Assembly: GCA_018267055.1 (NCBI GenBank)
Contig: JAFDZF010000081.1
Coordinates: 3,345-67,344 of the forward strand
Reading direction: 5' to 3'
Origin: Bacteroidota bacterium
Lineage (GTDB): Bacteria > Bacteroidota > Bacteroidia > Flavobacteriales_F > PHOS-HE28
Length of the DNA stretch: 64,000 bases
Within the stretch, counting starts at the first letter, position 1; each line of letters begins with the position of its first letter. Made by a program: the position numbers and the translations under genes. The notes under the pieces were generated by a model. It was not told where the DNA came from, made no database searches, and saw only the letters and a program-made list of their open reading frames with translations. This document shows, piece by piece, positions 1-64,000 of this stretch.

Positions 1-1206
1 CTGAGCGACCGCCTGCGCGCGGCCCTCGGCGTGGACATCGACATCCTCGGTCCCGACGGCCTGGCCATCGTCTTCGCGCTGATGCTCTTCCCCTATGTGT
101 ACCTGCCGGCGCGCGCGGCCTTCAGCGCGGGCATGAGCGACGTGCTGGAGGCGGCGAAGCTGCTGGGGGCGGGCGCCCGACGGCGCGCCTTCCGCGTGGC
201 CTTCCCGCTGGCACGCCCGGCGATCGCGGGCGGCGTGCTCCTGGTCTGCATGGAGGTGCTGAACGACTACGGAGCGGTACAGTACTACGGCGTGCACACG
301 CTCACCGCCGGGATCTTCCGCAGCTGGGGCGGCCTGTACGACGTGGGCAGCGCATTGCGCCTCGCCGGCGTGCTGCTCCTGGTGGTGCTGGCGCTCGCCC
401 TGGGCCAGCGGCTGTTGAAACGCGGAGGCCTGCGCACGGCGGAAGGGCGCGCCTTGCGCCGTGTGCGGCTGTCGGGCTGGCGCGCGGCCGGCGCCACGAC
501 CTGGTGCGGGCTGCTGGTCCTCTTCGCCTTCGCCCTGCCCATCGGCTCCCTGCTGGGCGACACGCTGGCCACCTGGAACGCCGCGGCCATCGCGGACCTG
601 GCGCGCCCCGTGGTGAACACACTGTACGTGGGCACCTGGGCCGCGGCCATCACCCTGGTCGTCGCCGTGGCGTTCGCCTTCGCGCAGCGCATGGGCTACG
701 GCGGCCTCACCCGGCCGGCCTCCATCGGGTACGTGGTCCCCGGTGCGGTGATCGCCATCGGGGTGATGGGCCTCGCCGGACCGCTGGCCGCCCGGACCGG
801 ATGGGTGCTCATCGGCTCGCTCACCCTGGTGATCTATGCCTTCAGCGTGCGGTTCCTCGCCCTCGCCGGCCAGCCGCTCCAGGCCGGGCTTTCCCAGCAG
901 CCGCGCATGCTGGACGAGGCCGCCCACCTGCTGGGCGCATCGCCCGTCCGCACCTTCCTGCGCGTCAACCTGCCGCTGCTGCGCCCCTCGCTGCTCGCCG
1001 CGGCCGCCATCGTCCTCATCGAGGTGGTGAAGGAGCTCCCCCTCACCCTCATCCTGCGGCCCTTCAACTTCGAGACGCTCAGCACGCGCGTGTTCGACAT
1101 GGCCCGCATCGAGCAATGGCGCGAGGCCGCTCCTCCCGCGCTGCTCATCGTGGCGTGCGGGCTGGTGCCCGTGCTCCTGCTCGAACGGTGGATGGAGCGG
1201 CGCTGA
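1..1206 (+). CDS. Iron(III)/thiamine-type ABC transporter permease (FbpB-like), 5' end outside window
   Basis: Reading frame is open from nt 1 (track ORF 31..1206). Polytopic membrane protein. The ABC-permease EAA-type loop appears twice ('EAAKLLGAGARRRAFRVAFPLARPA' and 'EAAHLLGASPVRTFLRVNLPLLRPS'), as in two-lobed FbpB/ThiP permeases. An ABC ATPase gene follows. Confidence 0.85.
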   Translation: MSDRLRAALGVDIDILGPDGLAIVFALMLFPYVYLPARAAFSAGMSDVLEAAKLLGAGARRRAFRVAFPLARPAIAGGVLLVCMEVLNDYGAVQYYGVHTLTAGIFRSWGGLYDVGSALRLAGVLLLVVLALALGQRLLKRGGLRTAEGRALRRVRLSGWRAAGATTWCGLLVLFAFALPIGSLLGDTLATWNAAAIADLARPVVNTLYVGTWAAAITLVVAVAFAFAQRMGYGGLTRPASIGYVVPGAVIAIGVMGLAGPLAARTGWVLIGSLTLVIYAFSVRFLALAGQPLQAGLSQQPRMLDEAAHLLGASPVRTFLRVNLPLLRPSLLAAAAIVLIEVVKELPLTLILRPFNFETLSTRVFDMARIEQWREAAPPALLIVACGLVPVLLLERWMERR

Positions 1207-1278
1207 GCGGCCCGCTCATCCGCCCCGGCATGCCGCGCGCCGCTGGCACGCTGGGGCTTAGTTTTGCGGCCTTCCTCC

Positions 1279-1983
1279 ATGGGCGCGCTCCTGCATATCA
1301 CCGGCACCTCGTTCGCACACGGGGAACGCCCGGTGCTGCGCGCGGTGGACCTCACGGTGGAACGCGGCTCCACGCTCGTGATCGTGGGCGCCAGCGGCTG
1401 CGGCAAGACCACCCTGCTGCGCGCGATCGCCGGGCTGGAACGGCCGACGGCCGGCACCATCCGCCTGGAAGGCGAGATCCTTTCCGGACCGGGCGTGCAC
1501 GTGCCGCCCGAGGAGCGGTCCATCGGCTTCGTGTTCCAGGGCCTGGCGCTCTTCCCCCACCTCACGGTGAACGGCAACGTCGGCTTCGGCCTGTCGCACC
1601 TGCCGAAGGCCGAGCGCCACGTGCGCATCGCGGAGGAGCTCGCCTCCGTGGGCCTGGAAGGACTGGGCGACCGGTACCCGCACCAGCTGTCCGGCGGGCA
1701 GCAGCAGCGCGTGGCCATCGCACGGTCGCTCGTGCGCCGCCCCAAGCTGATGCTGATGGACGAGCCTTTCAGCGACCTCGACCCCCGCACCCGCGCGCAG
1801 GTGCGCACCGAGGTGCTGCGGATCCTGCGCGAGCACGGCACCACCGCCATCATCGTGACGCACGACCGCGAGGATGCCTTCCACGTGGCCGACCGCATCG
1901 CGGAGATGGACCAGGGACGCATCGCACGCGAGGCCGCAGCGGAGGAGCTCCGCCGGGAATGGAGCCACCAACCCTTCGCGTGA
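1279..1983 (+). CDS. ABC transporter ATP-binding protein (FbpC/PotA-like)
   Basis: Walker A 'GASGCGKTT', ABC signature 'LSGGQQQRVAIARSL', Walker B 'LMLMDEPFS', H-loop 'VTHD'. ATG 1279 preferred over TTG 1264. Confidence 0.92.
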   Translation: MGALLHITGTSFAHGERPVLRAVDLTVERGSTLVIVGASGCGKTTLLRAIAGLERPTAGTIRLEGEILSGPGVHVPPEERSIGFVFQGLALFPHLTVNGNVGFGLSHLPKAERHVRIAEELASVGLEGLGDRYPHQLSGGQQQRVAIARSLVRRPKLMLMDEPFSDLDPRTRAQVRTEVLRILREHGTTAIIVTHDREDAFHVADRIAEMDQGRIAREAAAEELRREWSHQPFA

Positions 1984-1985
1984 CC

Positions 1986-2312
1986 ATGGCCACGGAACGC
2001 CTGGCCCAGCTGCGCGCGATGCTCGCCGAAGAGCCCGGCGACCCTTTCCTCCGCTATGCCATCGCGCTCGAGCGCAAGCGCGCAGGCGACATGGAGGGCG
2101 CCGCCGCGGACCTGTCGCAGCTGGTGCACGAGGATCCCAAGTACATCGCCTGCTATTACCAGCTGGCGCTCATGCTAGCCGACCTGGGCCGCACCGCCGA
2201 AGCGATGGAGGTCTGTGAGGTGGGCTCCGCGCAATGCATCGTCACCCGCGACCTGAAGGCGCGCACGGAGCTGGTGCAGCTGAAGAACGCTTTGACCGGC
2301 GACGACGCATGA
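1986..2312 (+). CDS. Small TPR-like helical repeat protein
   Basis: Only the last 108 aa of artefactual track ORF 504..2312 look protein-like ('MATERLAQLRAMLAEEPGDPFLRYAIALE...YYQLALMLADLGRTAEA'). ATG 1986 lies 2 nt after the ATPase stop. Its stop overlaps the next start (ATGA at 2309-2312). Confidence 0.65.
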   Translation: MATERLAQLRAMLAEEPGDPFLRYAIALERKRAGDMEGAAADLSQLVHEDPKYIACYYQLALMLADLGRTAEAMEVCEVGSAQCIVTRDLKARTELVQLKNALTGDDA

Positions 2313-3244
2313 AACGGAGGCACCTGCTGTGGTGGATCGTCGCCGGCCCCTGCGCCGTGCTGCTGGCGATCATGGCGGTGGCGCATCCCTACCTGGCCGT
2401 GACCGAACGCAGCGGCGGCGACGTGCTCGTGGTGGAAGGCTGGATGGAGATGCCCCAGCTGGAGCAGGCCGTGCCCCTCGCCCTCGATGCGCGCTACAAG
2501 CACGTGTACACCACCGGCACCGTGCGGCCGTTCACCTACTACCTGCGGCAGAACGAAGGCATCGACGTGGTGCTCCGCAAGCCGGCCCAGGGCGAGCTCA
2601 CCATCAACGTGAGCGGCGTGGATGCCGCCGGGTTCACGGTGACCGCCGGGAACGACACGGTGCTGCACCAGGCGGTGAGCGGCGCGCCACAGGTCTTCCG
2701 CGCCCGGCTGGACCGGCCGGTGGAACAGCTGCGCGTGATGGCGTGGAACACGAACGCGATCGACCCGCACAGCGACGACATCTTCATCCTCTTCTTCCGG
2801 GTGGGCGGCACGGACCTGCATGAGCTGCAGCGCGAGACCCTGTTCATCCGCCCCGAGGGCCGCATGGAACACGCCTGGCCCACCTATGCGCACCGGGCGA
2901 AGGGCCTGCTGATGCGGTACGGCGTGCCGGAGGAGCGCATCACCGCGGTGCCCACCTGGGGCCATCCCGACAGCCGCACCTGGGCCAATGCCAGCGCCTT
3001 CGGCGTGCGCGCCCGGGAGGACGGCGTGACGGCGTTCGACCTCGCGACGGTGGGCGTGCATGCGCGCCGCTCACGCGCCTTGTTCCAGCAGGCCTGCGGG
3101 CCGAACGTCCGCGTGGGCGTCATCGCCATCCCCGACCCGTACTGCACCGCGACGAACTGGTGGCGGAGCGCGCGCGGCTGGGCCACGCTGCTGAAGGAGG
3201 TGATCGGATCGCCCGAAGCGCAAGCGGTGGAGCTCACCCGCTGA
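2309..3244 (+). CDS. DUF218 (YdcF/ElyC/SanA-like) domain protein with N-terminal TM anchor
   Basis: Internal ATG 2309 of track ORF 2234..3244 gives 'MKRRHLLWWIVAGPCAVLLAIMAV' (signal anchor). The C-terminal 'GVHARRSRALF...VGVIAIPDP' resembles the DUF218 core. Confidence 0.6.
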   Translation: MKRRHLLWWIVAGPCAVLLAIMAVAHPYLAVTERSGGDVLVVEGWMEMPQLEQAVPLALDARYKHVYTTGTVRPFTYYLRQNEGIDVVLRKPAQGELTINVSGVDAAGFTVTAGNDTVLHQAVSGAPQVFRARLDRPVEQLRVMAWNTNAIDPHSDDIFILFFRVGGTDLHELQRETLFIRPEGRMEHAWPTYAHRAKGLLMRYGVPEERITAVPTWGHPDSRTWANASAFGVRAREDGVTAFDLATVGVHARRSRALFQQACGPNVRVGVIAIPDPYCTATNWWRSARGWATLLKEVIGSPEAQAVELTR

Positions 3245-3270
3245 GCCCGCGCCGGCGTTACCTTCCGGAC

Positions 3271-3789
3271 ATGGAAGCCCTGCCCCGGCCCGCGCCCGGC
3301 GACCTGCCGGGCTATTACGTGCGCTACCTCGACCGGGCGGAGGGCGCCACGCTCGCCGAGGCCCTGCAGCAGGCTTCGCGGACCATGCACGCGGCGATCG
3401 CCCTGCTCGACGCCCGCGGCGACCACGCCTACGCCCCCGGCAAGTGGAGCGTGAAGGAGGTGCTCCAGCACGTGGTGGACACCGAGCGGATCTTCGCCTA
3501 CCGCGCGCTGCGGTTCGCCCGCAACGACGCCACCCCGCTGCCCGGCTTCGAGGAGAACGACTACGCCCCGGAAGCGCGGGCGGGACGCCGCACACTGGCC
3601 GCCATCCTCCAGGAGCACGATGCCGTGCGGGCCGCGACGGTGGCGCTCTTCGAAGGGCTCGACAAGGACATGATGCACCGCTCCGGCACCGCCAACGGAC
3701 TGCGCCTGGAGGCCGGCACCATCGGCTGGATCATCGCCGGGCACGCGATGCACCATGCCGGCATCCTGCGCGAACGCTACCTCTCCTGA
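3271..3789 (+). CDS. DinB-family (four-helix bundle, metal-binding) protein
   Basis: ATG 3271 within track ORF 3160..3789. 'WSVKEVLQHVVDTERIFAYRAL' and C-terminal 'IAGHAMHHAGILRE' match the DinB/YfiT His-triad pattern. Confidence 0.75.
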   Translation: MEALPRPAPGDLPGYYVRYLDRAEGATLAEALQQASRTMHAAIALLDARGDHAYAPGKWSVKEVLQHVVDTERIFAYRALRFARNDATPLPGFEENDYAPEARAGRRTLAAILQEHDAVRAATVALFEGLDKDMMHRSGTANGLRLEAGTIGWIIAGHAMHHAGILRERYLS

Positions 3790-3792
3790 GCC

Positions 3793-4251
3793 ATGGCCGC
3801 ACGCTCCATCCACACCTGGTTCGCCGAGTACGGCGAGAGCCACCGGAACGCCACCAATACCGCCATCCACTGGATCTGCGTGCCCGCGATCTACTTCAGC
3901 ATCGTGGGCCTGATCATGAGCATCCCCTCGCCCGGCGTGCCCTACCTCTGGGCCTGGCTCGCGCTCGCGGGCGTGATGCTCTTCTACGTCCGGCGGTCGG
4001 TGCTCCTGGCCGTGGGCATGCTGGCGTGGAGCCTGTTCTGCGTAGGGCTCGCGCACGTCCTGCGTGGGCATGCCCCGTGGCCGCTCTGGTCGATCGGCCT
4101 GGCGGTGTTCGCCCTGGCGTGGGTGGGCCAGTTCTATGGGCACCGCATCGAAGGCCGGAAGCCCAGCTTCCTCAAGGACCTGCAGTTCCTGCTGATCGGT
4201 CCCGCCTGGCTGATGGCCAAGGTCTATGCGCGGCTGGGCGTCCGTTACTGA
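3793..4251 (+). CDS. DUF962 / Mpo1-like membrane protein
   Basis: 'YGESHRNATNTAIHWICVP' and 'GHRIEGRKPSFLKDLQFLLIGPAW' motifs, 3-4 TM helices. Starts 3 nt after the previous stop. Confidence 0.7.
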   Translation: MAARSIHTWFAEYGESHRNATNTAIHWICVPAIYFSIVGLIMSIPSPGVPYLWAWLALAGVMLFYVRRSVLLAVGMLAWSLFCVGLAHVLRGHAPWPLWSIGLAVFALAWVGQFYGHRIEGRKPSFLKDLQFLLIGPAWLMAKVYARLGVRY

Positions 4252-5354
4252 ACGGGCCGGAAGTATACCGGGGGCCGCCCGCCGGCCGCCGCGGGATGCA
4301 GGATGCCGAGGAGGTCGGCGAGCATCACGTCCGGCTCCAGCGCCGCGGCGCCGAAGAGGTCCGTCTCCATGCTGTTGCCGTAGAAGCAGCGCCCGCCCGT
4401 GAAGGCCGGCAGCCGCAGGATCCGCTCATCGCCGTCCGCGATGTCGCGGGCCGTCACCGTGCCGGGCTGCGCCAGGATGCGCCCCCACACCTGCGCCTTG
4501 CGCCCTTCCATGAGCGCCGTCTCCATGGCGATGGTGAGGTTGCCGTCACCGGTCCGGTCGGCGAAGAGGTAGGCGCCCTTCGCATCCGCGATCAAACGGG
4601 CCATGTAGCTGTTGCCCGGCGGCACCGACCATTCGCCCTTCCAGGCACTGCCGAAGAACACCCGCGGGCGCACGCTGTCCGCCGGGGCCTGGGCCATCGC
4701 CCCCGCATAGCGGTCCACGATGCCCTGGAAAAGACTGTCGGCCACGGCCTCGTCCTGGAACAGGGTGCCGAAGAAGCGGATCCATTCGGCGCGGCCGAGC
4801 GGATGCTCCTCCAGGTATTCGCTCACCTCCACCACCGGCGGGCCGGAGCGCTCCAGGGCATGGTCCGTTCGGCCGAAGGGATACAGGAAGAGCGCGTCCA
4901 CATGCAGGGCCAGCAGCCGCTCCCGGTCGATGCCGTCACCGGTGCCCACCTCCTGCACGCGGCCTGCGCGGATGCGCGCCAGCAAGGCGGTGTCGCGCAC
5001 CTGATCGAGGTGGGCACAGGCCGCCACGCTGCCGCTCCGGCCCAAGGCACTGAGGAAGGGCGCGTGCGTGGTGCTCTGCAGCGCAACGCGCCGCAAGGGA
5101 TGCAGGTGCCGCGCGTTCCAGGGGACCGCCGTAGCGCGATCGTCCGGCGACAGGTGGTAGGCGCCCACCGTGTCCCGCGGTCCGCCATGGCCGAACACGA
5201 GGACCAGCCGCTCCCCGCCCTTCGCCCACACCTGGAAATGCTCGGCATAGCGCTCGCCGCGCCGCGACCAACCCTCCAGGGGGGCCGGGGCCGGCCGGTC
5301 GCCGCCGCACCCGGCGGACGCGGCGAGCAGGAGCGCGAAGGGCCAGGCCTTCAT
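4245..5354 (-). CDS. Periplasmic-binding-protein (BtuF/FecB-type, ABC substrate-binding) lipoprotein
   Basis: Internal start 5354 gives 'MKAWPFALLLAASAGC' (lipobox). The two-lobe PBP-like sequence resembles cobalamin/siderophore binders. Its start overlaps the upstream S41 gene stop (ATGA). Confidence 0.7.
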   Translation of the reverse strand: MKAWPFALLLAASAGCGGDRPAPAPLEGWSRRGERYAEHFQVWAKGGERLVLVFGHGGPRDTVGAYHLSPDDRATAVPWNARHLHPLRRVALQSTTHAPFLSALGRSGSVAACAHLDQVRDTALLARIRAGRVQEVGTGDGIDRERLLALHVDALFLYPFGRTDHALERSGPPVVEVSEYLEEHPLGRAEWIRFFGTLFQDEAVADSLFQGIVDRYAGAMAQAPADSVRPRVFFGSAWKGEWSVPPGNSYMARLIADAKGAYLFADRTGDGNLTIAMETALMEGRKAQVWGRILAQPGTVTARDIADGDERILRLPAFTGGRCFYGNSMETDLFGAAALEPDVMLADLLGILHPAAAGGRPPVYFRPVQ

Positions 5355-6802
5355 CGCAGCTCGCGGATCATCTCGATCAACGACTCGCGTACGGTGTCCT
5401 TGCCCTTCACCAGGCCCCATGGCTGCTGGGCCACGGCATGGTGCGGCATTTCACCGCGGTCGATGGGGCCGCTGGGCGCGCCGTCGGGAACGAACCGCGT
5501 GAGCGGCACATGCAGGATGCAGGCGGTGCGCGGCAGGGTGATCTCCAGCTCGCGACCGCCGCAGAAGCTGAACGCGTTGGATCCGGTCTCCTCGCCCACG
5601 ATGCGCGCGCGGCCCGAGCGCTTGGCCAGCATCACGAAGGCCGCACCCGCTTCGCGCGTGAGCCCGTCGCAGATCACGTACACCTTGCCGCCGAAGGCAC
5701 GGCCCACGGGCTTCACCATTTCCAGGCGCGGATCATCGGGGCGCAGCGTCATCACGCCGTTGAGGTCGGGCAGGTAGGAACCGCCCACCGAGGCGTAGAA
5801 CTCGGCCGCCGGCGCCGCGTACTTGTACGAGTCCGGTGCCTGCAGACTGCGGACCGACATCGACTGCACCACGCGGTACGGCTCCCGCGCGATGAGGGCG
5901 AAGATCTGCTCGGCCATGCCCAGGTCGCGCCCGCCGGCGCCGCGCACGTCGATCACCAGCGTGGCCGCCCCGCTCTTGCGGAGCGTCTCCATCACCGTCA
6001 TGATGAACTTCTCCGGAGCGGTGCCATCGCCCTCCACCACCTCGCGGTCCAGGCTGCCCAGCGTAAGCCAGCCCGTGCCGATGTCGGGCATCTCCTCCAG
6101 CCGCCACGTGCGCAGCGCGAGCCCTTTCGGGGTGTACGAGCGCTCCATCTCATCGGCGCTCAGGGCGAAGAGCTTCTGCGTGCGCGCCTCGCCGTCGGGA
6201 CCGATGAAGTCCACCGTGAACTCGCCCGCACGCTCCACCAGCCGCCGGTAGAGGACCGGGAACTCGCGCTCGATGCGGCGGTCGATCAGGGTGGTGTCGC
6301 CGCCGTCGGCCACCAGCGCGGCCCGCAGGGTGGCCAGGATGGCCGTGGCCGTGTGCCCGTTCACGGCGAGGAGGCGGCTGCCCGAGGGCAGGCTGCGGAA
6401 CCCCTTCAGCTCCTCGTCCACGAAGAGTGCGCCATCGAGCACGGCCAGCTCGAGCGGGATCAGCGGCTCGCTGTGCTCATAGGCGCGGGTGAGCGTCGCG
6501 GGCGGCGCCATCCAGGTGTGCGCGTCCGCCACTAGGCGGAACACCGGCATCGCCGCCTGGATGAACTCCTCACCCGTCATCGGCGTGGCCAGCGCGGCGC
6601 CCACCTCCTCGAAGGTGCGATCGAGCTCGGCCTTGGTGTGGTAGCGGTACGGATCGGGATGCGACTGGTGCAAGGTGGTACGCACCAGCTCGAGGTCCTG
6701 CCGCAGGTCCTCCGGGTAGTAGCGTACGTCCGTGCCCTGCGCCCGGCACACGGCCGTCGTCCAGGCCAGCACGGCCACCGCGATCGCACGTTCCATCACC
6801 AT
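5351..6802 (-). CDS. S41-family (tail-specific/CtpA-like) peptidase
   Basis: Signal peptide 'MVMERAIAVAVLAWTTAVCRAQ'. C-terminal 'VICDGLTREAGAAFVMLAKRSGRARIVGEETGS' is S41-core-like. The track start at 6850 lies inside the pckA terminator hairpin, so ATG 6802 (preceded by a purine-rich GGAGGAG) was chosen. Confidence 0.8.
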   Translation of the reverse strand: MVMERAIAVAVLAWTTAVCRAQGTDVRYYPEDLRQDLELVRTTLHQSHPDPYRYHTKAELDRTFEEVGAALATPMTGEEFIQAAMPVFRLVADAHTWMAPPATLTRAYEHSEPLIPLELAVLDGALFVDEELKGFRSLPSGSRLLAVNGHTATAILATLRAALVADGGDTTLIDRRIEREFPVLYRRLVERAGEFTVDFIGPDGEARTQKLFALSADEMERSYTPKGLALRTWRLEEMPDIGTGWLTLGSLDREVVEGDGTAPEKFIMTVMETLRKSGAATLVIDVRGAGGRDLGMAEQIFALIAREPYRVVQSMSVRSLQAPDSYKYAAPAAEFYASVGGSYLPDLNGVMTLRPDDPRLEMVKPVGRAFGGKVYVICDGLTREAGAAFVMLAKRSGRARIVGEETGSNAFSFCGGRELEITLPRTACILHVPLTRFVPDGAPSGPIDRGEMPHHAVAQQPWGLVKGKDTVRESLIEMIRELR

Positions 6803-6828
6803 ATCTCCTCCCCCTCTCCGCGGGACCA

Positions 6829-6836
6829 CGAAAGTA
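6829..6836 (-). promoter_or_regulatory. -7-type promoter box TACTTTCG (S41 peptidase)
   Basis: Reverse complement of CGAAAGTA, 26 nt upstream of ATG 6802. Matches Bacteroidota TAnnTTTG with C at position 7. Confidence 0.4.
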
Positions 6837-6837
6837 G

Positions 6838-6862
6838 GAAGCCCCGGCATGGCCGGGGCTTC
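6838..6862 (-). terminator. Perfect hairpin GAAGCCCCGGC-ATG-GCCGGGGCTTC downstream of pckA
   Basis: 11-bp GC-rich stem, 23 nt after the pckA stop. Followed on the minus strand by CTACTTTCG. Confidence 0.6.
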
Positions 6863-6884
6863 CTGTTGATGATCTCCGGAGGGG

Positions 6885-8501
6885 TTACGCCTTCACCGTC
6901 GTCTTCGGGGCCGCGGCGAGGATCTCGGCACTGGCGCCGTCCTTGTACTTGGCGAAGTTGGTGTTGAACGCCTTCGCCAGGTCGTCGGCCTGCTTGTCAT
7001 AGGCGCCCTTGTCCTTCCATGTGCTGCGCGGATCGAGGATCTCGGCGGGCACGTTGGGGCAGGTGGCGGGGAAGGCTATGCCGAACACGGGGTGCTCCTT
7101 GTACGCCACCTTGTCCAGCTCGCCCTTCAGGGCCGCAGTGATCATGGCGCGGGTGTACCGCAGCTTCATGCGCTCGCCGGTGCCGTAGGCGCCGCCGCTC
7201 CAGCCGGTGTTCACCAGCCAGATGCGCACGTCGTGCTTGCGCATCTTCTCGCCGAGCATGTCGGCGTACTTGGTGGGGTGCAGCGGCAGGAAAGGCGCAC
7301 CGAAGCAGGTGCTGAACACCGTCTTCGGCTCGGTGACCCCGGCCTCGGTGCCGGCCACCTTCGCGGTGTAGCCGCTGATGAACCAGTACATGGCCTGGCC
7401 CGGCGTCAGCTTGCTGATGGGGGGCAGCACGCCGTAGGCGTCGCAGGTGAGGAAGAAGATGTTCTTCGGATGACCACCGGTGCTGGGCACCGCGATGTTG
7501 TCGATGAACTCGATGGGGTAGCTGACGCGCGTGTTCTCGGTCTTGCTGCCGTCGGCGAAATCCACCTTGCTCTGGCTGCCCTCGGTGAAGCTGATGTTCT
7601 CCAGCAGGGCGCCGAACTTGATCGCCTTCCAGATCTGCGGCTCCTTCTCCTCGGTGAGGTCGATGCACTTGGCGTAGCAGCCGCCCTCGAAGTTGAACAC
7701 GCCCTGGTCGCTCCAGCCGTGCTCGTCGTCGCCGATGAGCTTGCGCTCCGGATCGGCGCTCAGGGTGGTCTTGCCCGTGCCGCTGAGGCCGAAGAAGACC
7801 GCCGTGTCACCGTCCTTGCCGGTGTTGGCCGAGCAGTGCATGCTGAGCACGCCGCGCTCTTGCGGCAGCACGTAGTTCAGCACGGTGAAGATGCCCTTCT
7901 TGATCTCGCCGGTATAGCCCGTGCCGCCGATGAGGATCGTCTTCCGCGTGAAGTCGAGCACGGCGAAGTTGTGCTGGCGCGTGCCGTCCTTGGCCGGGTC
8001 GGCCGTGAAGCCGGGGGCGCAGATGATGTGCCACTCGGGCTCGAAATGCTCCAGCTCGTCGGCGGTGGGGCGCAGGAACATGTTGCCGGCGAACAGGGCG
8101 CTCCAGGGATACTCCGCCACCACGCGCAGGTTCAGCTTGAACGAGGGGTCGGCGCAGGCGTAGGCGTCCTTCACGTACACATCGCGGCCCATCAGGTAGG
8201 CCGTCATCTTGTCGCGGAGCAGGTCGAACTTCTCGGGGGAGAAGGGGATGTTCACGTCCCCCCACCAGACCGTGCCCTCGGTCTTGGCGTCCTTCACGCA
8301 GAACTTGTCCTTGGGGCTGCGGCCGGTGAACTCGCCCGTCTCGATGGCCAGCGCACCGCTGTCGGCGAACACGCCCTGCCCGTTCACGATGGCATGCTCG
8401 ATGAGCTCAGCGGGCTCGAGGTTCCAGTAGGCGTCGCCCACCTTGCCCAGGCCGATCTGCGCCAGGTCCGCGTTCTTCGGTTTCGTTCCGAACTCGTTCA
8501 T
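6885..8501 (-). CDS. pckA: Phosphoenolpyruvate carboxykinase (ATP)
   Basis: Full-length 538 aa with the kinase-1a loop 'GLSGTGKTTLS' and 'IGDDEHGW', typical of ATP-PEPCK. Confidence 0.97.
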   Translation of the reverse strand: MNEFGTKPKNADLAQIGLGKVGDAYWNLEPAELIEHAIVNGQGVFADSGALAIETGEFTGRSPKDKFCVKDAKTEGTVWWGDVNIPFSPEKFDLLRDKMTAYLMGRDVYVKDAYACADPSFKLNLRVVAEYPWSALFAGNMFLRPTADELEHFEPEWHIICAPGFTADPAKDGTRQHNFAVLDFTRKTILIGGTGYTGEIKKGIFTVLNYVLPQERGVLSMHCSANTGKDGDTAVFFGLSGTGKTTLSADPERKLIGDDEHGWSDQGVFNFEGGCYAKCIDLTEEKEPQIWKAIKFGALLENISFTEGSQSKVDFADGSKTENTRVSYPIEFIDNIAVPSTGGHPKNIFFLTCDAYGVLPPISKLTPGQAMYWFISGYTAKVAGTEAGVTEPKTVFSTCFGAPFLPLHPTKYADMLGEKMRKHDVRIWLVNTGWSGGAYGTGERMKLRYTRAMITAALKGELDKVAYKEHPVFGIAFPATCPNVPAEILDPRSTWKDKGAYDKQADDLAKAFNTNFAKYKDGASAEILAAAPKTTVKA

Positions 8502-8530
8502 AGGGATAAGGGTTCTCTTTTTGGAGGCGG

Positions 8531-8538
8531 CAAAGTTA
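8531..8538 (-). promoter_or_regulatory. -7-type promoter box TAACTTTG (pckA)
   Basis: Perfect TAnnTTTG, 29 nt upstream of ATG 8501. Confidence 0.45.
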
Positions 8539-8569
8539 ATCCGGCACGAAGGGGACGTCCACCCGGGGG

Positions 8570-8962
8570 TCAGGACTTACGCACAGCCCCGATCAGCAGC
8601 ACCGTCCAGCCGGCCATGAAGAGCAGCCCGCCCAGCGGCGTGATGGGCCCCAGCACCCGCGTAAGTCCCTGGGTGCCTAGTATCTCCCGCGTGGAGAGCA
8701 GGTAGAGCGATCCGCAGAAGCAGATCACGCCGAGCACGAACAGGATGCGCACCAGCGAGATCGTCCGGCTGGCCAGCCGCGCGTCCAGCGCCGCCAGCGC
8801 CAGCAGGGCCAGCCCGTGGAAGAACTGGTACTGCGCCGCCGTGGTCCAGTTGTGGTAGGCCTGCGCGTCCACGCGCAGCTCGATGCCATGCGCCCCGAAG
8901 GCCCCCAGGGCCACGGCCAGGAGGAGGATGCCTGCTGCCCAGGCCAGTGTGCGGTTGTTCAT
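8570..8962 (-). CDS. DUF423 (YgdD/TMEM256-like) small membrane protein
   Basis: Internal ATG 8962 gives 'MNNRTLAWAAGILLLAVALGAFGAHG...YQFFHGLALL', the DUF423 GAHG/HxxAL pattern, with 4 TM helices. Confidence 0.8.
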   Translation of the reverse strand: MNNRTLAWAAGILLLAVALGAFGAHGIELRVDAQAYHNWTTAAQYQFFHGLALLALAALDARLASRTISLVRILFVLGVICFCGSLYLLSTREILGTQGLTRVLGPITPLGGLLFMAGWTVLLIGAVRKS

Positions 8963-8971
8963 CCCTGCAAA

Positions 8972-9002
8972 GATCGGGCGATCGGGATGATCGGTCGATC
9001 GG
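8972..9002. repeat. Four direct GATCGG copies at 8-9 bp spacing
   Basis: Copies at 8972, 8980, 8989 and 8997. They sit in the 56-nt gap between the stop at 9019 and the DUF423 start at 8962, immediately upstream of a GATCTTTG box. Confidence 0.7.
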
Positions 9003-9018
9003 CCATGGGGCGGTCGGC

Positions 9019-9882
9019 CTATTCCTTCTTCTTCAGCTTCCGCGGCGCACGCACCCCGTCCTGCTCCTTCCGCTTCCGGGCCTTGGCGGGGTCCTCGTGG
9101 AAGAAGTAGCGCAGGTCCACGGTGAGGTAGCTCCCATCGAGCAACTGGGTCATCCGGTAAGGCCGGAAGTTCCGGTCGAACCACGTGATGTCGGCCTGCG
9201 CCATGTCGTTGAACGGCCGGTGGTAGGTGGCGCCCAGGTAGAAGTAGCCCGAACGGTCCGTGCGGTATTCCACGCCGATGTTGCCCACCACGCCCAGCTG
9301 CGCCCAGTTGCGGCGGAAGAGGTAGGCCTGCCCATAGTCCACCACCTTCTGCGCATCGCTGGGGTACATGTCCAGGCTGAAGCCCAGCGCGTTGTTCATC
9401 CAGCTCTTCTCGCCCAGCCGGACGTACACCATCAGCAGCAGGGGCACCTCGTAACCCACATAGCGCAGCTTGGCGGCATCGGTGTAGCCGTTGGTGTCGT
9501 TGGCCAGGGCGAAGTCGTACCGCCGGACGATCTGGTTGATGCCCGTCTCCAGCGACAGGCTCTTGGTGAGGCCGGTGCGCACCACCATGCCGAAGGCCAG
9601 TCCCCCGGTGAGGTCCAGGCTGGCGTGGACATCGGGCCGCTCGAAGTCGGTATGCGGCTCGAAGAAGGGGAAGGGGATCACCGGCTTCAACTGGATGCCG
9701 AAGGTGGTGACGCCCGCCTGCGGGCGCGCCGCGAGCGGAAGGAGCAACGACAGGAGGACGATCAGCGCACCTGCGCCATGCGCCCGCTGGCCGGACCGGC
9801 GGGATCGTCGGGCAGGTCGGCCACCATCAGGTGCTGGCCGACACGGAGGCGGCTGCGGGGAGTGAGTCCGTTGAGCTGGCAA
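9019..9882 (-). CDS. Hypothetical secreted/outer-membrane beta-rich protein; start uncertain
   Basis: Hydrophobic signal-like segment 'ALIVLLSLLLPLAARPQA', then alternating aromatic/polar beta-strand-like sequence and a lysine-rich tail. The only canonical in-frame start is ATG 9882, which overlaps the M23 gene 3' end. Confidence 0.55.
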   Translation of the reverse strand: MPAQRTHSPQPPPCRPAPDGGRPARRSRRSGQRAHGAGALIVLLSLLLPLAARPQAGVTTFGIQLKPVIPFPFFEPHTDFERPDVHASLDLTGGLAFGMVVRTGLTKSLSLETGINQIVRRYDFALANDTNGYTDAAKLRYVGYEVPLLLMVYVRLGEKSWMNNALGFSLDMYPSDAQKVVDYGQAYLFRRNWAQLGVVGNIGVEYRTDRSGYFYLGATYHRPFNDMAQADITWFDRNFRPYRMTQLLDGSYLTVDLRYFFHEDPAKARKRKEQDGVRAPRKLKKKE

Positions 9883-10937
9883 ATGGACTTCAGGCTGGTG
9901 CCGTAAAGCTCGGCGATGGCGCTAAGATGCTCACCTTCCTTGACAGTGTGGAAACGGGTGCCCTTCGGATAGGCGGCATAGCTCCAACGTGTTTTCTTGA
10001 GCACGAGTGTATCGCAAAGCAGGCGACCGGCGGTGAGGTCGATGATGTGCGAGGGATCGATGGGCACGCCCTTGAAGCGCGTTTCGAAGTGCAGGTGGCT
10101 GCCGGTGCTGTGGCCGCTGCTGCCGCCATAGCCCACCATCATGCCCGCGTCCACCACATCGCCGCTCTGCACCTTGATGCGGTGCAGGTGCGCGTAGTAG
10201 GTCTCCAGCCCGTTGTAGTGGCGCACCACCACCAGGCGGCCGAAGCCGCCGGCCACGCCCGCGAAGCGCACCACGCCGGGGAAGGCGCTGCGCACCGGGT
10301 CCATCACCTCCAGGTCGAGGTCCACCCCGTTGTGCGCACGGCCATCGCGCCAGCCGAAGCGGCTGGTGACGATGGGCGGCACCGGCATGGCGAAGTCCGC
10401 GTTCAGCGCGTCGTCCACCAGCTTGATCTGCAGCAGGGTGTCCCTGGCGGACAGTTCCGGGCCGTACGGGTTGGGGCGGGTGGTGATCCATTCCCCATAG
10501 AGCTCCGCGCCGGGACGGGCCACCTCGGGCGACCAAGCGAGCACCGCGCTGCGGTCCACGTCGGCCTGCAGGGGCAGCTGGCTCGTGTAGAGGTTGATCT
10601 CGTTCACCAGGGCGTAGGGCACCTCCTCCAGCTCGAAGAGCGAATCGATCAGCGCCGTCATGCCCTCATCATCCATGTGGCGGAAGCGCTTGTAGAACTG
10701 CAGGTCGCGGATCAGGTCGTCCGGGGCCGGATCCAGTCCGCACAGCGAATCGAGCAGTTCCTGGAGGCGGTCGTCCGTCAGGGGATCGCCACCGTCCACG
10801 AGCTTGTCATCGCCGTAGACCACCACGGCGGAGACCTCCTCGGCGGCCTGGGGGCCGCCCGATTGGGCCAGGCAGGGCCGCGCCGCACCAAGGCAGAGCG
10901 CCGGGCCCAGGATCATCAGGGTGTTCAGCAGTTCCAT
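9762..10937 (-). CDS. M23 metallopeptidase with C-terminal LysM domain
   Basis: 'HNGVDLDL' and 'GHSTGSHLHFE' (HxxxD/HxH M23 zinc site). LysM-like 'HTVKEGEHLSAIAELYGTSLKSICQLNGL'. Start 10937 (MELLNTLMILGPALCLG); ATG 10970 is the alternative. Confidence 0.88.
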   Translation of the reverse strand: MELLNTLMILGPALCLGAARPCLAQSGGPQAAEEVSAVVVYGDDKLVDGGDPLTDDRLQELLDSLCGLDPAPDDLIRDLQFYKRFRHMDDEGMTALIDSLFELEEVPYALVNEINLYTSQLPLQADVDRSAVLAWSPEVARPGAELYGEWITTRPNPYGPELSARDTLLQIKLVDDALNADFAMPVPPIVTSRFGWRDGRAHNGVDLDLEVMDPVRSAFPGVVRFAGVAGGFGRLVVVRHYNGLETYYAHLHRIKVQSGDVVDAGMMVGYGGSSGHSTGSHLHFETRFKGVPIDPSHIIDLTAGRLLCDTLVLKKTRWSYAAYPKGTRFHTVKEGEHLSAIAELYGTSLKSICQLNGLTPRSRLRVGQHLMVADLPDDPAGPASGRMAQVR

Positions 10938-11050
10938 CGGTCCATCCGCACCCCCGAGCAAGGGGTGCATGGGACCCTTCTACGCGAGCGAAGCGGCCGA
11001 AGATACCGGCACGAACATTCCGCTGTTCACATCTTTCGAACACCCGAGGC

Positions 11051-12988
11051 TCAGGGCCTTAACCCGAACCAAGACCACGCGATGGGATCCCGCTTGTCGG
11101 CGGTGCCCAGCCGGCTCGCGGTATCCACCTCCTCCTGCTTCCCATTGGCGTCGTAGGTGTTCGCATAGCCCACCAGCACGGCGCCCCCCAGCTCGGGATG
11201 CACCCGCCGCAGGCTGAACACGGTAGAGTTGCCGGTGAAGGTGCTGCCGTCCACATGGACCGCAGCGGAATCGGTGGCCGCGATGGCCGTGCCCCCCTTG
11301 GTGAAGGTGCCGCCCAGCACCAGGGCCCGCGTGCGGTGGCCTGCTGCGAGCGCCACGGGACGCGCCTCGGTCCAGGTGCAGTTGCGCACCAGCACCGTGC
11401 AGGCGTTCATGCGCACGGCCGGGCCGCTCGCAGTGGGGCTCGTGAACGTGCAGCGCTCCACCGTGCCCTCCACCCGCGCCAGGTCCAGGGTGCCCTGGTG
11501 CGCACCGGAGAAGGTGCAGTCCTGCACCAGCACCCGGCCCGACGCCACCTCCACGGCGGCGGGACCGAAGGCCTCTTCGATCTCGCTGTTCACCAGCTGC
11601 AGGTCCACGCCGTGCAGGCTCAGCATGCCCGCGTGGTGCACGTTCCCGATGCGCGCCTCGCTCCCGCCGCTCATGCGCAGCCCGCGGATGCGGCAGCGTG
11701 TGCGGCCGTTGCCGTTCACCGCCAGGGTGCCATAGGGGGCCGCAGGATCGTCGGGGCGGAGGAAGACCGGGTTGAGCGCCGTGCCGCGGATGTGGAGCTC
11801 GCCGTTCACCTGCACCCGCACGCCCGGCGCCAGGTTCCAGCGCGTGCCCTTCTCCAGCACCAGGGCCATGCCTTCGGGCAGGATGAGGTCGTGATCGATC
11901 GCGTACTTGCCGCGGTAGAAGCGCAGCGTATCGGGCTCCGTGAGGAAGGGCTTCAGCCAGGGGTCCAGCACGATCGTGCGGGTGCTCGCGGCCGGCACGG
12001 TCGCGCCCAGCATCCGCGACGGGTCCGGATGGAACAAGCGGTGCAGCAGCTCCTCGCGGCCCCGGTCCACTTCCGCCTGCACCAGGCCGATGTTGCGTCC
12101 CTGGGCCAGCACCGGCACCCAGACGGAATCGATCGCCAGCAGGCGCGCGCTCCAGGCCGCGCTGTCCGCGCGCAGGCGCTGGGCCAGCCCGCCGAGCCGC
12201 TCCACGATGGCCGTGGAGGCCAGCACGGACCGGAACGCCCCGCGATGGGTGGTGTCGGCAACGGCGGCACGCATCGCATAGAGCGGGATGATGGTGCCGC
12301 CGATCGTGTCCTGTGCGAGCGCCGGCGCGTCCACCAGGTCGGCGCGCTCCTCACCGCAGGCCATCAACGCCCAGGCCGCGAGCCGGTGCGGATCGCCGGG
12401 ACCCAACGTGCTGTCGGCCCCTTGCAGGGTATGGCCGAACGGCGCTTCGCGCCGCACGAACTCCTCGGTGATGCGCTCCTGCACCAGGAAGGGACCGAGG
12501 TCCTTGCCGCAGCGCGTCACGCGCGTGAGCAGCACTTCCGGCCCGAGCAGCCCCAGCGAATCGGCGATCACCTGCGCGTACTTCGCACGCAACGAGCCCA
12601 GTGACGCCGGCACCAGCACCACGCTCCGGCGGCCGCCGAAGAGCCGTTCCGGGGGGAAGGTCAACACCCAGCCGCCGCCTACAGCGGGAGCGGCCTGCAC
12701 CTCGCCGCTGTAGCCGAGCCCTTCGAACCGCAGGGCGCCGCCCTCGCATCCGCCGCCGATGCCCTCCAGGGTGATGGCCTCCGCCTGGCCTTCGGCATGC
12801 TGGCCCGGCCGCCGGTCGAAGAAGCGCTGGTACTGCATCACCTCGCCCGCCTTGATGCCCAGCGGCCAGGAGGCCACCATGCGCTCGTACGGCATCAGCG
12901 AGAACAGCACGAAGAGCACCACCGCCGGCACCGCCAGCCCGAACAGCCAGGCGTTCGCCCGCAACGGTGCCCGTTTCCCCCTCCTCAT
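11051..12988 (-). CDS. Membrane-anchored hypothetical protein with C-terminal right-handed beta-helix repeats
   Basis: N-terminal TM 'AWLFGLAVPAVVLFVLFSLM'. The last ~230 aa have the periodic pattern of parallel beta-helix (pectin-lyase-fold) repeats ('VLVQDCTFSG...VERCTFTS...VLVRNCTWTE...VHVDGSTFTGN'). Confidence 0.7.
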   Translation of the reverse strand: MRRGKRAPLRANAWLFGLAVPAVVLFVLFSLMPYERMVASWPLGIKAGEVMQYQRFFDRRPGQHAEGQAEAITLEGIGGGCEGGALRFEGLGYSGEVQAAPAVGGGWVLTFPPERLFGGRRSVVLVPASLGSLRAKYAQVIADSLGLLGPEVLLTRVTRCGKDLGPFLVQERITEEFVRREAPFGHTLQGADSTLGPGDPHRLAAWALMACGEERADLVDAPALAQDTIGGTIIPLYAMRAAVADTTHRGAFRSVLASTAIVERLGGLAQRLRADSAAWSARLLAIDSVWVPVLAQGRNIGLVQAEVDRGREELLHRLFHPDPSRMLGATVPAASTRTIVLDPWLKPFLTEPDTLRFYRGKYAIDHDLILPEGMALVLEKGTRWNLAPGVRVQVNGELHIRGTALNPVFLRPDDPAAPYGTLAVNGNGRTRCRIRGLRMSGGSEARIGNVHHAGMLSLHGVDLQLVNSEIEEAFGPAAVEVASGRVLVQDCTFSGAHQGTLDLARVEGTVERCTFTSPTASGPAVRMNACTVLVRNCTWTEARPVALAAGHRTRALVLGGTFTKGGTAIAATDSAAVHVDGSTFTGNSTVFSLRRVHPELGGAVLVGYANTYDANGKQEEVDTASRLGTADKRDPIAWSWFGLRP

Positions 12989-13007
12989 GCGTCGATCGGA
13001 TCGGTGT

Positions 13008-13415
13008 TCATCGTTTCCCGGCCGGACTGAGCGCGAGCACCAGCACCGTCAAGACGGTGAGCGCGATGGCGCTCAGGACCAGCCCATAGCCCAGGAGGGT
13101 GGCCAGCAGCATCACCGGCACGCCCAGGCCGCTCGAATAACTGCTGCGGCCGAAGAAGCCCGCCACCACCACCGCCGCCGCGATGATCAAGGGCTGCCAC
13201 CAGAACTGGTGCACGTGCTGCACCACCAGCGCCAGGCCATAGCCGATGATCAGCAGCGGCCAGCGCACCAGTGGGCCGCGGTCCGTGGGCCGGAAGCCCC
13301 GGTTGTAGGCCCAGCCGATCAGCACCACGGCCACGAGCAGCTCCAGGAAGAGCAGCACCAACGCTCCTCCGCCGGAGGAGAACCCATCCATCCATTCCGT
13401 GATGCGTGACCGCAT
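13008..13415 (-). CDS. Small polytopic membrane protein, unknown function
   Basis: Four hydrophobic helices. It ends 19 nt upstream of the beta-helix gene start on the same strand. Start 13415 chosen (MRSRITEW); the track start is 13478. Confidence 0.55.
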   Translation of the reverse strand: MRSRITEWMDGFSSGGGALVLLFLELLVAVVLIGWAYNRGFRPTDRGPLVRWPLLIIGYGLALVVQHVHQFWWQPLIIAAAVVVAGFFGRSSYSSGLGVPVMLLATLLGYGLVLSAIALTVLTVLVLALSPAGKR

Positions 13416-13503
13416 GGCGAGCAAGGTTTGTGATGCCCGGGGATCGAACACCGCACGCCGCCGGAAGTTCGCCAACACCCCGCCGTGGGTAAGCCGGCCG
13501 GCC

Positions 13504-14001
13504 TCAGAGGTACCGCGCCATCCACGAGGCGCGCAGCGGGACGCGGAAGCGGGCGTCCAGATCGGCCTTGGTGCTCACCAGGTCGTCGAGGACGATGGTA
13601 TCGCCGGTGAGCTCGCCGCGCTCCACCAGGCCTTCCACCTCGGCCACGCGGCAGGTGCGGAGTGCCCCTTCGCGCTCATAGACCACCACCATGCGATCGG
13701 TGAGGGGCAGCCCGAGCTCGCGCTCAAGGGCCTGGATGAACTGCACGCTCTTGTCGATGCTGCAGCCGCTCGCCTGCGCCTGCCGCTCGTCCACACCGAT
13801 CACCACGAAGTGGTCGTACAGCACCTCCACCGACGCGTCCAGCGGAGCGCCATGCGCGGCCCACGAACCGGCGAAGGCCCGGCCGCGCTCCAGCACCAGG
13901 GCACGCTGCTCCGGGGTGAAGGGCATCGCGCTCTTGTACACCCACACGCGGGCATGAGCGGGCAACACATCGGACGGAGCGGGAACGGCACGGGGCATCA
14001 T
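13504..14001 (-). CDS. Conserved hypothetical protein
   Basis: 165-aa ORF with globular, non-mirror amino-acid composition ('VWVYKSAMPFTPEQRALV...ASGCSIDKSVQFIQALE'). I recognise no catalytic motif. Confidence 0.6.
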   Translation of the reverse strand: MMPRAVPAPSDVLPAHARVWVYKSAMPFTPEQRALVLERGRAFAGSWAAHGAPLDASVEVLYDHFVVIGVDERQAQASGCSIDKSVQFIQALERELGLPLTDRMVVVYEREGALRTCRVAEVEGLVERGELTGDTIVLDDLVSTKADLDARFRVPLRASWMARYL

Positions 14002-14059
14002 GGTGCAAAGGTGGGAACGAACGCATCGGTGATGAACGGTTCAGCCCTTTTCCTGCGAG

Positions 14060-17000
14060 GTGGCGTTCCTTCGCCGTTCCTATCCCCCTGCCACCGTGAG
14101 GACCCTTCCCCTGCTTTGTGCCGCCCTGCTGGCCGCCCCCCTTTCCGCGCAGCTCGCCGTTCCTTCGGCCACCCCCCTGTGGCTGCGCAACCCCGCGATC
14201 TCGCCGGACGGCAGCGCCATCGTGTTCTGTTACCAGGGCGACCTCTGGCGCGTGCCCACCGCGGGCGGCCAGGCCCAGGCGCTCACCACCAGCGAGGCCA
14301 TGGACGGGTCCCCCGTGTGGTCGCACGACGGCCGGATGCTCGCTTTCTCCAGCGACCGCTACGGCAATGCCGACGTGTTCATCATGCCCAGCACCGGCGG
14401 CACGGCCACCCGCCTCACCTACCATTCCGGCTGGGAGACCCCGAGCGATTTCGCGCCGGGTGATTCCGCGGTGATCTTCTACGGCGGGCGGCTGGACGCG
14501 CCCACCAACCAGCTCTTCCCCGTGGGCGGCCTGGGCGAACTGTACACGGTGCCCATCCGGGGCGGCAAGGTGCACCAGCTCCTCACCATCCCCGCGATCA
14601 ATGCCCGCTACAACGCCGACGGCAGCCTGCTGGTCTACCACGACCGCAAGGGCTACGAGGACGGCTTCCGCAAGCACCACACCTCCTCGGTGACGCGGGA
14701 CATCTGGACCTACTCTCCCGCCACGCAGCGGTACACCCAGCTGAGCACCTTCGCCGGGGAGGACCGCAACCCGGTGTTCTCGGCCGACGGCCGCACGGTG
14801 TACTACCTGAGCGAGGAGAAGGGCTCGTTCAACATCTTCAAGATGCCCGTGGACGGCGGGCCCTCCACGCAGGTGTCCTTCCTGAAGGACCATCCGGTGC
14901 GCACCCTGAGCATGAGCAACGACGGCACGTTCTGCTTCAGCTACCGCGGCGAGCTCTACACGATGAAGGAAGGGGGCGAGCCGCGCAAGGTGGAGGTGGC
15001 CATCGCGGCCGACGGCCGCTACACGCCGGAGCGGACGATCAGCGTGCGCGGCGGCACGAGCGAGCTGGAGCTGTCGCCCAATGGCAAGGAGGTGGTCTTC
15101 GTCTGCCGCGGCGAGGTCTTCGTCACCTCGGTGAAGGAGGGCACCACGCGCCGCATCACCGACACACCGGAGCAGGAGCGCTCGGTCAGCTTCAGCCCCG
15201 ACGGGCGCAGCATCCTCTACGCCAGCGAGCGCAACGGCTCCTGGGACCTATACACCACCTCGCTCGTGCGGAAGGAGGAGGATTACTTCTTCAACGCCAC
15301 GGTGCTGAAGGAGGAGCCGCTGCTGGCCACGCCCGCCGAGGAGTTCCAGCCCGCCTGGTCGCCCGATGGCAAGGAGGTGGCCTTCCTGGAGGAGCGCACC
15401 ACCATCCGGGTGTACAACATCGCCTCGAAGAAGACGCGCACGGTGGTGGCGGGCGACAAGAACTACAGCTACAGCGACGGGGACCAGTTCTTCAGCTGGT
15501 CGCCCGACAGCAAGTGGCTGCTGGTGCAGTTCCTGCATGACGACCAGTGGATCACCCAGGTCGGCCTGGTGAGCGCCGAAGGCGGCAAGCCCATCACCGA
15601 CCTGACCCACAGCGGCTACGGGGGCTACCACCCCGAATGGTGCCTCGACGGCAAGGCCATGCTCTTCCTGAGCGATCGCGACGGCATGAAGAACCATGCC
15701 AGCTGGGGCGCCCAGAACGACGTCTACGCCCTGTTCTTCACGCAGGAGGCCTTCGACCGCTACAAGCTGAACAAGGAGGAGGCCGAGCTGAAGAAGGAGA
15801 GCGACGACAAGAAGAAGAACGACGGGCAGAAGGAGGAGGAGAAAGAGAAGGACAAAAAGGACAAGGACAAGAAGAAGAAGGAGGACGAGGCGAAGGACAA
15901 GAAGGTGGAGCCGCTCACCTTCGAACTGGCCAACATCGACGACCGCAAGGTGCGGCTCACCATCCACTCCGCCGACCTCGCGGGCGCGGTGCTCTCCCAG
16001 GATGGGGAGAAGCTCTTCTACCTGGCCAGCTTCGAGAAGGGCTACGACCTGTGGCAGACCGAACTGCGCACCCGGGAGACCAAGGTGCTGGCGAAGCTGG
16101 GCGCCGACAACGCCGGTGCGCTCATGCTGGACAAGGAAGGCAAGAACCTGTTCCTGATCCAGAACGGCAACCTCACCCGCGTGGAGGTGGAGGGCGGCGC
16201 CGTGAAGGGCGTGGGCATCGGCGGCGAGATGGTGCTGAACGAGAACGCCGAGCGCGCGGCCCTCTTCGAGCACGTATGGCGCCAGGTGGTGAAGAAGTTC
16301 TACCGCGTGGACCTGCAGGGCGTGGACTGGCCGCTGTACAAGGCCGAATACCAGCGCTTCCTGCCGTGGATCAACAACAACGCGGACTTCGCGGAGATGC
16401 TGAGCGAGATGCTCGGCGAGCTGAACGCCTCGCACACCGGCGCGGGCTACTGGCGCAGCAGCGTGGAGAACGGCGATGAGACCGCCAGCCTGGGCCTGTT
16501 CTATGCCGATGAGCCGCGGACGGCCGGCTGGCGCATCGCCGAGGTGATGGAGAAGAGCCCGGTGGTGAAGAACGGCTCGAAGATCAAGGCCGGTCAGGTG
16601 ATCGAGAAAATCGACGGGCAGGACGTGGTGGCCGCACAGGACCCCGCACGCCTCCTGAACCGCAAGGCCGGCAAGCCCACCCTGCTGTCGCTCTACGACC
16701 CCGCCACCAGCAAGCGCTGGGAGGAAGTGGTGAAGCCCATCTCGCGCGACGAGGAGGGCGAGCTGCTCTACCACCGCTGGGTGGAGCGCTGCCGCCACAT
16801 CGTGGACAGCCTCAGCGGCGGCCGCATCGGCTACGTGCACGTGCGCGGCATGGACGACGGCAGCTACCGCACGGTGTTCGAGGAAGCGCTCGGCAAATAC
16901 GGGAACAAGGAGGCGCTGGTGGTGGACACCCGCTTCAACGGCGGCGGCTGGCTGCACGACGACCTGGCCACCTTCCTCAGCGGACGACCGTACATGCGCA

Positions 17001-17374
17001 TGGAGCCGCGCGGACAGAAGCTCGGCCAGGAGCCGCAGTTCAAGTGGCACAAGCCCTCGGTGGTGGTGATGAGCGAGAGCAACTACTCCGATGCGCACAT
17101 GTTCCCGGTGACCTACAAGGCCCTGAACATCGGCAAGCTGGTGGGCATGCCCGTGGCCGGCACCGGCACGGCCGTGTGGTGGGAATCGCTGCAGAACGGC
17201 GTGGTGTTCGGCATCCCGCAGGTGGGCATGATCGACAACAACGGCCACTACCTGGAGAACCAGCAGCTGGAACCGGACGTGAAGCAGGCCCTGGAACCCG
17301 GCCTGGTGAGCAAGGGCCGCGACCAGCAGCTGGAGGCCGCGGTGAAGAGCCTGCTCGACGGGATGAAGAAATAG
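14060..17374 (+). CDS. Tricorn-protease-like S41 peptidase (TolB/WD40-like beta-propellers + PDZ + S41 core)
   Basis: 1104 aa with a signal peptide. Repeated 'SPDG...F..' propeller blades, a PDZ-like region, and C-terminal 'VVVMSESNYSDAHMFP...GMPVAGTGTAVWWE' (S41/tricorn catalytic core). GTG start at 14060. Confidence 0.9.
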   Translation: MAFLRRSYPPATVRTLPLLCAALLAAPLSAQLAVPSATPLWLRNPAISPDGSAIVFCYQGDLWRVPTAGGQAQALTTSEAMDGSPVWSHDGRMLAFSSDRYGNADVFIMPSTGGTATRLTYHSGWETPSDFAPGDSAVIFYGGRLDAPTNQLFPVGGLGELYTVPIRGGKVHQLLTIPAINARYNADGSLLVYHDRKGYEDGFRKHHTSSVTRDIWTYSPATQRYTQLSTFAGEDRNPVFSADGRTVYYLSEEKGSFNIFKMPVDGGPSTQVSFLKDHPVRTLSMSNDGTFCFSYRGELYTMKEGGEPRKVEVAIAADGRYTPERTISVRGGTSELELSPNGKEVVFVCRGEVFVTSVKEGTTRRITDTPEQERSVSFSPDGRSILYASERNGSWDLYTTSLVRKEEDYFFNATVLKEEPLLATPAEEFQPAWSPDGKEVAFLEERTTIRVYNIASKKTRTVVAGDKNYSYSDGDQFFSWSPDSKWLLVQFLHDDQWITQVGLVSAEGGKPITDLTHSGYGGYHPEWCLDGKAMLFLSDRDGMKNHASWGAQNDVYALFFTQEAFDRYKLNKEEAELKKESDDKKKNDGQKEEEKEKDKKDKDKKKKEDEAKDKKVEPLTFELANIDDRKVRLTIHSADLAGAVLSQDGEKLFYLASFEKGYDLWQTELRTRETKVLAKLGADNAGALMLDKEGKNLFLIQNGNLTRVEVEGGAVKGVGIGGEMVLNENAERAALFEHVWRQVVKKFYRVDLQGVDWPLYKAEYQRFLPWINNNADFAEMLSEMLGELNASHTGAGYWRSSVENGDETASLGLFYADEPRTAGWRIAEVMEKSPVVKNGSKIKAGQVIEKIDGQDVVAAQDPARLLNRKAGKPTLLSLYDPATSKRWEEVVKPISRDEEGELLYHRWVERCRHIVDSLSGGRIGYVHVRGMDDGSYRTVFEEALGKYGNKEALVVDTRFNGGGWLHDDLATFLSGRPYMRMEPRGQKLGQEPQFKWHKPSVVVMSESNYSDAHMFPVTYKALNIGKLVGMPVAGTGTAVWWESLQNGVVFGIPQVGMIDNNGHYLENQQLEPDVKQALEPGLVSKGRDQQLEAAVKSLLDGMKK
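15764..15912 (+). repeat. Lys/Glu/Asp-rich low-complexity insert (purine-rich AAG/GAG/GAC tract) inside the tricorn-like gene
   Basis: Encodes 'KLNKEEAELKKESDDKKKNDGQKEEEKEKDKKDKDKKKKEDEAKDKKVEP'. Locally far lower in G+C than its surroundings. Confidence 0.85.
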
Positions 17375-17383
17375 GCGCCCGCT

Positions 17384-17851
17384 TCAGGCCTTCGGCCGGC
17401 GGGGCAGCCAGAGCGGCGTGCGGGCGCGGTAGGCCCGGTACGCGTCGCCGAAGCGCCGCACCAGGCCCGGCTCCTCCACCAGGAGGAAGTAGGCCGTGTT
17501 GATGCCGAAGAACAGCACGGCCCATCCGCCCAATAGGAGGGACCGGAACAGCAGCGCCTCGCCCAGGAGCACCAGCAGCACGCCGGCGATCATGGGATTG
17601 CGCACATAGCGGTACGGCCCCTCCACCACCAGCTTCACCGGCGGGTCCCACGGTGCGAGCGTGCCCCGGCCCTTCCGCATGAAGAGCGCGATGCACCGTG
17701 CGGCCAGCACCGCTCCGGCCAGCATCGATAGCAGCGCCACTATGCCCCATCCACCGAACGCGGCGTGGGCGCCGGTGCCGCGCAGCAGCAGCCACGGCAC
17801 TACCAGGGAGATGGTCACCGGCAACGCCAGGATGGCGACGAGGTAGCGCAT
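17384..17851 (-). CDS. Isoprenylcysteine carboxyl methyltransferase (ICMT/PEMT)-family membrane methyltransferase
   Basis: 'GPYRYVRNPMIAG' plus C-terminal 'EEPGLVRRFGDAYRAYRARTP' match the ICMT family signature. Internal ATG 17851. Confidence 0.8.
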   Translation of the reverse strand: MRYLVAILALPVTISLVVPWLLLRGTGAHAAFGGWGIVALLSMLAGAVLAARCIALFMRKGRGTLAPWDPPVKLVVEGPYRYVRNPMIAGVLLVLLGEALLFRSLLLGGWAVLFFGINTAYFLLVEEPGLVRRFGDAYRAYRARTPLWLPRRPKA

Positions 17852-17882
17852 GGAGGCTCCCGAATATCCGAAACCTGTGCGC

Positions 17883-18518
17883 TCAGCGCACCTCACCGCC
17901 CAGCAGGCGGAGCTCCTCTTCCAGGTCCACCCTCGCCGCCGCTTCATAGCGGGCATGGAACGACGCGGTCTTGAAGATGCGGGACATGGCCAGGAAATGA
18001 CGGACCACCTTCCGGCGGCCGGGCATGTACAACAGGTCCGGATAGCGGCGATACTCCCTTCGGATCCCCTGGGTGTACGCCTGGTAACGCGCGGGCTCCG
18101 CGCCCAGGATGCTCAGGTCCGCATCGGTGAAGAGGTCGGTATCCGGGTCCGAGCTCGCCCCATGCGCCTTCGTCGCCAGGATATGCCCTTCGGCACGGCG
18201 GACCAAGGCTTCCGGGATGCCCACCGCCCTCATGCGCTCGCTCATCCGCGCGGCGCTGCGGACCTCATTGTCCTGCCGGACCACATCGTAGATGATGTCG
18301 TGGTATGCGGTCGCCAGCAGCAATGCATCCGGCCCTTCGGCCTCGTGGGCCACTTCGCCCAGCCTGGCATGCACATCCTCCAGGTGGGCGAGCGTATGAT
18401 AGTGCCTTCCCTTGGCCGTATGCGCCCGGACGACCTCCAGCCAATGGCCGTCGATCATGCCCGCATCCACGGCGTGCCGATGCAACATCGACCGAAAGGC
18501 CTGTTCCAGCGCGGACAT
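17883..18518 (-). CDS. HD-superfamily predicted metal-dependent phosphohydrolase (COG4339-like)
   Basis: 'RHYHTLAHLEDV' and 'ATAYHDIIYD' His/Asp motifs. Confidence 0.7.
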   Translation of the reverse strand: MSALEQAFRSMLHRHAVDAGMIDGHWLEVVRAHTAKGRHYHTLAHLEDVHARLGEVAHEAEGPDALLLATAYHDIIYDVVRQDNEVRSAARMSERMRAVGIPEALVRRAEGHILATKAHGASSDPDTDLFTDADLSILGAEPARYQAYTQGIRREYRRYPDLLYMPGRRKVVRHFLAMSRIFKTASFHARYEAAARVDLEEELRLLGGEVR

Positions 18519-18534
18519 GGGATGGATGTCGCCC

Positions 18535-19323
18535 CTACAGCTCCCCCGCTTCGGCGATCAGCTCCGCCACGTCCTTCACCTGCACCTCTCCTTCCTTGTT
18601 GAAGTGCTTCACGCCGTCGGTGAGCATGGTGTTGCAGAACGGGCAGCCGGCGGCGATGATGTTCGGCGCGAGGGCCAGGGCCTCTTCGCTCCGCTCCACG
18701 TTGACCTCCTTGTTCCCGGGCTCGGCCTCCTTGAACATCTGCGCGCCCCCCGCGCCGCAGCACAGGCCCTTCGCGCGGCTGCGCTTCATCTCCACCAGGG
18801 CGGCGTCCAGCTTCAGCAGCACTTCGCGCGGGGCCTCGTACTCATCATTGCCGCGGCCGAGGTAGCAGGGGTCGTGGAAGGTGATGCGCTTGCCCTGGAA
18901 CGAGCCGCCCTCGATCCGGATGCGGCCTTCCTGCAGCAGCGCGTTGATGAACTGCGTGTGGTGCATCACCTCGTAGCTGCCGCCCAGCGCCGGGTATTCG
19001 TTGCGCAGGATGTTGAAGCAATGCGGGCAGGCGGTGACGATGCGCTTCACCCCGTAGCCGTTCAGCACGGTGATGTTGTTCAGCGCCTGCATCTGGAACA
19101 GGAACTCGTTGCCGGCGCGCCGGGCCGGATCGCCGGTGCAGCTCTCCTCCTGCCCCAGCACGGCGAACTTCACGTTGGCCGCGTTGAGGATGCGCACGAA
19201 GGCCTTGGTGATCTTCCGCGCCCGGTCGTCGAAGCTGCCGGCGCAGCCCACCCAGAAGAGCACTTCGGGCACCTCGCCGCTCGCGGCGAAGTCGGCCATC
19301 GTCCGGACCTGCAGCGCGCTCAT
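18535..19323 (-). CDS. CCG-domain (Fe-S)-binding protein, HdrD/GlpC C-terminal-half-like
   Basis: Two cysteine-rich CCG-type repeats ('WVGCAGSF...TACPHCF' and 'GLCCGAGG...AGCPFCN'). Its ATG 19323 overlaps the upstream gene's stop (ATGA). Confidence 0.88.
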   Translation of the reverse strand: MSALQVRTMADFAASGEVPEVLFWVGCAGSFDDRARKITKAFVRILNAANVKFAVLGQEESCTGDPARRAGNEFLFQMQALNNITVLNGYGVKRIVTACPHCFNILRNEYPALGGSYEVMHHTQFINALLQEGRIRIEGGSFQGKRITFHDPCYLGRGNDEYEAPREVLLKLDAALVEMKRSRAKGLCCGAGGAQMFKEAEPGNKEVNVERSEEALALAPNIIAAGCPFCNTMLTDGVKHFNKEGEVQVKDVAELIAEAGEL

Positions 19324-20645
19324 TGTTCCGCCCATTTCAAGCGCTCGCTCTGGGCGAAGGCCCAGGGGGCGCCGTTGTTCTCCACGTTGTTGAACATGCC
19401 GGTGAGCGCGGGCCGCGTGCGGCTCTCCTCCATCACCAGGTAGCGGCGCATGTCGATGATGATGCCCACGGGGTCGATGTTCACCGGGCAGGCCTGCGTG
19501 CAGGCGTTGCAGGTGGTGCAGGCCCAGAGCTCCTCTTCGCTGATGCGGCTGTGGAGGCTCTTGCCGTCGTCCTCCCACGTGCCTTTCGCGTCGATCGTCC
19601 TGCCCACTTCCTCCAGGCGGTCACGCGTGTCCATCATGATCTTGCGCGGGCTCAGCAGCTTGCCGGTGAGGTTGGCCGGGCACTCGCTCGTGCAGCGGCC
19701 GCACTCGGTGCAGCTGTAGGCGTCCATCAGGTTCTTCCACGTGAGGTCGAACACGTCCTTCGCGCCGAAGCGCTCGGTCACTTCCGCACCGGCCACGGTG
19801 CGCGGCGCAGGTGCCGGCGGCGCCACCGACGGATCGAGCATGCTCCTCACCTCACCGGTGACGCGCTCCATGTTCCTGATCTCCGTCTTCGGCCGCAGGC
19901 TGCTGAACCAGGTGTTCGGGAAGGCCAGGAGGATGTGGAAATGCTTGCTGTACGGCAGGTAGTTCAGGAAGGCCAGGATGCCGATGATGTGGAACCACCA
20001 GCAGCAACGTTCGATCAGGATGAGGCCGGACGTACTGAAGTGTTGCAGGATGGGGACCAGCAGGGCCGAGCTTACCGGGAAGGCGCCTGCCACGACGTAG
20101 TGCTCCACGCCGCGTGCCTGCAGGACCTGGTCGGCGGCGTTCATCTTCAGGAATGCGCTCATCAGCGCGATCTCCGTGCAGAGGATCAGCGTGGCGTCGG
20201 TGCGCGGCCAGCCGTCCAGCTCCTTCATCGCGAAGCGCTTCAGCTTGAGGATGTAGCGGCGCACGAGGAAGATGGCGCACGCCACCCACACGCCCAGCGC
20301 CAACCACTCGAAGCTGCCGATCAGGAGGTCGTAGAAGCCACCGAGGAAGCGGAACACGCGGTGCGTACCGAAGATGCCGTCGATGATGATCTCCAGCACC
20401 TCGATGTTGATGATGACGAAACCCGCGTACACGATGATGTGCAGGATGCCCGCGATGGGGCGCGCCACCATCTTGCTCTGGCCCAGCGCCACCCGCGTCA
20501 TGATGCCCCAGCGCTCGCCGGGCCGGTCGCTCCGGTCCTCGTCACGGCCCAGGGCGATGTTGCGGCGCACCTTCGCCGCGTTGCGCGCGAACCACCATAC
20601 GGCGGCAGCGAACAACAGCACGAAGACGATGCTCCCGATGCTCAT
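19320..20645 (-). CDS. Membrane-integral (Fe-S)-binding protein: N-terminal polytopic (NarI/DsrM/HdrE-like) domain fused to a 2x[4Fe-4S] ferredoxin domain
   Basis: About 5-6 TM helices, then 'CTECGRCTSECP' and 'CTTCNACTQACP' (CX2CX2CX3CP twice). Its start overlaps the MlaD stop by 4 nt. Confidence 0.88.
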   Translation of the reverse strand: MSIGSIVFVLLFAAAVWWFARNAAKVRRNIALGRDEDRSDRPGERWGIMTRVALGQSKMVARPIAGILHIIVYAGFVIINIEVLEIIIDGIFGTHRVFRFLGGFYDLLIGSFEWLALGVWVACAIFLVRRYILKLKRFAMKELDGWPRTDATLILCTEIALMSAFLKMNAADQVLQARGVEHYVVAGAFPVSSALLVPILQHFSTSGLILIERCCWWFHIIGILAFLNYLPYSKHFHILLAFPNTWFSSLRPKTEIRNMERVTGEVRSMLDPSVAPPAPAPRTVAGAEVTERFGAKDVFDLTWKNLMDAYSCTECGRCTSECPANLTGKLLSPRKIMMDTRDRLEEVGRTIDAKGTWEDDGKSLHSRISEEELWACTTCNACTQACPVNIDPVGIIIDMRRYLVMEESRTRPALTGMFNNVENNGAPWAFAQSERLKWAEQ

Positions 20646-21670
20646 TTCTTCTCCTGCTGCTTCTGGTAGGCCTGCTGGATGCGCTCGATGTCGGCCTCGC
20701 TCAGCTTGGGCAGCTTGTCCTTCTTGCCGAAGATGGAGAAGTAGCGGTTCGGGTTCGTGCGCAGGTCCTCGAGCAGCAGGTCGAGCTGGCGGCTGGCGGC
20801 GTTGAGGTTGACGTAGAGGCTGTCATCGGACATCAGCTTGCCCAGCGTGCCATGGCCCTCGTTCAGCTTCGTCATGGCGGACCGGAGCTGGCCCGAGGTG
20901 GCCTGCAGGTCGGCCATCACCTGCTCCAGCCGGCCATTGCCCAGCGAGGCGGTGGCGCTGTCGAGGTGCGTGAGGATGCGTCCCAGCTCGTCGTTGTGGT
21001 CGGCCAGGTTGGCGCTCACCTTCTCGGTGTTGCGCAGGATGGAGCTGATGGTGGCGGTCTCCTGGGCCATCAGCGCATCCAGGCGCCCGGCGGAGGAGCG
21101 GATGCTCTCCAGCGTGCCGCGCAGGTTGGCGAAGCTGGCGTCGATGTCGCCCCGTGCGTTCTCGTTCAGGATCAGCTGCAGCGAGGTGAGCACCGAGTCC
21201 ACGCTGGCCAGCATGCCCTCGGCCTTGCGCTTGAGCGGGTCGATCTGCGAGCTGACGTTCTCGGTGAGGCTGAGCTCCGCCCCGCTGCGCAGGGTGTCGC
21301 CCTTGACCGCCGGCTCGGCGCTGTTGCCCAGCTCGATGCGCACCGCCCGCGAGAAGAGGTCGGCGCTGAACAGCTCGGCCCGCGTGTCCTTCGTCAGCTT
21401 CAGGCCGTCCTCGTCGATCTGGAAGGTCACCGCGATGCGGCCGCTGCCGTCGGGCATCAGCTCGGTGCGCACCACCTGGCCCACCTTGTACCCATGGAAG
21501 AGCACCGGCGTGGCGTCGTTGATGCCGGACACGTCGTTGTACACCGCATGGTAGATGTTGCGGCGCTGGAGGAGGTCCATCCCCTTCAGGTAGTTGATGC
21601 CGAAGACCAGCAGCGCGATGCCGCCGAGCACCATGAGGGCGATGGAGTATTCTCGCTTGAACTTCGGCAA
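20642..21670 (-). CDS. MlaD/MCE-family protein
   Basis: N-terminal TM 'IALMVLGGIALLVFGINYL', an MCE domain ('VSGINDATPVLFHGYKVGQVV'), and a long C-terminal helical region. Confidence 0.88.
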   Translation of the reverse strand: MPKFKREYSIALMVLGGIALLVFGINYLKGMDLLQRRNIYHAVYNDVSGINDATPVLFHGYKVGQVVRTELMPDGSGRIAVTFQIDEDGLKLTKDTRAELFSADLFSRAVRIELGNSAEPAVKGDTLRSGAELSLTENVSSQIDPLKRKAEGMLASVDSVLTSLQLILNENARGDIDASFANLRGTLESIRSSAGRLDALMAQETATISSILRNTEKVSANLADHNDELGRILTHLDSATASLGNGRLEQVMADLQATSGQLRSAMTKLNEGHGTLGKLMSDDSLYVNLNAASRQLDLLLEDLRTNPNRYFSIFGKKDKLPKLSEADIERIQQAYQKQQEKK

Positions 21671-21678
21671 GGTCGGGG

Positions 21679-22926
21679 CTATCTGTCGCGGGTCAAATTA
21701 ACGGCTTGCTGCAGATCGATCCGCTTCCCGTCCTTGAACGCCACGATGAAGGCGCCCTCGTACCCCTTGTCCTTGCAGCGCTGCTGCACCTTCCGTGCGC
21801 CCTCCAGGTCCGTTTCCTCGCCCAGCAGGTACTTCCACATGCCCGCCGCGCTCACCTCCTCCACCCCTTCCAGGCCCTTGAAGTTCTTGGGCGTGGGCGC
21901 GATGCGCTTGCCGCTGGTGACCAGCTGCACCTTGAACCGCACCCCGCTGTCCTTCTCCACCCGCGCCGTCACGGCCTTGGAGGTGTCCACCGCCGTGGTG
22001 TCGGGCTTCGCCACGCTTGCGCCGGTGGAGACGTCCTTGCGCTCCATCTGCAGCTTGTACTCCTTGAAGGCCCGGTAGATGGCCGAGGCCATGTGCTCCT
22101 GGCCCTTGTCGCTCTGCAGGTAGTCCTCCTCGGTGCCGTTGCTGAGGAAGCCGAGCTCGATGAGCACCGCCGGCATGGTGGTGTAGCTGATCACCAGGAA
22201 GCCGGCCTGCTTCACGCCCCGGTCGCTGCGGCCCGCCCGGTCCTTGAACTGCTGCTGCACCAGCGCGCTCAGCTGCAGGCTGTGGTCCAGGTAGGCGTTC
22301 TGCCGCAGGCTGAGGGCGATCATGCTCTCGGGGTCCTTGGGGTCGTAGCCATCGTACTTCAGCTCGTGGTCGTCCTCCAGCAGGATGGAGGCGTTCTCCT
22401 TCATCGCCGTGCGCATGTTGGCCTCGGTCTTGTGCAGGCCCATCACGTAGGTCTCGCAGCCGAGGGGCTCGGGCTTGGCGTTGGCGTTGCAGTGGATGCT
22501 GATGAAGACGTCGGCCTTGTTGCGGTTGGCGATCTCGCAGCGCTCCTTCAGCTCGATGAAGCGGTCGTCATCACGGGTGTAGATCACCTTCACGTCCGGG
22601 AAGTTCTCCGTGATGTACTTGCCCACCAGCTTGGTGACGGCCAGGGCCACGTGCTTCTCGGTGGTCTTGTAGCGGCCGGTGCCGAGGTTGCCCGGGTCCT
22701 TGCCGCCGTGGCCGGCGTCCAGCACCACCACGTCCACCTGGTTGGGGTCGCTCCCCGATGCGGGCCGCGCGCGTTGTGGCATGGCCTGTGCGCTGAAGAC
22801 CAGCAGGAAGGCCGCCGCCAGTCCCCATCCACCTCCCGTGCACGCCCCGGACGCCCTGCGACGAAGCGCTACTTTCGGCGCTGCCTTCCGGCCGCCCCGA
22901 CCGCTGATGTCCCGTGTACCCTGCAT
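21679..22926 (-). CDS. N-acetylmuramoyl-L-alanine amidase (Amidase_3) with C-terminal SPOR-like domain
   Basis: 'VVVLDAGHGGKDPG...FISIHCNA...' is the Amidase_3 zinc site. The C-terminal ~80 aa is SPOR-like ('FKVQLVTSGKRI...GYEGAFIVAFKDGKRI'). ATG 22926 is internal to the track ORF. Confidence 0.9.
   Translation of the reverse strand: MQGTRDISGRGGRKAAPKVALRRRASGACTGGGWGLAAAFLLVFSAQAMPQRARPASGSDPNQVDVVVLDAGHGGKDPGNLGTGRYKTTEKHVALAVTKLVGKYITENFPDVKVIYTRDDDRFIELKERCEIANRNKADVFISIHCNANAKPEPLGCETYVMGLHKTEANMRTAMKENASILLEDDHELKYDGYDPKDPESMIALSLRQNAYLDHSLQLSALVQQQFKDRAGRSDRGVKQAGFLVISYTTMPAVLIELGFLSNGTEEDYLQSDKGQEHMASAIYRAFKEYKLQMERKDVSTGASVAKPDTTAVDTSKAVTARVEKDSGVRFKVQLVTSGKRIAPTPKNFKGLEGVEEVSAAGMWKYLLGEETDLEGARKVQQRCKDKGYEGAFIVAFKDGKRIDLQQAVNLTRDR
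22870..22877 (+). promoter_or_regulatory. -7-type promoter box TACTTTCG (lptD-like)
   Basis: 29 nt upstream of ATG 22907. Lies inside the 5' coding region of the divergent amidase gene. Confidence 0.4.
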
Positions 22927-25474
22927 GCCCTTTCCCGGAGCCCGCCCCCTTGGCGTCAGCCGCGAAAGTAGAAGGCCGGCATCCCCCAGGGCGCCTTTCC
23001 CGATCGCGGTTCTCCTCACGTCCGTGTTGATAGGAACGGCGTCCGGGCCGGCTTTCGCACAGGATCTCCAGGACGAGGTGAGGTACGGGGCCCGGGACAG
23101 CATGGTGTACGACCTGGCCCACCAAACGGCGTACCTCTTCGGGGCCGGCCAGGTGCATTACCAGGACGTGGAGCTGACCGCCGACCGGATCCGGCTCGAC
23201 CTGGGCAACGGCATCGTGGAGGCCTTCGGGGCGGCCGACAGCGCCGGCAGGCCCACCGGCACCCCCGAGTTCACCCAGGGCGGGCACAAGGTGACGGCCG
23301 ACACCATCCGCTACAACTTCCGCACGAAGGAGGGGGTGATCAAGGAGGTGCGGACCTCGGAGGAGCAGATGTACGTGATCGCGCACCTGAGCAAGCGGCA
23401 CGCCAACGGCGAAGTGCACAGCAAGGGCGGCATGCTCACCAGCTGCGACCGGCCCCACCCCCACTACCACTTCGCGGTGAGCCGCATGATGGTGATCCCC
23501 GACGACAAGATCGTGGTGGGGCCCGCGGTGATGAAGATCGGCAAGGTGCCCACCCCCCTCGCCCTGCCCTTCGGCTTCTTCCCCAACCACCACGGCGGCT
23601 CGGCCGGCGTGCTCATCCCCACCTGGGGCAATTCCGACCAGCTGGGCTACTTCCTGCTCAACGGCGGCTATTACCTCCCGCTGGGCGACCACTTCGACGA
23701 GCAGCTCACCGCCGACATCTACAGCCGCGGCAGCTGGGGCCTGCGCTCCGTCACCCGCTACCGGTCGCGCTACCGCTTCAGCGGCTCGCTGGACCTGCAG
23801 CACAGCACCAAGCTGAACAGCCTCCCCGAATACCCCGATTTCAGCAAGCAGCGCAACTTCTTCGTGCGCTGGAACCACCTGGTGGACCCCAAGGCCAGCC
23901 TCACCGACCGCTTCACCGCCAGCGTGAACATGGGCTCCAGCCGGAACTTCACCAACAACTTCAACAGCAGCACCCTCGACTACCTGAGCAACACCTTCCA
24001 GAGCAACGTGAGCTGGAACCACCTCTGGAGCGGCAAGCCCTACAGCCTCACCGTGGCCATGCGCCACAGCCAGAACACGCTGACGCGCACCTTCGACATC
24101 ACCCTGCCCGCCCTCACCTTCAACGTGCAGCGGGTCTTCCCCGCCACCTGGTTCCACCCGGGCACCACCGCGAACAAGTGGTACGACCGCATCGGCGTGA
24201 ACTGGACCAGCAACTTCGACAACAAGCTGACCACCACGGAGGACCAGCTCTCGCTGAGCAACCTGGACCGCCTGCTGGACAAGACCCGGAACGGCATCCG
24301 CCATACCGGCGCGGTGACCACCTCGTTCAAGACCCGCCTCTTCACGGTGAACCCCACGATCAGCTTCACCGACCGCACCTACTTCGACGGCCTCCGCAAG
24401 ACCTACTACGCCGGCAGCGACACGGTGGTGACCGACACCGTGCCGGGGGTGCGCAACGTGTTCGATTGGAACGCCAACACCACCTTCACCAGCAAGCTCT
24501 ACGGCATGTACACCTTCGGCAGGGGCCGGCTGAAGGCGATCCGCCACGTGATCACCCCCTCGGCCACGCTGGCGTACATCCCGGGCAACGACACCCGGGT
24601 GTTCGGGCCGTTCGGGACCAACGGGGCCTGGACCGGCTATTCGCCCTTCGACATCGGCATCTACGGCGCGCCCTCGCCCAACGAGAGCGGCCTGCTGTCC
24701 CTGGGCCTGGTGCAGAGCGTGGAGGCCAAGCTGCGGGGCACCGTGCCCGATGCCAACGGCGACGTGGCGGACAAGAAGCTCACCCTGATCGACTTCCTGG
24801 GGATCAACGCGAACTACGACCTGCTGAAGGACTCGGTGCGCTGGTCGCCCGTGAACATCGCCGCCCGCACGCGGCTCTTCAACAAGGTGGACCTGAACCT
24901 GAACAGCACCTGGGACCCGTACGCCACCGACAGCCTGGGGCGCACCATCGACCGGTCGACCCGCACGCTGTACGGCCACCTGGCCCACCTGCGCAACGCC
25001 ACCGCCGCCGTCGGCTTCGAGCTGCAGAGCAAGCGCTACGGCACGCCCGCCTCCTCCCCGCCCCAGGACGACCCCGTGGTGGCCGAGGCCGACCCCGCCA
25101 AGGGCGCCCGGATCAACTTCAGCCTGCCCTGGCACCTGCGGGTGAACTACAGCTACTCCGTGTCGCGCAACTGGCGGGAGCGGGACTTCACCGAGCAGCA
25201 GACCCAGAGCGTGCTGTTCAGCGGCGACCTGAACATCCTGAAATACTGGAAGCTGGGGGTGAGCAGCGGCTACGACCTGGAGGCCGGGGACTGGACGCCC
25301 ACCTCCCTGAACCTGTACTGGGACCTGCACTGCTGGGAATTCAACCTCAACGTGGTCCCGATCGGCATCCGGAAGAGCTTCATGTTCCGCATCAACGTGA
25401 AGGCCAGCACGCTGCGGGACCTGAAGTACGAGCTGCGCCGGCCCTTCGGCAACGACGGCCAACTGCTCTACTGA
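22907..25474 (+). CDS. LptD/OstA-like putative LPS-assembly outer-membrane protein
   Basis: ~855 aa with a signal peptide, an N-terminal OstA-like beta-jellyroll ('VHYQDVELTADRIRLDL'), and a long beta-barrel ending in an aromatic residue. Start is ATG 22907 or 22925. Confidence 0.82.
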   Translation: MSRVPCMPFPGARPLGVSRESRRPASPRAPFPIAVLLTSVLIGTASGPAFAQDLQDEVRYGARDSMVYDLAHQTAYLFGAGQVHYQDVELTADRIRLDLGNGIVEAFGAADSAGRPTGTPEFTQGGHKVTADTIRYNFRTKEGVIKEVRTSEEQMYVIAHLSKRHANGEVHSKGGMLTSCDRPHPHYHFAVSRMMVIPDDKIVVGPAVMKIGKVPTPLALPFGFFPNHHGGSAGVLIPTWGNSDQLGYFLLNGGYYLPLGDHFDEQLTADIYSRGSWGLRSVTRYRSRYRFSGSLDLQHSTKLNSLPEYPDFSKQRNFFVRWNHLVDPKASLTDRFTASVNMGSSRNFTNNFNSSTLDYLSNTFQSNVSWNHLWSGKPYSLTVAMRHSQNTLTRTFDITLPALTFNVQRVFPATWFHPGTTANKWYDRIGVNWTSNFDNKLTTTEDQLSLSNLDRLLDKTRNGIRHTGAVTTSFKTRLFTVNPTISFTDRTYFDGLRKTYYAGSDTVVTDTVPGVRNVFDWNANTTFTSKLYGMYTFGRGRLKAIRHVITPSATLAYIPGNDTRVFGPFGTNGAWTGYSPFDIGIYGAPSPNESGLLSLGLVQSVEAKLRGTVPDANGDVADKKLTLIDFLGINANYDLLKDSVRWSPVNIAARTRLFNKVDLNLNSTWDPYATDSLGRTIDRSTRTLYGHLAHLRNATAAVGFELQSKRYGTPASSPPQDDPVVAEADPAKGARINFSLPWHLRVNYSYSVSRNWRERDFTEQQTQSVLFSGDLNILKYWKLGVSSGYDLEAGDWTPTSLNLYWDLHCWEFNLNVVPIGIRKSFMFRINVKASTLRDLKYELRRPFGNDGQLLY
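22963..22970 (-). promoter_or_regulatory. -7-type promoter box TACTTTCG (amidase operon)
   Basis: 36 nt upstream of ATG 22926. Lies inside the 5' coding region of the divergent lptD-like gene. Confidence 0.4.
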
Positions 25475-25591
25475 GGCGGTCCCCGGGGCCCTTGCACTTG
25501 TATAGAGAAGCCATCACCGTTCGTGGGATCGGCCGGGCCGGACCCTGGCGTTCCGCTACATTAGCCGCCCTTCCAACGGACGTATCCGCTG

Positions 25592-27922
25592 ATGACCCGA
25601 ACCGTGATCCACCGCCTGGCCTTCGCCTGCGCCCTGGCGTTCCCCTTGTCCACCCTGGCCCAGACGGGCACCGTGCGCGGCTTCGTCTATGAGGAGGCCA
25701 CCGGCGAGCCGTCCATCTTCACCCCGGTGGGCCTGCGCGGCGCCACCACCATGGGCGCGCAGACGGACGTGAACGGCTACTTCTCCATCAGCAAGGTGCC
25801 GCCCGGCCGGTACACCCTGCGGGTGGTCTACCTGGGCTTCGACACCCTGGCGATGGAGGTGGACGTGAAGGCCGACCAGATCGTGAGCGAGAAGCTCTAC
25901 CTGAAGAAATCCTCGGTGGAGATGAAGGCGGTGGTGATCTCGGCCGAGAAGCGCGAGGCCACCAACACCGTGCGCGTGGGCATCACCAAGCTCACCCCCA
26001 AGCAGATCGAGCGCATGCCGGCCGTGGGCGGGCAGGCCGACCTGGCGCAGTACATGCAGGTGGTGCCGGGCGTGGTGTTCACGGGCGACCAGGGCGGCCA
26101 GCTCTACATCCGCGGCGGCTCGCCCATCCAGAACATGGTGCTGATGGACGGCATGGTGCTCTACAACCCCTTCCACAGCATCGGCCTGTTCAGCGTGTTC
26201 GACAACGACATCATCCGCAACGCCGACATCTACACCGGCGGCTTCAACGCGGAATACGGCGGCCGCATCAGCAGCGTGATGGACATCACCACGCGCGACG
26301 GCAACAAGCAGCGCCTCAGCGGCAAGGTGGGCGCCAGCACCTTCGCGGCCAAGGCCCTGCTCGAAGGCCCCCTCAAGCGCCAGAAGAAGCCCGGCGACGG
26401 CAGCAGCTCCTTCCTGCTCAACTTCAAGCACAGCTACCTGGACCAGACCAGCAAGAACCTGTACGAGGGCATCGTGGACTCCACCGGCCTGCCCTTCAAG
26501 TTCACCGACTTCTACGGCAAGGTGTCGCTCAACGCCGCCAACGGCAGCAAGGTGAACTTCTTCGGCTTCAACTTCACCGACGGGGTGAAGTACCGCGGGA
26601 TCAGCGACCTGTCCTGGACCAACTGGGGCGCCGGGACCAACTTCGTGCTGGTGCCCTCGGGCAGCGCGGTGCTCATCGACGGGGTGTTCGCCCTGAGCAA
26701 CTACGAGATCACCATGACCGAGTCCGGCCTGCCCCCGCGGACCAGCGGCATCAACAGCTTCAACGGCGGCCTCAACTTCAAGTACTTCATCGGCGACAAC
26801 GAGGCCCGCTACGGCTTCGAGGTCTCCGGCGTGAAGACCAAGTTCAACTACTTCAACTCCCTGGGCTATGAGCTGACCCAGAACAAGGTGAGCACCGAGC
26901 TGGCCGGCTACTTCAACTACCGCCTGAAGGTGGGCGACTGGGTGTTCGACCCCGGCATCCGCGCCCACTACTACGCCACGCCCTCGGTGTTCAGCCCCGA
27001 GCCCCGCCTGGGCATGAAGTGGAACATCACCGAGAGCTTCCGCTTCAAGGGCGCCGCCGGCCGCTACAGCCAGAACCTGATCGCCTCCAACAGCGACCGC
27101 GACGTGGTGAACCTCTTCTACGGCTTCCTCACCGCGCCCGAGGACATCCCCTCCACCATCACCACCAAGGACGGCGAGGTGCGCGACGTGAAGGACCCCA
27201 TCCAGCGCGCCAACCATTACATCGCCGGCTTCGAGGTGGACCTGCGCTCCGACCTGACGCTGAACCTGGAAGGCTACTACAAGGACTTCCGCCTGGTGAC
27301 CAACGTGAACCGGAACAAGATCTACAACGACACCCCCGAGTTCGCCGACAAGCCGGAGGAGCTGAAGAAGGACTTCGTGGTGGAGACCGGCAACGCCTAC
27401 GGTGCCGACATGCTGCTGAAGTATGAGAAGAACGGCCTCTACGTGTGGGCAGTGTACTCGCTGAACTTCGTGAACCGCTTCGACGGCCAGCAGGAATACA
27501 GCCCCATCTGGGACCGCCGCCACAACGTGAACCTGGTGGCCAGCTACACCTTCGGCAAGTTCGACAGCTGGAAGGCCAGCGCCCGCTGGAACTACGGCAG
27601 CGGCTTCCCCTTCACCCAGACCCAGGGCATGTTCGAGCAAGTGACCTTCCCCGACGGCGTGGGCACCGACATCATCGACCAGAACGGCCAGATGCGCCTG
27701 ATCTATGGCGACCTGAACAAGGGTCGCCTTCCCGCCTACCACCGCCTCGACCTGGGCCTCACCAAGACCTGGAAGCTGGACGAGCACCAGCGCGTGCAGG
27801 TGGACCTGAGCGTGAGCAACGCCTACGACCGCCAGAACATCTTCTACTACGACCGCATCCGCAACAAGCGGGTCGACCAGCTGCCCCTGCTGCCCAGCAT
27901 CGGGTTCTCGTACACGTTCTGA
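25592..27922 (+). CDS. TonB-dependent receptor with N-terminal CarboxypepD_reg-like domain
   Basis: 'GTVRGFVYEEATGEPSIF...VNGYFSISKVPPGRYTLRVVYLGF', then a plug ('DLAQYMQVVPGVV') and a 22-strand-type barrel ending '...GFSYTF'. Confidence 0.93.
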   Translation: MTRTVIHRLAFACALAFPLSTLAQTGTVRGFVYEEATGEPSIFTPVGLRGATTMGAQTDVNGYFSISKVPPGRYTLRVVYLGFDTLAMEVDVKADQIVSEKLYLKKSSVEMKAVVISAEKREATNTVRVGITKLTPKQIERMPAVGGQADLAQYMQVVPGVVFTGDQGGQLYIRGGSPIQNMVLMDGMVLYNPFHSIGLFSVFDNDIIRNADIYTGGFNAEYGGRISSVMDITTRDGNKQRLSGKVGASTFAAKALLEGPLKRQKKPGDGSSSFLLNFKHSYLDQTSKNLYEGIVDSTGLPFKFTDFYGKVSLNAANGSKVNFFGFNFTDGVKYRGISDLSWTNWGAGTNFVLVPSGSAVLIDGVFALSNYEITMTESGLPPRTSGINSFNGGLNFKYFIGDNEARYGFEVSGVKTKFNYFNSLGYELTQNKVSTELAGYFNYRLKVGDWVFDPGIRAHYYATPSVFSPEPRLGMKWNITESFRFKGAAGRYSQNLIASNSDRDVVNLFYGFLTAPEDIPSTITTKDGEVRDVKDPIQRANHYIAGFEVDLRSDLTLNLEGYYKDFRLVTNVNRNKIYNDTPEFADKPEELKKDFVVETGNAYGADMLLKYEKNGLYVWAVYSLNFVNRFDGQQEYSPIWDRRHNVNLVASYTFGKFDSWKASARWNYGSGFPFTQTQGMFEQVTFPDGVGTDIIDQNGQMRLIYGDLNKGRLPAYHRLDLGLTKTWKLDEHQRVQVDLSVSNAYDRQNIFYYDRIRNKRVDQLPLLPSIGFSYTF

Positions 27923-27977
27923 GCCAAGGCCGGTGGCCGGAGACCGATGGCCGGTGCGGAAGCCTGTGGGAAGCTGA

Positions 27978-29669
<1,692 letters not shown>

Positions 29670-29761
29670 GGCACGCGGTCAGTGCCCGGGCGGGCGTGAT
29701 GCGCGGCACGCGGGCACCCGCCCGATCGAACGATCGGCTAATCGGCTGACCGCCTGTCGGC

Positions 29762-29769
29762 TATCTTCG
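29762..29769 (+). promoter_or_regulatory. -7-type box TATCTTCG (yidC)
   Basis: 63 nt upstream of ATG 29833. The same octamer precedes dnaX and the M23 gene. Confidence 0.3.
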
Positions 29770-29832
29770 CGCCCCTCGCCCGACAACGCCCCGAAGCCAC
29801 CGCCCCGGGTGGTGCCGGGCCCACCGAACGAT

Positions 29833-31701
29833 ATGGACCGTAACAGCATCATCGGCCTCGTCCTCATCGCGGCCATCCTCATCGGCTACCAGCTCTGGAC
29901 CGCGCCCAGCCTGGAGGAACGCCAGCGTATGGCCCGCGAACAGGACAGCCTGGCCGAACTGGCCATCCAGGAGAAGGAGAAAGCCACCGAGAAGGTGCTT
30001 GCCCAGCAGCAGGCCCGCACCGCCGACAGCATCGCGCAGCTGGTGCCCGACACCGGCCGCACGGCCGACAGCCTTCGCGTGGCGAAGCTCAGCGAGCGCT
30101 TCGGCCTCTTCGCCCCCGCCTCCTCCGGCCCCACCGAGGTGATCACCCTGGAGAACAAGCACCTCCAGGTGGCCATCAACACCGCCGGCGCCAAGCCCGA
30201 CGTGATCCGCCTGAAGGAGTACAAGACCTACCACGGCCAGCCCCTGCTCCTGAACGATCCCGACAGCGGCAACTTCGAGTACAACTTCTTCCTGGGCAAC
30301 CTCAAGCTGAGCACCCGCGACCTCCATTTCACCGTGGAGAAGCGCGAGCCCACGAGCGTCCGCCTGAAGGCCCCCACCACCGACCCGACGAAGTACCTCG
30401 CCCTCACCTACCAGCTCGACAGCGCCAGCTGGTTCATGAACGTCACCGCCGAGCTGGTGGGCCTGCCCGAAGTGGACCCGCGCAACGTGATGTTCCACTG
30501 GGAAGTGCTGGGCCGCAACAACGAGAAGCACCTGCCCACCGAGCAGGGCAAGTGCGCCGTGTACTACAAGTACATGACCGACGACCGCAGCTACCTGAGC
30601 GAGCGCAGCGACGAGACGAAGAAGCTGGAGGCCCGTACCAACTGGGTGGCCTTCAAGCAGGACTTCTTCACCGTGGCCATGGTGAAGCCCGACGGGTTCG
30701 CCAGCAACGGCTCGGAGATCTCCATCGCCCTGCTCCCCGGCGATACCGCCCACACCAAGCGCTACAGCGCGAAGCTCTTCTTCGAGCAGGCCCCCTCGGC
30801 CCATGCCACCCTGCCCATGCAGCTCTACCTCGGGCCCAACCAGTACAACACGCTGCGGCAGACGAAGATCCCCGAGTTCGACCGCATCATCGACCTGGGC
30901 TGGGGCATCTTCGGCTGGATGAACCGCTTCCTGGTGATCCCCATCTTCAACTTCCTCGGGCAGTTCAACCTCAGCTACGGCATCATCATCCTGGTGCTCA
31001 CCGTGGCCATCAAGTTGCTGCTGATGCCCATCGCCTACCGCAACCAGAAGAGCAGCGCCCGCATGCGCGCCCTCAAGCCGGAGACCGAGGCCATCAACAA
31101 GAAGTTCCCCGCCGATGAGCCGCTGAAGCGCCAGCAGGCCATGATGGACCTCTACCGCAAGGCCGGTGTGAGCCCCGCGGCCGGCTGCGTGCCCATGCTC
31201 CTCCAGCTGCCCATCCTCTGGGCCATGTTCCGCTTCTTCCCCAGCAGCATCGAGCTCCGCCAGCAGCCCTTCCTCTGGGCCGACGACCTCAGCAGCTACG
31301 ACAGCATCGCCCACCTGCCCTTCAATGTCCCTCTGGGCTATGGCGACCACGTGAGCCTCTTCACCCTGCTGATGGCCGCCAGCACCATCGTGTACTCGCT
31401 GATCACCAGCAAGCAGATGCCCCAGCAGCAGGGCATGCCGAGCATGAAGCTCATGATGTACCTCTTCCCCATCATGATGCTCTTCTTCATGAACGCGCTG
31501 CCCGCCGGCCTCAGCTACTACTACCTGCTGGCCAACATCATCAGCATCCTCCAGATGACGGTGATGAGCAAGTGGTTCATCGACGAGGACAAGCTGCGCG
31601 CCGAGCTCCTGGAGAACATGCGGAAGCCGCGCAAGAAGAGCAAGTGGCAGCTACGCATGGAGGAGATCCAGAAGCAGCAACAGCAGACCCGCCGCCGCTA
31701 G
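29833..31701 (+). CDS. yidC: Membrane protein insertase YidC (long Bacteroidota-type)
   Basis: N-terminal TM, large periplasmic P1 domain, and conserved core 'ILVLTVAIKLLLMPI...KRQQAMMDLYRKAGVSP..GCVPMLLQLPIL'. Lies directly downstream of pyrG. Confidence 0.93.
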   Translation: MDRNSIIGLVLIAAILIGYQLWTAPSLEERQRMAREQDSLAELAIQEKEKATEKVLAQQQARTADSIAQLVPDTGRTADSLRVAKLSERFGLFAPASSGPTEVITLENKHLQVAINTAGAKPDVIRLKEYKTYHGQPLLLNDPDSGNFEYNFFLGNLKLSTRDLHFTVEKREPTSVRLKAPTTDPTKYLALTYQLDSASWFMNVTAELVGLPEVDPRNVMFHWEVLGRNNEKHLPTEQGKCAVYYKYMTDDRSYLSERSDETKKLEARTNWVAFKQDFFTVAMVKPDGFASNGSEISIALLPGDTAHTKRYSAKLFFEQAPSAHATLPMQLYLGPNQYNTLRQTKIPEFDRIIDLGWGIFGWMNRFLVIPIFNFLGQFNLSYGIIILVLTVAIKLLLMPIAYRNQKSSARMRALKPETEAINKKFPADEPLKRQQAMMDLYRKAGVSPAAGCVPMLLQLPILWAMFRFFPSSIELRQQPFLWADDLSSYDSIAHLPFNVPLGYGDHVSLFTLLMAASTIVYSLITSKQMPQQQGMPSMKLMMYLFPIMMLFFMNALPAGLSYYYLLANIISILQMTVMSKWFIDEDKLRAELLENMRKPRKKSKWQLRMEEIQKQQQQTRRR

Positions 31702-31786
31702 GCCTATCCGACCGCGCACCGTGTAGTGGGCACTTCGCCCCGGGTACGTGGTACGCGCTGCGCCGTCCGCCGTACGTTCACGGTCC

Positions 31787-32593
31787 ATGGGAGACCTCGG
31801 CAAGGGCCTCAACGGCTTCGGCCGCGCCTTCGGCTTCGCGTTCCGGCACCGCATGGGCTGGATGTTCCTGGTACCCATCGCGCTGTCGGCCCTCTTCGCG
31901 GTGGGCGTGTTCGCCTTCGGCTCGTGGCTGGTGGACCAGGTGGGGGCCTGGGCCGCGGGGCACCTGGGCCTTGCGGTGCAGGCGGCCGACCTGGACGGAT
32001 GGGCCGGCTTCTGGAACGACGTGAAGGCCGCGATCAACGGCGCGCGCGACCTGCTGGTCCTGATCGCCCTGAAGCTCGCCCTCTTCTACCTGCTCTCGCT
32101 CTTCGGGAAATACGTGGTGCTCATCGTGCTCTCGCCCCTGCTCGCCTATGCCAGCGAGCGCACCGAGGAGGTCCTCACCGGCGTGGCGCACCCCTTCCGC
32201 CTGGGCCGCTTCCTGAAGGACCTGGTGCGCGGGATCGGGATGGCGCTGCGCAACGGCTTCCTGGAGCTGGCGATCAACGTGGGGGTCTGGGTGGGCACCT
32301 TGCTCCTGCCGCTGGCCGCGCCCCTATCGGCGCTGGTGCTGTGGGGCGTGTCGGCCTGGTTCTACGGCTTCTCCATGTTCGACTATGTGTTCGAGCGACG
32401 GCGGCTGGGCATCGGGGCCAGCGCCCGCACGGCCCGCTCCCGCTCCGGCCTGGTGATGGGCAACGGCATCCTGTTCAGCCTGCTGATGAAGGTGCCTTTC
32501 GTGGGGCCCGTGTTCGCCCCGCTGCTGGCCGCCATCGGTGCCGTGCTGGCTTGGTACGAGGCCGAGGGAACCCCGGGCGGGCGGGCCGCGTAG
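31787..32593 (+). CDS. EI24/CysZ-family membrane protein
   Basis: Polytopic membrane protein with an EI24-like arrangement ('FLKDLVRGIGMALRNGFLEL...'). Internal ATG 31787. Confidence 0.6.
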   Translation: MGDLGKGLNGFGRAFGFAFRHRMGWMFLVPIALSALFAVGVFAFGSWLVDQVGAWAAGHLGLAVQAADLDGWAGFWNDVKAAINGARDLLVLIALKLALFYLLSLFGKYVVLIVLSPLLAYASERTEEVLTGVAHPFRLGRFLKDLVRGIGMALRNGFLELAINVGVWVGTLLLPLAAPLSALVLWGVSAWFYGFSMFDYVFERRRLGIGASARTARSRSGLVMGNGILFSLLMKVPFVGPVFAPLLAAIGAVLAWYEAEGTPGGRAA

Positions 32594-32601
32594 GAAGGCG
32601 C

Positions 32602-32958
32602 ATGCGCGCCTTGATCATCCCCGTCCTCCTCGCCTCCCTGGGCGCGTCGGCCCAGCAGAAGCCGACGGCCCCGCCCCCGCCGGAAAAGCGCGTGCAGGTG
32701 TTCGGCAGCGTCACGGACGCGGTGAGCGGGAAGCCGGTGTACGAATGCCTCGTGGAGCACTACGACCTCCAGGGCAAGCGCTGGTCGGTGACCACGGTGA
32801 ACAGCGACGGGCGCTATGCGCTCTTCCTCCCCACCGGCGTCCCCTTCGAGCTGCGGGTGACGCGCGAGAACGGCTATGCCGAGCTCGACCAGCGCGTGGA
32901 GGCCATCGCCCCCGGCACGCGCACCTATGAGCAGCCGCTGCGCCTCTCCCCCAAGTGA
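32602..32958 (+). CDS. Small secreted CarboxypepD_reg-like (beta-sandwich) protein
   Basis: Not listed separately in the track; it is the tail of artefactual ORF 31726..32958. ATG 32602 gives signal peptide 'MRALIIPVLLASLGASAQ', then 'VQVFGSVTDAVSGKPVYECLV...SDGRYALFLPTGVPFELRVT'. Confidence 0.65.
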   Translation: MRALIIPVLLASLGASAQQKPTAPPPPEKRVQVFGSVTDAVSGKPVYECLVEHYDLQGKRWSVTTVNSDGRYALFLPTGVPFELRVTRENGYAELDQRVEAIAPGTRTYEQPLRLSPK

Positions 32959-32959
32959 G

Positions 32960-33562
32960 CTAGGGTGCAACCTCGGGCGCCGGCCGCTGCCGCGCCTCCT
33001 CGATCCATGCCCGCACCGGCCGGCCATCGATGACCAGGTCCTCGATCACGCCTTCGCCCTTGCGCACGCGCACCAGTGCATAGGCTTCGCGCATCCCCAG
33101 CGTGTCCGGGCGCCAGCGCACCAGGTCCTCGGCCACATGGCCGCCGCCTTCCTCCAGGTAATAGCGGTCGAACGGAGGAGCCACATCGTGTACCGCGACG
33201 TTCGCGGTGTCGGACATCGTGTAGACAAGCCCCGTCACGCGGACGTGATCGCCCGAAGCCGGCTCCGTCATCTCGAGGTGATGCACGCGCGCGAAGCCAT
33301 CGGGGCCGTTCTCCAGGACCGCGTAGGCGTCCAGCTCGCCCTGCCCGGGCGCCCCGGCAGGAAGCGGAAAGGGCCCTTCGAAGGCCGCATAGCGGAGAAC
33401 GACGTACTCCCCGCGGAACGGGTCGGTGGGATCGATCGGCCGCAATTTGAACTTGAAGGGCACGCCTTCGCGCAGCACGCGCTCCTTGCCGGCGACCGTC
33501 CACAGCGGCACCGCCCATTGCGCCACGGCCACCAGCATGAAGAGCAGCACGGCCTTACGCAT
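32960..33562 (-). CDS. GDYXXLXY-domain protein
   Basis: Signal anchor plus 'DPFRGEYVVLRY' (variant of the eponymous GDYxxLxY motif). Overlaps the upstream DUF2157 gene by 8 nt. Confidence 0.8.
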   Translation of the reverse strand: MRKAVLLFMLVAVAQWAVPLWTVAGKERVLREGVPFKFKLRPIDPTDPFRGEYVVLRYAAFEGPFPLPAGAPGQGELDAYAVLENGPDGFARVHHLEMTEPASGDHVRVTGLVYTMSDTANVAVHDVAPPFDRYYLEEGGGHVAEDLVRWRPDTLGMREAYALVRVRKGEGVIEDLVIDGRPVRAWIEEARQRPAPEVAP

Positions 33563-34829
33563 CGCTCTTCGCCTTGCGCGCCCGCAACAGGCGCAGGTTG
33601 AGCAACAGGAAGGCCAGGCCGATGGCGATGGACAACAGGCCCTTCACCGCGAAGCCGATGTCCAGGTCGAAGAACCGCGACACGATGGTGGCGCCGAGGA
33701 GGAGCAGCCCCAGGTTCATCCGGCCCAGCGCGTTCTCGGCGATGCCCTGCCGCACCACCAGCACACCGAGGGCGAGCAGCAGCAGGTTCGCCAGGAGCAT
33801 CACCGTTCCTCCGGCCACTGGTCCGAGCAGGACCAGCGCGGCGATGACGAAGAACAGCTCGGGAAAGGGGTCGGTGCGCGGCGACCGCTTCGGCCAGGCC
33901 TTCACATAGGCGGCCAACCCCAGGGCGACCATGACCAGGAGCGGGATCCGATCATGCGGGTGCAGCCCCGCGTCCCTGCCATCGCCGCCATGCATCCACT
34001 GGCTGCCGAGCAGGTAGAGCAGCACCAGCAGGGCGCCCACGCCGATGGCCCGGAACGGCGAAAGCCGCGCCCCCGCGGACCCCAGCACGGGCATCAGGCT
34101 GTATGCCGCCGCCAGCCCCGCGATGCCGATATGGTCCCAGGGCCGGAAGTCCGACCAGAACAGCTGGCTGCCGATGGCGAAGGAGACCGCCACGAAGAAC
34201 GAGAGCCAGAAGGTGCTCACCCCGGCCGGCCGCTGCCGCACGTGCCCGAGATAGAAAGGCAGCACCGCGGCCAGCAGCGGCAGGTAGGGCCAGGGCATCG
34301 CGTCCCCGAAGCCGTCCGCCCGGGCACCCACCGCGTACGCCGTGATGAGGGCGAGGTAGAGCAGGGCTGTGCCGAACGAACGCATCACGTACACCACGCC
34401 GAGGATGAGCACCGCCCAGGTGACGAAGAAGGTGCTGAGGTCGCTGGCGAGGTGGTGGATCTGGGCCACGAGGGACAGCGCGGCGGCCACCGCGAACGAC
34501 AGGGCCAGGGCCGTCCCCTCCCGCCAGCCGGGACGATCCGCACACTTCACCAGGGCGAAGAGGCACAGCGCCTGGCCCGCCAGCAGAGGCATGAAGGCCA
34601 GGACCGTGCGGGCCATGCGCGGCAGCCGGTCCCAGTTGTGGGCCACCAGGAGGACGATGCCCGCGCCGACGAGCAGCCCGCCCAGGAGGCTGAAGAGCAC
34701 GGTGCCCCGGTCCACCCGCTGCGCCTCGCTGGGCGCATAGTGCACCCGGATACGCTCCGCCTGCTCGGGCGTGAGGAGACCCCGCTCCACCAGTTCGGGC
34801 AGGGCCTTGAGCAGCGATGGTCCCGGCAT
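33555..34829 (-). CDS. DUF2157/DUF4401-type polytopic membrane protein
   Basis: 'LVERGLLTPEQAERIRVHY' N-terminal helix followed by ~11 TM helices. This is the usual partner of GDYXXLXY proteins. Confidence 0.75.
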   Translation of the reverse strand: MPGPSLLKALPELVERGLLTPEQAERIRVHYAPSEAQRVDRGTVLFSLLGGLLVGAGIVLLVAHNWDRLPRMARTVLAFMPLLAGQALCLFALVKCADRPGWREGTALALSFAVAAALSLVAQIHHLASDLSTFFVTWAVLILGVVYVMRSFGTALLYLALITAYAVGARADGFGDAMPWPYLPLLAAVLPFYLGHVRQRPAGVSTFWLSFFVAVSFAIGSQLFWSDFRPWDHIGIAGLAAAYSLMPVLGSAGARLSPFRAIGVGALLVLLYLLGSQWMHGGDGRDAGLHPHDRIPLLVMVALGLAAYVKAWPKRSPRTDPFPELFFVIAALVLLGPVAGGTVMLLANLLLLALGVLVVRQGIAENALGRMNLGLLLLGATIVSRFFDLDIGFAVKGLLSIAIGLAFLLLNLRLLRARKAKSDA

Positions 34830-34866
34830 GAGAGGAAAGATACCGGTCGGAACAGGCCCCCCGAAC

Positions 34867-34898
34867 GAACGAGGCGGCCCGTTCGGGCCGCCTCGTTC
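34867..34898 (-). terminator. Perfect hairpin GAACGAGGCGGCCC-GTTC-GGGCCGCCTCGTTC downstream of the S46 peptidase gene
   Basis: 14-bp stem with a 4-nt loop, 19 nt after the stop at 34917. No clear T-tract. Confidence 0.6.
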
Positions 34899-34916
34899 CG
34901 GATCAGGTCCGTCGGC

Positions 34917-37220
34917 TCAGCCTTTCTTGGTGGCGGCCGCTTTGGTCACGGGTTTCACGGGGGCCAGCTTGGACGGCTCCGTGGGCAGGCCTTCCTTGAT
35001 GATCACCGGGGACGACGGCCCGACGTACGTCGGGGTCGAGGGCGCCACGGCCTCCTCCTTCGGGTGCGACACCAGGGTCATCTCGTCCACCAGGTGCTTG
35101 GCACCGGCATACTTGTCGATCACCCACAGCACATAGCGGATGTCCACGCTGATGGTGCGCTGCAGTTCGGGCTCATAGGCGATGTCGCCGCTCATGGCCT
35201 CCCAGTTGCCGTCGAAGGCGATGCCGATCAGCTCGCCGTTGCCATTGATCACCGGGCTGCCGCTGTTGCCGCCGGTGATGTCGTTCTCGCTGATGAAGCA
35301 GGTCTGCAGCTCGCCCTTCGCGTTCGCGTAGCGGCCGAAATCCTTGCCCGTGAGCAGCTCATGCTCGCGCTTGGGCACGATGAACTCCTCGTTGGTGTTG
35401 TCCTCCTTCTCCAGGATGCCCTGCGAGGTGGTGTACAGGTCGTAGTGCACCGCGTCGGCCGGCTTGTAGTCGTTCACCTGGCCGTAGGTGAGGCGCATGG
35501 TGCTGTTGGCGTTCGGGTACCACATCTTGTCGGGCTGCTGCTCGCGCATGGCCGCCACCATCAGGCGGTAGCCCTTGTCGACCTTCACCTGCGCGCCCTG
35601 GATGGCGGGGCCCAGCGCACCGCGGTACACGCCGATGCAGCTCATCATCGTCCGCATGCCCATGTCCTTGTCCAGCACCTTCGCGGTGGGCTTCTCCAGG
35701 AAAGCGTCCAGCTTCTTGCGGTCGGTGAGGATGCTCGTCTTGAACATCGCCGCGGCCCAGGCCTTGAAATCGCCCTTGTACTTCTTCTCGATCTCGGTCA
35801 TGATGTCCGGCTGCTGCGAGCGCTCCACGTCGGTGTGGATCATCTCGAACATCGCGGCGGTCACCTCCTGGTCCGTGGCCGGGTCGTAGTCCTTCCAGAA
35901 CGCGTCGGCGTTGGTCTTCACCCGCTCCACCATGGCGGCGATCTTCGCCGCGTCCTTCGGGTCGGTGTCCAGCTGGTTCTTCAGGGCGAACAGGCGGAAA
36001 CCGAAGACCACCGCCTCGCTGCCGAAGGCCGCCTCCTGCATGTAGGTGCTCGCCTTCTCGAACTGCCCGCGCTCGGCATAGCCCTGCGACAGGTCGGTGA
36101 GGAAGCTGCCGTACTTCGCCTTGCGGCCGGCATCGGCGTTCACCCAGGTGTTGAGGGCGTTCTCCTGCTCCTTCTTCTTGTCGTACACGTGCAGGCGCTT
36201 CAGGCCGCGCTGCTGGCCGATGAAGTACTTCCAGTAGTTGCTCACCTGCGCGTACTTGCTCGCGTACTTGATGCGCACGGCGTCGCTCGCGTCCATGTGC
36301 TCCTTCATCACGTCGAGCTTCTTGCCGCGGACCTTCACGCGCGAGGGCTGCTCCACGTCCAGCGCCAGCTTCACGCCCTCGCTGCTGAGGAAGCGGTCGG
36401 TGCTGCCGGGGTAGCCCATGATCATGCTGAAGTCACCCTTCTTCACGCCGTCCAGGCTCACGGGGAAGTGCCATTTCGGCTTGAAGGGCACGTTGTCCTT
36501 GCTGTATTCGGCGGGCTCGCCATCGGGGCCCATGTAGATGCGGAACATGCTGAAGTCGCCCGTGTGGCGCGGCCACATCCAGTTGTCGGTGTCGCCGCCG
36601 AACTTGCCGATGGCGCTCGGGGGCGCGCCCACCAGGCGCACGTCGGGGTAGCTCTTGTACACGAAGAGGTAGAACTCATTGCCCTCGTACATCGTCTTGA
36701 AGTCGGCCAGGACGTGCGCACCGTCCTTCACGGCCTCCTGCTCGATCCGGGCGCCGATCTCCTCGATCTTCTGCTGGCGCTCCTCCTCGCTCATCCCGTC
36801 CTTCAGCTCGGCGAGCACCTGCGCGGTCACGTCGTCGATGCGCTGGAGGAAGCTCACTTCGAAGCCGGCCGGGGCCTCCTTGTCGCGCGTCATCGCCCAG
36901 AAACCGTCGGTGAGGTAGTCGTGCTCCACGCTGCTGATGCTCTGGATGGCCTCGAAGCCGCAGTGGTGGTTGGTGAGCATCAGGCCGTCGGCGCTCACGA
37001 TCTCGCCCGAGCAGAAGCCGCCGCCCAAGCGCGCCACGGCGTCCTTGATGCCGCTGCGGTTCAGGTCGTAGATGTCCTCCGCGGTGAGCTTGAAGCCCAG
37101 CTCGCGCATCTGCGCCTCGTTCACCTGCTTCAGCTTGTTCAGCAGCCACATGCCTTCACCGGCCCGGGCCGTGGACAGCGAGAGCAGCGCCACGCCGGCC
37201 AGTACTAGGATCTTTTTCAT
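34917..37220 (-). CDS. S46-family serine dipeptidyl-peptidase (DPP7/DPP11-like)
   Basis: Signal peptide, then 'GEGMWLLNKL', 'LTNHHCG' (His) and 'GGNSGSPVINGNGELIGIAFDGNWE' (Ser). Internal ATG 37220. Confidence 0.93.
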   Translation of the reverse strand: MKKILVLAGVALLSLSTARAGEGMWLLNKLKQVNEAQMRELGFKLTAEDIYDLNRSGIKDAVARLGGGFCSGEIVSADGLMLTNHHCGFEAIQSISSVEHDYLTDGFWAMTRDKEAPAGFEVSFLQRIDDVTAQVLAELKDGMSEEERQQKIEEIGARIEQEAVKDGAHVLADFKTMYEGNEFYLFVYKSYPDVRLVGAPPSAIGKFGGDTDNWMWPRHTGDFSMFRIYMGPDGEPAEYSKDNVPFKPKWHFPVSLDGVKKGDFSMIMGYPGSTDRFLSSEGVKLALDVEQPSRVKVRGKKLDVMKEHMDASDAVRIKYASKYAQVSNYWKYFIGQQRGLKRLHVYDKKKEQENALNTWVNADAGRKAKYGSFLTDLSQGYAERGQFEKASTYMQEAAFGSEAVVFGFRLFALKNQLDTDPKDAAKIAAMVERVKTNADAFWKDYDPATDQEVTAAMFEMIHTDVERSQQPDIMTEIEKKYKGDFKAWAAAMFKTSILTDRKKLDAFLEKPTAKVLDKDMGMRTMMSCIGVYRGALGPAIQGAQVKVDKGYRLMVAAMREQQPDKMWYPNANSTMRLTYGQVNDYKPADAVHYDLYTTSQGILEKEDNTNEEFIVPKREHELLTGKDFGRYANAKGELQTCFISENDITGGNSGSPVINGNGELIGIAFDGNWEAMSGDIAYEPELQRTISVDIRYVLWVIDKYAGAKHLVDEMTLVSHPKEEAVAPSTPTYVGPSSPVIIKEGLPTEPSKLAPVKPVTKAAATKKG

Positions 37221-37282
37221 CGCTATTTCGGGGTTCGTTCCCAACACGCGGCCGTGTGTCGGCCGAGCGGACAAGGGGGTGG

Positions 37283-37290
37283 CAAATGTA
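37283..37290 (-). promoter_or_regulatory. -7-type promoter box TACATTTG (S46 peptidase)
   Basis: Perfect TAnnTTTG, 62 nt upstream of ATG 37220. Confidence 0.4.
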
Positions 37291-37375
37291 GCCGCCCGTT
37301 CCGGAAGCGGAAACCCCTGGATCCCAGGAAGGACCTACGTGAGGGATGAACGGTTCGACGGGTGAGCGAACGGCG

Positions 37376-37984
37376 CTATTTCTCCTTCGGCACCTCGGTC
37401 CAGCGCACCTGCTCGAACAGCGAATCCGCATAGGTGGCGAAGGCCTTGAAGGCCTGCGGCGTGCCCACACGGCCCACCACCTGCTTGTCCTTCCCGTTCG
37501 CCCGCATGCGGATGATGGTGCTGGGCAGGTCGGTGACGTCGCTGTCGTACCGGTCCTTCAGGTCGAAGAAGCCGATGGACAGGGCACGCGCATAGAGCGC
37601 ATCCATCGTCGCCCGGTCCACCATGCCGGTGAAATCGCCTTCGCGCGCCACCGAACGGATGCCCTTGTAGGTGGCATGACCGTCGTTGGCGATCCGCACC
37701 TTGTAGGTGGGGCAGCGGCCGAAGCAGGGCGTGCGTTCCAGGGCGAAGAAAAGGCTGTCGGCCGGGCCTTCGGCCAGCTGGACCTTGGTCGTGCCCATGT
37801 CCGCCGGAGCCTCGCCCACCGCATGGCCTGCGCCCGCGGCGACAGCGGCAGGAGGCGCGGCGGTGGCGGCCACCGAGGGGGCGGGCCCGTTGCTCGCGGC
37901 GGAGGACGCCGCGGTCTCCTGTTTGCCCTTGCAGCCCATGGAGAGGGCCAGCACCAGGGCGAGGGATGGAAGGGACGTACGCAT
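37376..37984 (-). CDS. Lipoprotein with DUF6438-like domain
   Basis: Lipobox 'LALSMGC', an Ala/Pro-rich linker, then 'ERTPCFGRCPTYKVRIANDGHATYKG'. Confidence 0.65.
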   Translation of the reverse strand: MRTSLPSLALVLALSMGCKGKQETAASSAASNGPAPSVAATAAPPAAVAAGAGHAVGEAPADMGTTKVQLAEGPADSLFFALERTPCFGRCPTYKVRIANDGHATYKGIRSVAREGDFTGMVDRATMDALYARALSIGFFDLKDRYDSDVTDLPSTIIRMRANGKDKQVVGRVGTPQAFKAFATYADSLFEQVRWTEVPKEK

Positions 37985-38062
37985 GGAACGAAGGTATCGG
38001 GACGACGTCCACCGGCCAAGAACGTGCCGATCGCCCCGGGCGGCCGCCAACACGGGGCGCGC

Positions 38063-38070
38063 TACTTTTG
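38063..38070 (+). promoter_or_regulatory. -7-type promoter box TACTTTTG (purB; implies leaderless mRNA)
   Basis: Perfect TAnnTTTG ending 6 nt before ATG 38077. Confidence 0.45.
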
Positions 38071-38076
38071 GCACGC

Positions 38077-39444
38077 ATGGAATTGAACGCCCTCACCGCG
38101 CTCTCCCCCATCGACGGGCGCTACCGGGACCGGGTCGCACCGCTCGCGCAGTGGTTCAGCGAGCACGCCCTGATCCGCTATCGCCTCCAGGTGGAGCTGG
38201 CCTACTTCGCCTTCCTGTGCGACATCCCCCTGCCGGAGCTCAAGGATGCCGACCGGAAGGCCCTGGCCGCCGTGGAGCAGCGCCTGCACCCCTTCAGCGA
38301 GGCCGATGCCCAGCGGATCAAGGCCATCGAGCGCACCACCAACCACGATGTGAAGGCGGTGGAGTACTTCCTGAAGGAGCGGCTCACCGAGGCCGGGCTG
38401 GGCCCGCAGCGCGAGTTCGTGCACTTCGCCCTCACCTCGCAGGACGTGAACAACACCGCCCTGCCGATGCTCGTGCGCGACTTCGTGGACGGCCATTACC
38501 TGCCCACGATGATCGCCCTGCGCGACCGCCTGCACGGCCTCGCGCTCGAATGGGCGCAGGTGCCCATGCTCGCCCGCACCCACGGACAGCCCGCCTCCCC
38601 CACCCGCCTGGGCAAGGAGATCCAGGTGTTCGTGGAACGGCTCGACGTGCAGCTGCGCACGGTCCGCGCCGTGCCCTTCACCTGCAAGTTCGGCGGCGCC
38701 ACCGGCAACTTCAACGCGCACCACGCCGCCTACCCGGAGCTGGACTGGGTGGCCCTCGCCGACCGCTTCTGCGCGGAGAAGCTCGGCCTCACGCGCCAGC
38801 AGTTCACCACGCAGATCGAGCACTACGACGGGTTGGCCGCGCTCTTCGACGCCATGCGCCGTGTGAACGTCATCCTCGTCGACCTGTGCCGCGACATCTG
38901 GACCTACGTGGGCCTCGACTACTTCCGCCAGCGCGTGAAGGCCGGCGAGGTGGGCTCCTCGGCCATGCCGCACAAGGTGAACCCGATCGACTTCGAGAAC
39001 GCCGAGGGCAACCTTGGCCTGGCGAACGCGCTCTTCGGCTTCCTCAGCGAGAAGCTGCCGATCAGCCGCCTGCAGCGCGACCTCACCGACAGCACGGTGA
39101 CCCGCAACATCGGCGTGCCCATGGCGCACACCTGCATCGCCATCGACGCGGTGATGAAGGGACTGGGCAAGCTGCTGCTGAACCCGCCCGCGCTGGAGCG
39201 CGACCTCGACGCGCAATGGGCCGTGGTGGCCGAGGGCATCCAGACCATCCTGCGGCGCGCCGGCGTGGCCGAGCCCTACGAGCAGCTGAAGGCGCTCACA
39301 CGCGGCAAGGAGCGCATCACGCAGGCCGACATCGCCGCGTTCATCGACACCCTCGACGTGGACGCCGACGTGAAGGCGCAGCTCCACCGCCTCACGCCAC
39401 ACAACTACACCGGCATCGACCTGCTCGGCCGGGTGATGCCATAG
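38077..39444 (+). CDS. purB: Adenylosuccinate lyase
   Basis: 'LSPIDGRYRD', 'ALTSQDVNNTA' and 'GSSAMPHKVNPIDFEN' (fumarate-lyase signature). ATG 38077. Confidence 0.96.
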   Translation: MELNALTALSPIDGRYRDRVAPLAQWFSEHALIRYRLQVELAYFAFLCDIPLPELKDADRKALAAVEQRLHPFSEADAQRIKAIERTTNHDVKAVEYFLKERLTEAGLGPQREFVHFALTSQDVNNTALPMLVRDFVDGHYLPTMIALRDRLHGLALEWAQVPMLARTHGQPASPTRLGKEIQVFVERLDVQLRTVRAVPFTCKFGGATGNFNAHHAAYPELDWVALADRFCAEKLGLTRQQFTTQIEHYDGLAALFDAMRRVNVILVDLCRDIWTYVGLDYFRQRVKAGEVGSSAMPHKVNPIDFENAEGNLGLANALFGFLSEKLPISRLQRDLTDSTVTRNIGVPMAHTCIAIDAVMKGLGKLLLNPPALERDLDAQWAVVAEGIQTILRRAGVAEPYEQLKALTRGKERITQADIAAFIDTLDVDADVKAQLHRLTPHNYTGIDLLGRVMP

Positions 39445-39447
39445 GCC

Positions 39448-39939
39448 TCAGGGACGCTTCAGCAGCAGCCGCTGGTACTGCACCAGGTCGGTGTTGGGCA
39501 CTTCCTCCAGGTCGAGCTGCCGCATCAGCGTGACCACCTGCCCGCGGTGGTAGCTCGCGTGGTTGAAGCAGTGCATCAGCGGCTGGATCCGCGGCTGCGT
39601 GGACTCCTCGCCGCGGAGGTTCGTGTACGTCACGCGGGCCTGCAGCTCCTCTGCCGTGAGGCCGCGCACGTAGTCGTGCAGGATGGTGCAGTACTTGATC
39701 AGGCTGTCCAGCTGCCGGCCTTCCTCCGCGGGCCAGCGCTGCGGCTGCCCGCTCATGCGCAGCTGCCACGCGCATTCAGCGTCGCGGATGTGCAGCAGCG
39801 TGGCGCGCAACGAGGGGAAACTGCTCTTCACGTGGCGGTCCAGCACATTGTCCGGCTCGCGTTGCAAGCGGTCGACCAGGCGCGTGTTGGCCCACAGGTC
39901 GTACGCCGCGTACTGGTCGATCAGTCCTTTCACGTCCAT
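39448..39939 (-). CDS. DinB-family protein
   Basis: 'YDLWANTRLVDRL' and 'NHASYHRGQVVTLMRQL' are the classic DinB pattern. Internal ATG 39939. Confidence 0.8.
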   Translation of the reverse strand: MDVKGLIDQYAAYDLWANTRLVDRLQREPDNVLDRHVKSSFPSLRATLLHIRDAECAWQLRMSGQPQRWPAEEGRQLDSLIKYCTILHDYVRGLTAEELQARVTYTNLRGEESTQPRIQPLMHCFNHASYHRGQVVTLMRQLDLEEVPNTDLVQYQRLLLKRP

Positions 39940-40006
39940 GTAATAGGTGGATAACGGTGTTGAAAATACCCAACGCCCCGATACCACGCCGCCCTGCCCC
40001 TCCCCG

Positions 40007-40014
40007 TAGGTTCG
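40007..40014 (+). promoter_or_regulatory. -7-type box TAGGTTCG (hypothetical 40034)
   Basis: 19 nt upstream of ATG 40034, in a locally AT-richer divergent region. Confidence 0.3.
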
Positions 40015-40033
40015 CGTTCATTAACGGGACGGA

Positions 40034-40579
40034 ATGATCGCCACTCTGTTCGGGCGGAAGAAGATCACCGAGGACAAGCTCGCGAACGTGTTCGTCAATG
40101 CCGTGCTGCGGCTGACCGAACAGGGGTACCCCACGATCGTCGACGAGATCCAGGAGGCGCCGGAGTTCGTCATCGCCCCCGAGTTCGGCCCCGGCGACGA
40201 TGAGCTCTTCGCGCTGATCGTGCTCGCCGGCAACCTGATGGACGCGCCGAAGCACATGCCCGCCGGGCAGGACCGCCGCCTCTTCGCCCACGCCATCTCC
40301 AAGTTCGCGCAGGCCATGGACCTCAACGCCGCCGAGCTGGAGACCGAGGTGATCGCGCTGCAGCACTACATGGAGCGCATCAACCACCCGAGCAAGAACA
40401 CGGTGTACGCGATGAGCAAGGCGGTCTTCCACAAGTTCGACCTCTTCCGCTGCCAGGACGCCTACTTCCGCGAGATGAAGGCGCCCAACCCGATCGTGCT
40501 CAGCCGCCTCAACAAGCTGATGGCCTTCTGCCTCTGGGACTGGGCCGAGCTGCTCGAGGAGTGGAAGGTGACCCAGTAG
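40034..40579 (+). CDS. Hypothetical protein
   Basis: 181-aa ORF with normal (non-mirror) composition. A TAGGTTCG box lies 19 nt upstream. No motif recognised. Confidence 0.55.
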   Translation: MIATLFGRKKITEDKLANVFVNAVLRLTEQGYPTIVDEIQEAPEFVIAPEFGPGDDELFALIVLAGNLMDAPKHMPAGQDRRLFAHAISKFAQAMDLNAAELETEVIALQHYMERINHPSKNTVYAMSKAVFHKFDLFRCQDAYFREMKAPNPIVLSRLNKLMAFCLWDWAELLEEWKVTQ

Positions 40580-40607
40580 GTCGGCCGTTCGCCGATCGAT
40601 GGCTCGG

Positions 40608-41837
40608 TCAGCCCTCGGCAAGCACGCCTTCCCGCACCGCTAGGTCCACGATCTCCGCGCCGATGGCCAGGCAGGCCGTGGCCGCGGGTGACGGCGCATT
40701 GAGCACGTGGATGTGCGTGCCGCGCCGCTCGATGCGGAAATCGTCCACCATCTCGCCGTCGGCGCCGAGCAGCATGGCGCGCACGCCCGCGCGGCCCGGC
40801 TCGATGTCGGCCATCGTCAGCGACGGGATCAGGCGGCGCAGGGTCTTCAGGAAGAGCCGCTTGCTGAACGCACGGCGGTACTCCGCGATGCCGTAGGACA
40901 TGTTCTTGAAGAAGAGCTTCCACGTGCCGCCATAAGTGAGCGCCTCCCACGTGTCGCGCAGGCTGAAGTCCGTCTTGCCGTAGCCCTCGCGCTTGAAGGT
41001 GAATACCGCGTTGGGGCCGCATTCGACGCTGCCGTCGGTCATGCGCGTGAAGTGCACGCCCAGGAAAGGGAAGCGCGGGTCGGGCACCGGATAGATGAGG
41101 TTGCGCACCTTGTGCCGGCCCTGTGGGGTCAGCTCATAGTAGTCGCCGCGGAAGCCCACGATGCGCTCCTTCACGCGGGCGCCGTCGGCCCGGGCCAGGC
41201 GGTCGCTCTGCAGGCCGCCGCAGAAGATGACGCTCTTCGCCGCGTGGCGCCCTTTCGAGGTCCGCACGGTGCTGAGGCCGTCGCGCTCCTCCGTGGCCAG
41301 CACCTCCTCGGACGTACGCACCTCCGAGAGCGGGTTGATCGCCCGGGCCAGCTCGGCCATCTTGTTGGTGGCGCCCCGGAAATCGATGATGCCCGTGCAG
41401 CCCACCCACAGGCCGGCGATGCCGGTGCAATGCGGCTCGATGGCGGCGATCTCCTCCGCGGTGATGCGCCGCAGGTCCTCGATGCCGTTGGCGATGCCCC
41501 GTTCGTGGATCCGCTCCAGGCGCGGCAGCTCCTCGGGGTCGGTGGCCACGATGATCTTGCCGCACACGTCGTGCGCGATGCCGTGCTCCTTCGCGAAGGC
41601 CACTAGCTCGCGCCGCCCCTGCACGCAGTTGCGCGCCTTGTAGCTGCCCGGCTTGTAATAGATGCCGCTGTGGATCACCCCGCTGTTGTGGCCGGTCTGG
41701 TGGTCGCTCAGCAGGCGCTCCTTCTCCAGCAGCAGCAGCCGCTTGCGCGGGAAGCGGGCTTGGAGCTTGTAGAAGGTGGCGGCACCCACGATGCCCCCGC
41801 CCACGATGATCACGTCCCAGGTCCCTTCGTCGGCCAT
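40608..41837 (-). CDS. lhgO: L-2-hydroxyglutarate oxidase/dehydrogenase (FAD)
   Basis: 'DVIIVGGGIVGAATFYKL...QTGHNSGVIHSGIYYKPGS' and 'HVLNAPSPAATA' are LhgO-type. ATG 41837 is internal to the 673-aa track ORF. Confidence 0.9.
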   Translation of the reverse strand: MADEGTWDVIIVGGGIVGAATFYKLQARFPRKRLLLLEKERLLSDHQTGHNSGVIHSGIYYKPGSYKARNCVQGRRELVAFAKEHGIAHDVCGKIIVATDPEELPRLERIHERGIANGIEDLRRITAEEIAAIEPHCTGIAGLWVGCTGIIDFRGATNKMAELARAINPLSEVRTSEEVLATEERDGLSTVRTSKGRHAAKSVIFCGGLQSDRLARADGARVKERIVGFRGDYYELTPQGRHKVRNLIYPVPDPRFPFLGVHFTRMTDGSVECGPNAVFTFKREGYGKTDFSLRDTWEALTYGGTWKLFFKNMSYGIAEYRRAFSKRLFLKTLRRLIPSLTMADIEPGRAGVRAMLLGADGEMVDDFRIERRGTHIHVLNAPSPAATACLAIGAEIVDLAVREGVLAEG

Positions 41838-41896
41838 CTGCGATGGAAAAGTGCCGCGAAGGTGCCGACTTCGCGCCATCCGGCCAAGACCGCTGC

Positions 41897-43258
41897 TCAA
41901 GCGGCCTGCAACGCCAGGCGCTCCTCCTTCGGCACCCGCCACAGCAGGAACAGGCCCAGGACGAAGAAGAGGCCGATGCCGACCACCGTGTCGCGCAGGT
42001 CGCCGGTGATGGCATAGACGGCGCCGTAGACGGCCGTCCCGAGCACGGTGCCCAGGTAATAGCTCACGTCGTAGAAGCTGAAGTAGCTCGCGTGGTCCTC
42101 CGTCTCCGGCAGGAACTTCGCGTAGGTGCTGCGGCTCAGGGCCTGGCTGCCGCCCATCACCAGGCCCACGATGGAGGCCAGGATGTAGAACTGCGAGGTC
42201 CAGTGCAGCGCATAGGCGAAGGCGCATGCCCCGATCCATACGCCCGCCCCGATCATCAGCGCCCGCACGTTGCCGAAGCGCTTGCTCAGCCGCACGAACA
42301 GCATGGCGCCCACCGCGGCCACCAGCTGGATGAGCAGGATGCTGGTGATGAGCCCCGCATCGCTGATGGGCACCACCGTGCCGTCGTCCGCCACCTCCTT
42401 CACTTCCTGCTTGGCGAAGTTGGCGGCGAGGTACATCACCGTCTGGATGCCCGCGTTGAACACGAAGTAGGCGCCCAGGTAGCTCTTCAGGCGGGTGGTC
42501 CGCCGCAGCTCGTTCCAGGTCTTGCGCAGCTCCCGGTAGCCGTTGGTGAGCACGTTCACGCCATGGTCGTCGGAGCGCCGGCCCAGCGGCAGCCGCCGCA
42601 ACGGGATCTGCGCCCAGCCGGCCCACCACAGGGCCACGCTGATGAAGGTGGCCCGCGCGGGCACGCCGCCCCAGTCGCGGCCGAACAGGTGGATCCGCTC
42701 CGGCAGGCCGAAGAGGTCCGGCCGCATCACCATCGCCAGGTTGAGGATGAGCAGGATGACACTGCCGATATACCCCATGGTGTAGCCCCGCGCGCTGATG
42801 CGGTCGTGGTCCTTCCGCTCGGCGATCTCCGGCAGGAAGGCATCATAGAAGATCAGGCTGCCGCTGAAGCCCACGCAGGCCAGCGCCACCGTGGCCAGGC
42901 CCAGCCAGAACCGGTCGAGGGTGAAGAAGGCCAGGCCCGCACAGCAGGCCGCGCCCAGGTAGCAGAAGAACTGCAGGAAGCGCTTCTTGTTGCCCCGGTG
43001 GTCCGCGATGCCCGAGAGGATGGGCGCGATGAGCGCGATGGCCAGGAAGCCGATGGACAGGGCCCAGGGGTAGGCGGCGGCGGCCCGTACCCCGTAGCGC
43101 TCGAGCACCAGGTCGCGCTCCCCGTCCATGGTGAGGGCCACATAGAACATCGGGAACACCGCGCTGGTGATCGTGAGCGAGTACGACGAGTTGGCCCAGT
43201 CGTACATCGTCCAGGCCCGGATGGTGCGCTTGTCGCCTGGCTGCATGGTGGGATGCAT
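41897..43258 (-). CDS. MFS transporter, UMF1/Atg22-like family
   Basis: 'RAWTMYDWANSSYSLTITSAVFPMFY' with 12 TM helices. Start is ATG 43258; GTG 43261 or ATG 43243 are possible. Confidence 0.85.
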   Translation of the reverse strand: MHPTMQPGDKRTIRAWTMYDWANSSYSLTITSAVFPMFYVALTMDGERDLVLERYGVRAAAAYPWALSIGFLAIALIAPILSGIADHRGNKKRFLQFFCYLGAACCAGLAFFTLDRFWLGLATVALACVGFSGSLIFYDAFLPEIAERKDHDRISARGYTMGYIGSVILLILNLAMVMRPDLFGLPERIHLFGRDWGGVPARATFISVALWWAGWAQIPLRRLPLGRRSDDHGVNVLTNGYRELRKTWNELRRTTRLKSYLGAYFVFNAGIQTVMYLAANFAKQEVKEVADDGTVVPISDAGLITSILLIQLVAAVGAMLFVRLSKRFGNVRALMIGAGVWIGACAFAYALHWTSQFYILASIVGLVMGGSQALSRSTYAKFLPETEDHASYFSFYDVSYYLGTVLGTAVYGAVYAITGDLRDTVVGIGLFFVLGLFLLWRVPKEERLALQAA

Positions 43259-43280
43259 CACCGCGATGTGCTGCTATGCC

Positions 43281-43316
43281 CATGGATCCATGTGCGCCGG
43301 CACATGCGATCGCATG
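43281..43316. repeat. Chain of three overlapping CATG-anchored dyads
   Basis: CATGGATCCATG (43281-92), CATGTGC-GCCG-GCACATG (43289-306) and CATGCGATCGCATG (43303-16). All lie within the 64-nt gap between the OmpA-family stop and the MFS start. Confidence 0.75.
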
Positions 43317-43325
43317 GACGTCGGC

Positions 43326-44501
43326 TTACTTCTCGATCTCGAACTCCACGCGCCGGTTCTTGCTCAGGGCCACTTCATCGTCGCCCTCGCCCGCCGGGCT
43401 CTCGCCCTTCTGGCCCGCGATGGTGATGCGGTCCGCGGAGATGCCCGCATCGGTGAACACCGCTTTCACCGCCTCCGCGCGCTCCTTGTCGATGTCGGTG
43501 AGGTCCGGCCGCATGCGGCTGCGGTCCACCTCGATGACGTCCGCATGGCCCACGAGCCGCAGCTTGATGGTCGGATTGGCCTTCATCACGCCCACCAGCT
43601 CGTTCAGCATGGGGACGAAGGAACCGTCGACGTTGCGGTTGAACCGCTTGAAGTACACCGCGGCCTGGTCCAGCTGGGTGGCCGGTGGCAGCGATTTGTT
43701 CACCGTCATCTTCTTGCCGTAGATGAACTCGCTGGCCGCCTTGTCCAACTGCTCGCACGAGCACTCGCTCATGGTCTTGATCGGCACCACGCTCACGTCG
43801 TCGATGTAGTAGTAGGCGTTGGCCTGCTGTACACGCACCTCCCCTTTCGGCCGCTTGATCTTCACCGTGTTGGTCTTCTCGTTCGCGGCGAAGTTCCCGA
43901 TGATGAGGTACTGCTCATCGCCCTTCGCCTCGTACACGCCGCACACGCCCTGCCAGCCGTAGGGGTCGTCATAGACCTTGGTACGCATGGCGGGCACCTG
44001 GGCCTCGTAGGTGAGGCTGCTGGCGTCGTCCTTCTTCACCACCATCTTGCTCACATACGTGGCCAGCTGGTCGGAGCCGTACTTGCTGAGGTCGGAGAGG
44101 CTCACGTAGTAGCGGACGCAGTACTTCTGGTCCTTCTTCAGCATCTTCTTGAACTTGGCCTGCAGGTAGCTGCGCGGCTCCTTGTTCATGTAGCTCCACC
44201 ACATCAGGCCGGCGTAGTTCTGGCCGTTCAGCGGGGCCTGGTCGCCGTGGGCGTTCTTCGGTGCGGTCACCGGGCTGTCCTTCGCCACCGTCTCGCTGTA
44301 GAGGTCGGCGTTGGTCGCCGTGGGGCTCTTCCAGCCCTTGGCCATCTCGATGCTGCCGGGGCGCTTCAGCTTGCCGTCGATCGTCTCGAAGCCCCCGTTC
44401 TCGATCATGTTCAGGCTGTCGGGCACTTCTTCCTTCTGTGCGGCGGCCCGGGCGGTGGCCAGGGCGGCACAGGCGATCAACAGGGTGTGGCGGAGGTTCA
44501 T
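43326..44501 (-). CDS. OmpA-family (OmpA/MotB C-terminal domain) outer-membrane protein
   Basis: Signal peptide 'MNLRHTLLIACAALATARAAAQ'. C-terminal 'LRLVGHAD...ERAEAVKAVFTDAGISADRITIAGQKGE...NRRVEFEI'. Confidence 0.88.
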   Translation of the reverse strand: MNLRHTLLIACAALATARAAAQKEEVPDSLNMIENGGFETIDGKLKRPGSIEMAKGWKSPTATNADLYSETVAKDSPVTAPKNAHGDQAPLNGQNYAGLMWWSYMNKEPRSYLQAKFKKMLKKDQKYCVRYYVSLSDLSKYGSDQLATYVSKMVVKKDDASSLTYEAQVPAMRTKVYDDPYGWQGVCGVYEAKGDEQYLIIGNFAANEKTNTVKIKRPKGEVRVQQANAYYYIDDVSVVPIKTMSECSCEQLDKAASEFIYGKKMTVNKSLPPATQLDQAAVYFKRFNRNVDGSFVPMLNELVGVMKANPTIKLRLVGHADVIEVDRSRMRPDLTDIDKERAEAVKAVFTDAGISADRITIAGQKGESPAGEGDDEVALSKNRRVEFEIEK

Positions 44502-45532
44502 GCAGGTCGGTGTTGATGGTCCTTCACGGAGTCGATGAAGCGGCGCACGTGGTCCACCGGGGTATCCGGATGGACGCCATGGCCCAAGTTAGCGATGTGG
44601 CGCTGTGGCCCGAAGGCGTCCAGCATCCGCGCGGTCTCGCGCGCGATCACGGCCCTGTCGGCGTACAGCACGCAGGGGTCGAGGTTGCCTTGCAGGGTCT
44701 TCTCCGGACCGGTGATGGAACGCACCCACTGCGGCTCCTGCGTCCAGTCCAGGCCGATGGTGGCGCAGGGCAGCGCGGCGATGTCGGCCAGGGCGAACCA
44801 GGCGTCCTTCGCGAACACGGTGACGGGCACCTCGGTGATGGCCTCGCAGATGCGGCGCAGGCAGGGGATGGCGAACTCGCGGTAGGTCGCGCGGTCCATC
44901 ACGCCCGCCCAGGAATCGAACACCTGCACCAGGTCGGCACCGGCCTCCACCTGCAGGCGCAGGTAGGCGATGGTGGTGGTGGTGATGCGGTCCATGAGCG
45001 CGTGGGCGAAGGCCGGGTCGGCGAAGAGCGATCGCCGTGCCATACTGAAGGTCTTGCTCCCCTGCCCCTCGGTCATGTAGCAGAAGATGGTCCACGGCGC
45101 GCCCGCGAAACCGATCAGCGGCACCCGCCCGCCCAGGCCGTCCTTCGTCAGGCGGATGGCCTCGGCCACGTAGGACAGGTCATCGGCCACGTCCGGCGTG
45201 CGCAGGGTGGCGAGCTCCGCCATGGAACGCACCGTCCGGGGGAAGCGCGGGCCCTTGCCCTCGTCCATCACGTACGGCAGGCCCATCGCATCGGGCACCA
45301 CCAGGATGTCGCTGAAGATGATGGCCGCGTCCACGCCCAGGAGGTCCACCGGCTGCAGGGTCACCTCGGCGGCCATCTCCGGCGTGGTCACCAGCGTGCG
45401 GAAGTCGCCCGCGCGCTCACGCACGGCCCGGTATTCCTTGAGGATGCGGCCCGCCTGGCGCATGAGCCACACCGGCGTGCGCTCCGTGCGCTGGCCGAGC
45501 GCCGCGCGAAGCAAGAGGTCGTTGGTCGCCAT
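44498..45532 (-). CDS. hemE: Uroporphyrinogen decarboxylase
   Basis: 'PVWLMRQAGRILKEYR' and 'FDSWAG'. Its stop overlaps the OmpA-family start (ATGA). Confidence 0.95.
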   Translation of the reverse strand: MATNDLLLRAALGQRTERTPVWLMRQAGRILKEYRAVRERAGDFRTLVTTPEMAAEVTLQPVDLLGVDAAIIFSDILVVPDAMGLPYVMDEGKGPRFPRTVRSMAELATLRTPDVADDLSYVAEAIRLTKDGLGGRVPLIGFAGAPWTIFCYMTEGQGSKTFSMARRSLFADPAFAHALMDRITTTTIAYLRLQVEAGADLVQVFDSWAGVMDRATYREFAIPCLRRICEAITEVPVTVFAKDAWFALADIAALPCATIGLDWTQEPQWVRSITGPEKTLQGNLDPCVLYADRAVIARETARMLDAFGPQRHIANLGHGVHPDTPVDHVRRFIDSVKDHQHRPA

Positions 45533-45560
45533 GGAGGGAGGCCCGTTCCCGCGGGCGGCG

Positions 45561-45568
45561 CGAAAGTA
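45561..45568 (-). promoter_or_regulatory. -7-type promoter box TACTTTCG (hemE)
   Basis: 28 nt upstream of ATG 45532, just downstream of the porin terminator. Confidence 0.4.
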
Positions 45569-45580
45569 GCCGCCGGAAAA

Positions 45581-45612
45581 GAAGGAAGGCGGCCCAAAGG
45601 CCGCCTTCCTTC
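45581..45612 (-). terminator. Perfect hairpin GAAGGAAGGCGGCC-CAAA-GGCCGCCTTCCTTC + TTTT downstream of the porin-like gene
   Basis: 14-bp stem with a 4-nt loop, followed on the minus strand by TTTTCC. Classic intrinsic terminator geometry. Confidence 0.75.
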
Positions 45613-45628
45613 AGCAAGTGCCGGAAGC

Positions 45629-46195
45629 TTAGTTGAGGCTCAGCAGGTAAGCAGCGCGCAGACCGATGTAGGTCGCGGCTTTCGCACCCTCCACGTCGGA
45701 GTCGGGCGAAATGCTGTTGAAACGCAGGCCGAGGTCCAGCTTCTCCAGCTGGTAGCCGACGCCGATGGCCCAGCTGAAGTTGGTGTTGCTGTCGGACGTG
45801 CCTTCGATCGTGCCGAAGGGACCGAGGTCGATGTCCTTCGTCTTCACGGTCGTGCTGTGGATACCCACCTGACCATGCGCGTAGAAGCCTTCCTGCTGCT
45901 CCTGGAAGTAGTACTTCAGGCCCACCTGCGCGGGGATCATCGTGTAGGACTTGAAAGCGTCCTTCGCATCGGATTTCAGCGAAACGAAGTCGTAGCCGAC
46001 CTGCGCGGTGACACCGAGCATGTCGCCAACGGGCAGTTCGAAGCCGACCGTGGGGCCTACGAGCAGGCTGGCCACGTCACCGAAATCGCCCATCGGCAGA
46101 CCGAGGTCCACACCGAAGGAAAGTTGGTTGCTCTGTGCCATGGTGGCGGTGGTGCCGGCCAGGGCCAGGCTCGCGAAGAGGAGGCGTACGTTCAT
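45629..46195 (-). CDS. Small outer-membrane beta-barrel (OMP_b-brl/porin-like) protein
   Basis: Signal peptide 'MNVRLLFASLALAGTTATMAQ', alternating beta-strand pattern, and C-terminal '...GLRAAYLLSLN'. Confidence 0.8.
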   Translation of the reverse strand: MNVRLLFASLALAGTTATMAQSNQLSFGVDLGLPMGDFGDVASLLVGPTVGFELPVGDMLGVTAQVGYDFVSLKSDAKDAFKSYTMIPAQVGLKYYFQEQQEGFYAHGQVGIHSTTVKTKDIDLGPFGTIEGTSDSNTNFSWAIGVGYQLEKLDLGLRFNSISPDSDVEGAKAATYIGLRAAYLLSLN

Positions 46196-46229
46196 GGAAA
46201 GGTCAGTTTGTGGTTTCCGCGTTCGGGGC

Positions 46230-46237
46230 CAAAAGTA
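46230..46237 (-). promoter_or_regulatory. -7-type promoter box TACTTTTG (porin-like gene)
   Basis: Perfect TAnnTTTG, 34 nt upstream of ATG 46195. Confidence 0.45.
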
Positions 46238-46266
46238 TGCCAAGCTTTCGATCCAACAACCGAGCC

Positions 46267-46294
46267 CCTGCACCGTAGGTCCCTACGGTGCAGG
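46267..46294 (-). terminator. Hairpin CCTGCACCGTAGG-TC-CCTACGGTGCAGG downstream of aconitase
   Basis: 13-nt inverted repeat; the apical pairs must open to form a loop. A second, imperfect hairpin lies at ~46326-46357. Confidence 0.5.
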
Positions 46295-46458
46295 CCGTAT
46301 CCAGCGTCCACTGCGGCCGTCCGTCGAACGGAAGGCGGCGCTCATGGCCGCCGTTCAGGCACCGATGGCCACCCGGGCCCGGCGTTGTTCCGGACCTTGT
46401 CCGTTCGCCTGCCGCTCGGTCCTTGCAAGCCCAAGGAAGCGGCCGGGCGTGACCGGGC

Positions 46459-48732
46459 TCAATGGGCCTGTTCCGCGCGGATGATGTTCAGCGCGCTGCC
46501 GGCCTTGAACCAGCCGATCTGCTGCGCATTGTAGGTGTGGTTCGCGATCACCGTGTCGCTGGAGCCGTCCTTGTGCTTGAACACCAGGGTGAGCGGCTTG
46601 CCGGGCGCGAAGGCCGTGAGGTCGGTGAAGTCCACGCGATCGTCCTCCTGGATCCTGTCGTAATCGGCCTCGTTCGCGAAGGTGAGGGCGAGCATGCCCT
46701 GCTTCTTCAGGTTGGTCTCGTGGATGCGCGCGAAGCTCTTCACCAGCACGGCGCTCACGCCCAGGTGGCGCGGCTGCATGGCGGCGTGCTCGCGGCTCGA
46801 GCCCTCGCCGTAGTTCTGGTCGCCCACGATGATGCTCTTGACGCCCGCGGCCTTGTAGGCGCGCTGGGTGGCGGGCACCGGGCCGTAGTTGCCGGTGAGC
46901 TGGTCCTTCACCTTGTCGGCCTCGCCGTTGTAGGCGTTGATGGCCCCGATCAGCGTGTTGTTGCTGATGTTGTCCAGGTGGCCGCGGTAGCGCAGCCAGG
47001 GACCGGCCATGCTGATGTGGTCGGTGGTGCACTTGCCCTTGGCCTTGATCAGCACCACGGCGTCGGTGATGTTCCTGCCGTCCCACGCGGGGAAGGGCTC
47101 CAGCAGCTGCAGGCGCTCGCTGCCGGGCTTCACGATCACTTCCACCTGGCTGCCGTCCGCGGCGGGGGCCTTGTAGCCGGGGTCGTCCACGGCGAAGCCC
47201 TTGGGCGGCATCTCCAGGCCCTTCGGCTCATCGAGCTTCACCTTCTTGCCCTCCTCGTTCACCAGCTCATCGGTGAGCGGGTTGAAGGTGAGGTCGCCGG
47301 CGATGGCCAGCGCGGTGACGATCTCCGGCGAGGCCACGAAGGCGTGGGTGTTGGCGTTGCCGTCGTTGCGCTTGGCGAAGTTGCGGTTGAACGAGGTGAT
47401 GATGCTGTTCTTCCGATCGGGGTCGTCGGTATGCCGCGCCCACTGGCCGATGCAGGGGCCGCAGGCATTGGCCAGCACCACCCCGCCCATCTTGTCGAAG
47501 GTGGCCAGCAGGCCATCGCGCTCGGCGGTGTAGCGCACCTGCTCGCTGCCGGGGGTGATGGTGAACTCGCTCTTGGTCTTCAGCTTCTTGTCCACGGCCT
47601 GCTGCGCGAGCGAGGCGCTGCGCGTGAGGTCCTCATAGCTGCTGTTGGTGCAGCTGCCGATGAGGCCCACTTCCAGCTTGGCGGGCCAGTTGTTCTCCTT
47701 CACCGCGGCGGCGAAGCGGCTGATCGGCCAGGCGAGGTCGGGGGTGAAGGGGCCGTTCACATGCGGCTCCAGCGTGCTCAGGTCGATCTCGATCACCTGG
47801 TCGAAGTACGCGGACGGGTCGGCGTACACCTCTTGGTCACCGTTCAGGTGCTCGGCGATCTTGTCCGCCATGGCGGCCACCTCGGTGCGGCCGGTGCCTT
47901 GGAGGTAGCGGCGCATGCTGTCGTCGTAGCCGAAAGTGCTGGTGGTGGCGCCGATCTCGGCCCCCATGTTGGCGATGGTGCCCTTGCCCGTGCAGCTCAG
48001 GCTCTCGGCGCCCGGACCGAAGTATTCCACGATGGCGCCCGTGCCGCCCTTCACGGTGAGGATGCCGGCCACCTTCAGGATCACGTCCTTGGCCGAGGCC
48101 CAGCCGCTGAGCTTCCCGGTGAGCTTCACGCCGATGAGCTTGGGCCATTTCAGCTCCCAGGCCAGGCCGCTCATCACGTCGCACGCGTCCGCCCCGCCCA
48201 CGCCGATGGCCACCATGCCCAGGCCGCCCGCGTTCACGGTGTGGCTGTCGGTGCCGATCATCATGCCGCCGGGGAAGGCGTACTGCTCCAGCACCACCTG
48301 GTGGATGATGCCCGCACCCGGCTTCCAGAAGCCGATGCCGTACTTGTTGCTGATGCTCTCCAGGAAGTTGAACACCTCGTTGCTCTTCAGCAGCGCGTCC
48401 TGCAGGTCCTGCTTCGCGCCCACGCGCGCCTGGATGAGGTGGTCGCAGTGCACCGTGCTGGGCACGGCCACCTTCTTGCGGCCGGTGGTGCTGAACTGCA
48501 GCAGCGCCATCTGCGCCGTGGCGTCCTGCATGGCCACCCGGTCGGGCGCGAAATCGACGTAGCTCTTGCCCCGGCCGTACGCCTCGGTGGCATCGCCCTG
48601 CCAGAGGTGGGTGTACAGGATCTTCTCGGTGAGGGTGAGGGGCTTGCCGAGCACCTTGCGGGCGGCGGCCACACGGGCGGGGTAGCGGTCGTACACCGCC
48701 TTGATCATGTCGAGGTCGAAGATCTTGGACAT
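46459..48732 (-). CDS. acn: Aconitate hydratase (mitochondrial-type, ~757 aa)
   Basis: 'IGTDSHT', 'GSCTNSS' and '[10 protein letters not shown]' Fe-S ligand motifs, plus the swivel domain. Internal ATG 48732. Confidence 0.96.
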
Positions 48733-48762
48733 CGGTCGGCTTTGCAGGATGGTTCCGGGCGA

Positions 48763-48770
48763 CAAAGGTA
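48763..48770 (-). promoter_or_regulatory. -7-type promoter box TACCTTTG (aconitase)
   Basis: Perfect TAnnTTTG, 30 nt upstream of ATG 48732. Confidence 0.45.
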
Positions 48771-48838
48771 TCCGATGCGCCCGCACGAGCCGGGGCGGGT
48801 GCGGCCGAGGATCTCAACACCCCGCCCCCGCCGCATGT

Positions 48839-50146
48839 TCACTTCGGCTCCGGGAAGCTGTTCGGCGGCTCCAGGGCCGAGGTGCGGGTGAGCATGTCGC
48901 GCTTCCACCAGTACACCCGCCGCGCATGGAACAGGCCGCTGTATGCGAAGGCCCCGATGAGGCAACCCGTGGCGATGGCGGTCAGGGTGAAGAGCAGCTC
49001 CAGGATGTGCGCCGCCGTGGTGCCCTGGTCGGTGGCGATGCCGGCCACGCTCACCAGCCCGAAGGAGCCCGGTGCCAGCAGCCAGAAGGCCGGCAGGAAG
49101 GTCACCAGCGCCGGCGGGCCCTTCAGCCGGTATTCGATCAGCAGTGCGGTCAGGGTCATCACCGCCGCGCCGAAGAAGGCCGTGGACGCCCCCTCGATGA
49201 CCAGGCCCGAGACGGTCTGTCCCACGTAGGCCATCACCATGGTGCAGGTCATCCAGATCAGCGAGCGCGGGCGGCTGCTCTTGTAGAGGTGCAGCCCCAG
49301 GGCGAAAAGCAGCACGCCGAGCCACGGCAGCCACCACGCCAGCCGCAGCGGCTCCCGCTCGAAGGTCTCCGGCACCTCCCCGCCGAAGGTGCGGAAGCCG
49401 CCGAGCAGCCCGAAGGCCAGCAGCACCAGCTGCGCGAAGCCCGCCACCAGCCGCGTGGCCCCGCTGACGATGTTGGCGAAGGCCAGCTCCACCACGGCCA
49501 CCGTGAGCACGCTGCCCGGCAGGAACACGATGAGCGGCGGGATGAGCAGGTCCATCGCAGGCTCCCGCACCCCCAGCTTGTACGCCAGCCCCACCAGGGA
49601 GGAGAGCAGGAAGGCCGCCACCACGGGCATCACGGCGTTCCATGCCGGCTGCCGCCGCACGGCCACCAGCAACAGTGCGCAGAACAGCCCCAGCACCGCC
49701 ACCACGCCCAGCGCCTGCCAGGTGGGCCGCAGCATCAGGCCCACCCCCATCGTGGTGATGAGGTAGCCCACCACGAAGCCCAGGTCGCCATAGCGGTGCT
49801 TCATGCGCCATACGGCCTCCAGCCGCCGCAGGCCGTCCGCCGGCGTGAGCTTGCCCGACCGCGCCTCCCGCGCGATGTGCAGCACGCCCTCGACCTGGTC
49901 GAAGCGCAATGCCCCGGCCCGGTAAGGCCCCAGCGTCAGGCGCATGGTGTGCTCCTGCCCGTCGTCGAGCTGGATGAAGAGCACCGTGGGCAGCACCGAG
50001 GCCGTCATGCCCGACACGCCGTTGCGCTTGGCGATCTGCCCCAGGTCCCGCTCCACCAAGGCCGCCGCATTGCCCGCCGCCAGTTCGGCCTGGCCCAGGT
50101 GGGACAGGAAGCGCAGCAGGACCTGGCGTTCGGACGGGGAAGGCAT
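48839..50146 (-). CDS. Threonine/serine exporter (ThrE, DUF1212 + ThrE_2) family membrane protein
   Basis: Cytoplasmic N-terminal domain followed by ~10 TM helices with the ThrE arrangement. ATG 50146 is internal to the 522-aa track ORF. Confidence 0.75.
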   Translation of the reverse strand: MPSPSERQVLLRFLSHLGQAELAAGNAAALVERDLGQIAKRNGVSGMTASVLPTVLFIQLDDGQEHTMRLTLGPYRAGALRFDQVEGVLHIAREARSGKLTPADGLRRLEAVWRMKHRYGDLGFVVGYLITTMGVGLMLRPTWQALGVVAVLGLFCALLLVAVRRQPAWNAVMPVVAAFLLSSLVGLAYKLGVREPAMDLLIPPLIVFLPGSVLTVAVVELAFANIVSGATRLVAGFAQLVLLAFGLLGGFRTFGGEVPETFEREPLRLAWWLPWLGVLLFALGLHLYKSSRPRSLIWMTCTMVMAYVGQTVSGLVIEGASTAFFGAAVMTLTALLIEYRLKGPPALVTFLPAFWLLAPGSFGLVSVAGIATDQGTTAAHILELLFTLTAIATGCLIGAFAYSGLFHARRVYWWKRDMLTRTSALEPPNSFPEPK

Positions 50147-50228
50147 CGGCCGAAAGCTAGGACCCGAAGGGCATCGGTCCGATGGCCGGCCGACCGGCGG
50201 CGCGGGGACGTGATGCATCTTTGTGAGG

Positions 50229-50552
50229 ATGACCGAACGGATCGACCACCCGGTGGTGAAAGCCGCGATCGACGCGCTGAACGCCCACGACAAGGCCGCC
50301 TGGAACGCCCTCCTGGCGCCCGGCGCCACCTTCAGCGACGACGGCCGTGAAGGCTCGCTCGCCCACTTCACGGAAGGCGCGTTCGGGAAAGGGCGCGAGC
50401 ATTTCACCAGCGTGGACCGCGTGGAGCACGGTGGCCTGCACGTCTACGGCCACTACCGCTCCGAGACGTGGGGCACGTTCACCACCTTCTTCAAGTTCCA
50501 GGTCGACGACGGCCGCATCACCCGCCTGGAGGTGGGCCAGGCGGACCACTGA
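50229..50552 (+). CDS. SnoaL/NTF2-like fold protein
   Basis: ~107 aa with 'AAIDALNAHDKAAWNALLAPGATFSDDG...GRITRLEV', a typical NTF2-like cone. Start is ATG 50229 or GTG 50223. Confidence 0.7.
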   Translation: MTERIDHPVVKAAIDALNAHDKAAWNALLAPGATFSDDGREGSLAHFTEGAFGKGREHFTSVDRVEHGGLHVYGHYRSETWGTFTTFFKFQVDDGRITRLEVGQADH

Positions 50553-50564
50553 CCCTCCATCCGC

Positions 50565-50930
50565 ATGGACATGCCGATCGCCCTTCGCCTCCTCAGCGGT
50601 GCCCTCCTCCTCTTCATGGCCTGGATGAGCCTGCGCGCCGGCTGGGGCATGATGACGGACAGCCCCGCGATGACGGCCTTCTTCGCCCCCTTCGGCACCG
50701 ACCCGATGCTGCGCCGCCTGCTCGGCTTCGTGGGCTTCGCCGGGTGCGTGATGATGTTCTTCCCGCGCACGTTCGTGTGGGGCAGCTGGCTGAACCTCGC
50801 CGTGGTGCTCTTCCTCTTGGTGCAGTTCGCCTTCGCGCACGACTGGAAGGGGCTGCTCGGCGAATCCTGGGTGGTAGTGCTCGGCTTCGTCATCCTCTGG
50901 CTCGGCCATCCCCTGGCCCGCACGTCCTGA
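50565..50930 (+). CDS. Small 4-TM membrane protein (DoxX-like)
   Basis: Four hydrophobic helices. Lies 12 nt downstream of the SnoaL-like gene. Confidence 0.55.
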   Translation: MDMPIALRLLSGALLLFMAWMSLRAGWGMMTDSPAMTAFFAPFGTDPMLRRLLGFVGFAGCVMMFFPRTFVWGSWLNLAVVLFLLVQFAFAHDWKGLLGESWVVVLGFVILWLGHPLARTS

Positions 50931-51015
50931 CCATGCCCTCCGGCCCGACGTTCGCGCCCTTTTCCGCGCCGCGGGGGAACGTTCCTGCCCCCCGCGTTGC
51001 GATCTTGGTCCGCCG

Positions 51016-52630
51016 ATGCCGATCCTGACCGCCCTCCTCCAGGAACGCCTGCTGCTGGTGATCGCGCTGCTGTTCGCGATCGCCGTGCTGCACATGCTCA
51101 GCGCGAAGCTGCGGCTCTCCTCGCCCATCGTGCTGGTGCTGGGCGGGCTGGCCATCAGCCTGGTGCCCGGCATCCCCACGATCGCGCTGGACCCCGAGCT
51201 GGTCTTCCTCATCTTCCTGCCGCCGCTGCTCTACGAGGCCGCCTGGTTCACCTCCTGGCGCGACTTCTGGGGCCAGCGCCGGGCCATCGCGCTGCTGGCC
51301 TTCGGCCTGGTGATCTTCACCTCGGCCGCGGTGGCCGTGGTGGCGCACGCGATGATCCCCGGGTTCACCCTGGCGATGGGCTTCCTGCTGGGCGGCATCA
51401 TCTCCCCGCCCGACGCGGTGGCGGCCACCTCGGTGCTCGGGGGCCTGCGCATACCCAAGCGCGTGGTCACCATCCTGGAGGGCGAAAGCCTGGTGAACGA
51501 CGCCTCCAGCCTCATCGTGTTCCGCTTCGCCCTGGCGGCCATCATAACCGGTCAGTTCTCGCTGGGCAGCGCGGTGGGCAGCTTCGTGCTGGTGGCCGGC
51601 CTGGGCGTGGCCCTCGGGGTGGGCATCGGCTACCTCATCTACCTCATCCACCGCTACCTCCCCACCACCTCCAGCATCGACGTGGCGCTCACCATCATGA
51701 CGCCCTACGTGATGTACATCGCGGCGGAGCTGCTGCATGTCTCCGGGGTGATGGCCGTGGTCTCCGGCGGGCTCTTCCTCTCCTACCGCTCGTCGGACTT
51801 CATGAACTACCAGACCCGCATGCAGGCCTACTCGGTGTGGGGCACGCTCGCCTTCCTGCTGAACGGCTTCGTGTTCATCCTCATCGGCCTGCAGCTGCCG
51901 GTGATCACAAGTGACCTGGGCATGCCGCCCGGACCGGCGCTGCTGTACGCCATCGCCATCAGCGTGCTCACGGTGGTGGTGCGGATCGTCTGGGTGTTCC
52001 CCGGTACCTACCTGCCCCGCTGGCTCAGCCGGCGCGTGCGCGAACGCGAGCCCCGCCCCCCCGGCGAAGGGCGTGATGCTGGTGGCCTGGTCGGGCATGC
52101 GCGGTGTGGTGTCGCTCGCCGCCGCGCTCGCCGTGCCCCTCACCCTCGCCGACGGCACCGCCTTCCCGCACCGCAACCTCATCCTCTTCATCACCTTCGT
52201 CGTCATCCTCTCCACCCTGGTGCTGCAAGGCCTCAGCCTGCCCTCGCTGATCCGCGCGCTGGGCATCGAGGAGCCCGAGGACGACAAGGCCGCCCAGCTG
52301 CAGCGCCGCCTCAACGCTCGCATGGCCGCCGCCGCCCTGCGGCACATCGATGCCCATTATGCCGAGGAAGTGTCCCGGTCCAAGGCCTTCCTGCGCCTGC
52401 GCTCCTCCTTCGAGCAGCAGACCAGGGAGCACGAGACCGAGAACGACCTGCAGGAGCAGGACCCCGCGCTGCGCTCCGCCTTCAAGAAGGCCATGATCGA
52501 GGTGGTGCACGTGCGCCGCGCGCTGCTGAAGGGCGTGCGCTGCGACACCGAGCTCGACCTCGAACTGGTGCGCGAAGCCGAGGATACGCTGGACCTGGAA
52601 GAGGCCCGCATCCACCGCATGGTGTGGTGA
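51016..52630 (+). pseudogene. Na+/H+ antiporter (CPA1/NhaP-type), interrupted by a 1-nt frameshift
   Basis: The N-terminal ~349 aa (frame of 51016) are a clean CPA1 transporter up to '...LPRWLSRRVREREPRPP'. The conserved continuation '...VMLVAWSGMRGVVSLAAALAVP...' and the cytoplasmic tail are in the +1 frame (track ORF 51911..52630). The switch maps to the C7 run at 52056-52062. Confidence 0.85.
52056..52062 (+). other. C7 homopolymer at the Na+/H+ antiporter frameshift point
   Basis: 'gagccccgCCCCCCCggcgaag'. Transporter homology moves from frame 1 to frame 2 across this tract. Confidence 0.7.
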
Positions 52631-52634
52631 TCCC

Positions 52635-53759
52635 TCAGCGCCGCTCCACGGCGATGCCCCCGGCGCCGAGGAAGGCGGGATCGATGGACGCGCCCAGCCC
52701 CGGCCCTTCCGGCAGCGTGATGGCCCCGCCGGCCCCGAAGCGGATGCCGCCCACCACCGGATCGGCGGTGAACATCATCGGGGTGTCCATGTCGGCATAG
52801 CGGACCGGCGCGCCCGCCACCGCCAGGTGCGCGGAGGCCGTGAACGCCAGCCGCGACTCCAGGAAGCCGCCCACTTGCACCGCGATGCCCGCCGCCTCCG
52901 CCAGCGCGATGATCCGCCACGCCTTCCACAGGCCGCTGCTCTTGCCCAGCTTCACATTGAACCGCTGGCACGCGCCCAGGCCGATCAGGCGCTCGGCATC
53001 GTGATGATCGCAGCAGCTCTCATCGGCCATGATCGGGACCGGCGAGGCTTCGCGCACGTGCCGCAGCTCCAGGAACCGCCAGCGCGGGATCGGCTCCTCG
53101 CAATGCTGGACGTTGAACGGGGCCAGCGCGTTCAGCACGCGGATCGCTGTATCCGGGTCCCAGCCCTGGTTGGCATCGAGCCGCAGCGGCGGCTCCGGGC
53201 CGATGGCCTCGCGGATGCGGCGGACGCGCGCGATGTCCAGGTCCCCGTCGTCCCCGAGCTTCACCTTGATCACCGGGAACCCCGCCGCCACGATGGCCAG
53301 CGCATCGGCCGCCATCCGTTCGGGATCGCCGATGCTCACCGTGTAATCCGTGAAGAGCGGGCGGACCTCCCCGGCCGGGCCGCCGCCCAGGAAGGCATGC
53401 AGGGGCAGGCCCGCGTGCTGTGCGGCCAGGTCGTGCAGCGCGATGTCGAACGCGCTCTTGATGCTGCTGTTGCCGAAGAGGAGCCGGTCCATCACGCCAT
53501 GCGCCCCGGCGATGTCCAGGGCATCGCGGCCGATCAGCGCCTTCGCCAGGTGGCGGCCCACCTCCAGGCAGGTGCCTTGCGTCTCGCCATTGATCGTCCA
53601 GAACGGGCTGCATTCGCCCTGGCCCGTGCGCCCGTCCTGCGTGTGCACCGTCACCACCACGTTCTCCACATCGTCGATCGCACCGAGCGAGGTGACGAAC
53701 GGTGCCTTCAGCGGGATGCTGAGCGGGTGCAGCGTGATGCGGGCGATGGACGTGGGCAT
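52635..53759 (-). CDS. Dipeptide (L-Ala-D/L-Glu-type) epimerase, enolase superfamily
   Basis: Mandelate racemase/muconate-lactonizing-enzyme fold pattern: 'IKVKLG', 'LRLDANQGW', 'CEEP', 'IMADES'. ATG 53759. Confidence 0.85.
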   Translation of the reverse strand: MPTSIARITLHPLSIPLKAPFVTSLGAIDDVENVVVTVHTQDGRTGQGECSPFWTINGETQGTCLEVGRHLAKALIGRDALDIAGAHGVMDRLLFGNSSIKSAFDIALHDLAAQHAGLPLHAFLGGGPAGEVRPLFTDYTVSIGDPERMAADALAIVAAGFPVIKVKLGDDGDLDIARVRRIREAIGPEPPLRLDANQGWDPDTAIRVLNALAPFNVQHCEEPIPRWRFLELRHVREASPVPIMADESCCDHHDAERLIGLGACQRFNVKLGKSSGLWKAWRIIALAEAAGIAVQVGGFLESRLAFTASAHLAVAGAPVRYADMDTPMMFTADPVVGGIRFGAGGAITLPEGPGLGASIDPAFLGAGGIAVERR

Positions 53760-53805
53760 GGCCGGGGGATCGCACAAAGGAAGCGCGCGCCGCATCTTCG
53801 CCGGC

Positions 53806-54735
53806 GTGAACGTCCGCTGCCTCCCCGCCCTGGCCGCCCTGTGCATGCTGCCCGCTGTGCACGCGCAAGAGGGCACGGTGATCGGACTTGGGGAAGAGGC
53901 CCACGGCTATGCCTCGCTGAACGCGCGCAAGGCGGGTGTGCTGCTGGAACTGGCCACGGAGGCCCCCATCACCGCCATCGTGGTGGAATCGTCGTTCGCC
54001 GGGAGCATCGGAGCGCAGCTGGCGTCCGAAGGGCTGGTCCCCGCGATGAAGGCGTTCCTCTATCCGTACTGGCTGACGGATACCGTGACGCACGCGTTCG
54101 AGCAGGTGCTCCACCGGAGCGGCACGCCCGAAGGGGCGTTCCTCTGGGGCTGCGACGTCCAGGAGGACTGCCGCTTCCGCGCCACCACCCGGGCCCTGAT
54201 GGCCTATCCGCCGCTGGGCGCCCGGCACCGGGAGCTGGCGCGCTGCGACAGCGTGCTCGATCGGTACATCGGCACGGCCGCGACCGGCCGACCCATGTCC
54301 GCGGCGGACCAAGCCTTCGTCCAGGCCACCTATGCGTCCATCATCGCCGGCCTGCCGGATGATGAACGGCATGTGCTCGTCGCCCGTGCATTGCAGAACC
54401 GTATCCGGCTGTGCGACCTCCTCGCGCTCGCGGACGTGCACGATCGCATGGCGCTGCGCGACAGCCTCATGGCCGCGAACGTGCTCTGGATCCGCGAGCA
54501 GTGCGGCGCAGGTGGACGGATCCTGCTCTGGGCGGCCGACCGGCACGTGCTGCGGGGCGATCCATCCAAACGGCCACGGTGGTGCGGCGAACACCTCGCC
54601 CGGGCCCTGGGGGAAGGGTACCAGGTGATCGCGGTCGGCCATCGGCGCAAGCGCGGGCGACAGGCCGATCGGTGGGAACGGGTGCCGCACGCCGTGCCCG
54701 TGGCGCCCGAAGCTTGGCGGACACCCTGTCCCTGA
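53806..54735 (+). CDS. Erythromycin-esterase/ChaN-like family protein, possibly C-terminally short; start uncertain
   Basis: Signal-like 'VNVRCLPALAALCMLPAVHAQ', 'GLGEEAHG' and 'LLWAADRHV' resemble erythromycin-esterase family motifs. Alternative start is ATG 53758. Confidence 0.55.
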   Translation: MNVRCLPALAALCMLPAVHAQEGTVIGLGEEAHGYASLNARKAGVLLELATEAPITAIVVESSFAGSIGAQLASEGLVPAMKAFLYPYWLTDTVTHAFEQVLHRSGTPEGAFLWGCDVQEDCRFRATTRALMAYPPLGARHRELARCDSVLDRYIGTAATGRPMSAADQAFVQATYASIIAGLPDDERHVLVARALQNRIRLCDLLALADVHDRMALRDSLMAANVLWIREQCGAGGRILLWAADRHVLRGDPSKRPRWCGEHLARALGEGYQVIAVGHRRKRGRQADRWERVPHAVPVAPEAWRTPCP

Positions 54736-54749
54736 TCCGGTCCGGACGT

Positions 54750-55172
54750 TCAGCGACAGGCCTTGCAGATGCCCTCCACGTCCAGGTGGCTCCGTTGCGA
54801 GCGGAACCCGCGGGGCAGCTCCACCTTCGGCACCGTGACCGTGGCCAGGCAGAACACGCCTTCGCACCGCACGCAGTGGAAGTGCGCATGCGCATCCACG
54901 TGGGCACCCTGGGCGCATCCGCCCGTGCAGGGGGCGTAGCGGCCGGTCCCGCCCGCATCCAGGACCCGGTGCACCAGGCCGGCCTGCTCGAAGGCGTCCA
55001 GCGAGCGGAAGATGCTGACGCGGTCGGCCGCGACCGTGGTCCGGGCCTCCAGTTCCTGCTGGGTGAGCGCGCGGTCGCTGGCGTGCAGGAGCCCGATCAG
55101 CTCCATCCGCAAAGGGGTGACGCGCAGCCCATGGGCACGCAAGGATCCCGCTCGATCGACCGGCTTCATCAT
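54750..55172 (-). CDS. Fur-family transcriptional regulator (Fur/Zur/PerR class not resolved)
   Basis: Winged helix 'RVTPLRMELIGLLH...ALTQQELEA', metal sites 'HVDAHAHFHCVRCEGVF' and 'GICKAC' (two CxxC pairs). Start 'MMKPVD' at 55172. Confidence 0.88.
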   Translation of the reverse strand: MMKPVDRAGSLRAHGLRVTPLRMELIGLLHASDRALTQQELEARTTVAADRVSIFRSLDAFEQAGLVHRVLDAGGTGRYAPCTGGCAQGAHVDAHAHFHCVRCEGVFCLATVTVPKVELPRGFRSQRSHLDVEGICKACR

Positions 55173-55175
55173 CGG

Positions 55176-55183
55176 CGAAGTTA
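55176..55183 (-). promoter_or_regulatory. -7-type box TAACTTCG (Fur-family gene; near-leaderless)
   Basis: Ends 3 nt before ATG 55172. Directly flanked by operator dyad 1. Confidence 0.35.
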
Positions 55184-55202
55184 CATGCAACCGTGTTGCA
55201 TG
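55184..55202. promoter_or_regulatory. Perfect 8-3-8 dyad CATGCAAC-CGT-GTTGCATG (putative operator 1)
   Basis: Read directly. It abuts the TAACTTCG box of the Fur-family gene, in the 112-nt divergent intergenic region. Confidence 0.55.
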
Positions 55203-55222
55203 ACCGGCCGATCGCCCATATT

Positions 55223-55237
55223 TGCAACTCAGTTGCA
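55223..55237. promoter_or_regulatory. 6-3-6 dyad TGCAAC-TCA-GTTGCA (putative operator 2)
   Basis: Same half-site as operator 1, with centres 37 bp apart. It lies just downstream of a CATATTTG box facing the flavoprotein gene. Confidence 0.5.
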
Positions 55238-55284
55238 TCAACAGGCGGTATGCCCGCCTGCCCTCAGCCCTATCCGTTCCGACC

Positions 55285-56208
55285 ATGCCTTCCACCTCCC
55301 CTTCTCCCTTCCTGCACGATGTGCTCATCATCGGCGGCAGCTATGCCGGGCTGTCCGCTGCGCTGGCCCTGGGCCGCTCGCTGCGGCGCGTGCTGGTGAT
55401 CGATGGCGGCGCACCCTGCAACCGCACCGCGCCGGCCTCGCACAACTTCCTCACCCACGACGGCACGCCCCCGGCGGCGATCGCCCGTGCCGCTCGTGCC
55501 CAACTGGCCCATTACCCGCACGTGGAACTGATGTCCGGGCAGGTGGCGGAGGTGAGCGGCGCGGACGGGCACTTCATGGCCCTGACGAACGACGGTCGGC
55601 GGCTGGCGGCCCGAAAGGTGCTGCTGGCGACGGGCGTGACCGACCTCCTGCCCGAGCTCCCGGGCTTCGCGGACTGCTGGGGCATCTCCGTGCTGCACTG
55701 CCCCTATTGCCACGGCTATGAGGTGCACGGCCTCCCGCTCGGCGTGCGCGGGAACGGCGACCTCGGCTTCGAGTTCGCCCGACTGGTCCGGAACTGGAGC
55801 GGCGCGCTCACGCTGTTCACCGACGGTCCTTCCACGCTCTCCGCCGGACGGCAGGCAGCCTTGGGAACGGCGGGTGTCCGCATCGAGGAGGTGCCGCTGG
55901 CGCGCATCGTGCACACGGCCGGGCAGGTGGCCGCTATCGCCCTGGCCGACGGCCGCGACATACCGGTCGCGGCGCTGTTCGCCCGGGTGCCCTTCGCGCT
56001 GAACGGCCTCACCGCTGCGCTGGGATGCGCCCTCACCCCCACGGGGCATGTGGCGGTGGACGAGATGTCCCGTACCAGCATCCCGGGCGTGTATGCCGCG
56101 GGCGACCTGACCACGCCGCTCCGTTCCGTGGCCGCAGCGGTGGGCTCCGGCAACCGGGCCGGCGCCTTCATCAACCACGCCCTCATCGCCGAGGAGCTTC
56201 CGGGCTAA
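55285..56208 (+). CDS. Thioredoxin-reductase-like NAD(P)/FAD-dependent oxidoreductase
   Basis: 'DVLIIGGSYAGLSAALAL' (FAD GxGxxG), redox-type 'CPYCHGYE', and C-terminal 'GVYAAGD'. ATG 55285. Confidence 0.85.
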   Translation: MPSTSPSPFLHDVLIIGGSYAGLSAALALGRSLRRVLVIDGGAPCNRTAPASHNFLTHDGTPPAAIARAARAQLAHYPHVELMSGQVAEVSGADGHFMALTNDGRRLAARKVLLATGVTDLLPELPGFADCWGISVLHCPYCHGYEVHGLPLGVRGNGDLGFEFARLVRNWSGALTLFTDGPSTLSAGRQAALGTAGVRIEEVPLARIVHTAGQVAAIALADGRDIPVAALFARVPFALNGLTAALGCALTPTGHVAVDEMSRTSIPGVYAAGDLTTPLRSVAAAVGSGNRAGAFINHALIAEELPG

Positions 56209-56214
56209 TGGGGC

Positions 56215-56244
56215 CAACGAAAAAGGGGCCTTTCGGCCCCTCGT
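56215..56244. terminator. Hairpin AGGGGCC-TTTC-GGCCCCT (extendable AACGA...TCGTT) between convergent genes
   Basis: Lies between the flavoprotein stop (56208) and the rplI stop (56264). The minus-strand reading is followed by TTTTCGTT, so it probably terminates the rpsF operon and possibly acts in both directions. Confidence 0.65.
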
Positions 56245-56263
56245 TCATGCGTTCATCGGAGGC

Positions 56264-56710
56264 TCACTCCTCCACCACCTCGAAGGGGATGGCCTTCACC
56301 ACATCGCGGTGGAAGGTGACCTCGGCCTCGTACTTGCCGATGGTCTTGATGGCCTCGCCTTTCAGCTTGATGTACTTGCGGTCGATGTCGACACCGAGCA
56401 GCTTGAAGGCATCGCTGAGCATGATGGTGTTCACGCTGCCGAAGATGCGGCCCTTCTCGCCCACTTTCGCGCCGATCTTGATCGTCTTGGAGGCGAGCGC
56501 CTCCGCGTTCTTGTCGGCCTCGGCACGCACCTTGGCCTCCTTGTGGGCGCGCTGCTTCAGCGTTTCGCTGAGCTGCTTGCGCTCGCTGGTGGTGGCCGCC
56601 ACGGCCAGGCCGCGGGGCAGCAGGAAGTTGCGGGCGTAGCCGTCACGCACCTTCACCACGTCGTTCGCGAAGCCCAGGTGCTCCACGTCTTGTTTGAGGA
56701 TGACTTCCAT
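56264..56710 (-). CDS. rplI: 50S ribosomal protein L9
   Basis: 'MEVILKQDVEHLGFANDVVKVRDGYARNFLLPRGLA'. Confidence 0.95.
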   Translation of the reverse strand: MEVILKQDVEHLGFANDVVKVRDGYARNFLLPRGLAVAATTSERKQLSETLKQRAHKEAKVRAEADKNAEALASKTIKIGAKVGEKGRIFGSVNTIMLSDAFKLLGVDIDRKYIKLKGEAIKTIGKYEAEVTFHRDVVKAIPFEVVEE

Positions 56711-56720
56711 GGTCGTTGGC

Positions 56721-57044
56721 TTATTTGAGCATGTCGGCCACGTACGGCATCAGGGCCAGGTGGCGGCTGCGCTTGATGGCCTGGCTGACCTTCTTCTGGT
56801 ACTTCTGGCTGGTGCCGGTGAGGCGGCGGGGCAGGATCTTGCCCTGCTCGTTCACCAGGCGCAGGAGGAAGTCGGCGTCCTTGTAGTCGATGTACGTGAT
56901 GCCGAGCTTCTTGAAGCGGCAGTACTTCTCCTTCTTGGTCTCGATGGAGATCGGCGTGAGGTAGCGGATCTCGTTGTTGGCACCGCCGCCCTGCGTGGGG
57001 GCAGGGGTCGGGGCGGGAGCCGGGGTCGTCGTCGTTTCGCTCAT
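56721..57044 (-). CDS. rpsR: 30S ribosomal protein S18 (with Thr/Pro/Ala-rich N-terminal extension)
   Basis: '[14 protein letters not shown]...[42 protein letters not shown]'. Confidence 0.93.
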
Positions 57045-57056
57045 GACCGATGGATG

Positions 57057-57446
57057 TTAGTTGTCGACGTTCTCCTTCTTCTTGCGGGGAGCGCGCGCCT
57101 CGGCACCCTCTTCGTTGCCACCGCGTCCGCGGCGGCTCTCGGCGAAGGCGATGTGGTGCTTGTCCATGGCCACGGTGAGGAAGCGGATCACGCGTTCGTC
57201 ACGGCGGTATTCGGTCTCGAGCTTCTCGATGAACGCAGGTTCGCTCTCGAACTCGATCAGGTGGTAGAAGCCCGAGGACTTCTTCTGGATGGGATACGCG
57301 AGCTTGCGCATCCCCCAGCTCTCTTCGTGGCGGATCTTTCCACGGCCTTTTTTCACAAGGTCTTTGAATTTGCTTACCGCCTCCTTTGTCTGATCCTCAG
57401 ACAAAACGGGAGTCAAGATGAAGACGGTCTCGTACCGGTTGGACAT
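57057..57446 (-). CDS. rpsF: 30S ribosomal protein S6
   Basis: '[15 protein letters not shown]...[22 protein letters not shown]'. Internal ATG 57446. Confidence 0.93.
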
Positions 57447-57470
57447 GATGCCTCTTGGTAATTGGGGGTG

Positions 57471-57478
57471 CGAAAGTA
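57471..57478 (-). promoter_or_regulatory. -7-type promoter box TACTTTCG (rpsF-rpsR-rplI operon)
   Basis: 24 nt upstream of ATG 57446. Confidence 0.4.
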
Positions 57479-57630
57479 AGCAATTCCTCAGAACCCACAA
57501 GCCCTGAGGCTCAAGGGGCTAGCGGGAGGTCTCGGGCCGCCGGTCGCCCGCAGGCCGTGAACGCCCAGCGACGGAGCGCCCCCTTCAACACGTGTTGAGA
57601 TCTAGGGCCGGATACCGGAGGCGCACCGAA

Positions 57631-57638
57631 TATCTTCG
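57631..57638 (+). promoter_or_regulatory. -7-type box TATCTTCG (dnaX)
   Basis: 15 nt upstream of ATG 57654 (27 nt from ATG 57666). Confidence 0.35.
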
Positions 57639-57653
57639 CCGCCTGCCTCCGGC

Positions 57654-59477
57654 ATGGTCATCCCGATGGAACGCTTCGTCGTCAGCGCCCGCAAGTACCG
57701 CCCCGCCCTCTTCGACACCGTGGTCGGCCAGGAGGCCGTGACCGGCACGCTGAAGAACGCCATCAAGAACGACCACCTGGCCCAGGCCTTCCTGTTCACC
57801 GGCCCGCGGGGGGTGGGCAAGACCACCTGCGCCCGCATCCTGGCCCGCACGATCAACTGTGAGAACCTGGGGCCGGACCTGGTCCCCTGCGGCACCTGCG
57901 CCCCCTGCAGGACCTTCGACGAGGGGCATTCGCTGAACATCTTCGAGCTGGATGCCGCCAGCAACAACAGCGTCGACGACATCCGCAACCTGATCCTCCA
58001 GGTGCAGATCGCCCCCCAGGTGGGCACCAAGAAGGTGTACATCATCGACGAGGTGCACATGCTCAGCTCGGCGGCCTTCAATGCCTTCCTGAAGACCCTG
58101 GAGGAGCCGCCGTCGTACGCCATCTTCATCCTGGCCACCACGGAGAAGCACAAGATCCTGCCCACCATCCTGAGCCGCTGCCAGGTGTTCGACTTCCGGC
58201 GGATCACCGTGGGCGACATCGCCAAGCACCTGGCCGGCATCGCGCAGAAGGAGGGCATCGAGGCCGAGCCGCAAGCCCTGCACACCATCGCCCAGAAGGC
58301 CGACGGCGGCCTCCGCGACGCGCTGAGCATCTTCGACCAGCTGGTGAGCTTCGCCGGCCACCGGCTGACCTACCAGGACGTGGTGAAGAACCTGAACGTG
58401 CTGGACCACGAGCACTACTTCAGCCTCACCGACCAGCTGCTCCAGGGCAATACCGCCGGCGCCCTCGTGGAGTTCAACACCATCCTCTTCCAGGGCTTCG
58501 ACGGGCACCTGTTCGTGACCGGGCTGGCCAGGCACTTCCGCGACCTGCTGGTGAGCCAGGACCCGCGCACCATCCCGCTGCTGGAGGTGAGCGAGGACCT
58601 GGGCGTCCGTTACGCCCAACAGGCGCAGGCCGTGCCGCGCGACCTGCTGGTCAAGGGATTGGAACGCCTGGGCCAGGTGGACACCCAGTACAAGAACAGC
58701 AAGGAGCCCCGCCTGCTGGTGGAGCTGGCCCTGATCCAGCTCTCGCGCCTGCATGCAGGTGACGGAGGGCACACGGCCGCCCTGGCCGAAGCGGCGCCTG
58801 AGGCTCAAAAAAAAAGTCCTGACGTGACCTCGGCGGCCTCCCCGGACGTTGTTCCAGGGCCGGCCGCTCCTGTCCCCGCTCCTCCGGCCGTGGTGCCGGT
58901 GGCCTACGAAGCGCCGCCCGTCGCGGCCCCCGTGGCTTCCGCCCCTCCCCCGCATCCGGCCCCCGCGCCGAGCCCGGCCCCGGTGCGCCGACTGGCAGGG
59001 AACGTCTCCATCAAACAGACGCTGGAACGCCCGGCCGAAAGCCTGGTGGCCGAGCCCGCGCCGCTGATGGACGCTCCCGGCACAGAGCCCGCGACGCCCG
59101 ACGGACCGGTACGCGCCCTGAACCTGGCCCTGCTGCTGAAGACCTGGAAGGACTACGCCCTGGCCCGCAAGCGCGAGGGCAAGAACAGCCTGCACGCCAC
59201 GCTCACCGCCCATGAGCCCATGATCGCCGGGCCGCGCACCATCTCCTTCTCCATCGTGAACGCGGTGCAGGAGAACTACATGCGCGAGGAGAAACCCACG
59301 CTGCTGGGCCACCTCCGCCGCGAGCTGGGCGATCCCGGGCTGGACCTGAACGTGGTGAAGGAGGAGATCACCGACCTCCGCCCCCGCTACACGCCCAAGG
59401 ACAAGTTCGCCATCCTGGCGGAGAAGAACCCGGCGCTGTTGGGGCTGCGCGATGCGCTGGACCTGGACCTCGGGTAG
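57654..59477 (+). CDS. dnaX: DNA polymerase III subunit tau (gamma/tau)
   Basis: 'RKYRPALFDTVVGQEAV', Walker A 'GPRGVGKTT', Zn module 'CENLGPDLVPCGTCAPC', 'IIDEVHML', 'ILATTE', 'SRC'. A proline-rich linker follows aa ~388. Alternative start is ATG 57666. Confidence 0.94.
   Translation: MVIPMERFVVSARKYRPALFDTVVGQEAVTGTLKNAIKNDHLAQAFLFTGPRGVGKTTCARILARTINCENLGPDLVPCGTCAPCRTFDEGHSLNIFELDAASNNSVDDIRNLILQVQIAPQVGTKKVYIIDEVHMLSSAAFNAFLKTLEEPPSYAIFILATTEKHKILPTILSRCQVFDFRRITVGDIAKHLAGIAQKEGIEAEPQALHTIAQKADGGLRDALSIFDQLVSFAGHRLTYQDVVKNLNVLDHEHYFSLTDQLLQGNTAGALVEFNTILFQGFDGHLFVTGLARHFRDLLVSQDPRTIPLLEVSEDLGVRYAQQAQAVPRDLLVKGLERLGQVDTQYKNSKEPRLLVELALIQLSRLHAGDGGHTAALAEAAPEAQKKSPDVTSAASPDVVPGPAAPVPAPPAVVPVAYEAPPVAAPVASAPPPHPAPAPSPAPVRRLAGNVSIKQTLERPAESLVAEPAPLMDAPGTEPATPDGPVRALNLALLLKTWKDYALARKREGKNSLHATLTAHEPMIAGPRTISFSIVNAVQENYMREEKPTLLGHLRRELGDPGLDLNVVKEEITDLRPRYTPKDKFAILAEKNPALLGLRDALDLDLG
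58807..58815 (+). other. dnaX: A9 homopolymer (slippery A AAA AAA A) inside dnaX: candidate recoding/transcriptional-slippage site
   Basis: Zero frame reads gct caa aaa aaa agt cct gac. The -1 frame reads aaa aaa aag tcc TGA (stop 58820-58822). The +1 frame reads aaa gtc ctg acg TGA (stop 58825-58827). It is the only A-run of 7 or more that I saw in the window. Confidence 0.6.
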
Positions 59478-59576
59478 CACCCGCCGGCCGGCCCGCACGG
59501 CCTCCTGCCACTGGCCTTGGGCCACGCGCTTGATCCGGGAGCGAAGCTCGAAGGCTTGAGGCTGACGGCCAGTGGC

Positions 59577-59584
59577 TAGTTTCG
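59577..59584 (+). promoter_or_regulatory. -7-type box TAGTTTCG (icd)
   Basis: 27 nt upstream of ATG 59612. Confidence 0.4.
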
Positions 59585-59611
59585 CGCAGCGAAAAAACCG
59601 AACCAAGGACC

Positions 59612-60838
59612 ATGGCGAAGATCAAGGTGACGAACCCCGTTGTCGAGCTGGATGGCGATGAGATGACCCGCATCATCTGGCGGTGGATCAAGGAACAGCT
59701 GGTCCTGCCGTACGTGGAGGTGCCCATCGACTACTACGACCTCGGCATCGAGCACCGCGACGCCACGGACGACAAGGTGACGGTGGACGCCGCCAAGGCG
59801 ATCCAGAAGCACAACGTGGGCATCAAGTGCGCCACCATCACGCCGGACGAGGCGCGCGTGCAGGAGTTCGGCCTGAAGCAGATGTGGAAGAGCCCCAACG
59901 GCACCATCCGCAACATCCTCAACGGCACCGTGTTCCGCGAGCCGATCGTGATCGACAACATCCCGCGCCTGGTGCCGGGCTGGACCAAGCCCATCGTGAT
60001 CGGGCGCCACGCCTTCGGCGACCAGTACCGCGCCACCGATGCGGTGATCAAGGGCAAGGGCAAGCTCACCATGACCTTCACGCCCGAGGGCGGCGGCGAG
60101 GCCACCACGTGGAACGTCTACGACTTCGAGGGCAACGGCGTGGCCCTGAGCATGTACAACACGGAGGAGAGCATCGAGGGCTTCGCACGCAGCTGCTTCA
60201 ACCTGGCGCTGCAGAAGAAGTGGCCGCTCTATTTCAGCAGCAAGAACACCATCCTGAAGAAGTACGACGGCCGTTTCAAGGACATCTTCCAGGGCATCTA
60301 CGAGAAGGACTACGCCGCCGCGTTCAAGGAGGCCGGCATCACTTACGAGCACCGCCTGATCGACGACATGGTGGCCAGCGCGCTGAAGTGGAACGGCGGC
60401 TTCATCTGGGCCTGCAAGAACTACGACGGTGACGTGCAGAGCGACATCGTGGCGCAGGGCTTCGGGTCGCTGGGCCTGATGACCTCGGTACTGGTCACCC
60501 CCGACGGCAAGACCATCGAGGCGGAGGCCGCGCACGGCACGGTGACGCGCCACTACCGCATGCACCAGGAAGGCAAGCCCACCAGCACCAACCCCATCGC
60601 CAGCATCTTCGCCTGGACGCAGGGGTTGGCCTTCCGCGGCAAGCTGGACGGCAATGGGCCGCTGGTGGAATTCGCCAAGAAGCTGGAGCAGGTCTGCATC
60701 GACACCGTGAAGGCCGGGAAGATGACCAAGGACCTCGCGGCCTGCATCCACGGCGAGAAGGTGACGGCCGACAAGTACCTGACGACGGAGGCCTTCATGG
60801 CCGCGCTGCGCGAGGAGCTGGAGAAGCGGCTGAAGTAG
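59612..60838 (+). CDS. icd: Isocitrate dehydrogenase (NADP), homodimeric eukaryote-like type
   Basis: '[16 protein letters not shown]', '[10 protein letters not shown]', '[21 protein letters not shown]', 'NYDGDVQSD'. Confidence 0.96.
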
Positions 60839-60844
60839 GCCGCG

Positions 60845-61255
60845 ATGGACGCCGCGATCACCTTCAGCGACCGCGCGGAGGACATGGACGCGGCGTTCAT
60901 CCATGCCTTCCTCACCGGCTCGTACTGGGCCAGGGACCGCACCCTGGACGAGGTGCGCCGCTGCATCGCGCACTCGCTGAACATCGGGCTCTTCCTGGCG
61001 GGCCGGCAGATCGGCTATGCCCGCCTGGTGACCGACCGCACCGTGTTCGGCTACCTGATGGACGTGTTCGTGGACGACGCCCACCGCGGCCGGGGCTTCG
61101 GCCTCCGGCTGATGGAGCACGTGCTGGCGCATCCCGACGTGGCGCGGCTACGCACGATCCGCCTGGCCACGGCGGACGCGCACGGCCTGTACGCGCGCCT
61201 CGGTTTCCGGCCCTCGGCCAACGACGGGAAGTTGATGGAACGCATCCGCCCCTGA
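60845..61255 (+). CDS. GNAT-family N-acetyltransferase
   Basis: 'VFVDDAHRGRGFGLRLMEHVL' (acetyl-CoA Q/RxxGxG/A motif). Starts 6 nt after icd. Confidence 0.8.
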   Translation: MDAAITFSDRAEDMDAAFIHAFLTGSYWARDRTLDEVRRCIAHSLNIGLFLAGRQIGYARLVTDRTVFGYLMDVFVDDAHRGRGFGLRLMEHVLAHPDVARLRTIRLATADAHGLYARLGFRPSANDGKLMERIRP

Positions 61256-61285
61256 CCCGGCGGCCCTCCGGGATGCCGCATCTTC

Positions 61286-62758
61286 GTGGTGTCCGATGCC
61301 GCCCGTTCCGTGACCGCGTCCGCCGATCGCCGCTTCCGGCGCGGTGCCTGGCTCGCCGCCCTGATCGTGTATGGCGCGGCCGCCTGGTACAGCACCGGCT
61401 ATGCCAGCGCCGACGAGCATTACCAGGTGATCGAGTTCGCCGAGGCCCGGCTGGGGCACCAGCCCGTACAGGAGCTCGCCTGGGAGTTCGGCGCGCGGAT
61501 CCGGTCGGCGGCCCTGCCGGCGATCTGCTATGCGGTGTTCAAAGGGGCGAACGCGCTGGGGCTGTCCGACCCCTTCCTGCTCACCTTCCTCCTGCGCGCG
61601 CTGACCGCGCTGCTCGCGCTCCATGCGGTCCGCTGTTTCGTCCGCGCCACGGAGCACGTGCTCGCTCCCGCCTGGCGGAAGGCCTACCTGTTCCTGTCGC
61701 TCTTCCTGTGGTTCCTTCCGTTCCAATACGTGCGCTTCGCCGGTGAAACGTGGTCCGGGCTGTTCGTCCTGCTCGGCCTGGCGACGGTGCTCACCCCCGT
61801 GGCCCGGAGCGGGCGCTGGCTCCGCGGCGGCCTGCTGCTCGGCGCCGCCTTCCTCTTCCGCCCGCCCACGCTCCTGCTCGCCCTCGGCCTCGTGCTCTGG
61901 CTCGCCCTCGTGCGCCGCGAGCGCGTGCGGCCCGTGGCCACGGTGCTGATCGGCATGGTGGCGATGATGTTGCTCGGCATCGCCGTGGACAGCTGGTTCT
62001 ACGGGTCCTTCACGGTGACCGCGGCCCGTTACCTGCACCTGGGCGTGGCCGGCGACGCGGACCACCCCTTCACCGCCTATGCCTGGTGGTACTACTTCGC
62101 CTGGACCGTGAAGCATGCCATCGCCCCCATCGGCGCATCGGTGCTCCTGGCCTTCGGGGTGCTGGTGGTGAAGCGGCCGAAGGACCCGCTCGTGTGGGTG
62201 CTCGTTCCCTTCCTGGCCCTGCACATCGTGCTGCCGCACAAGGAGCTGCGTTTCCTGTTCCCGCTCGCCGGGCTGGTGCCCCTGCTGCTGGTGCGGGCCT
62301 GGGACGTGCTGTGCGATGCGCGGACGATCGGCCGCCCCGCCCGGCGCATGATCGATGGCGTGCTCGTGCTGCTGCTGCTCGTGGACGTGCTGGCCCTCGC
62401 GGTGGTGAGCACCACGCCCGCCGGCAGCGGACGCACGACGCTGGCCGCGGCCCTGTGGCGCCTGCCTGCCGACCGACCGCTGCACCTGGCCTATGTGGCG
62501 GACGACCCGGGGATCTGGCGCATCCGCCTGCCGCGGTTCTACCGACCGCCCGGCCTCATCGACGATGGCTCCGCAGCGTCCTGCTGCGATCCACGGCATG
62601 ACCTGTCGATCGCCCCCGATGCCTGCGGGCCGCCCTGCACGGCGATCGCCACCACCCGCACCTGGAGCGATCGGCTGCGCCGGCTCTACGATGCGGACAC
62701 GGAGCATCCGTGGTCGCTGTACCTCCACGAACACCGATCGCCGCCATCACGACCATAA
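61286..62758 (+). CDS. Membrane glycosyl(mannosyl)transferase, GT22/Alg9-PIG-B-like (GT-C fold)
   Basis: 'SADEHYQVIEFA' (the DE-containing first loop typical of GT22) followed by ~10 TM helices. GTG 61286; an in-frame GTG 61310 is also possible. Confidence 0.72.
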   Translation: MVSDAARSVTASADRRFRRGAWLAALIVYGAAAWYSTGYASADEHYQVIEFAEARLGHQPVQELAWEFGARIRSAALPAICYAVFKGANALGLSDPFLLTFLLRALTALLALHAVRCFVRATEHVLAPAWRKAYLFLSLFLWFLPFQYVRFAGETWSGLFVLLGLATVLTPVARSGRWLRGGLLLGAAFLFRPPTLLLALGLVLWLALVRRERVRPVATVLIGMVAMMLLGIAVDSWFYGSFTVTAARYLHLGVAGDADHPFTAYAWWYYFAWTVKHAIAPIGASVLLAFGVLVVKRPKDPLVWVLVPFLALHIVLPHKELRFLFPLAGLVPLLLVRAWDVLCDARTIGRPARRMIDGVLVLLLLVDVLALAVVSTTPAGSGRTTLAAALWRLPADRPLHLAYVADDPGIWRIRLPRFYRPPGLIDDGSAASCCDPRHDLSIAPDACGPPCTAIATTRTWSDRLRRLYDADTEHPWSLYLHEHRSPPSRP

Positions 62759-64000
62759 CGCGCAAGGACCTGGACCGCCTCGCGGTACCCGCGATCATCA
62801 GCGGCATCGCCGAACCGGTGATCTCGCTGGTGGACACGGCTTTCGTGGGCCGCCTCGGCGCGCACGACCTCGCGGCGGTGGGCATCGCGAGCAGCTTCTT
62901 CCTCATCGTGGTGTGGGTGCTGGCGCAGACGCGCAGCGCGGTGCTGGCCGTGGTGGCGCGGTACTATGGCCAGGGGCGCGTGGCCGACATCACGGACCTG
63001 GTGCCTATCGCCCTGTGGCTGAACTTCGGGCTGGGCGTGCTGTTCTTCGCGCTCACCAACCCGTTCGCCGAAGCCATCTTCCGGCTGTACAATGCCGAGG
63101 GCGAGGTGCTGGAGAAGGCGATCGCCTACTACCACATCCGCAGCATCGGCCATCCGATCGTGCTGGGCACGTTCGCGCTCACCGGCGCGTTCCGCGGGAT
63201 CCAGAACATGAGCTGGAGCATGTGGATCAGCCTGCTTGGCGCCGCGGTGAACGGCGCGCTGAACCCGCTGCTCATCTTCGGCTGGGGGCCGGTGCCCCAC
63301 CTGGGCATCGAAGGCTCGGCACTGGCCAGCCTGATCGCGCAGGCGGTGATGTTCATCATGGCGGTGCAGGTGATGCGCAGGCGCACCCCCTTCCGCCTGT
63401 GGCCCCGCTCGTGGCGGCATCCGGAGCTGGGCGGCCTGGTCTGGAACAGCGGCAACCTCTTCGCGCGGGCCATCACGCTGAACGCCTGCTACTACCTGGC
63501 CAACCGCCTGGCCACGGGCTATGGGGTGGCGTTCATCGGTGCGCACAGCATCGCCATGCAGATCTGGCTCTTCAGCGCCTTCTTCATCGACGGCTACGCC
63601 GCCGCGGGCAGCGTGGTGGCCGGACGGCTGCACGGCGCGAACGACCGGGCGCAGCTGCACCGTGTGAGCTGGCAGGTGGTGCGCGTCACCATTATGATCG
63701 GCGCCGGGCTCGGCGCGCTCTACATCCTCGGCTACCGCTGGATCGGCGGGCTGTTCACCTCCGACGCCGAGGTGCTCGACCGGTTCAATGCGGTGTTCTG
63801 GATGGTGATCCTCACCCAGCCGATCAACGCCGTGGCCTTCGCCTGGGACGGCATCTTCAAGGGCCTCGGCGACGGGCCTTCGCTCCGCAACGCCCTCCTC
63901 TTCTCCACGTTCGTGGTGTTCATCCCGCTCGCGTTCCTCGGCGACCACCTCGGCTGGCACCTCCACGGCATCTGGGCCGCCTTCATCGGCTGGATGATCG
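62710..64000 (+). CDS. MATE-family efflux transporter, 3' end outside window
   Basis: Not in the ORF track because there is no stop before the window end. My translation in frame 62761 reads 'RKDLDRLAVPAIISGIAEPVISLVDTAFVGRLG...AHSIAMQIWLFSAFFIDGYAAAG...', typical of a MATE protein. Tentative GTG start at 62710, overlapping the upstream gene. Confidence 0.8.
   Translation, partial: MVAVPPRTPIAAITTITRKDLDRLAVPAIISGIAEPVISLVDTAFVGRLGAHDLAAVGIASSFFLIVVWVLAQTRSAVLAVVARYYGQGRVADITDLVPIALWLNFGLGVLFFALTNPFAEAIFRLYNAEGEVLEKAIAYYHIRSIGHPIVLGTFALTGAFRGIQNMSWSMWISLLGAAVNGALNPLLIFGWGPVPHLGIEGSALASLIAQAVMFIMAVQVMRRRTPFRLWPRSWRHPELGGLVWNSGNLFARAITLNACYYLANRLATGYGVAFIGAHSIAMQIWLFSAFFIDGYAAAGSVVAGRLHGANDRAQLHRVSWQVVRVTIMIGAGLGALYILGYRWIGGLFTSDAEVLDRFNAVFWMVILTQPINAVAFAWDGIFKGLGDGPSLRNALLFSTFVVFIPLAFLGDHLGWHLHGIWAAFIGWMI

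Follow-up and report, generated by a model that had tools for sequence, protein, structure and literature searches.

A split EtfD homologue encoded downstream of mlaD in one clade of Flavobacteriia

Introduction

EtfD passes electrons from the breakdown of fatty acids and amino acids to menaquinone. The mycobacterial protein (Rv0338c in M. tuberculosis; PDB entry 9OJN for M. smegmatis) is a single polypeptide consisting of a membrane domain with five transmembrane (TM) helices and heme b, a part carrying two cubane [4Fe-4S] clusters, and two CCG domains. According to the paper describing the EtfD structure, the CTG motif in the first of these domains produces a linear [3Fe-4S] cluster that is fully coordinated and has no catalytic role (PMC13083937). 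EMO of Syntrophus aciditrophicus (ETF:methylmenaquinone oxidoreductase), which is reported as a di-heme protein operating in a reverse redox loop, FadF of B. subtilis and DgcB of P. aeruginosa belong to the same family as EtfD and the proteins described here, with the same inferred role of accepting electrons from reduced ETF at the membrane. The cysteines of the first CCG domain, D1, are missing from FadF and DgcB (PMC13083937). ETF:menaquinone activity has been demonstrated only for actinobacterial and syntrophic homologues. Earlier surveys, which demanded more than 75% coverage, located EtfD almost only in Actinobacteria (PMC8593149), and no publication on EtfD in Bacteroidota or Flavobacteria turned up in a literature search.

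The Mla system of proteobacteria comprises six components, MlaA to MlaF. The Veillonella parvula type is a three-component MlaEFD system with a long MlaD, containing a single MCE domain and a long helical extension (Grasekamp et al. 2023, PMC10665443). For the MlaD proteins of the FCB group, including Bacteroidetes, no β-barrel has been reported (PMC10665443).

Organization of the gene block

The window, i.e., the whole stretch of DNA that was analysed, comprises 64,000 nt of contig JAFDZF010000081.1 (positions 3,345 to 67,344) from the genome assembly GCA_018267055.1 of a Bacteroidota bacterium. Inspection of its open reading frames reveals a block of four genes on the minus strand, in the order amidase, MlaD, a TM protein with two [4Fe-4S] motifs and a CCG-domain protein, accompanied by a divergent gene on the plus strand:

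22907..25474, plus strand: LptD_2-family outer-membrane protein, divergent from the amidase (PF19838, 4.5e-135)
21679..22926, minus strand: Amidase_3 N-acetylmuramoyl-L-alanine amidase, first gene of the block (PF01520, 1.2e-51)
20642..21670, minus strand: MlaD/MCE protein, 342 aa, TTG start (Pfam MlaD, 1.6e-11)
20642..20645, minus strand: ATGA stop/start overlap between mlaD and the gene for the EtfD N-half (sequence)
19320..20645, minus strand: N-terminal half of the EtfD homologue, TM and two [4Fe-4S], 441 aa (Pfam Fer4 dicluster, 1.4e-11)
19320..19323, minus strand: ATGA stop/start overlap between the EtfD N-half and C-half, the fission point (sequence)
18535..19323, minus strand: C-terminal half of the EtfD homologue, two CCG domains, 262 aa (Pfam CCG, 2.7e-31)

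The gene order, the common direction, the 8-nt distance between the amidase stop and the MlaD start, and both ATGA overlaps agree with the first-pass annotation of this DNA, as does the divergent lptD-like neighbour, which gives a strong LptD_2 match. Its description of the first gene as an amidase with a SPOR domain is confirmed for the amidase part only, as no SPOR domain is detected by Pfam in the C-terminus at E ≤ 0.05. The start of the amidase is uncertain, and may be the ATG at 22926 or, for the longest open reading frame, position 23103.

Overlaps of 4 nt are frequent in this genome with its GC content of 66%, and are by themselves unremarkable. A protein complex deduced from tight overlaps alone was rejected, as the amidase gene, too, is tightly joined to mlaD, and we know of no proposal of an amidase-MlaD complex. 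Downstream of the CCG gene lies a gene of 211 aa, which has no Pfam match and is not found at the loci of relatives, and thus falls outside any conserved unit. The Bacteroidota -7 motif TAnnTTTG occurs six times in the window and not at all between 17.5 and 23.5 kb. Scans of positions 17500-23500 yielded no sigma-70 promoters, and terminator-like sites that are no commoner than in shuffled sequence. These scans are evidence neither for nor against internal transcription signals.

The block probably combines two unrelated housekeeping functions in one transcription unit, a split EtfD and the MCE subunit of an Mla-type transporter. It would be a lineage-specific operon, and not a new lipid-transport/redox machine. 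What the data show directly is which families the proteins belong to, how far the ligands are conserved, how many copies of the genes there are, which genes are orthologous and how synteny is distributed.

The Fe-S protein pair as a split homologue of EtfD

When concatenated, the two Fe-S proteins align with M. smegmatis EtfD (chain 9ojn_A) over residues 19-741 with an E-value of 7.2e-110, and the alignment spans the junction between the halves. Separate phmmer comparisons place the N-half at chain residues 19-333 (2.8e-31) and the C-half at residues 496-741 (2.6e-73). As the structure of EtfD has been solved, the match also settles the fold of the halves. Mapping of the published cofactor and quinone-site residues of EtfD (26 positions, taken from PMC13083937) shows that 25 of them are identical in the pair. 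The N-half contains a NarI-like membrane domain, in which His69 and His237 align with the heme-b ligands His78 and His241 of EtfD, and Phe76 and Phe226 with the menaquinone-site residues Phe85 and Phe230. Arg130 and Arg317 are also conserved, but EtfD Arg150 aligns with a leucine. The membrane domain is accompanied by two cubane [4Fe-4S] motifs (CxxCxxCxxxCP; C312/315/318/322 and C376/379/382/386), with all eight cysteines conserved. In the C-half, the residues of the linear [3Fe-4S] motif of D1 (C27, C62-T63, C99 and C102) and the ligands of the noncubane [4Fe-4S] cluster of the second domain, D2 (C153, C188, C189, C227, C230 and H101, the last corresponding to EtfD His583), are all identical to those of EtfD. 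The first CCG domain thus reads C62-T63-G, and T63 is the counterpart of Thr539, the threonine that in EtfD takes the place of an Hdr cysteine.

The module order is the same as in mycobacterial EtfD. In contrast to that protein, however, the pair is encoded by two genes, which overlap by ATGA in the linker between the ferredoxin part and the first CCG domain; it lacks the disordered C-terminal tail of ~30 kDa, and its genes lie downstream of an amidase gene and mlaD. Other classes of Bacteroidota carry the gene as a single fused open reading frame of about 650-715 aa. The split concerns the architecture and not the chemistry of EtfD. Judged by sequence, the pair is a split homologue of EtfD, the ETF:menaquinone oxidoreductase, and ETF:menaquinone activity is predicted for it. 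The first-pass annotation had correctly named the class, a quinone-linked module with TM, ferredoxin and CCG parts, but had called its function undescribed, while EtfD is already characterised both structurally and genetically.

Genes 3 and 4 together would represent a gene-fission version of EtfD, also known as EMO and with FadF as a homologue. Acyl-CoA dehydrogenases would load EtfBA, and reduced EtfBA would donate its electrons to the cytoplasmic Fe-S wire of EtfD, running from the linear [3Fe-4S] cluster via the noncubane [4Fe-4S] cluster and the two cubane [4Fe-4S] clusters to the membrane heme b and finally to menaquinone. Where the gene is split, the ATGA overlap may ensure that the halves are made in roughly equal amounts. 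A two-gene EtfD would slip through a coverage filter of more than 75%. With the present assignment, the labels "(Fe-S)-binding protein" and "heterodisulfide reductase subunit C", which sit on thousands of Flavobacteriales proteins, could give way to a specific predicted function, ETF:menaquinone oxidoreductase. The natural split in the ferredoxin/CCG linker could also help to dissect EtfD.

Co-occurrence of EtfD and ETF

The genome contains a single EtfD pair, an etfB-etfA pair on contig C199 and four acyl-CoA dehydrogenases, and no canonical ETF-QO was found in it, a setting that fits the role of EtfD. The co-occurrence of the genes was analysed in 36 Flavobacteriia genomes, 32 with and four without the EtfD pair. 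ETF is present in all 32 genomes carrying the pair and absent from three of the four that lack it, the lone exception being G031, which retains ETF. In other Bacteroidota the genes can also be neighbours: in G013, etfB, etfA and the genes for both EtfD halves are contiguous, and in G016 etfBA adjoins a fused EtfD gene. The window itself contains no ETF gene, and no gene for a flavoprotein dehydrogenase subunit lies adjacent to the pair.

MlaD and its MlaEF partners

MlaD is of the long type, with an N-terminal TM anchor (hydrophobic stretch at residues 9-27), one MCE domain (Pfam MlaD match at residues 39-109) and a long helical C-terminal region. It shows some similarity to the actinobacterial family TIGR00996 (Mtu_fam_mce; 2.1e-16, residues 12-269), at 60 bits, which is below the curated cut-off of 140.5. 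A TTG start is inferred for mlaD at seven of nine loci, including the window (six of the eight relatives).

The first-pass annotation had stated that neither MlaE nor MlaF is encoded in the 64 kb. For MlaE this holds, as tblastn detects none in the window; the sole MlaF-like match is a generic ABC ATPase at 1288-1953 with 32-39% identity and no adjacent MlaE. Its reservation that mlaEF may lie elsewhere in the genome proved correct. The genome encodes two MlaE and two MlaD proteins, with an mlaEFD operon on contig C109 and, on contig C68, an mlaEF pair without mlaD, whose genes are joined by an ATGA overlap. An unlinked mlaEF pair is present in all 36 sampled Flavobacteriia genomes. These pairs are orthologous to C68 mlaEF (44-64% identity, against 24-36% to C109 mlaE). 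The numbers of MlaE and MlaD proteins are equal in 33 of the 36 genomes, and wherever there is one of each (19 genomes) they are encoded at separate loci (19/19). No MlaA (PF04333) or MlaC (PF05494) match is found in the genome; the same profiles do match in the controls, E. coli and Caulobacter.

MlaD is therefore not functionally an orphan. Orthology and copy number point to C68 MlaEF as its probable partner, and so favour the canonical partnership with an mlaFE pair elsewhere that the first-pass annotation had held against its own proposal. MlaD would be the periplasmic MCE subunit of a core three-component Mla-type transporter, with permease and ATPase provided from C68. The single MCE domain, the long helical extension and the presence of MlaE and MlaF without MlaA and MlaC correspond to the Veillonella parvula type, from which the system differs in that mlaD is unlinked from mlaEF and lies beside the amidase and LptD_2 genes, as is usual throughout Flavobacteriia. 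These bacteria thus encode their core Mla system in two unlinked pieces and, with unlinked mlaEF being the rule, an "orphan MlaD" in this group should not be taken as a sign of a system without an ATPase.

Conservation of the MlaD-EtfD adjacency

The adjacency of amidase and mlaD is kept in 17 of the 22 Flavobacteriia loci examined, and is retained in four genomes without EtfD. The order lptD-like gene, divergent amidase, mlaD is kept at five loci (L039, L040, L041, L045 and L069). MlaD would accordingly belong to a conserved envelope neighbourhood, to which the EtfD pair may have been added, on the downstream side of mlaD, in a single clade of Flavobacteriia whose members then inherited it. 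The EtfD tree places the adjacency in one clade (support 99/97), and one or two evolutionary events account for it. Five other families of Flavobacteriia lack it, as do the other Bacteroidota loci examined; at those outside Flavobacteriia the fused EtfD gene is preceded by PhzF-like, BioY or hydrolase genes and never by mlaD. Conservation beyond this genome, on which the first-pass annotation had made its proposal depend, therefore extends to several families of a single clade and is missing from the families and loci examined outside it. The tight gene packing that it had described is real and likewise conserved in several families. Within the block-bearing clade, the junction between mlaD and the gene for the EtfD N-half is the tightest of the three junctions of the block, at -4 to +9 nt in eight of ten block-bearing loci including the window. 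It is conserved in four sampled families, and in a fifth judged from match coordinates alone, over a GC range of 0.32 to 0.66 and with MlaD identities of only about 30%. Such constancy suggests that co-transcription, perhaps with translational coupling, is maintained and not merely tolerated. The reading of two unrelated functions leaves the tightness of this junction within the clade unaccounted for.

Alternative interpretations

The tight junction, together with the absence of a detected promoter- or terminator-like signal between the genes, could be explained if the two systems were coupled metabolically or by regulation, with no complex between them: lipid retrieved or imported by Mla would feed β-oxidation, and co-transcription of the genes for MlaD and EtfD would match this flux to electron disposal. 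There is a mycobacterial precedent in lipid import by Mce1/Mce4 and EtfD-dependent β-oxidation (PMC8593149), and the long helical MlaD with its sub-threshold similarity to TIGR00996 is in line with it. Such coupling is nevertheless unlikely, as the adjacency reflects one or two events and is missing from the families and loci listed above, MlaD stays with envelope genes (amidase and lptD-like) where EtfD is absent or encoded elsewhere, and neither etfBA nor the acyl-CoA dehydrogenase genes are part of the block. It is rather improbable that the one-clade block is a selected unit in which the MCE subunit is translationally coupled to the electron disposal of β-oxidation. In that case the core Mla-type transporter would retrieve or import a glycerolipid or fatty acid, and envelope lipid turnover would be tied to respiration, paralleling the dependence of Mce1/Mce4 on EtfD in mycobacteria. 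Lipid handling and β-oxidation may be weakly linked in function.

The Fe-S pair might also be a menaquinol:disulfide oxidoreductase of the HdrDE/DsrMK type, or a dehydrogenase anchor resembling GlpC, LutAB or DgcB. It has its fold and superfamily in common with HdrDE/DsrMK, it gives weak NCBIfam matches to TfrB, LdhH, TmcB, GlpC and DsrK, all far below the cut-offs, and the window lacks an ETF gene. However, HdrDE/DsrMK have canonical CCG motifs in both domains, whereas the first motif of the pair is CTG, exactly as in EtfD, and the D1 cysteines that FadF and DgcB lack are present. Moreover, no flavoprotein dehydrogenase subunit is encoded next to the pair, and its genomic partners are ETF proteins and not a thiol/disulfide carrier, since three genomes have lost both the pair and ETF, and etfBA lies beside the EtfD gene in other Bacteroidota. 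This makes such a function very unlikely.

The proposal of the first-pass annotation that the MCE protein works with a redox module in place of an ABC ATPase, in a physical complex of MlaD with the Fe-S membrane protein, can draw on the ATGA overlaps, the clade-conserved tight junction and the inner-membrane location of both proteins, but is extremely improbable, as all 36 genomes contain orthologous mlaEF, in 33 of them with a copy number matching that of MlaD, MlaD occurs without the Fe-S pair in four genomes and the Fe-S gene across Bacteroidota without an adjacent mlaD, and the Fe-S pair already has a documented type of partner, ETF. We infer that MlaD and EtfD do not form a complex; homology to 9OJN puts the redox domains in the cytoplasm, across the membrane from the periplasmic MCE domain, which leaves TM helices as the only place where the two proteins could touch.

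Organization of the gene block

The block consists of four genes on the minus strand, next to a divergent gene for an LptD-like protein. The Fe-S pair is denoted here EtfD_N and EtfD_C, after the ETF:menaquinone oxidoreductase EtfD.

Genes of the block and its divergent neighbour (window positions)
22907-25474, plus strand: LptD_2 protein, divergent from the amidase (Pfam, 4.5e-135)
21679-22926, minus strand: Amidase_3 gene (Pfam, 1.2e-51); a longer ORF begins at 23103
20642-21670, minus strand: MlaD gene (Pfam MlaD, 1.6e-11), TTG start at 21668-21670
19320-20645, minus strand: EtfD_N, 441 aa, Pfam 4Fe-4S dicluster domain at residues 308-391
18535-19323, minus strand: EtfD_C, 262 aa, two CCG domains (Pfam, 2.7e-31)

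The tight, co-directional packing described in the first-pass annotation is borne out by the ORF positions and Pfam assignments, by the 8 nt between the amidase stop and the TTG start of MlaD, and by ATGA overlaps at 20642-45 (MlaD/EtfD_N) and 19320-23 (EtfD_N/EtfD_C). The sole detail of that description not recovered is a SPOR domain in the amidase, which Pfam does not detect. The last ~85 residues of the amidase, a putative SPOR-like domain undetected by Pfam, have a 40%-identical paralogous copy elsewhere in the genome (contig C131:369-623). Further downstream, at 17384-17956 (minus strand) and separated from the EtfD pair by one gene, is an ORF for a membrane protein of 190 aa, in which a PEMT/ICMT-type methyltransferase domain is recognised (3.3e-10). 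The intervening 211-aa gene (17883-18518) has no family match and was not found in the loci of relatives.

Identity of the Fe-S pair

Both Fe-S proteins were searched by sequence against solved structures and share one strong match, chain 9ojn_A, an 'iron-sulfur-binding reductase' of 1042 aa. EtfD_N matches chain residues 19-333 (2.8e-31), EtfD_C residues 496-741 (2.6e-73), and the concatenated proteins residues 19-741 (7.2e-110). Chain 9ojn_A is Mycobacterium smegmatis EtfD, a membrane oxidoreductase which receives electrons from acyl-CoA dehydrogenases via electron-transfer flavoprotein (ETF) and passes them to menaquinone (PMC13083937).

The cofactor ligands of EtfD listed in the structure paper (PMC13083937) were transferred to the pair via a HMMER alignment. 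Identical residues are found at 25 of the 26 mapped positions, the sole difference being Arg150. In EtfD_N, the heme-b ligands His78/His241 correspond to His69/His237, the menaquinone-site residues Phe85/Phe230 to Phe76/Phe226, and the eight cysteines that bind the two cubane clusters are all kept. EtfD_C retains the ligands of the linear [3Fe-4S] cluster D1 (Cys503, Cys538, Cys581, Cys584) and those of D2 (Cys637, Cys672, Cys673, Cys709, Cys712, His583). Thr539 of EtfD is also kept, whereas HdrDE/DsrMK-type heterodisulfide reductases have a catalytic-type cysteine at this position. The two genes meet in the linker that joins the ferredoxin domain to the first CCG domain. Together with the ligand conservation, this position identifies the pair, on sequence grounds, as a gene-fission form of EtfD, whose enzyme family is already known and has been characterised structurally. 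As a new architecture of a known system, in an operon restricted to one clade, it is of modest interest.

Probable partnership with ETF

The genome (3.86 Mb, 99.5% complete) contains this EtfD pair only, one etfB-etfA pair (contig C199) and four acyl-CoA dehydrogenase genes; no canonical ETF-QO was found in it. EtfD is widespread among 150 sampled Bacteroidota genomes. It is split into two genes in Flavobacteriia and one other sampled family (G013, G040), whereas the other classes have one fused ORF of about 650-715 aa. Of 36 Flavobacteriia genomes, all 32 with the EtfD pair contain ETF, and three of the four without the pair (G075, G119, G127) have no ETF at all. In genome G013 the order etfB-etfA-EtfD_N-EtfD_C is found on one strand, and in G016 etfBA adjoins a fused EtfD gene. 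This phyletic and gene-context pattern is classic for functional partners, here EtfD and ETF; no comparable signs tie the EtfD pair to MlaD.

Probable transporter partners of MlaD

As reported previously, the window contains no MlaE; its sole MlaF-like match is a generic ABC ATPase (1288-1953). The whole genome contains two MlaE and two MlaD genes. On contig C68 mlaE and mlaF are joined by an ATGA overlap without mlaD, and on contig C109 mlaE, mlaF and mlaD form one contiguous operon (locus L005, 4757-7300, minus strand). As many MlaE as MlaD genes are present in 33 of the 36 Flavobacteriia genomes, and in all 19 genomes with a single copy of both, these are far apart or on different contigs. 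All 12 unlinked or single mlaEF loci examined are orthologues of the C68 pair, with MlaE identities of 44-64% to the C68 copy versus 24-36% to the C109 copy, and none has mlaD within 3 kb. Extra Mla copies in Flavobacteriia are C109-type mlaEFD operons. The equal copy numbers and C68-type orthology indicate that the core Mla system of Flavobacteriia is encoded in two pieces, of which the MlaD in the window would be the D subunit. MlaA and MlaC were not found in this genome, in agreement with the three-component systems with a 'long MlaD' that are known from bacteria other than Proteobacteria (PMC10665443).

MlaD is thus functionally no orphan, and the proposed MCE-redox machine is unsupported, the Fe-S pair being a split EtfD and the predicted ABC partners of MlaD lying elsewhere in the genome. 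C109-type operons, accessory paralogues of the core system, occur in about 40% of the Flavobacteriia genomes sampled.

Distribution of the MlaD-EtfD adjacency

The suggested survey of the adjacency gave a divided answer: it is kept across several Flavobacteriia families, but is absent from five others and from the non-Flavobacteriia loci examined. The full block occurs in the window's family and three more Flavobacteriia families (L007, L008, L012, L015, L016, L019, L020, L034); locus L025 (genome G087) stops within mlaD, with the amidase outside the sequence seen, and in a fifth family (G027) the adjacency was judged solely by match coordinates. In the five families with the EtfD pair elsewhere, the genes upstream of it are divergent in four of seven loci examined. 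The order lptD-like/divergent amidase/MlaD is kept in four of the loci examined from these families (L039, L040, L041, L045), and amidase-MlaD in all four EtfD-less genomes (L066-L069).

Outside Flavobacteriia, MlaD is upstream of fused EtfD in none of 11 loci examined; the upstream ORF is PhzF-like, BioY or an alpha/beta-hydrolase in ten and has no significant family in the other. A PhzF-family isomerase-like gene lies directly upstream of, and co-directional with, fused EtfD in three different families, and BioY replaces it in two others (PhzF-family or BioY neighbours: L021, L023, L027, L028, L031).

In a maximum-likelihood tree of EtfD every adjacency-bearing genome falls in one clade (support 99/97), with one nested exception lacking the adjacency. 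One or two evolutionary events would therefore explain the juxtaposition, with no repeated origin.

Junction spacing and start codon

Of the three junctions, MlaD-EtfD_N is the tightest within the clade: it measures -4 to +9 nt in eight of ten loci, including the window, at GC contents from 32% to 66% and MlaD identities of only about 30%. Amidase-MlaD spacing is 0-55 nt and EtfD_N-EtfD_C spacing -4 to 624 nt. In three loci (L019, L034, L025) the EtfD halves are separated by an inserted HAD-like gene of about 140-160 aa. The insert, at about 3813-4384 in L019 with the motif DIDGT...GKPRGG, has no counterpart in the window. The sole interrupted MlaD-EtfD junction within the clade is a 680-nt gap in L025, containing an opposite-strand 146-aa ORF with the P-loop motif GLPGSGKST.

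Given the tight junction at such diverse GC and low identity, co-transcription of MlaD with EtfD seems to have been maintained, so that lipid handling and beta-oxidation might be linked metabolically or by regulation. We consider such a link improbable, yet worth stating because Mce-imported lipids depend on EtfD in mycobacteria (PMC8593149).

An inferred TTG start is found for amidase-linked MlaD in seven of nine loci, i.e., the window and six of eight relatives (L007, L008, L015, L016, L019, L034), across GC fractions of 0.32-0.66 and with a conserved N-terminus, M-K-x-[TS]-[KR]-E-I-K. The conservation of this weak start codon suggests that translation of MlaD is deliberately kept low.

Follow-up and report, generated by a model that had tools for sequence, protein, structure and literature searches.

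The dnaX locus and its A9 run

The window analyzed here is a 64-kb stretch of DNA with 67% GC from a Flavobacteriales bacterium (Bacteroidota; PHOS-HE28). It contains a dnaX gene encoding full-length tau in a single open reading frame, and the features of this gene are collected in Table 1. The dnaX product matches the Pfam families DNA_pol3_delta2 (1.2e-45), DNAX_ATPase_lid and DNA_pol3_gamma3, and the NCBIfam equivalog NF011531/PRK14971 covers residues 5–606 of DnaX with 711.8 bits against a cut-off of 685. Domain III, represented by DNA_pol3_gamma3, ends at approximately residue 365. A run of nine A's, with the surrounding sequence ...cctgaggctcAAAAAAAAAgtcctgacgtgacc..., lies 3' of this domain at codon 385 of 607, approximately 63% through the gene.

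Table 1. Features of the dnaX gene in the window (position 1 is the first nucleotide of the window)
Feature	Position	Strand	Basis
dnaX ORF, full-length tau of 607 aa, zero frame	57654..59477	+	ORF list, Pfam, NCBIfam
Part common to tau and the predicted gammas: domains I–III plus ~20 aa, residues 1–387	57654..58814	+	Pfam, frames
A9 homopolymer, predicted slippage site (T9 on the template strand)	58807..58815	+	sequence, relatives
Conserved 3' flank GTCCTGAC, including the −1-frame TGA at 58820–58822	58816..58823	+	alignment of relatives
+1-frame stop TGA, predicted to terminate the ...KKVLT product of the A8 (or A11) transcript	58825..58827	+	sequence
Pro/Ala-rich hypervariable linker, tau only	58824..59123	+	unalignable among relatives except for the slippage island
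Conserved C-terminal domain, tau only (Pfam DUF8439 in homologues)	59124..59474	+	tblastn, alignments, model

In the zero frame, codon 385 is CAA (58806–58808) and codons 386–388 are AAA, AAA and AGT, giving ...EAQKKSPDVTS, with 220 zero-frame codons remaining 3' of the run. A heptamer, A_AAA_AAA, lies in phase within the run (58808–58814); it is not the canonical AAG form, A_AAA_AAG. The −1 frame continues as AAG TCC TGA and encodes a product of 389 aa ending in ...AQKKKS, and the +1 frame continues as GTC CTG ACG TGA and encodes a product of 390 aa ending in ...AQKKVLT. Stops this near in both off-frames are found at 0.8% of the codon positions within this dnaX (P = 0.008), in which an off-frame stop is reached after a median of 80 codons (−1) or 17 codons (+1). 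Furthermore, the run is the sole A or T run of at least seven nucleotides in the 64-kb window, for which 0.01 A9/T9 runs are expected (i.i.d.). The initial annotation of this DNA had given the run and its in-frame codons, had named both off-frame products with their stops, had called the run the only long A-run in a GC-rich window and had placed it between the clamp-loader domains and the Pro/Ala-rich linker. All of these statements are exact in the sequence.

The C-terminal domain that only tau carries is conserved across the phylum, as observed by tblastn and in alignments. Its AlphaFold2 model has a pLDDT of 83.5, with low confidence in the first ~17 residues, and the predicted alpha/beta fold is similar to DnaA domain I and to DciA; the best Foldseek matches (4tps_D, 7ykm and 2e0g) are weak, with a best E of 0.04. 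A sequence profile of the domain compared with the PDB gave no match. The domain of the window itself had no match in the Pfam copy searched, and the DUF8439 label comes from its homologues.

Nucleotide-level conservation among close relatives

The five residues QKKSP at the run are encoded by CAA, AAA, AAA, AGT and CCT, a rare synonym at each position. In the window, AAA accounts for 6.3% of Lys codons, CAA for 9.4% of Gln, AGT for 1.4% of Ser and CCT for 7.2% of Pro, and the joint probability of this encoding is 3.9e-7. A metagenome contig search with the lineage-specific C-terminal domain found 14 loci among the matches listed, two of them without the site. Among the matches listed, 16 relatives provided DNA that covers the site, with a GC content of 0.52–0.68. 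Every one of them has the run followed by G(T)CCTGA, as A9 in 13 loci and as A10 in 3. In L081–L098, the slippage run is the only A/T run of at least seven nucleotides per locus. Across an alignment of 11 relatives, CCTGA is invariant while the flanks average 48% identity, and the 3' flank of the run is identical in L095–L098, which are independent assemblies from different samples. Additionally, each of the 13 high-GC loci has a +1-frame stop 3–6 codons away from the codon that contains the final A of the run. This stop may be TGA, TAG or TAA, and its position varies, which indicates that it is maintained independently.

At the protein level, the 120 closest homologues (68–95% identity) all show (E/Q)-KK-(S/N)-P-D or E-KKK-P amid a hypervariable linker. 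The residue before KK is E or Q, and the codons of both can end in AA. The conservation that the initial annotation had proposed to look for is present: despite GC pressure, all relatives with DNA over the site retain the run together with its −1 stop and a +1 stop close by. Collectively, this sequence comparison indicates that the A9 site is under selection at the level of nucleotides rather than of the peptide.

Survey of the phylum

A contig search with the whole DnaX protein returned, among the matches listed, only distant Bacteroidota (41–64% identity), and from these matches 80 species-level Bacteroidota loci were surveyed. Among them, a run of A9–A13 is located at the tau/gamma boundary in 65 of the 80 loci, or in 66 when L013 is counted; away from this boundary, only 18 such runs are found in 551 kb of the surveyed loci. 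The runs are never shorter than nine. Of the three frames that follow the run, exactly one stays open beyond 150 codons, and the other two are shut within 1–15 codons. Run length and frame differ even between congeners, as L074 has A9 while L068, L073 and L079 have A10. One Bacteroidota MAG (L020) carries a true A_AAA_AAG followed by CC TGA, with six A's only.

Tau is in frame with the run in 47–48 of the 65–66 run-bearing loci, which suggests that most Bacteroidota belong to the in-frame class. In 18 of the 80 loci, the tau C-terminal domain is off-frame behind the run, shifted to −1 in 15 loci and to +1 in 3; some of these loci come from MAGs, in which the length of a homopolymer may be wrong. 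Out-of-frame tau recurs in Flavobacterium isolate genomes and in complete genomes named by Antonov et al. 2013 (PMC3711429). Both states are found within Flavobacteriaceae. Because the tau domain is in another frame in these 18 loci, slippage would be obligatory there and must therefore operate in the phylum. Moreover, as tau occurs in the −1 and the +1 frame, both insertion-type and deletion-type shifts would be needed to make this essential protein, which fits slippage by the polymerase and not a pure −1 ribosomal shift. The nearness of off-frame stops is individually weak across 65 low-GC loci (median p 0.09), since such stops are frequent in AT-rich genomes, and it is the high-GC clade that carries the stop argument.

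In many gut and rumen Bacteroidales, an in-frame TAG stands in place of the run at the same dnaX boundary. Its context, AUUGCAAG, is conserved, and it is a candidate for stop-codon readthrough or hopping. Genome-wide reassignment of TAG in these Bacteroidales is unsupported, as the only other in-frame TAG (L052) lies in a frame that looks non-coding. No description of the UAG form of the boundary was found in the literature searched.

RNA elements flanking the run

The initial annotation had raised the possibility of a downstream stimulatory structure and had pointed to a GAGG upstream of the run. Window folds revealed no stable structure on either side (z = 0.14 downstream and 0.01 upstream). 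A downstream hairpin is stable in only 2 of 11 relatives, with fold z-scores from −2.9 to +1.8 in ten relatives, and the alignment of relatives, whose flanks are unalignable, shows no conserved flanking RNA structure. No Rfam DnaX element matches at the dnaX of the window. The stimulatory structure thus found no support. The GAGG is present at 58800–58803, 3 nt 5' of the run, as had been noted. In relatives, it adjoins the run or is missing, for example in L086, which reads ACCGATC-A9. As neither its position nor its presence is conserved, the GAGG was rejected as a conserved Shine-Dalgarno-like element and is probably irrelevant.

Comparison with known dnaX systems

In E. coli, dnaX uses a −1 ribosomal frameshift on A_AAA_AAG with a Shine-Dalgarno-like element and a stem-loop. 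The dnaX of the window resembles it in the gene, the domain III/IV boundary, the in-phase lysine-codon heptamer, the near-immediate −1 stop and the predicted output, a gamma without the tau-specific C-terminus. In contrast to E. coli, the heptamer is A_AAA_AAA within a nine-base run, no conserved Shine-Dalgarno-like element or stem-loop is found at the site, the +1 frame is also closed, and some relatives encode tau in one of the shifted frames, −1 or +1.

Transcriptional slippage in Thermus thermophilus dnaX was reportedly described by Larsen et al. in PNAS in 2000. Slippage in this gene is experimentally established (PMC1088944, PMC5009743); its run consists of nine A's, tau is read in the zero frame, and both other frames have near stops. 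The dnaX of the window shares the sense-strand A9, the zero-frame tau and the near stops in both shifted frames, so that any number of A's differing from nine by a non-multiple of three would give gamma. The two 3' flanks are close to identical, A9-GCCTGA in Thermus (PMC3711429, Suppl. Fig. S3) and A9-GTCCTGA in the window, and RNA stimulators are not needed. The two differ in phylum (Deinococcota and Bacteroidota) and in the tau C-terminal domain, which in the window is the lineage-specific DUF8439 and not Pfam tau domain V. [quoted passage not shown]

Within Bacteroidetes, as well as Chlorobi and Verrucomicrobia, Antonov et al. 2013 (PMC3711429) predicted a two-ORF dnaX with A10 by GeneTack; the species include Flavobacterium johnsoniae, F. 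psychrophilum, Cytophaga hutchinsonii and Capnocytophaga ochracea (Suppl. Fig. S3). That class shares with the window the phylum, the gene boundary, the poly-A tract and the proposed programmed transcriptional realignment, and it was recovered in 18 of the 80 surveyed loci. There, however, gamma is the standard product and tau needs the shift, whereas in the window tau is standard and gamma needs the shift. The two-ORF class is defined by a tau region in a different frame, and the dnaX of the window is one continuous ORF. That study searched for frame transitions in the DNA; an in-frame dnaX such as that of the window, having none, would therefore be missing from its two-ORF fs-genes.

Alternative explanations

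A programmed −1 ribosomal frameshift of the E. coli type, which would act on A_AAA_AAA and use the −1 TGA to make gamma from homogeneous mRNA, appears unlikely. The in-phase heptamer and the −1 stop two codons on, invariant in relatives, are what it would need, and the site of L020 indicates that such a route may exist in the phylum. However, the GAGG is not ~10 nt from the run, and Shine-Dalgarno pairing is little used by Bacteroidota. A heptamer would require only seven A's, and the +1-frame stop is maintained as well. The initial annotation had recognized a canonical slippery heptamer: its in-phase position stands, and the evidence nevertheless favors the Thermus-type route over the E. coli-type ribosomal one, because there is no conserved stem-loop or Rfam element, the runs never fall below nine, and tau lies in the +1 frame in three lineages, out of reach for a −1 shift. 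Moreover, A_AAA_AAA is reported to shift far less readily in E. coli than A_AAA_AAG does (PMC5009743).

It is very improbable that KKSPD is a tau peptide motif for linker function, processing or docking, with the A-run as its by-product and any gamma arising by proteolysis. KK-SPD is indeed kept in 113 of 120 close homologues, and proteolysis does generate gamma in Caulobacter (PMC5009743; bioRxiv 10.1101/2022.11.10.516041). A constraint on the peptide, however, would not account for the use of the rarest synonymous codons at all five residues or for a preceding residue that always permits xAA. In the phylum as a whole, the A-run and off-frame stops persist with differing residues behind the run; a continuous peptide is impossible in 18 species, since tau is in another frame there. 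Still less probable is a hypermutable contingency locus at the DNA level, an artefact of sequencing or assembly, or a run that arose by chance. Tracts of A9–A10 are prone to replication slippage, and length and frame have changed between the congeners mentioned above. However, dnaX/tau is essential, and heritable on/off switching would be lethal without correction at the RNA level; furthermore, each of the 120 close homologues is called as one full-length protein without a change of frame. The same A9 in the independent assemblies L095–L098 and the low expectation per window also count against these readings, and artefact and chance were rejected by the conservation of the run.

Proposed mechanism

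Based on these comparisons, we consider it quite likely that selection maintains the A9 tract as a cassette for transcriptional slippage like that of Thermus thermophilus dnaX. On the T9 template, RNA polymerase would realign the nascent A-tract and generate a mixed mRNA population. Transcripts with A9 (or A12) would keep the frame and give tau with its linker and C-terminal domain. Those with A10 would place AAG TCC TGA in frame and yield a gamma of 389 aa ending in KKKS, and those with A8 or A11 would place GTC CTG ACG TGA in frame and yield a gamma of ~390 aa ending in KK(K)VLT. Both gammas would retain clamp-loader domains I–III and lose the tau-only C-terminal domain. Given the phased A_AAA_AAA and the immediate −1 stop, a ribosomal contribution may exist, and −1 frameshifting may add to the KKKS product. 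We infer both that slippage occurs at the RNA polymerase step and that a short and a long protein exist. That one dnaX gene yields tau and gamma through slippage at the conserved run is the most likely reading, and the comparative evidence strongly supports the earlier suggestion of tau and a truncated gamma of approximately 389–390 aa from one gene.

Implications

The concept is already known, experimentally from Thermus and by prediction from Antonov et al. 2013, and the gain lies in breadth and confirmation. The literature search found no experimental work on Bacteroidota dnaX recoding. The statement in the initial annotation that a dual product had not been established for this phylum thus holds for experiments and was overstated with regard to the existing prediction. 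As a tentative scenario, which we regard as possible and do not favor outright, poly-A may be ancestral in dnaX of Bacteroidota (and probably of Chlorobi), with slippage so efficient that the tau frame drifted repeatedly among 0, −1 and +1, and with replacement at this very boundary by UAG in many gut and rumen Bacteroidales and by A_AAA_AAG in one MAG. If true, the boundary would offer a natural series in which transcriptional and translational recoding stand in for each other to meet a single stoichiometric need.

Gamma production becomes testable in a phylum whose replisome is little studied, and the exact products are predicted (KKKS, 389 aa; KKVLT, 390 aa). An A9 run written with the rarest codons at 67% GC is unusually clean evidence of selection for a short DnaX and is relevant to the long debate over the importance of gamma. 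For annotation, a Bacteroidota dnaX that seems split or truncated at A10 is not a pseudogene, and an intact one probably has two protein products.

The A-run of dnaX and its off-frame stops

The ORF carrying the run is without doubt dnaX. Pfam identifies DNA_pol3_delta2 and the ATPase lid in its product, as well as gamma/tau domain III, whose match stops near residue 365, and residues 5–606 score above the cut-off of the NCBIfam equivalog NF011531 (PRK14971). Region 58797–58827 reads gcgcct GAGG ctc AAAAAAAAA gtcctgacgtga. In the zero frame, the run is read as CAA AAA AAA AGT CCT GAC GTG ACC (Q385-K-K-S-P-D-V-T), while the shifted frames read AAG TCC TGA (−1) and GTC CTG ACG TGA (+1). Re-reading of the sequence and ORF thus confirmed the A9, its phase and both off-frame stops as described in the initial annotation. 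The run was also said to be the only long A-run of this GC-rich window (65–71% GC); indeed, no second A or T run of at least 7 occurs elsewhere in the 64 kb, and 0.01 A9/T9 runs are expected per window under an i.i.d. model. From a codon of dnaX, the next stop lies a median of 80 codons away in the −1 frame and 17 in the +1 frame, and a pair of off-frame stops as near as that at the A9 is found at just 0.8% of codon positions.

The gene lies between a divergent rpsF-rpsR-rplI cluster (S6, S18, L9; 56264–57500, − strand) and an isocitrate dehydrogenase gene (59612–60838, + strand). Where the flank is covered in close relatives, the neighbours are the same: Ribosomal_S6 in L095, L096 and L098, and Iso_dh in L098.

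Coordinates of dnaX features in the window and in TAG-interrupted loci
Feature	Sequence	Position	Strand	Remarks
dnaX ORF	window	57654–59477	+	607 codons
A9 run	window	58807–58815	+	nine A's inside the dnaX ORF
Conserved C-terminal domain, tau only	window	59124–59474	+	residues about 491–603; DUF8439 in homologues
In-frame TAG	L099–L102	2599–2601		two further lineages (gut and rumen Bacteroidales), with the row below
In-frame TAG	L103–L105	2629–2631

Nucleotide-level selection on the run

Codon usage was taken from 38 long window ORFs (18,273 codons) whose GC3 signature is coding-like; in this set, AAA accounts for 6.3% of Lys, CAA for 9.4% of Gln, AGT for 1.4% of Ser and CCT for 7.2% of Pro codons. 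With this usage, the probability of QKKSP being written CAA AAA AAA AGT CCT is ~4e-7. All of the best 120 protein homologues (68–95% identical; those named are Flavobacteriales or Bacteroidetes bacterium MAGs) carry [E/Q]-KK-[S/N]-P-D or E-KKK-P, a conserved island within a hypervariable linker. The E or Q before KK matches the prediction of a nucleotide constraint, because E and Q codons can end in AA.

DNA covering the site was compared in 16 close relatives, comprising L081–L089, L091, L092 and L094 among the matches listed in the metagenome scan and L095–L098, the loci for the three nearest proteins (83–94% nucleotide identity). The run is present in 16/16, as A9 in 13 loci and A10 in 3, followed by GTCCTGA or GCCTGA, and is the sole A/T run of at least 7 in each locus (GC 0.52–0.68). 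When 11 of them were aligned with MAFFT, the invariant columns fell nearly all in the A-run and CCTGA, against a mean column identity of 48%. Counted from the codon with the last A, the −1 stop invariably lies two codons further on and the +1 stop 3–6 codons further on, at a varying position and as TGA, TAG or TAA. Since its type and place vary between relatives, the +1 stop is maintained independently. The orthologue alignment proposed in the initial annotation therefore finds the A-run and both off-frame stops conserved in high-GC relatives. Collectively, these comparisons indicate that the encoding of the A-run is under nucleotide-level selection.

Additionally, the T of AGT after A9-G (58817) is invariant in 13/13 A9-type relatives. 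Among Ser codons, AGT is the least used in the window (1.4%), and AGC there would preserve both off-frame stops. Pro-stop terminates poorly in E. coli, and one possibility is that the invariant T keeps the −1 product from ending in Pro (CCC-UGA).

Distribution of the run and frame of tau in Bacteroidota

The scan of GTDB species genomes gave 80 Bacteroidota loci among the matches listed (41–64% identity), from orders including Sphingobacteriales, Cytophagales, Chitinophagales, Flavobacteriales and Bacteroidales. An A9–A13 run lies at most ~100 codons past domain III in 65 of the 80 (58 A10, 4 A9, 2 A11, 1 A13), and L013 has an A10 slightly beyond the search span, giving 66/80. Away from the boundary, just 18 A/T runs of at least 9 occur in 551 kb of the listed loci. 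Downstream of each run, one frame alone is open for >150 codons, while the other two close within 1–15 codons.

Among the 65 loci, tau continues in the zero frame in 47, in −1 in 15 and in +1 in 3. Flavobacteriaceae are mixed: Aquimarina, Kordia and Mariniflexile (L025, L034 and L027) are in frame with A10, and Flavobacterium and Wenyingzhuangia have tau in a shifted frame. Within Flavobacterium, tau is in +1 after an A9 in L074, whereas it is in −1 after an A10 in the congeners L068, L073 and L079; judged from these loci, the difference is a plain one-base tract change without compensation, and single-base tract changes appear to be tolerated in evolution. Tau is the essential form (10.1101/2022.11.10.516041) and carries the conserved C-terminal domain; therefore, genomes with tau out of frame depend on efficient shifts at the tract, and these must go both ways. 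These genomes are the strongest indirect evidence that the window's in-frame tract would yield shifted products too. Together with the conserved run and stops, they support the earlier proposal that tau and a truncated gamma are made from one gene.

Probable mechanism at the A-run

In T. thermophilus, dnaX undergoes transcriptional slippage, in which A9 or 9+3n gives tau and other lengths give gamma, roughly 1:1 (PMC1088944; PMC5009743). The window cassette agrees with this type in all sequence-level features compared and departs from the E. coli type, a −1 ribosomal frameshift with stimulators, in two of four. The shortest run among the surveyed loci has nine A's, while a heptamer would suffice for ribosomal slippage. 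Runs of at least nine, lineages with tau in +1 and the closure of both off-frames fit slippage by RNA polymerase, which would add and remove A's on the tract; transcriptional slippage is the most likely mechanism at the window's A9.

Ribosomal −1 shifting may make a secondary contribution, as an A_AAA_AAA heptamer lies in phase within the A9, but no accessory signals for it were found in folds, Rfam or the position of GAGG. The downstream stimulatory structure for which the initial annotation suggested folding was not seen: folding gave z = 0.14 for 58816–58890 and z = 0.01 for the 67 nt upstream. Downstream folds in ten relatives gave z from −2.9 to +1.8, with a stable hairpin in two only, and the Rfam search did not report the DnaX frameshift element. 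The GAGG previously pointed out upstream, 3 nt from the run in the window, was rejected as a conserved SD-like element, being shifted or missing in relatives.

Boundary variants in loci lacking the tract

The tract is absent in 14 of the 80 loci listed, mostly Bacteroidales. Three of these, L050 (2788), L052 (4099) and L077 (4111), carry a TAG in frame right at the gamma/tau boundary, followed by a conserved ATTGC[A/T]AGG, and the tau domain goes on in the same frame. For the N-terminal ORF of L052, the best 120 homologues all measure 348–426 aa (exactly 366 aa in 66) and therefore end at or shortly past the boundary. In L099–L105, from two more lineages, the context is xxA TAG ATT GCA AGR nCG CCT CRG GCG GAG CAC, and a 206–239-codon in-frame ORF follows the TAG, with a weak DUF8439 match in L103–L105. 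No conserved structure was found around the boundary of TAG-interrupted dnaX, these Bacteroidales gave no sign of general TAG reassignment, and the literature search returned no publication on such genes. In these gut and rumen Bacteroidales, the in-frame TAG is a candidate site for readthrough (or hopping) by which tau would be made.

Other arrangements were also observed. In L020, a Bacteroidota MAG, six A's at the same boundary (4139–4152) give an in-phase A_AAA_AAG followed by CC TGA, a slippery heptamer of the E. coli dnaX type with the −1 stop right behind it. In L008 (Pontibacter), the in-phase run is an A7, and the −1 frame stops one codon further on. L031 (Bacteroidaceae, about 4090–4140) is without an A-run and has, at the equivalent position, a G7 run (GCGGGGGGGCGTAG) and a TAG in the −1 frame, and in L064 (about 4140–4160) the zero frame ends TGC TAA AAA TCC and a long open frame continues in +1. 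L031 and L064 could be further recoding variants or assembly errors.

Relation to known dnaX genes and the tau-only domain

A genome analysis of DNA frame transitions described two-ORF poly-A dnaX, with tau in another frame than the N-terminal part, in Bacteroidetes and Chlorobi, including Flavobacterium johnsoniae, F. psychrophilum, Cytophaga hutchinsonii and Capnocytophaga ochracea (Antonov et al. 2013, PMC3711429, Suppl. Fig. S3). In contrast, the window gene is in-frame, a kind outside those reported there, and the literature search found no paper on an in-frame poly-A dnaX class in Bacteroidota. The earlier view that dual products were not established for this phylum holds for experiments, as the search found none on either class, but not for prediction, which Antonov et al. 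had made for two-ORF genes. The finding is correct and well supported; its novelty is modest, and a recoding specialist would not be surprised.

The domain at residues about 491–603 is conserved across Bacteroidota, and its DUF8439 label comes from precomputed Pfam hits in homologues. An AlphaFold2 model from 18 sequences (pLDDT 83.5) gave weak best PDB matches, to DnaA domain I (4tps_D, E = 0.04, TM 0.62 on target; also 2e0g) and to DciA (7ykm and 8a3v). DnaA domain I, the DciA N-terminal domain and E. coli DnaX domain V have a common type-II KH fold (PMC8216460). The weak matches are coherent and lend modest support to the C-terminus being a tau-specific interaction domain, which the predicted gamma would lack.
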